12,359 nucleotides of DNA, from NCBI GenBank assembly GCA_937907055.1, contig CALCTW010000059.1, positions 1-12,359 of the forward strand. Reading direction: 5' to 3'. Of the stretch, positions 1-12,359 are shown one piece after another. The notes beneath the pieces are model-generated. The model was not told the origin of the DNA and did no database searches. It saw nothing but the letters and a program-made list of their open reading frames with translations. Every line of letters starts with the position of its first letter. Positions within the stretch are counted from its first letter, which is position 1. The position numbers and the translations under genes are program-made. The DNA is from an uncultured Clostridia bacterium (lineage in GTDB: Bacteria; Bacillota; Clostridia; Christensenellales; Aristaeellaceae).

Positions 1-1
1 G

Positions 2-43
2 ACAAAGGCACGATTCTCCCTCTCGCGAAAATCGTGCCTTTGT
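2..43. terminator. Stem-loop from a perfect 13-bp inverted repeat in the convergent intergenic region downstream of the SBP gene
   Basis: ACAAAGGCACGAT (2-14) and ATCGTGCCTTTGT (31-43) are exact reverse complements with a ~16-nt loop. Each arm ends in CCTTTGT, so a short U-run follows the stem on either strand. The window edge prevents seeing the minus-strand downstream context. Confidence 0.35.
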
Positions 44-53
44 TGATGGTCTG

Positions 54-77
54 AAGCAGCCGCAGGGCTGCTTTTTT
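54..77 (+). terminator. Rho-independent terminator, probably for a plus-strand gene ending upstream of the window
   Basis: AAGCAGCC (54-61), loop GCAG, GGCTGCTT (66-73), running into a T-run through 77 on the plus strand. On the minus strand the stem is preceded by an A-run and not followed by Us. Confidence 0.6.
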
Positions 78-101
78 CGTGGGAAAGTTGCAGGGATCAG
101 T

Positions 102-1043
102 TTATTTCAGGGCTTCGGTCAGAACAAGCAGATTATACTGCATGGCGCGTTCGTAGCTGTCAGCGGCGCCGTCACCGGTTACGATGGGATCGAGCGTATA
201 GAGCGGAGCGCCGGTTTCGGCGCTGACCGTCTGCGCGGCTTTTCCGCTGTACTGAGGCTCTGTGAAAAGCGGCGGAAGCGGATCACGCGGATCCCCGTTT
301 TCATTAAGCATGATATCGCGGCACAGCTTCATCATACCGGCAGGAGCCAGAGGCTCTTCCGGCTCAAACGCGACAACAGCCACGATATGGAGACCGTAGG
401 CTTCGGCGAAATAGGGGAAGGCTTCGTGAAAGGTGACGATATCCTTGCGGGGCAGCGCTTCAATCGCCGCGCGCAGGGCAGCGTCCGTGGCTTCCAATAC
501 GGCAATATAGGCGTCCGCGTTTTCTTTCATCTGCCCAGCATACTGCGGATACAGCGCGCAAAGGCCGTCTGTCAGGTTTTCTACCATCCGGATGGCGTTT
601 CGCGGGTCAAGCCAGATGTGGGCGTTCCCTTCTTCATGGCCGTGTTCGTCAGTTTCCGGGTGCGTCTGTTCGTGATCGTGGTCATGCTCATCCTCCAGCA
701 GCGCGATGCCCCGGCTGCTGTCGATGATCACGAGCCCGGGCATCTCCCGGATCACCTTATCGAGATATCCCTCCATACCGGCCCCGTTGATCAGCAGCGC
801 GTCCGCGGTGTGCAGGGTCATCATATCACCGGTGAGCAGCTGATAGTCATGCAGACAGCCGGTGGACGGCGCGGTCAGGCAGACCGGTTGGATCGCGTCG
901 ATATCCTTCAGGATGTTTTTGGCGAAGATCCATACGGGATAAAAGGAGGCGGCAACGGTGTGTGTTTCTTCTGCCGTGACAGGAGCCGGAACAAAGCAAG
1001 GGAGCAGCAAAAGGCACAGCAGAGAGATCAGCGTTCGTTTCAT
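102..1043 (-). CDS. Cluster A-I (ZnuA/AdcA/TroA-like) metal ABC transporter substrate-binding protein with a His-rich loop
   Basis: 313-aa ORF with an N-terminal hydrophobic signal sequence (MKRTLISLLCLLLLPCF). It has conserved metal-ligand contexts LHDYQL, NAHIWLDP, TFHEAFPYF and LDPI. A His/Asp/Glu-rich insert (EDEHDHDHEQTHPETDEHGHEEGNAH) is typical of zinc-specific ZnuA. Stop is TAA. The start ATG overlaps the upstream gene's stop (ATGA at 1040-1043). Confidence 0.85.
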   Translation of the reverse strand: MKRTLISLLCLLLLPCFVPAPVTAEETHTVAASFYPVWIFAKNILKDIDAIQPVCLTAPSTGCLHDYQLLTGDMMTLHTADALLINGAGMEGYLDKVIREMPGLVIIDSSRGIALLEDEHDHDHEQTHPETDEHGHEEGNAHIWLDPRNAIRMVENLTDGLCALYPQYAGQMKENADAYIAVLEATDAALRAAIEALPRKDIVTFHEAFPYFAEAYGLHIVAVVAFEPEEPLAPAGMMKLCRDIMLNENGDPRDPLPPLFTEPQYSGKAAQTVSAETGAPLYTLDPIVTGDGAADSYERAMQYNLLVLTEALK

Positions 1044-2260
1044 TTCTTTTCGATTCCTTCGATCGCGGCGATACGCTGGGACAGCGTGGGATGTGAATAG
1101 GAAAGGATGACCAGAAGCGGAGAGGGGGAGAGGTCGGCGTAGTTTTCGCGGGAAAGCTTTTTCAGCGCGGCGATCAGCGCGTCACCATAGCCCTCTTCAG
1201 CAGCCTGACGATCGGCACGGTATTCATCTCTGCGGCTGAAATGGGAATTGAACAGTTCAACAAGCGGAGAAAGAAGAGCCATCTCGATCTCGGACATCAA
1301 CAGGATGCACAACCCGTAATTGACCGTTTCAAAGCCGAAAGCCTGAGAAATGGCCTCCGCGCGGGCTGTGAGTACAAGCAGCGCTGCCATCAGGATCATG
1401 GTCAGCGCGTTGCGGATCTGCATTTTGGGAATATCCTTGTGCAGACCGTGCCCCATCTCGTGCGCGAAAACAGCGCAGATCTCGTCAGGCGTCATGGACG
1501 CGACCAGCGTATCAAACAGTACGATCTCCTTGCTTTTGCCAAAGCCGGTGAAATAGGCGTTTGATTTTGTGGAGCGGCGTGACGCGTCCATCACTTTGAT
1601 GGACTTGACATGATAACCGTTTTTGCTCAGCAGCGCGGTCAGCTTTTCTTTCAGTTCGCCTTCTTCAAGCGGCGTGAATTTGTTGAAAATACGGTTGAGC
1701 AGGGGAGCCAGGAAGGACAGCAGCAACACGAACAGGATCAGACCGGCGGCCAGCGCGACGACAGCCAGATCTCCCAGCCCCATCACGAGCACATACAGGC
1801 AGCCCAGACCGCATGTGAAGATCAGACCGATGATGAACCCTTTGATCTGATCGCCGATGAAGGTCTTCATATTGCTCTTGTTAAAGCCGTATTTGGTTTC
1901 AACGCGGATCTCATCGAGATAACTGAAGGGGATCATCAACAGACTCGCGACTGTGCTGAGCAGCAGAACGGCGATGGTCTGCAGATAGGGATTCGCGCCG
2001 AAGAGACCGGCAAAGGCCGCGTAGGCATCGGTGCAGTACAGGATAAGGGCAATGAGCATGGAGGCTGTGGTGGAAATGAAACTGACGCGCGTTTTTTCGT
2101 GATGATACTTTTTCCAGTTCTCATAGGTGGCGGCGTCATAAACATCGCGCACATTATCGGGCGTTTTGTTTTTATCACTGGTATAGCTCAGATAATGCAG
2201 CAGCATCTGCCACAGGTAGACAACGATCAGCAGGCTGATCATGAGGATCTTCCAGTTCAT
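1040..2260 (-). CDS. M48 family (Ste24/HtpX-like) integral-membrane zinc metalloprotease
   Basis: Has the HEMGH zincin motif (FAHEMGHGLHKD), multiple hydrophobic TM segments in the N-terminal half, and a C-terminal SHPTLSQR typical of M48. Start is ambiguous. I favour the ATG at 2260 (MNWKIL..., AAAGGAA 6 nt upstream). ATG at 2284 and TTG at 2290 (ORF-track start) are in frame but sit in or against the thrS terminator U-tract. Stop is TGA. Confidence 0.85.
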   Translation of the reverse strand: MNWKILMISLLIVVYLWQMLLHYLSYTSDKNKTPDNVRDVYDAATYENWKKYHHEKTRVSFISTTASMLIALILYCTDAYAAFAGLFGANPYLQTIAVLLLSTVASLLMIPFSYLDEIRVETKYGFNKSNMKTFIGDQIKGFIIGLIFTCGLGCLYVLVMGLGDLAVVALAAGLILFVLLLSFLAPLLNRIFNKFTPLEEGELKEKLTALLSKNGYHVKSIKVMDASRRSTKSNAYFTGFGKSKEIVLFDTLVASMTPDEICAVFAHEMGHGLHKDIPKMQIRNALTMILMAALLVLTARAEAISQAFGFETVNYGLCILLMSEIEMALLSPLVELFNSHFSRRDEYRADRQAAEEGYGDALIAALKKLSRENYADLSPSPLLVILSYSHPTLSQRIAAIEGIEKK

Positions 2261-2288
2261 AGGCGTTCCTTTCAGAAAAGGCATTTTC

Positions 2289-2322
2289 AAAAACAGCCGC
2301 GGAGGAATGCCCGCCGCGGCTG
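2289..2322 (-). terminator. Rho-independent terminator downstream of thrS
   Basis: On the minus strand: CAGCCGCGG, an 11-nt loop, CCGCGGCTG (perfect 9 bp), then TTTTT. It begins 13 nt after the thrS stop. Confidence 0.8.
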
Positions 2323-2334
2323 CTGTATAGGTGA

Positions 2335-4119
2335 TTACTTACGGTTTTTGATCTCGCTCTGGATCTTTGCAGCGAATTCATCTACCGTCATGACGGTGGT
2401 GGAATCGGTGTCACGATCACGCACGGACAGCGTACCGTCCTGTACTTCCTTTTCACCGATGACCAGCATGTAGGGGACGCGGTCCTCTGTACGGGCGGCG
2501 CGGATCTTGTAGCCGATCTTTTCACTGCTCTCGTCCAGCTCGATGCGGACACCCAGATCGCTCAGCTTATCGGTGACCTCTCTGGCGTAATCCAGGCTCT
2601 TTTCGGAGACGGGCAGCGTCTTGACCTGCAGGGGAGCGAGCCAGACGGGGAACTTGCCCTTGGTCTCCTCGATCATGTAGGCCATGAAGCGGTCCAGACT
2701 GCCGAGGATGGCGCGGTGCAGAACAACGGGGGTCTTGGAAACGCCGTCCTTATCGATGTAGGTGAGCTGGAACTTGGCCGGCAGGCAGAAATCCAGCTGG
2801 CAGGTGGAAAGGGTGTACTCCGCGCCGACGGCGGGCTTCACATTCACGTCCAGCTTGGGGCCGTAGAAGGCGGCCTCGCCGATCTCCTCGGTGTATTCGA
2901 TGCCCAGTTCATTCAGCACTTCGCGCAGGGCGTTTTCCGCCTTGTTCCACATTTCATCATCCTGATGATACTTCTTGGTATCGGCAGGATCACGCAGGGA
3001 CAGCACGCAGCGGTAATCGGTGATGTTGAAATCCTGGTAAACATCCTTGATGAGGGCGACGACGGAAGCGACTTCGTCCTTGATCTGCTCCGGCGTGACG
3101 AACAGGTGAGCGTCGTTCTGGCAGAAGTGACGGCCGCGTTCGATGCCCTTCAGGGTGCCGCTGGCTTCAAAACGGAAGTCATGCGCGATCTCACCGATGC
3201 GCAGGGGCAGCTGACGGTAGGAACGGGGACGGTTGGCGAAGATCATCATGTGATGCGGGCAGTTCATGGGACGCAGCACGAAGCTTTCGCCTTCCACTTC
3301 CATGGCCGGGAACATGTTGTCCTTGTAATGATCCCAGTGACCGCTGGTCTTGTACAGATCCACAGAACCGACACAGGGGGTCATAACATGCTGATAGCCC
3401 AGCTTGCGTTCCTTTTCCTTGATGTAGTTCTCGAGTTCCTGCCAGATGGTGTAGCCCTTGGGCAGGAACATCGGCAGACCGCGGCCGATCAGGTTATCGG
3501 TCATGAACAGCTGCATTTCCTTGCCGATCTTGCGGTGATCGCGCTGACGGGCTTCTTCCATCTGCTTTTCGTATTCCACCAGTTCTTCCTTGGTGGCGAA
3601 GGCGATACCGTTGATACGGGTGAGCATTTTGTTTTCAGCGTTGTTCTTCCAGTAGGCGCCGGAGATGGCGGTCAGCTTGAAGGCCTTCAGCGCCTTGGTG
3701 TAGCACAGGTGGGGGCCGACGCACATATCGGTGTAATCGCCCTGCTGATAGAAGGTGAGCGTGGCATCCTCAGGCAGATCGCCGATATGCTCCACCTTGT
3801 AGATCTCGCCCTTTTCCTGCATCATCTTGATGGCCTCATCGCGGGAAAGCGCGTAGGGCTTGATGGGCAGGTTCTGCTTGACGATGTTCTGCATTTCCTT
3901 TTCGATGGCAGCCAGATCGTCATCAGTCAGCTTGACATCGCCCAGATCGATATCATAGTGGAAGCCTTTGTCGGTCGCGGGACCGTAGGCGAAATGAGCG
4001 TCGGGATACAGATGCTTCACAGCCTGCGCCAGAATGTGGGCGGCGCTGTGACGGATGACATGCAGTTCTTCTTCTGCAGGGCATTCCGCGGTCGTACCGT
4101 TGTTGTAGATGATCTTCAT
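2335..4119 (-). CDS. thrS: Threonine--tRNA ligase (class II aaRS), short-N-terminus form
   Basis: 594 aa. Editing-domain motifs are HSAAHILAQAV and DMCVGPH. Class II catalytic-core motifs include RPMNCPHH, FRFEASG and GPKLD, and the anticodon-binding C-terminus has PLQVKTLPV. GGAGGAGGA lies upstream of the ATG. A Thr-specific T-box leader precedes it. Stop is TAA. Confidence 0.95.
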   Translation of the reverse strand: MKIIYNNGTTAECPAEEELHVIRHSAAHILAQAVKHLYPDAHFAYGPATDKGFHYDIDLGDVKLTDDDLAAIEKEMQNIVKQNLPIKPYALSRDEAIKMMQEKGEIYKVEHIGDLPEDATLTFYQQGDYTDMCVGPHLCYTKALKAFKLTAISGAYWKNNAENKMLTRINGIAFATKEELVEYEKQMEEARQRDHRKIGKEMQLFMTDNLIGRGLPMFLPKGYTIWQELENYIKEKERKLGYQHVMTPCVGSVDLYKTSGHWDHYKDNMFPAMEVEGESFVLRPMNCPHHMMIFANRPRSYRQLPLRIGEIAHDFRFEASGTLKGIERGRHFCQNDAHLFVTPEQIKDEVASVVALIKDVYQDFNITDYRCVLSLRDPADTKKYHQDDEMWNKAENALREVLNELGIEYTEEIGEAAFYGPKLDVNVKPAVGAEYTLSTCQLDFCLPAKFQLTYIDKDGVSKTPVVLHRAILGSLDRFMAYMIEETKGKFPVWLAPLQVKTLPVSEKSLDYAREVTDKLSDLGVRIELDESSEKIGYKIRAARTEDRVPYMLVIGEKEVQDGTLSVRDRDTDSTTVMTVDEFAAKIQSEIKNRK

Positions 4120-4139
4120 GGTGATCCTCCTCCCTCACG

Positions 4140-4391
4140 GGTGTATTTGGTGGGGGTGAAACAGAAAAAGGCACTCGCCCCCGCGTGCTTGCGGGGACGA
4201 ATGCCGTATCATACGCGCATCCGCGGTTCCACCCTGCTTGTCTTCAGACCTCTTTCATCAGTGCTTTATCGGTCACCGGCCGGACCCGTCGGGAGGTGGT
4301 ACATGGATCTGCTCGCGGCGGGCGCTTTCAGCCTGGACGCCTGCTCTCTTGCGCTGCGTGGATCGATGCTTGTTCTCCGTCATTCGGAAAC
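4140..4391 (-). promoter_or_regulatory. T-box riboswitch leader (threonine, ACC specifier) controlling thrS
   Basis: On the minus strand the conserved T-box sequence AGGGTGGAACCGCGG is the complement of 4221-4235. Stem I elements are an AUGA/GA K-turn-like base, an AGAGAG bulge and a GGCUGAAAG distal loop. Hand folding places codon ACC (complement of 4298-4300), followed by A, on the 3' side of the specifier loop. A terminator follows. Confidence 0.85.
4165..4205 (-). terminator. T-box attenuator (intrinsic terminator) of the thrS leader
   Basis: On the minus strand: GGCATTCGTCCCCGC, loop AAGCAC, GCGGGGGCGAGTGCC (15 bp including two G-U pairs), followed by TTTTT. It sits immediately 3' of the T-box sequence, so alternative antiterminator pairing is possible. 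Confidence 0.85.
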
Positions 4392-4397
4392 AGCCCC

Positions 4398-4426
4398 ATT
4401 ATAAGCCTGTTTTCCCGGGATGTCAA
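4398..4426 (-). promoter_or_regulatory. Consensus sigma-A type promoter for the thrS leader
   Basis: On the minus strand: TTGACA (4426-4421), a 17-nt spacer, then TATAAT (4403-4398). Both hexamers match consensus perfectly. Confidence 0.8.
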
Positions 4427-4507
4427 CATATTGAAGCGTTGAAATCACAGAGAGCAAGGGGGAAAAACAAGGGGGAACGCGTTTATAAGGGAACAGGGGA
4501 AAAAGCG

Positions 4508-5530
4508 TTATCTGAGCAGCGGGAGCAGCTGATCGGCCAGCTTCTGATCACTGACCGGCGTGGGATGGAAATCCGGTACATAGCCGTCCTCTTTTAGCTG
4601 ATCGGCGACAGGCTGCGCCTGAACGCGAGGATCGCCGGTCTCGGACTGATAGCGCTCTACAGCCCTGACCATGCTGTCATTCAGACCGGTCCCCATCAAG
4701 CCCAGTACGCAGAGAATAGCGGCATCGGGATTGCGGCGGCGCACGGTCTTGAGGAACGCGACATAGCCGTCAATGTATTCCTGCTCTTTTTCCGGTTCGC
4801 CCTTTGTGTAGCTCAGGTCATTCGTGCCCAGATTGATGACGATCTGCTCAGGCTGAAAGAAGGAAAAATCCCATTCATAGTTGTTGACACGCTCATGCCC
4901 GGGAATGGGCTGATCGCAGAAGCCGACCTTTTCATAGCAATCGGGCACGAGGATCTGCGTATTCTTGACACCGTCACCGGTGTAGCCGCTCACGATGCCA
5001 AAGCCGCTGAAGCAGGTGAAGGCGGCGTCCGCGTCCAGTGCTTCGGCGAGACGGCCGGCGTAGGAACGGCGGACATCCTCGATGGCAGTGGAGTAGATCA
5101 TGCTGACATTGCCGTCAATGCCGTAGCCGCAGGTGATGCTGTCGCCGATGAACTCGATCGTGCGCTTCTTTTTTTCGGCGGGCCTGACTGTGCCGTCAAA
5201 ATCGCGCAGTTCCACCCCCAGATTGCTCTGGCTGGCCTCGCTGATCTTCATGACGGTGACCGCGCAGCCGCTGTCCGTGCCGAAGGGCAGGGGAATGACC
5301 TTTTCCGGGGTGTCCATCACATCGGTACAGATGGGATAGCCGTCCAGATACACGCAATACCGCGCGCGGTTATGTGTGGTGCTGTCAGGCTGAGAGGTAC
5401 GATCACCATGCAGCACGATCGTGCCTTTGGTGCAATGTTCACAGGTGAAATCCACCCGGCTGCCTGAAGAAGACAGCCAGATGATCTCATCAAAAATGAT
5501 ATGTCGTCCCAAAATCTTGACAGGGAACAT
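4508..5530 (-). CDS. SGNH/GDSL-family hydrolase with an N-terminal beta-sandwich-like domain (CE2-like carbohydrate esterase architecture)
   Basis: Block I is FIGDSITCGYG, block III is NLGTNDL, and the C-terminal block V-like motif is DFHPT. About 130 aa of non-catalytic N-terminal domain precede these. I chose the start at ATG 5530 (MFPVKIL) because GGAGG lies 8 nt upstream. The longer ORF-track start (5578) would overlap the upstream gene. Stop is TAA. Confidence 0.8.
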   Translation of the reverse strand: MFPVKILGRHIIFDEIIWLSSSGSRVDFTCEHCTKGTIVLHGDRTSQPDSTTHNRARYCVYLDGYPICTDVMDTPEKVIPLPFGTDSGCAVTVMKISEASQSNLGVELRDFDGTVRPAEKKKRTIEFIGDSITCGYGIDGNVSMIYSTAIEDVRRSYAGRLAEALDADAAFTCFSGFGIVSGYTGDGVKNTQILVPDCYEKVGFCDQPIPGHERVNNYEWDFSFFQPEQIVINLGTNDLSYTKGEPEKEQEYIDGYVAFLKTVRRRNPDAAILCVLGLMGTGLNDSMVRAVERYQSETGDPRVQAQPVADQLKEDGYVPDFHPTPVSDQKLADQLLPLLR

Positions 5531-5549
5531 AGGGTTGTCCTCCGTTGAT

Positions 5550-6872
5550 TTATTCGATGGTGAAGCAGCCGTCGGCATCCGTCTTCACACAGGCGGCATA
5601 GAAGGCTTCCATGGCGTCTGCCATGTGCTTCACATCCGCGCAGCCCGCGGATTCGTAGGAAGAGTGCATGGCCAGCTGCGCGGCGCCGATATCCACGGTG
5701 TTCATGGAGACATGAGCGTTGGCGATATTGCCCAGCGTGGAACCGCCGGGGAGGTCACTGTGGTTGTGGAAGTGCTGTACCGGCACACCGGCATTGGCGC
5801 AGACGGTCTCGAATACAGCAGAGGAAGCGCCGTCGGTGGTGTATTTCTGATTGGCGTTATGCTTGATGACAACACCGCGGTTCATATAGGTGCGGTTGTC
5901 GGCATCGAACTTCTCGGGGTGGTTGGGGTGCAGGGCATGCGCGTTGTCGGCGGAAAGCATGAAGGAAGCGCTGATCATGGCGCGGGCTTTGGACAGGGAA
6001 TTGCCCAGATCCTCGGCGATGCGCAGCATGGTATCCTGCAGGAAGGTGCTGTCCGCGCCCTGCTTGGAGCGGCTGCCCACTTCTTCGTTATCAAACACGG
6101 CGCAGATGTTGATCTGCTTTTTGGGATGAGAACTGATGATCGCTTCCACAGAGGTGTAGGCGCATTCAAGGTCATCGATACGGCCGCAGCTGAAGAACTG
6201 ATCTTCCGCGCCCCACACCGTGCCGGGAACACGGCCGTAGAGGAACAGATCGCTTCCGGCGATCTCATCAACAGAGCAGCCGGCCTTTGCCGCAATCTGC
6301 TGATTCAGCTTGCCGGCATCCGTGTTATCACCAAACAGGGGCAGCAGATCGGTCTGCGGCTTGAAGGCATAGCCGCTGTTGCATTCACGGTTGAAGTGGA
6401 TCGGCATATTGGGGATCACGCAGGCATCGCGGTCCAGATCAACAAGCTTCGCGGTGATCTTTTCACCCTGACGGATGAATACGCGGCCGGCGATACCCAG
6501 CGGACGATCCAGCCAGGTGGACATGATCATGCCGCCGTAGGGCTCTACATTCAGACGGCAATAAGCTCCGAGCGCCTGCTGTTCGCACTTCTGCTTCAGC
6601 TTGAAGACGGGAGAATCGGTGTGGGAGGCGACGATCTGGAAATGATCCGCCGGACCTTCCGGGATCTCAAACGCGATGACGGAGGAAAGGTTGCGGGTGA
6701 TGTACCAGCGGCCCGCGGTCAGCCTGACGTTATCATTTTCGTTTACACGGCTGAAACCGGCTTTTTCAAGCTTTTCGCAAATGGCATTGACCGCGTGAAA
6801 AGCGGTGGGGGAATTTTTGACGAAATCGATAAAACCATTGACAGAGGCGACGTTGGAAAGCTGTTCGCTCAT
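5550..6872 (-). CDS. M18 family aminopeptidase (aspartyl aminopeptidase-like)
   Basis: 440 aa with an N-terminal FIDFVKNSPTAFHAV and SHTDSPVFKLK. Downstream metal-ligand contexts (FDNEEVGS, GSTLG, DIGAAQLAMHS) are characteristic of M18 peptidases. AGGAG lies upstream. Stop is TAA. Confidence 0.85.
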   Translation of the reverse strand: MSEQLSNVASVNGFIDFVKNSPTAFHAVNAICEKLEKAGFSRVNENDNVRLTAGRWYITRNLSSVIAFEIPEGPADHFQIVASHTDSPVFKLKQKCEQQALGAYCRLNVEPYGGMIMSTWLDRPLGIAGRVFIRQGEKITAKLVDLDRDACVIPNMPIHFNRECNSGYAFKPQTDLLPLFGDNTDAGKLNQQIAAKAGCSVDEIAGSDLFLYGRVPGTVWGAEDQFFSCGRIDDLECAYTSVEAIISSHPKKQINICAVFDNEEVGSRSKQGADSTFLQDTMLRIAEDLGNSLSKARAMISASFMLSADNAHALHPNHPEKFDADNRTYMNRGVVIKHNANQKYTTDGASSAVFETVCANAGVPVQHFHNHSDLPGGSTLGNIANAHVSMNTVDIGAAQLAMHSSYESAGCADVKHMADAMEAFYAACVKTDADGCFTIE

Positions 6873-6906
6873 GGGGAGAATACTCCTTTCAAAGGTTGTT
6901 TGATGT

Positions 6907-6935
6907 ATTATAGCATGAAAAGCATGATCGGGAAA
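6907..6935 (-). promoter_or_regulatory. Candidate extended -10 promoter for the M18 aminopeptidase/SGNH esterase pair
   Basis: On the minus strand: TGCTATAAT (extended -10, TATAAT = complement of 6907-6912), with a weak -35 TTTCCC 17 nt upstream. It lies about 35 nt upstream of the start codon. Confidence 0.4.
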
Positions 6936-7026
6936 GCATGGAATTGAGGATGAACGGAGCGATCTTTCGCGGATGAACTGTCAGAACGAAAAGCAGTGTA
7001 AGATACGGCTGATGACAGGCGCGGCA

Positions 7027-7494
7027 TCATTCTGCCAGTGCCTTCAGCGTATCGCCTGCCAGACGATAGACCGTCCAGTCCGACATGGGTTCCGCGCCAA
7101 GGGAAAGATAAAAATCGATACTGGGCTTGTTCCAGTCAAGGCACCACCATTCCAGACGGCCGCAGCCGCGTTCGACCGCGATGCGGGCCAGCGTGCGGAT
7201 CAATCCCTTTCCGTAGCCCTTTCCCCGGAACTCCGGTCTGACATAGAGATCCTCCAGATAAAGCCCGGCTCTTCCAAGGAAGGTGGAGAAATTATGGAAG
7301 AACAGGGCGAACCCGACTTCCTTTCCGTCTTCCAGCGCGAAAATGACCTCAGCCTTCTGTTTTTCAAAGATCCAGTGGCATAATGTGGCTTCATCCGCCA
7401 CCACCTGATCCGCCATTTTTTCATAGGCGGCCAGTTCGCGGATGAAGGAGAGGATCAGAGCGGTGTCTTTTTCCGTGGCAAATCTGTATTCCAT
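7027..7494 (-). CDS. GNAT family N-acetyltransferase (diamine/spermidine acetyltransferase-like)
   Basis: 155 aa with the acetyl-CoA binding motif RPEFRGKGYGKGL and an overall GNAT fold pattern. GGAGGA lies 8 nt upstream of the ATG. Stop is TGA. Confidence 0.85.
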   Translation of the reverse strand: MEYRFATEKDTALILSFIRELAAYEKMADQVVADEATLCHWIFEKQKAEVIFALEDGKEVGFALFFHNFSTFLGRAGLYLEDLYVRPEFRGKGYGKGLIRTLARIAVERGCGRLEWWCLDWNKPSIDFYLSLGAEPMSDWTVYRLAGDTLKALAE

Positions 7495-7601
7495 TCCGGA
7501 TATCCTCCTGTTTGCTGATCAGCCGGGACAGCCCGGACGGGGAACGACCAAAGTCTGCTGCCGGACGCGTGAAAATGTATCCGGAATGCTGAACCTGTAT
7601 T

Positions 7602-7630
7602 ATTCTATGATAGATCCGGGAGCGTGTAAA
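7602..7630 (-). promoter_or_regulatory. Candidate promoter for the GNAT gene
   Basis: On the minus strand: TTTACA (7630-7625), a 17-nt spacer, then TAGAAT (7607-7602). This implies a 5' UTR of about 100 nt. Confidence 0.45.
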
Positions 7631-7711
7631 GCGAAAATACCGGTGAAAGCGGCGGAAAAACGGGCATTTACGCGCTGCCCGCGCGAAATGAGGCGGAAAT
7701 CACGATAAATC

Positions 7712-7740
7712 TTGATTAATGATGAAAGTTCCTTTATAAT
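7712..7740 (+). promoter_or_regulatory. Promoter of the stand-alone tRNA(CUA) gene
   Basis: TTGATT (7712-7717), a 17-nt spacer, then TATAAT (7735-7740). This predicts a leader of about 50 nt before the mature tRNA 5' end. Confidence 0.65.
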
Positions 7741-7797
7741 AAATATGGAAATGACGGAAAAGGGCGATGTTCGCTCTTCTTTCATCGTTTCAGCTGC

Positions 7798-7873
7798 CGC
7801 CCCATCCTCTAGCGGTCCAGGAGAGAGGTCTCTAAAACCTTGAACATCGGTTCGAATCCGATTGGGGTGACCA
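7798..7873 (+). tRNA. tRNA with anticodon CUA (amber/UAG-reading, suppressor-type) and a tRNA-Glu/Gln-like body
   Basis: Hand-folded cloverleaf: acceptor CGCCCCA/TGGGGTG (7 bp, one G-U), U8, and D-stem CTCT/GGAG. The D-loop is AGCGGTCCA (A14, G18G19, A21). The anticodon stem is GAGGT/ACCTT and the loop is C-T-CTA-A-A (U33, anticodon 7832-7834, A37). The variable loop is 4 nt (GAAC). The T-arm is ATCGG-TTCGAAT-CCGAT, with discriminator A and an encoded CCA. Total length is 76 nt, with its own promoter and terminator. Confidence 0.85.
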
Positions 7874-7879
7874 ACCCGG

Positions 7880-7906
7880 CCCTCTGACATCTGTCAGGGG
7901 GCTTTT
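7880..7906 (+). terminator. Rho-independent terminator after tRNA(CUA)
   Basis: CCCTCTGAC, loop ATCT, GTCAGGGGG (9 bp including one G-U), then CTTTT. It starts 7 nt after the tRNA CCA. Confidence 0.75.
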
Positions 7907-7965
7907 GATATGGGATGAGGCCGGACGGAGTGGAACGGCAGCGCTGTACTTTGGCGGAATTGTGA

Positions 7966-7994
7966 TTGAGAATTGGCAGGGAGTATGCTATACT
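7966..7994 (+). promoter_or_regulatory. Candidate promoter for the GH43 gene
   Basis: TTGAGA (7966-7971), a 17-nt spacer, then TATACT (7989-7994), about 50 nt upstream of the start codon. Confidence 0.35.
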
Positions 7995-8047
7995 GTATGC
8001 GAATCGGACAACTGAACCCGGAATGATAAGCATAGGAGGATAATACA

Positions 8048-9478
8048 ATGAAACCGTTTATTCATGGCGCAAACCCTTATATGCCGCTTTGGGAGCATGT
8101 GCCGGACGGCGAACCGCGTGTGTTTGAACACAATGGCGAAAAGCGTGTGTATGTTTATGGATCGCACGATATCGCGAAGACACGTTATTGCGGAGATAAC
8201 TATGTGGTGTGGTCTGCTCCGGTGACAGATCTGACCAGCTGGACCTATCACGGTGTTGCTTATGAGGCGCATTATGATTCCATGCTGTTTGCCCCGGATG
8301 TGGTGAAAAAGGGAGACACCTATTATATGTACGCCGCCGAAAACTGCGGCAGCCTGATCGTTGTTGCCTCTTCAAAAACACCCTGGGGACCTTTTGAAAA
8401 CCCCGTGGAAACCAGACTGGGCTTCGACCCCGGTGTGCTGGTGGATGACGACGGCCGGGCCTACGCGTACTGGGGCGGCTGCGCCGCGCCCTGCTACATC
8501 GCCGAGCTGGAAGAGGATATGGCGACCATCAAGGAGGAAACGCTCGTCAGCAATCCGATGGGTCACTCCACCTGCCCGTGGGATCCGAAGGATGACGGTC
8601 ACATCGATCTGCTGGATGGTTTCTTTGAGGCCTCCAGCCCGCGCAAGGTGATGGGCAAGTATGTGTATATTTTCTCCAGACGTTATGAAAAGCCCATCCC
8701 GGAACTGGGTGTGTACGGGCCGTGCAACGGCTTCCTTTCCTACAAGTTTTCCGATACGCCCTTCGGCCCCTTCCGTGACGGCGGCGATATCAGTTTTAAC
8801 GGCGGCGAGATCCTCCGGATGGCGGACGGCACCGGTACCATGACCTATCGTTGGGGCAACAATCACGGCTCGATCATGGAGGTCAACGGCCAGTGGTATG
8901 TGTTCTATCATCGTCATACCGGTGATACCGAATACTCCCGCCAGGCGATGCTGGAGCCTGTGGATGTCGCCATGGGTCAGGACGGCCGTCTGTATATCGG
9001 CGATATCAGGTATATTGCCGGGGAGCCTGTTTCCTCCGGCGTGGTGGAGATGACCTCGCAGGGCGCGCATATCAACGGTCTTGACGCTTACAAATGGATC
9101 TCGGCCGGTTATGCCTGCCATCTTTACGGCAGCAGGCTTCATGCTTATGTGCAGCCGGTCTATGAGCAGGATGATGATATCTCCAGCCCGATCGTCAATA
9201 TCACCGGCGGAACGACTGTCGGATTCCGCTATCTTCAGTTCGGCGCGAACAGACCGATGACTGTTACCGCGGTGCTGGGGGAGGCTGTGAACTGTAGGGT
9301 GAATGTGCGAATCGACAGCTTCAATGGCCGTATCGTTTCCACCCTGATTTGCAGTGAAAACAGCGCGGAGACGACGGCTCCCGTCAATGCCAGTGTGATC
9401 GGCAAGCACGCAGTCTACTTTGAGTTTGTGTGCGAAGAAGGTCAGAGCGTGATTTTTGACCGGTTCACATTTGACTGA
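8048..9478 (+). CDS. Glycoside hydrolase family 43 protein (beta-xylosidase/alpha-L-arabinofuranosidase-type) with a C-terminal beta-sandwich (CBM-like) domain
   Basis: 476 aa. The N-terminus NPYMPLWEHVPDGEPRVFE...RVYVYGSHD is typical of GH43 five-bladed propeller enzymes, as are FAPDVVKKGDTYYMY and DPGVLVDDDGRAYAYWG. The C-terminal ~130 aa (GFRYLQFG...FDRFTF) looks like a galactose-binding-like module. AGGAGGA lies upstream. Stop is TGA. Confidence 0.8.
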   Translation: MKPFIHGANPYMPLWEHVPDGEPRVFEHNGEKRVYVYGSHDIAKTRYCGDNYVVWSAPVTDLTSWTYHGVAYEAHYDSMLFAPDVVKKGDTYYMYAAENCGSLIVVASSKTPWGPFENPVETRLGFDPGVLVDDDGRAYAYWGGCAAPCYIAELEEDMATIKEETLVSNPMGHSTCPWDPKDDGHIDLLDGFFEASSPRKVMGKYVYIFSRRYEKPIPELGVYGPCNGFLSYKFSDTPFGPFRDGGDISFNGGEILRMADGTGTMTYRWGNNHGSIMEVNGQWYVFYHRHTGDTEYSRQAMLEPVDVAMGQDGRLYIGDIRYIAGEPVSSGVVEMTSQGAHINGLDAYKWISAGYACHLYGSRLHAYVQPVYEQDDDISSPIVNITGGTTVGFRYLQFGANRPMTVTAVLGEAVNCRVNVRIDSFNGRIVSTLICSENSAETTAPVNASVIGKHAVYFEFVCEEGQSVIFDRFTFD

Positions 9479-9638
9479 TCCGTAAGGAGAAAATCCGGTG
9501 CTGGATTCATTGGAAGGTTTTGCGATCAAAAAGAAGAAAAAACAGTGAGCACGGAAGCATTCAGCCGCCTTTGGACCGTATATTCTGAGCTGTTCTCGCA
9601 GAGAGTGCAAAGAAATTAAAATTTATTTTTAAAAACAC

Positions 9639-9667
9639 TTGCATTTCTCTTTAAGGTGTGGTATATT
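9639..9667 (+). promoter_or_regulatory. Promoter of tRNA-Arg with an extended -10 and an A/T-rich UP-like element
   Basis: TTGCAT (9639-9644), a 17-nt spacer ending TGG, then TATATT (9662-9667). It is preceded by an A/T-rich tract (aaagaaattaaaatttatttttaaaaa, about 9609-9635). Confidence 0.65.
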
Positions 9668-9695
9668 GATTGAGCTGTCCGAGAGAACAGCGTAT

Positions 9696-9772
9696 GCGCC
9701 CTTAGCTCAGCTGGATAGAGTGTTTGACTACGAATCAAAAGGTCGAGGGTTCGAATCCCCCAGGGCGCGCCA
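9696..9772 (+). tRNA. tRNA-Arg (anticodon ACG)
   Basis: Acceptor GCGCCCT/AGGGCGC, D-arm GCTC-AGCTGGATA-GAGT, and anticodon arm TTTGA-CTACGAA-TCAAA (anticodon ACG). The variable loop is AGGTC. The T-arm is GAGGG-TTCGAAT-CCCCC, with one A-C mismatch at 50:64. Discriminator is G and CCA is encoded. It closely resembles bacterial tRNA-Arg(ACG). Confidence 0.9.
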
Positions 9773-9773
9773 T

Positions 9774-9806
9774 GAAGAAGGAGTAGATTCGGCTCCTTCT
9801 TTTTTT
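9774..9806 (+). terminator. Rho-independent terminator after tRNA-Arg
   Basis: GAAGAAGGAG, a 9-nt loop, CTCCTTCTTT, then a T-run to 9806. It begins 2 nt after the CCA. Confidence 0.8.
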
Positions 9807-9877
9807 GTATTTCAGGATATGTATAAGCACGGATCACGGAAAACCGCATGATACCAGGGTGTGTTTATGATGCTTTC

Positions 9878-9902
9878 AAATATGAGAATTGTTATCAATT
9901 TC
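9878..9902 (+). promoter_or_regulatory. Fur-family (Zur-like) operator box 1, distal
   Basis: AAATATGAGAATTGTTATCAATTTC contains the imperfect inverted repeat GAGAA-ttg-TTATC flanked by AAAT/ATTT. It matches box 2 at 20 of 25 positions. Confidence 0.55.
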
Positions 9903-9905
9903 GTC

Positions 9906-9934
9906 TTGACACAGTGGTGATTCAATATTAAAAT
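9906..9934 (+). promoter_or_regulatory. Promoter of the zur-znu operon
   Basis: TTGACA (9906-9911), a 17-nt spacer, then TAAAAT (9929-9934). The -10 is overlapped by operator box 2. Confidence 0.65.
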
Positions 9935-9953
9935 GAGAATCGTTCTCGATTTC
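9929..9953 (+). promoter_or_regulatory. Fur-family (Zur-like) operator box 2, overlapping the -10 and the transcription start
   Basis: TAAAATGAGAATCGTTCTCGATTTC contains the inverted repeat GAGAA-tcg-TTCTC (perfect 5-3-5) with AAA/TTT flanks. Its position over the -10/+1 is the classic arrangement for autorepression. Confidence 0.6.
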
Positions 9954-9969
9954 AGGCAAGGAGTACACC

Positions 9970-10377
9970 ATGAGAGAGACCTACCGCACCCGTCAGTGGG
10001 AGGAACTGCGCCTCATCCTGGAGCAAACACCGGGCATGCATTACACCGCCGCGCAGATCCATGAACGGATGGCACAGCAAGGACAGAAGATCGGCCTGGC
10101 GACGATCTACCGTCATCTGGATCGAATGGTGGCCGATGGTGTGGTGCGGAGGTACCAGTTGGAAACCGGTGACGGGGCATGTTATGAATACGTAGGACAG
10201 CATGTGGAATGCAGCACACACTTCCACTGCAAGTGTGAGCAGTGCGGCAGACTGATCCATCTGGATTGTGATGAACTGCATGGCATTCAGGAGCATATCC
10301 GGGAGCATCACGGCTTCACCTGTAATACGGGAAAAACAGTTTTTTACGGGATCTGCGATCAGTGCCGACAGGCCTGA
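9970..10377 (+). CDS. zur: Fur family transcriptional repressor, most likely the zinc uptake regulator Zur
   Basis: 135 aa. It has a winged-helix N-terminus (GLATIYRHLDRMVADGVV), a His-rich regulatory-site region (HFHCKCEQCGRLIHLDCDELHGIQEHIREHH), and two CxxC pairs (CEQC, CDQC) for the structural Zn site. It is the first gene of a znuA/znuC-containing operon, preceded by palindromic boxes. The Zur versus Fur/PerR assignment is by context only. AAGGAG lies 7 nt upstream. Confidence 0.75.
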   Translation: MRETYRTRQWEELRLILEQTPGMHYTAAQIHERMAQQGQKIGLATIYRHLDRMVADGVVRRYQLETGDGACYEYVGQHVECSTHFHCKCEQCGRLIHLDCDELHGIQEHIREHHGFTCNTGKTVFYGICDQCRQA

Positions 10378-10420
10378 CGAATCCATAAAGTATTTATAAA
10401 CAGAAAGGAGGAAACGGACG

Positions 10421-10720
10421 ATGCGGAACAAAAAGCGTGTATTGGCATTGCTCATGTGCGTTGGATTTGCGCTGACTCTGTTCGTTTCTTCCGCCTACAT
10501 CGTGTCAAATGCCGGCCATGACTGTATCGGTCACGGCTGCGACGTCTGCGAGCATATGGCAGAAGCCTGCGCGTTGCTGCAAAGCTTTGCGGTGCTTTGC
10601 GTGCTTGTGATGCTGCTGTTTATGGTCGATCTGATTCGCATGCTTTTTTCAGCTGCCGATGGGATCTGTCTGCCCGCGCAGGGGACACTTGTGGGATTGA
10701 AAGTCCGGCTTAACAATTAA
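10421..10720 (+). CDS. Small predicted two-TM membrane protein with an extracytoplasmic Cys/His cluster; function unknown
   Basis: 99 aa. GGAGG lies 9 nt upstream of the ATG. The N-terminus is positively charged (MRNKKR), followed by TM1 (VLALLMCVGFALTLFVSSAYIV). The loop is SNAGHDCIGHGCDVCEHMAEAC, followed by TM2 (FAVLCVLVMLLFMVDLIRMLF) and a short basic tail. The gene sits between zur and the znuA-like gene. Stop is TAA. Confidence 0.65.
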   Translation: MRNKKRVLALLMCVGFALTLFVSSAYIVSNAGHDCIGHGCDVCEHMAEACALLQSFAVLCVLVMLLFMVDLIRMLFSAADGICLPAQGTLVGLKVRLNN

Positions 10721-10862
10721 CTGAATATCATAACAGGGTTTTTTCAGCATACCTATACGGATGTTTTTGCCGTTCGGCAGGAGCGGCGTTTCGTATTATG
10801 CAGGAGAAGCCTTGTTTTTTTGCACCTGTATTCAGATAAACAATTGAGATTTGGAGGAAATG

Positions 10863-11822
10863 ATGATGAAAAAGTTCTTTGCCATTATGATGGCGCTGAT
10901 TATGATGATGACCATGCTGATGGGTGTTACCGCTGCCGCGCAGAGCAAAAAGATCAGCGTGGTGACGACTGTTTTTCCCATTTATGACTGGGTGCGTGAG
11001 GTCGTGGGCGACAACGCAAATGTCGAAATGACGCTGCTGCTGGACAAGGGCGTTGACCTGCACAGCTTCCAGCCCACCGCGCAGGACATCATGAAGGTCG
11101 CCACGGCGGATGTGTTTATCTATGTGGGCGGTGAGTCTGACGAGTGGGTTGAGGACGCGCTGACCGAGGCTGTGAATACGAATATGAAGGTTATCAGCCT
11201 GCTGGAGGCTCTGGGTGATGCCGTGAAGGAAGAAGAACTTGTAGAGGGTATGGAAGGCGAAGAAGAGGAAGAAGCCGGGGAAGAGGAGGAAGCAGAATAC
11301 GACGAGCATGTCTGGCTCTCGCTGCGTAACGCTCAGGCGTTGACACAGGCTATCGCCGACACGCTGGCCGAGGCCGATCCCGACAATGCCGCTGCCTATC
11401 AGGCCAACGCCGCCGCTTACATCGAGAAGCTGGCTGCGCTGGACGCTCAGTACGCCGACATGGTTGCCCGGGCCGAGTACAAGACTGTGCTGTTCGGCGA
11501 CCGTTTTCCCTTCCGCTATCTGGTGGATGACTATGATCTGACCTACTATGCTGCCTTTGCGGGCTGCTCTGCCGAGACCGAGGCCAGCTTTGAGACCATC
11601 GTGTTCCTGGCCCAGAAGGTGGACGAGCTGAGCCTGTCCGCCGTGCTGACCATCGAGGGCATCAATCACCGCATTGCGGAGACCATCGTCGGCGCTACCG
11701 CTGCCAAGGATCAGAAGATCCTGACCGTGGACTCCCTGCAGGGCAAGCCTGCGAACGACGCGACTTATCTGTCCGTGATGGAAGCCAACCTGTCTGTTCT
11801 GCGTGATGCGCTGAATAAGTAA
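10863..11822 (+). CDS. Cluster A-I (ZnuA-like) metal ABC transporter substrate-binding protein with a poly-Glu acidic loop
   Basis: Signal peptide is MKKFFAIMMALIMMMTMLMGVTAAAQS, with no Cys. Conserved contexts are VDLHSFQP, DEHVWLSLRNA and TVDSL. The acidic insert is EEELVEGMEGEEEEEAGEEEEAEYDEH. Three consecutive ATGs (10860, 10863, 10866) follow GGAGG (10853-10857). The ORF-track TTG at 10851 overlaps the SD and is unlikely. Stop is TAA. Confidence 0.8.
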   Translation: MMKKFFAIMMALIMMMTMLMGVTAAAQSKKISVVTTVFPIYDWVREVVGDNANVEMTLLLDKGVDLHSFQPTAQDIMKVATADVFIYVGGESDEWVEDALTEAVNTNMKVISLLEALGDAVKEEELVEGMEGEEEEEAGEEEEAEYDEHVWLSLRNAQALTQAIADTLAEADPDNAAAYQANAAAYIEKLAALDAQYADMVARAEYKTVLFGDRFPFRYLVDDYDLTYYAAFAGCSAETEASFETIVFLAQKVDELSLSAVLTIEGINHRIAETIVGATAAKDQKILTVDSLQGKPANDATYLSVMEANLSVLRDALNK

Positions 11823-11830
11823 ACATAAAG

Positions 11831-11860
11831 CCCGGAGCAGGCAATCCTGTCTGCTCCGGG
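11831..11860 (+). promoter_or_regulatory. Intercistronic stem-loop between the SBP and ATPase genes
   Basis: CCCGGAGCAG, a 10-nt loop, CTGCTCCGGG (perfect 10 bp). No U-tract follows (GGATCATC). AGGAGG for the next gene lies 12 nt downstream. Confidence 0.6.
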
Positions 11861-11882
11861 GGATCATCAAAGGAGGATCATA

Positions 11883-12359
11883 ATGCCCCAACTGCTATGT
11901 GAGAATGTCACGCTCGGCTATGAGGGCCATGCCGTACACGAGGGTTTGAACTTTTCGGTGAGTGCCGGGGATTACCTGTGCATCGTCGGCGAAAACGGCT
12001 CCGGTAAGTCTACGCTGATGAAGACCATTCTTGGACTTTTGAAGCCCCTCAAGGGTGAGATCAGATACGGCAATGGAATGAAGGCAGGCGCCATCGGCTA
12101 TCTGCCCCAGCAGACCGTGGTGCAAAAGGATTTCCCCGCGACCGTGTGGGAGATCGTGCTGTCCGGCTGTCAGGCCCGGTGCGGTAAGCGTCCATTTTAC
12201 AGCAAAACTGATAAGGAACTGGCGCGCGCCAATATTGAGCGTATGGGTATTGGTCATCTGGTCAAACGCTGTTACAGGGAACTTTCCGGCGGTCAGCAGC
12301 AGCGTGTTCTGCTGGCCCGTGCGCTGTGCGCTGCCCGGAACATCCTGTTGCTGGATTAA
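11883..12359 (+). CDS. ZnuC-like metal ABC transporter ATP-binding protein, truncated at Walker B by a stop at the window edge
   Basis: Walker A is GENGSGKST, the Q-loop region is YLPQQ, the ABC signature is LSGGQQQRV, and Walker B is ILLLD. Walker B is followed directly by TAA (12357-12359), where DEP is expected. AGGAGG lies upstream of the ATG. Only about 158 aa are present, against roughly 230-250 aa expected for this family. Confidence 0.75.
   Translation: MPQLLCENVTLGYEGHAVHEGLNFSVSAGDYLCIVGENGSGKSTLMKTILGLLKPLKGEIRYGNGMKAGAIGYLPQQTVVQKDFPATVWEIVLSGCQARCGKRPFYSKTDKELARANIERMGIGHLVKRCYRELSGGQQQRVLLARALCAARNILLLD

Follow-up and report, generated by a model that had tools for sequence, protein, structure and literature searches.

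A tRNA gene whose anticodon is CUA, and whose product would pair with the stop codon UAG, raises the question of whether the bacterium carrying it reads UAG as an amino acid or whether the tRNA serves some other purpose. The gene lies in a stretch of 12,359 nucleotides from an uncultured Clostridia bacterium, which we refer to as the window. In this gut bacterium UAG appears to stand for an amino acid, because the bacterium has its own tRNA(CUA) and because nearby genes contain conserved in-frame TAGs where its relatives have Gln. From the sequences compared here we consider it likely that the gene specifies a functional UAG-decoding elongator tRNA of a bacterial chromosome, inserting Gln or Glu in host genes. 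The features on which the argument turns are as follows.

7712 to 7740, forward strand: sigma-70-like promoter, TTGATT-17-TATAAT, with 10 of 12 consensus matches; the hexamers are the same in a second strain (L038).
7741 to 7797, forward strand: a region that lies between the -10 box and the first tRNA base and is therefore presumed to be the 5′ leader of the precursor tRNA, removed by RNase P.
7798 to 7873, forward strand: tRNA(CUA), a canonical elongator of class I whose body is Glu-type and whose CCA is encoded; the anticodon CTA is at 7832–7834.
7878 to 7907, forward strand: intrinsic terminator from a terminator scan, an 11-bp GC-rich hairpin followed by TTTT; the stem is the same in L038.
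9696 to 9811, forward strand: tRNA-Arg(ACG), called by ARAGORN/Rfam, plus 39 nt; a variable junction (integration site) with the end of homology at 9811.

The original prediction described a canonical tRNA fold at 7798–7873 with a CUA anticodon, and every structural statement in it holds. ARAGORN reports a 76-nt tRNA on the forward strand with CTA at 7832–7834, and the Rfam model RF00005 matches at full length from 7798 to 7870, flagging no non-canonical pair, with a score of 53.5 bits (E 2e-9) where the gathering score is 29. Covariance-model scoring, which had been named as a possible refutation, retains the CUA anticodon. The cloverleaf has stems of 7, 4, 5 and 5 bp and stands above the curated RF00005 threshold. 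As read from the sequence, the acceptor stem (CGCCCCA/UGGGGUG) consists of C1-G72, G2·U71 and five Watson-Crick pairs, and the D-stem (CUCU/GGAG) of C10-G25, U11-A24, C12-G23 and U13·G22, with a 9-nt D-loop, AGCGGUCCA, that includes the GG. The anticodon stem (GAGGU/ACCUU) is 5 bp and carries the loop CUCUAAA, with U33, CUA and A37; the variable loop is GAAC (4 nt); and the T-arm reads AUCGG-UUCGAAU-CCGAU, the 3′ end being A73 and the encoded CCA. The universal nucleotides are all present (U8, A14, G18G19, U33, purine 37, the T-loop UUCGAAU and the 3′ CCA). Among 11 related tRNA(CUA) genes, compensatory changes are seen at 17 of the 21 cloverleaf pairs, and these, together with the strain-level identity of the gene, argue that the fold is not due to chance.

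The body of the tRNA is of the Glu type. By sequence comparison tRNA-Glu is the nearest non-CUA isotype, and the augmented D-helix of tRNA-Glu is present (U11-A24, U13·G22 with A46, and position 47 missing), in agreement with the Glu-like core originally proposed. In E. coli these are identity elements for GluRS. The anticodon is CUA rather than the YUC of tRNA-Glu, and the CUA tRNAs of tRNA arrays are 0.63–0.71 identical to the tRNA-Glu of the same array in four cases and 0.52 identical in a fifth. In bacterial tRNA-Gln the 1-72 pair is weak (U1-A72), base 73 is G, the variable loop is 5 nt long and the D-arm is of the Gln type. tRNA(CUA) differs at each of these points, with C1-G72, A73, 4 nt in the variable loop and a D-arm of the Glu type, and it is also unlike the tRNA-Gln(UUG) genes of the arrays that carry related CUA tRNAs. 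There is a mismatch of identity here, in that a Glu-type body without tRNA-Gln acceptor features is paired with Gln at the TAG sites in the closest orthologues.

The gene had also been credited with its own promoter and terminator, and both are borne out. The promoter scan matches the consensus at 10 of 12 positions, and the terminator scan gives a terminator-like hairpin of 11 pairs at 7878–7903 followed by a T-run. Both are kept in L038, a strain of the same species that is 98.2% identical to the window over 8.5 kb and carries an identical tRNA(CUA). Six SNPs distinguish the two strains in the 231 nt compared, all outside the tRNA, both promoter hexamers and the terminator stem, which are 100% identical. 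The leader (7741–7797) matches no Rfam family at E<0.1. We infer from this arrangement that tRNA(CUA) is transcribed alone from its own promoter.

The setting is chromosomal, with housekeeping and accessory genes, and is not a prophage, which confirms the housekeeping-adjacent location proposed for the gene. Pfam annotation of the window places tRNA(CUA) near genes for ThrRS, M48, M18, GNAT, GH43 and Zur/ZnuA/ZnuC, and there are no phage genes among those annotated. A mobile-element integration site is present at tRNA-Arg(ACG), 1.8 kb from tRNA(CUA). Homology between the window and L038 stops at 9811, just past this tRNA; beyond the junction are Zur, ZnuA and ZnuC in the window, and TAG-containing HTH-RR-HK genes in L038 and two further assemblies (L045 and L047). 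In L045 a partial 3′ repeat of the tRNA-Arg (window 9725–9809) adjoins TnpV, and the L042 contig begins exactly at window position 9772. The junction is outside the tRNA(CUA) gene and provides context for the location of its likely client genes. GH43 was tried as a synteny anchor and rejected as useless for tracing the tRNA(CUA) site, because its orthologues (79–87%) are in unrelated neighbourhoods and homology ends at the ORF edges. Exact-protein look-ups gave no record for GNAT or either copy of ZnuA, and found Zur only on a 1.3-kb contig.

The likely clients are a histidine kinase gene about 3.7 kb from tRNA(CUA), with two in-frame TAGs, and an XRE regulator gene there, with one. All three TAGs and the ORF lengths are kept in three independent assemblies (L038, L045 and L047) that are 2.3% divergent, and the downstream frames are intact in each. 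Both genes are in host operons conserved in relatives. In L038 the HATPase_c domain of the kinase (55.5 bits, profile positions 1–105) spans both TAGs, and the truncated gene call of 335 aa (P0243) matches HisKA only. An intrinsic terminator lies 3 nt past the full-length TAA, and the gene overlaps that of its own response regulator by 4 nt. One check originally proposed was to look for TAG at conserved Glu or Gln columns in alignments of core proteins. In the kinase, each of the two TAGs lies opposite CAG (Gln) in the closest pair of orthologues, which are uninterrupted (P0241 and P0242; 83% and 81% identity; 411 aa). Glu may instead be inserted, because more distant kinase homologues have Glu or Pro opposite these sites.

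As judged from codon changes, the part of the kinase beyond the TAGs is shown to be under purifying selection. In pairwise comparisons with the two orthologues, dN/dS is 0.095 and 0.035 after the first TAG, compared to 0.149 and 0.110 before it, although very recent inactivation escapes such pairwise measures. Changes after the first TAG on the L038 branch are 12 synonymous to 2 non-synonymous (5:1 and 13:1 for the intact orthologues), relative to a neutral expectation of approximately 1:3.3, and the N:S ratio of the L038 kinase branch is 0.42, slightly above the 0.25 and 0.32 of the orthologues. The XRE gene continues for 33 codons beyond its TAG to a TGA, for a total of 131 aa. Its homologues, which are 129 aa long, can be aligned through the TAG, and the extension differs between strains at 3 of 33 residues, compared to 3 of 97 upstream. 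The deposited annotation truncates both genes at TAG (the kinase at 335 aa and the XRE protein at 97 aa), which would be a systematic mis-annotation if the TAGs are read through.

Another Clostridia lineage (L002) has a related stand-alone tRNA(CUA), and 0.8 kb away is a kinase gene with three in-frame TAGs. HisKA and HATPase_c are in frame behind the TAGs, and when the kinase core is aligned to solved kinases one alignment is continuous across the third TAG. These alignments were set aside as a guide to the inserted residue, the residues opposite (H, S and D) being uninformative.

In-frame TAGs are sparse. The sequence sampled, all near the tRNAs, is about 45 kb for this species and 16 kb for the second lineage with a tRNA(CUA), and contains three in-frame TAGs in two of about 33 genes in the former and three in one of about 10 genes in the latter (L002/L005), or about 3 per 10,000 codons. 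The six premature stops, spread over two lineages and three genes, are all TAG, with no TAA, TGA or frameshift. The conserved housekeeping genes examined (ThrRS, M18, M48 and others) have no in-frame TAG, and the TAG-bearing genes are all regulators; in the 20.7 kb of L045 only the kinase and XRE gene calls end in TAG (2 of 18). That all premature stops are TAG is only weakly significant (5 of 5 in the two kinase genes, p ~0.03), since nonsense mutation in these genes leads to TAG more often than to any other stop, the share of TAG expected from mutation alone being 42–56%. Since Gln codons are 94 CAG to 3 CAA, CAG to TAG is the likeliest nonsense route, and the authors of Codetta caution that it is the commonest route of nonsense mutation. 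Genuine TAG terminators are found in 0 of about 25 genes here and in 2 of 55 in related Clostridia contigs that do not have tRNA(CUA); because these relatives avoid TAG too, the missing terminators near tRNA(CUA) are not evidence, and the stop-codon census was dropped as support for recoding after this control. A purine follows the TAG at all six in-frame sites. In E. coli, a purine 3′ of TAG is known to favour suppression.

The ancestry of tRNA(CUA) is probably phage-type, to judge from its closest relatives. These are in low-GC tRNA arrays on TAG-recoded, phage-like contigs, the best being two phage-like loci, L028 (0.81 identity) and L024 (0.78); the latter was considered as a further bacterial carrier and rejected, as it looks phage-like with small unknown ORFs. 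Many of the array loci with related tRNAs gain coding density once TAG is taken as sense (from 0.10 to 0.80 in L009, 0.08 to 0.38 in L011 and 0.55 to 0.83 in L029). A window-specific pattern found no near-identical copy of tRNA(CUA) in the 2.9 M viral contigs of IMG/VR, and a family pattern gave one distant match there; among GenBank phages, the only matches are tRNA-Glu genes of Streptomyces phages, at about 79%. Other pattern matches were discarded as unrelated, including L020 and L031, which are tandem tRNA-Gln-CTG arrays with eukaryote-type sequence, and L007, L014, L015, L019, L021 and L025. The gene in the window does not itself look phage-encoded, there being no phage genes beside it and the in-frame TAGs being in host operons.

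We therefore favour a role in the host, for which a plausible sequence of events can be proposed. The tRNA would be transcribed alone from its own promoter, processed to a 76-nt molecule with its encoded CCA, and charged by a host synthetase, most likely GluRS through the augmented D-helix or GlnRS through C34-U35 of the anticodon. Pairing of CUA with UAG at the ribosome would insert Gln or Glu, and allow full-length translation of the sensor histidine kinase (two TAGs) and the XRE-type regulator (one TAG). A suppressor tRNA of the type found in TAG-recoded phages may have become fixed in the chromosome of a bacterial group in which TAG is nearly unused as a terminator, with CAG to TAG changes then being tolerated in regulatory genes, or used to tie their expression to tRNA(CUA). 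We infer that tRNA(CUA) is the decoder of these particular TAGs, and likewise its amino acid and its efficiency of suppression. The genome looks like one at an early, partial or ambiguous stage of UAG reassignment. A genome-wide reassignment of UAG to Gln or Glu, in this species and independently in L002/L005, with a phage-type Glu-bodied tRNA fixed and RF1 lost or weakened, is possible but doubtful. The original prediction had offered four implications for a chromosomal UAG decoder; readthrough or recoding of TAG, and readthrough of specific genes, are favoured by the conserved in-frame TAGs in two lineages, and the other two, support for a recoded phage and a non-translational role, fare poorly.

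The tRNA might instead be a phage-derived passenger, the relic of a code change without a host role, with the kinase and XRE genes being recent pseudogenes formed by CAG to TAG mutation. Its closest relatives are indeed in the low-GC arrays of TAG-recoded, phage-like contigs, CAG to TAG is the likeliest nonsense route given the CAG bias, no TAGs are found in housekeeping genes, and a very recent inactivation would be invisible to pairwise dN/dS. Pseudogenes do not readily account for three genes from two lineages that together have six premature stops, every one a TAG, and no frameshift, for three TAGs kept across three assemblies 2.3% apart with frames intact downstream, or for the 12 synonymous to 2 non-synonymous changes after the TAG on the L038 branch against a neutral ~1:3.3; nor would a passenger be expected to have perfectly conserved tRNA, promoter and terminator sequences where the flanks vary, with no phage genes nearby and no near-identical copy in the 2.9 M viral contigs. 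We regard this explanation as unlikely.

It is more improbable that tRNA(CUA) chiefly serves a TAG-recoded prophage, phage or mobile element, with the host TAGs a tolerated side effect; examples would be a copy resident in the host that permits translation of late genes, or one that such phages exploit. Zero recoded phage genes are present in the ~45 kb analysed from this species, in-frame TAGs are absent from the element at tRNA-Arg in L045, tRNA(CUA) is on the conserved backbone side with a constitutive-looking promoter of its own, and selection should oppose a host gene that benefits a lytic phage. These points weigh against the integration site 1.8 kb away at tRNA-Arg, the occurrence of this tRNA type in TAG-recoded elements, and the abundance of suppressor tRNAs and TAG to Gln recoding in gut Firmicutes phages, with TAG-recoded prophages occurring in Oscillospiraceae (bioRxiv 10.1101/2021.08.26.457843; PMC9523058). 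Least credible, and in our view very remote, is that the tRNA inserts pyrrolysine or another non-canonical residue, or has a non-translational role as an aminoacyl donor in secondary metabolism or a regulatory tRNA-like RNA. ARAGORN labels the gene tRNA-Pyl, because this is its name for any CUA anticodon, and Glu-tRNA has established non-ribosomal uses. Yet the G18G19, the TΨC-type T-loop, the 5-bp anticodon stem and the 9-nt D-loop include no hallmark of tRNA-Pyl, no pyl or biosynthetic genes are among the neighbours, and the TAG sites align with Gln or Glu in orthologues rather than with known Pyl sites. Pyrrolysine was rejected on the tRNA architecture together with these residues, and a non-translational role leaves the in-frame TAGs unexplained.

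A host tRNA that decodes UAG in host genes can be compared with several known systems. In the code 15 gut phages (crAss-like, Lak, Garnet, Topaz and others), TAG is read as Gln with the phages' own amber suppressor tRNAs, and their hosts are described as having the standard code (bioRxiv 10.1101/2021.08.26.457843; PMC9523058). UAG to Gln has thus far been viewed as a phage strategy in standard-code hosts. The present case is similar in having a tRNA(CUA) to read UAG with an inferred meaning of Gln, in its Glu-like tRNA body, as in the arrays on TAG-as-sense contigs, and in the route proposed there, whereby TAG is a rare stop, a suppressor is gained, and in-frame TAGs accumulate. It differs in that the tRNA gene stands alone, with its own transcription, on a bacterial chromosome amid housekeeping genes, that the TAGs are in regulatory genes of the host for which relatives have orthologues, and that the best phage-like relative of the tRNA is only ~80% identical. 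If our interpretation is correct, this is a host permissive to, or shaped by, TAG-recoded phages.

Stop codon reassignments in bacteria include UGA to Trp in Mycoplasmatales and others, and UGA to Gly in Absconditabacteria/Gracilibacteria. They too involve a chromosomal cognate tRNA and the former stop in frame in host genes, but the codon here is UAG and its usage is sparse (~3 per 10,000 codons). According to the Codetta paper every known bacterial code change reassigns UGA, a 2026 screen of ~2.7 M assemblies lists no TAG case, and in the literature we found no published bacterial precedent for a chromosomal UAG decoder. Genome-wide reading of UAG, if true, would be the first natural bacterial amber reassignment to a canonical amino acid, caught early, when only a small fraction of genes use it. 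A bacterium with a resident UAG decoder and host genes dependent on it would extend the natural code changes of bacteria by a new class, and would be an extant case of reassignment by 'ambiguous intermediate / rare-stop capture'.

Amber suppression is familiar from the laboratory in E. coli supE (glnV44) and in RF1-deleted E. coli (PMC3001078, PMC4434889). The supE tRNA is likewise a canonical CUA tRNA, inserting Gln at UAG in competition with RF1, but it is a laboratory mutant of a resident tRNA-Gln, whereas the gene described here is natural and conserved, has a Glu-type body, and is accompanied by natural in-frame TAG genes; it offers a natural Firmicutes amber-suppressor tRNA for genetic-code engineering. 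The pyrrolysine system also pairs a CUA anticodon with in-frame UAG in a small number of particular genes, and there too TAG seldom serves as a terminator. In its tRNA the anticodon stem has 6 bp and the variable loop 3 nt, the D-loop is small and lacks G18G19, and the T-loop is atypical, whereas tRNA(CUA) is canonical, with 5 bp in the anticodon stem, 4 nt in the variable loop, 9 nt including GG in the D-loop, and UUCGAAU as the T-loop. No pylS or pylBCD is found among the Pfam-annotated genes of the window, L038 and L045, and the clients are kinases and a regulator with Gln/Glu at the TAG sites, not methylamine methyltransferases. Finally, there is a possible analogy to bldA of Streptomyces, a rare-codon tRNA whose regulon consists of regulators that contain TTA. 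In a similar way, one tRNA gene could gate the regulators that carry its rare codon, which raises the question of whether expression of the kinase and XRE regulators depends on the suppressor tRNA by a bldA-like logic; bldA reads a sense codon, and it is in this gating logic alone that we liken tRNA(CUA) to it.

ARAGORN calls a 76-nt tRNA with the anticodon CTA at 7798-7873 on the plus strand of the window (its label 'Pyl' is merely the program's name for a CUA anticodon), and the Rfam tRNA model matches this gene end to end, scoring 53.5 bits where 29 is the threshold; no Rfam family other than tRNA overlaps it. Read from the sequence, the tRNA(CUA) has a 7 bp acceptor stem including C1-G72 and G2·U71, followed by U8, a D-stem (C10-G25, U11-A24, C12-G23, U13·G22) with the loop AGCGGUCCA, a 5 bp anticodon stem (GAGGU/ACCUU) with the loop CUCUAAA, a 4 nt variable loop, the T-arm AUCGG-UUCGAAU-CCGAU, and A73 with an encoded CCA. 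The original prediction of a canonical amber-reading tRNA is thus borne out, and the promoter and intrinsic terminator ascribed to it were both located by a sequence scan. The features of the region, with protein genes identified by Pfam, are as follows.

102-1043, minus: ZnuA
1040-2290, minus: M48 peptidase
2335-4119, minus: ThrRS
4508-5578, minus: SGNH hydrolase
5550-6872, minus: M18 aminopeptidase
7027-7494, minus: GNAT
7712-7740: promoter-like site, TTGATT-17-TATAAT
7798-7873, plus: tRNA(CUA), between the GNAT and GH43 genes
7878-7903: terminator-like hairpin followed by a T-run
8048-9478, plus: GH43
9696-9772, plus: tRNA-Arg(ACG)
9970-10377, plus: Zur
10851-11822, plus: second copy of ZnuA
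from 11883, plus: ZnuC

There are no phage-like genes among the Pfam-annotated neighbors within the window, in keeping with the stand-alone, chromosomal setting originally proposed. Homologues of the GH43 gene carry the name Lachnospiraceae and those of the M18 gene Clostridia or 'Ca. Ventricola'. With identity to the next-best M18 orthologue at just 65 %, the lineage is sparsely sampled. Several other features of the region are of separate interest. The two ZnuA-family genes near the window ends each have acidic or His-rich inserts, and the right-hand one is grouped with Zur and ZnuC. The ThrRS leader (4190-4392, minus) matches the Rfam T-box over the full model (1-219) with only 34.7 bits (E 3e-6), well short of the gathering score of 93, and is a divergent T-box that would escape standard annotation. 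Much like a mobile cassette, the GH43/CBM6 gene has orthologues of 79-87 % identity in unrelated neighborhoods, one adjoining a TraG-like conjugation gene, and DNA homology ends at the ORF edges.

A second strain of the species, L038 (GCA_045628485.1, contig JAZQPK010000196.1), shares both tRNAs with the window and matches its positions 1288-9811 with 98.2 % identity. In the 231 nt around the tRNA(CUA), none of the 6 SNPs touches the tRNA, either promoter hexamer or the stem of the terminator. Further assemblies of the species were found by cluster look-up, including a 132-kb ENA contig from which 20.7 kb was taken (L045), and a third sample (L047). The tRNA-Arg(ACG) gene marks a variable junction (window 9696-9811; L038 4273-4388; L045 8798-8882; position 1 of the contig L042), beyond which the three strains differ: past 9811 the window has Zur/ZnuA/ZnuC, L038 has genes for an HTH protein, a response regulator and a histidine kinase, and L045 has an element encoding glycosyltransferases, CotH, an ABC exporter and TnpV, after which comes a partial tRNA-Arg 3′ repeat equivalent to window 9725-9809. 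This junction looks like an integration (att) site, and the Zur/Znu block of the window may therefore itself be an island.

The genes past the tRNA-Arg in L038 provide candidate clients for the tRNA(CUA). The kinase there, carried together with an XRE-type HTH gene and the response regulator, is annotated as 335 aa with a terminal TAG, but its frame runs through this TAG and then, 11 codons on, through another, to a TAA at codon 412; a strong intrinsic terminator begins 3 nt past the TAA. With the TAGs masked, HATPase_c matches across both with 55.5 bits, spanning 1-105 of the 111 profile positions. At both sites Gln, encoded by CAG, is found in two orthologues of 411 aa that lack interruptions and align gap-free (83 % and 81 % identity); in more remote homologues the first site is Glu and the second Glu or Pro. 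The RR-HK-Cthe_2159 operon is kept around the orthologues, and the TAGs therefore arose in place. The XRE gene has a TAG at codon 98 followed by 33 protein-like codons up to a TGA, and XRE homologues from plasmids, about 130 aa long, can be aligned across it.

It must be considered whether these are simply decaying genes, and the authors of the Codetta paper caution about such pseudogene artefacts. With Gln codons of 94 CAG to 3 CAA, nonsense mutation would be expected to go by CAG→TAG, and mutation alone would yield TAG in 42-56 % of nonsense events in these genes, so that five TAGs out of five in the kinases of L038 and L002 (the latter described below) gives a p of only ~0.03. Nor is the rarity of TAG terminators evidence of recoding: there are no genuine ones among about 25 genes in the window's species, and only 2/55 in Clostridia relatives lacking the tRNA(CUA), which makes rarity a lineage background. 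(These relatives are the contigs L032, L034, L035 and L039, three of which have 0/43.) Against such a background the acquisition of an amber suppressor should cost little. However, the kinase sequence past the first TAG appears constrained, with dN/dS values of 0.095 and 0.035 versus 0.149 and 0.110 upstream; of the changes there that are confined to the L038 branch, 12 are synonymous and 2 non-synonymous (5:1 and 13:1 in the intact orthologues), and L038, like its orthologues, breaks only 1/88 columns that show no variation across 11 homologues. L045 and L047, which are 2.3 % different from L038, keep all three TAGs and both ORF lengths, and the kinase and XRE genes are the only two of 18 gene calls in L045 that end in TAG. 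No TAG was seen in the housekeeping genes sampled; the examined sequence all lies near the tRNAs, and the TAG-gene counts hold for that region.

A second carrier lineage presents a similar picture. A search for the Glu-type D-arm combined with a CUCUAAA anticodon loop, in one genome for each of 185,579 species, found only five loci. Two of these, in the different Clostridia species L002 and L005, are identical stand-alone tRNA(CUA) genes, 72-74 % identical to that of the window; the remaining three either adjoin further tRNA genes, which in two cases form dense arrays, or lie in a CPR (Candidate Phyla Radiation) genome. Located 0.8 kb from the L002 tRNA is a different kinase with three in-frame TAGs, in which the transmembrane region, HisKA and HATPase_c (99.6 bits) share one frame, and an unbroken alignment of its catalytic core to solved kinases spans the third TAG. 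All six in-frame TAGs in the two lineages precede a purine. L002 (1-700) and L005 (5928-6833) also share a neighbor gene for a small membrane protein (MAKHYRRKPKYVKPKERTF...), with the other side differing (RR/HK in L002, a helicase-like 944-aa protein in L005).

The same pattern occurs in one IMG/VR viral contig and 25 metagenome contigs, the majority being dense tRNA arrays on low-GC contigs. Several of these contigs reach a high coding density only with TAG as sense (L009, 0.10 to 0.80; L011, 0.08 to 0.38; L029, 0.55 to 0.83; L006, 0.61 to 0.80), and these are TAG-recoded phages or phage-like elements of the type described in bioRxiv 10.1101/2021.08.26.457843. The closest relative of the window tRNA (~81 % identity) lies in one 5-tRNA array of 37 % GC (L028). 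Compensatory changes are seen at 17/21 base pairs among 11 family members, 6 of which have G·U as the 1-72 pair, which may be an identity feature. The L026 array (2842-2914 and neighbors) has both CUA and UUA ('Stop-tta') suppressor tRNAs, suggesting that this element reads both TAG and TAA. Two further groups are unrelated to the window's case: L020 and L031, tandem tRNA-Gln(CTG) arrays with 90 % identical tRNA(CUA) and eukaryote-type sequence, probably from protists reading TAG as Gln; and distinct stand-alone tRNA(CUA) genes from moss or peat metagenomes (L007, L014, L015, L019, L021 and L025).

The amino acid inserted could be Gln or Glu. Favoring Gln are the CAG codons at both kinase sites in the closest orthologues, the meaning of TAG in recoded phages (bioRxiv 10.1101/2021.08.26.457843), and the glutaminylation of amber suppressors owing to recognition of C34-U35 by GlnRS (cited in the same work). 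Favoring Glu are the augmented D-helix and 4 nt variable loop typical of GluRS substrates, the lack of the U1-A72/G73 of tRNA-Gln, and the Glu residues at both sites among distant homologues. The Glu-like core originally noted holds up, with tRNA-Glu the best non-CUA isotype among all tRNAs compared; tRNA-Glu genes are likewise the best matches in GenBank phages, and within arrays the tRNA(CUA) resembles the co-resident tRNA-Glu, not tRNA-Gln. A Glu-type body is also seen in the recoded phage-like arrays (L001, L004, L009, L011, L012, L018, L022, L026, L028 and L030) despite TAG being taken as Gln in such phages.

On the most economical reading, the tRNA(CUA) is the decoder that permits translation of the in-frame UAGs. 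The observation is confirmed and its original interpretation supported: judged from sequence, the tRNA is probably a working UAG decoder serving host genes, whereas full genome-wide reassignment with loss of RF1 seems less likely than not. A likely history is that TAG terminators were already rare, that a phage-type suppressor tRNA was captured and then fixed on the chromosome, and that CAG→TAG changes in weakly expressed regulators would have been neutral, or useful in tying expression to the tRNA; this parallels the model put forward for phages (bioRxiv 10.1101/2021.08.26.457843).

According to the Codetta paper every known bacterial code change reassigns UGA, no TAG reassignment is listed by a 2026 screen covering some 2.7 million assemblies, and text searches of the literature turned up no bacterial chromosome reported to use TAG as Gln/Glu with its own tRNA. 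We consider there to be a good chance that the window tRNA is a natural chromosomal amber suppressor on which host genes depend, the species possibly representing an incipient bacterial UAG reassignment. Among the closest known systems are laboratory supE strains and the pyrrolysine system, the latter of which does not fit the tRNA architecture; bacterial UGA reassignments follow the same principle with a different codon, and the suppressor tRNAs of code-15 phages, although of the same type and with the same codon meaning, belong to another replicon and have other client genes.
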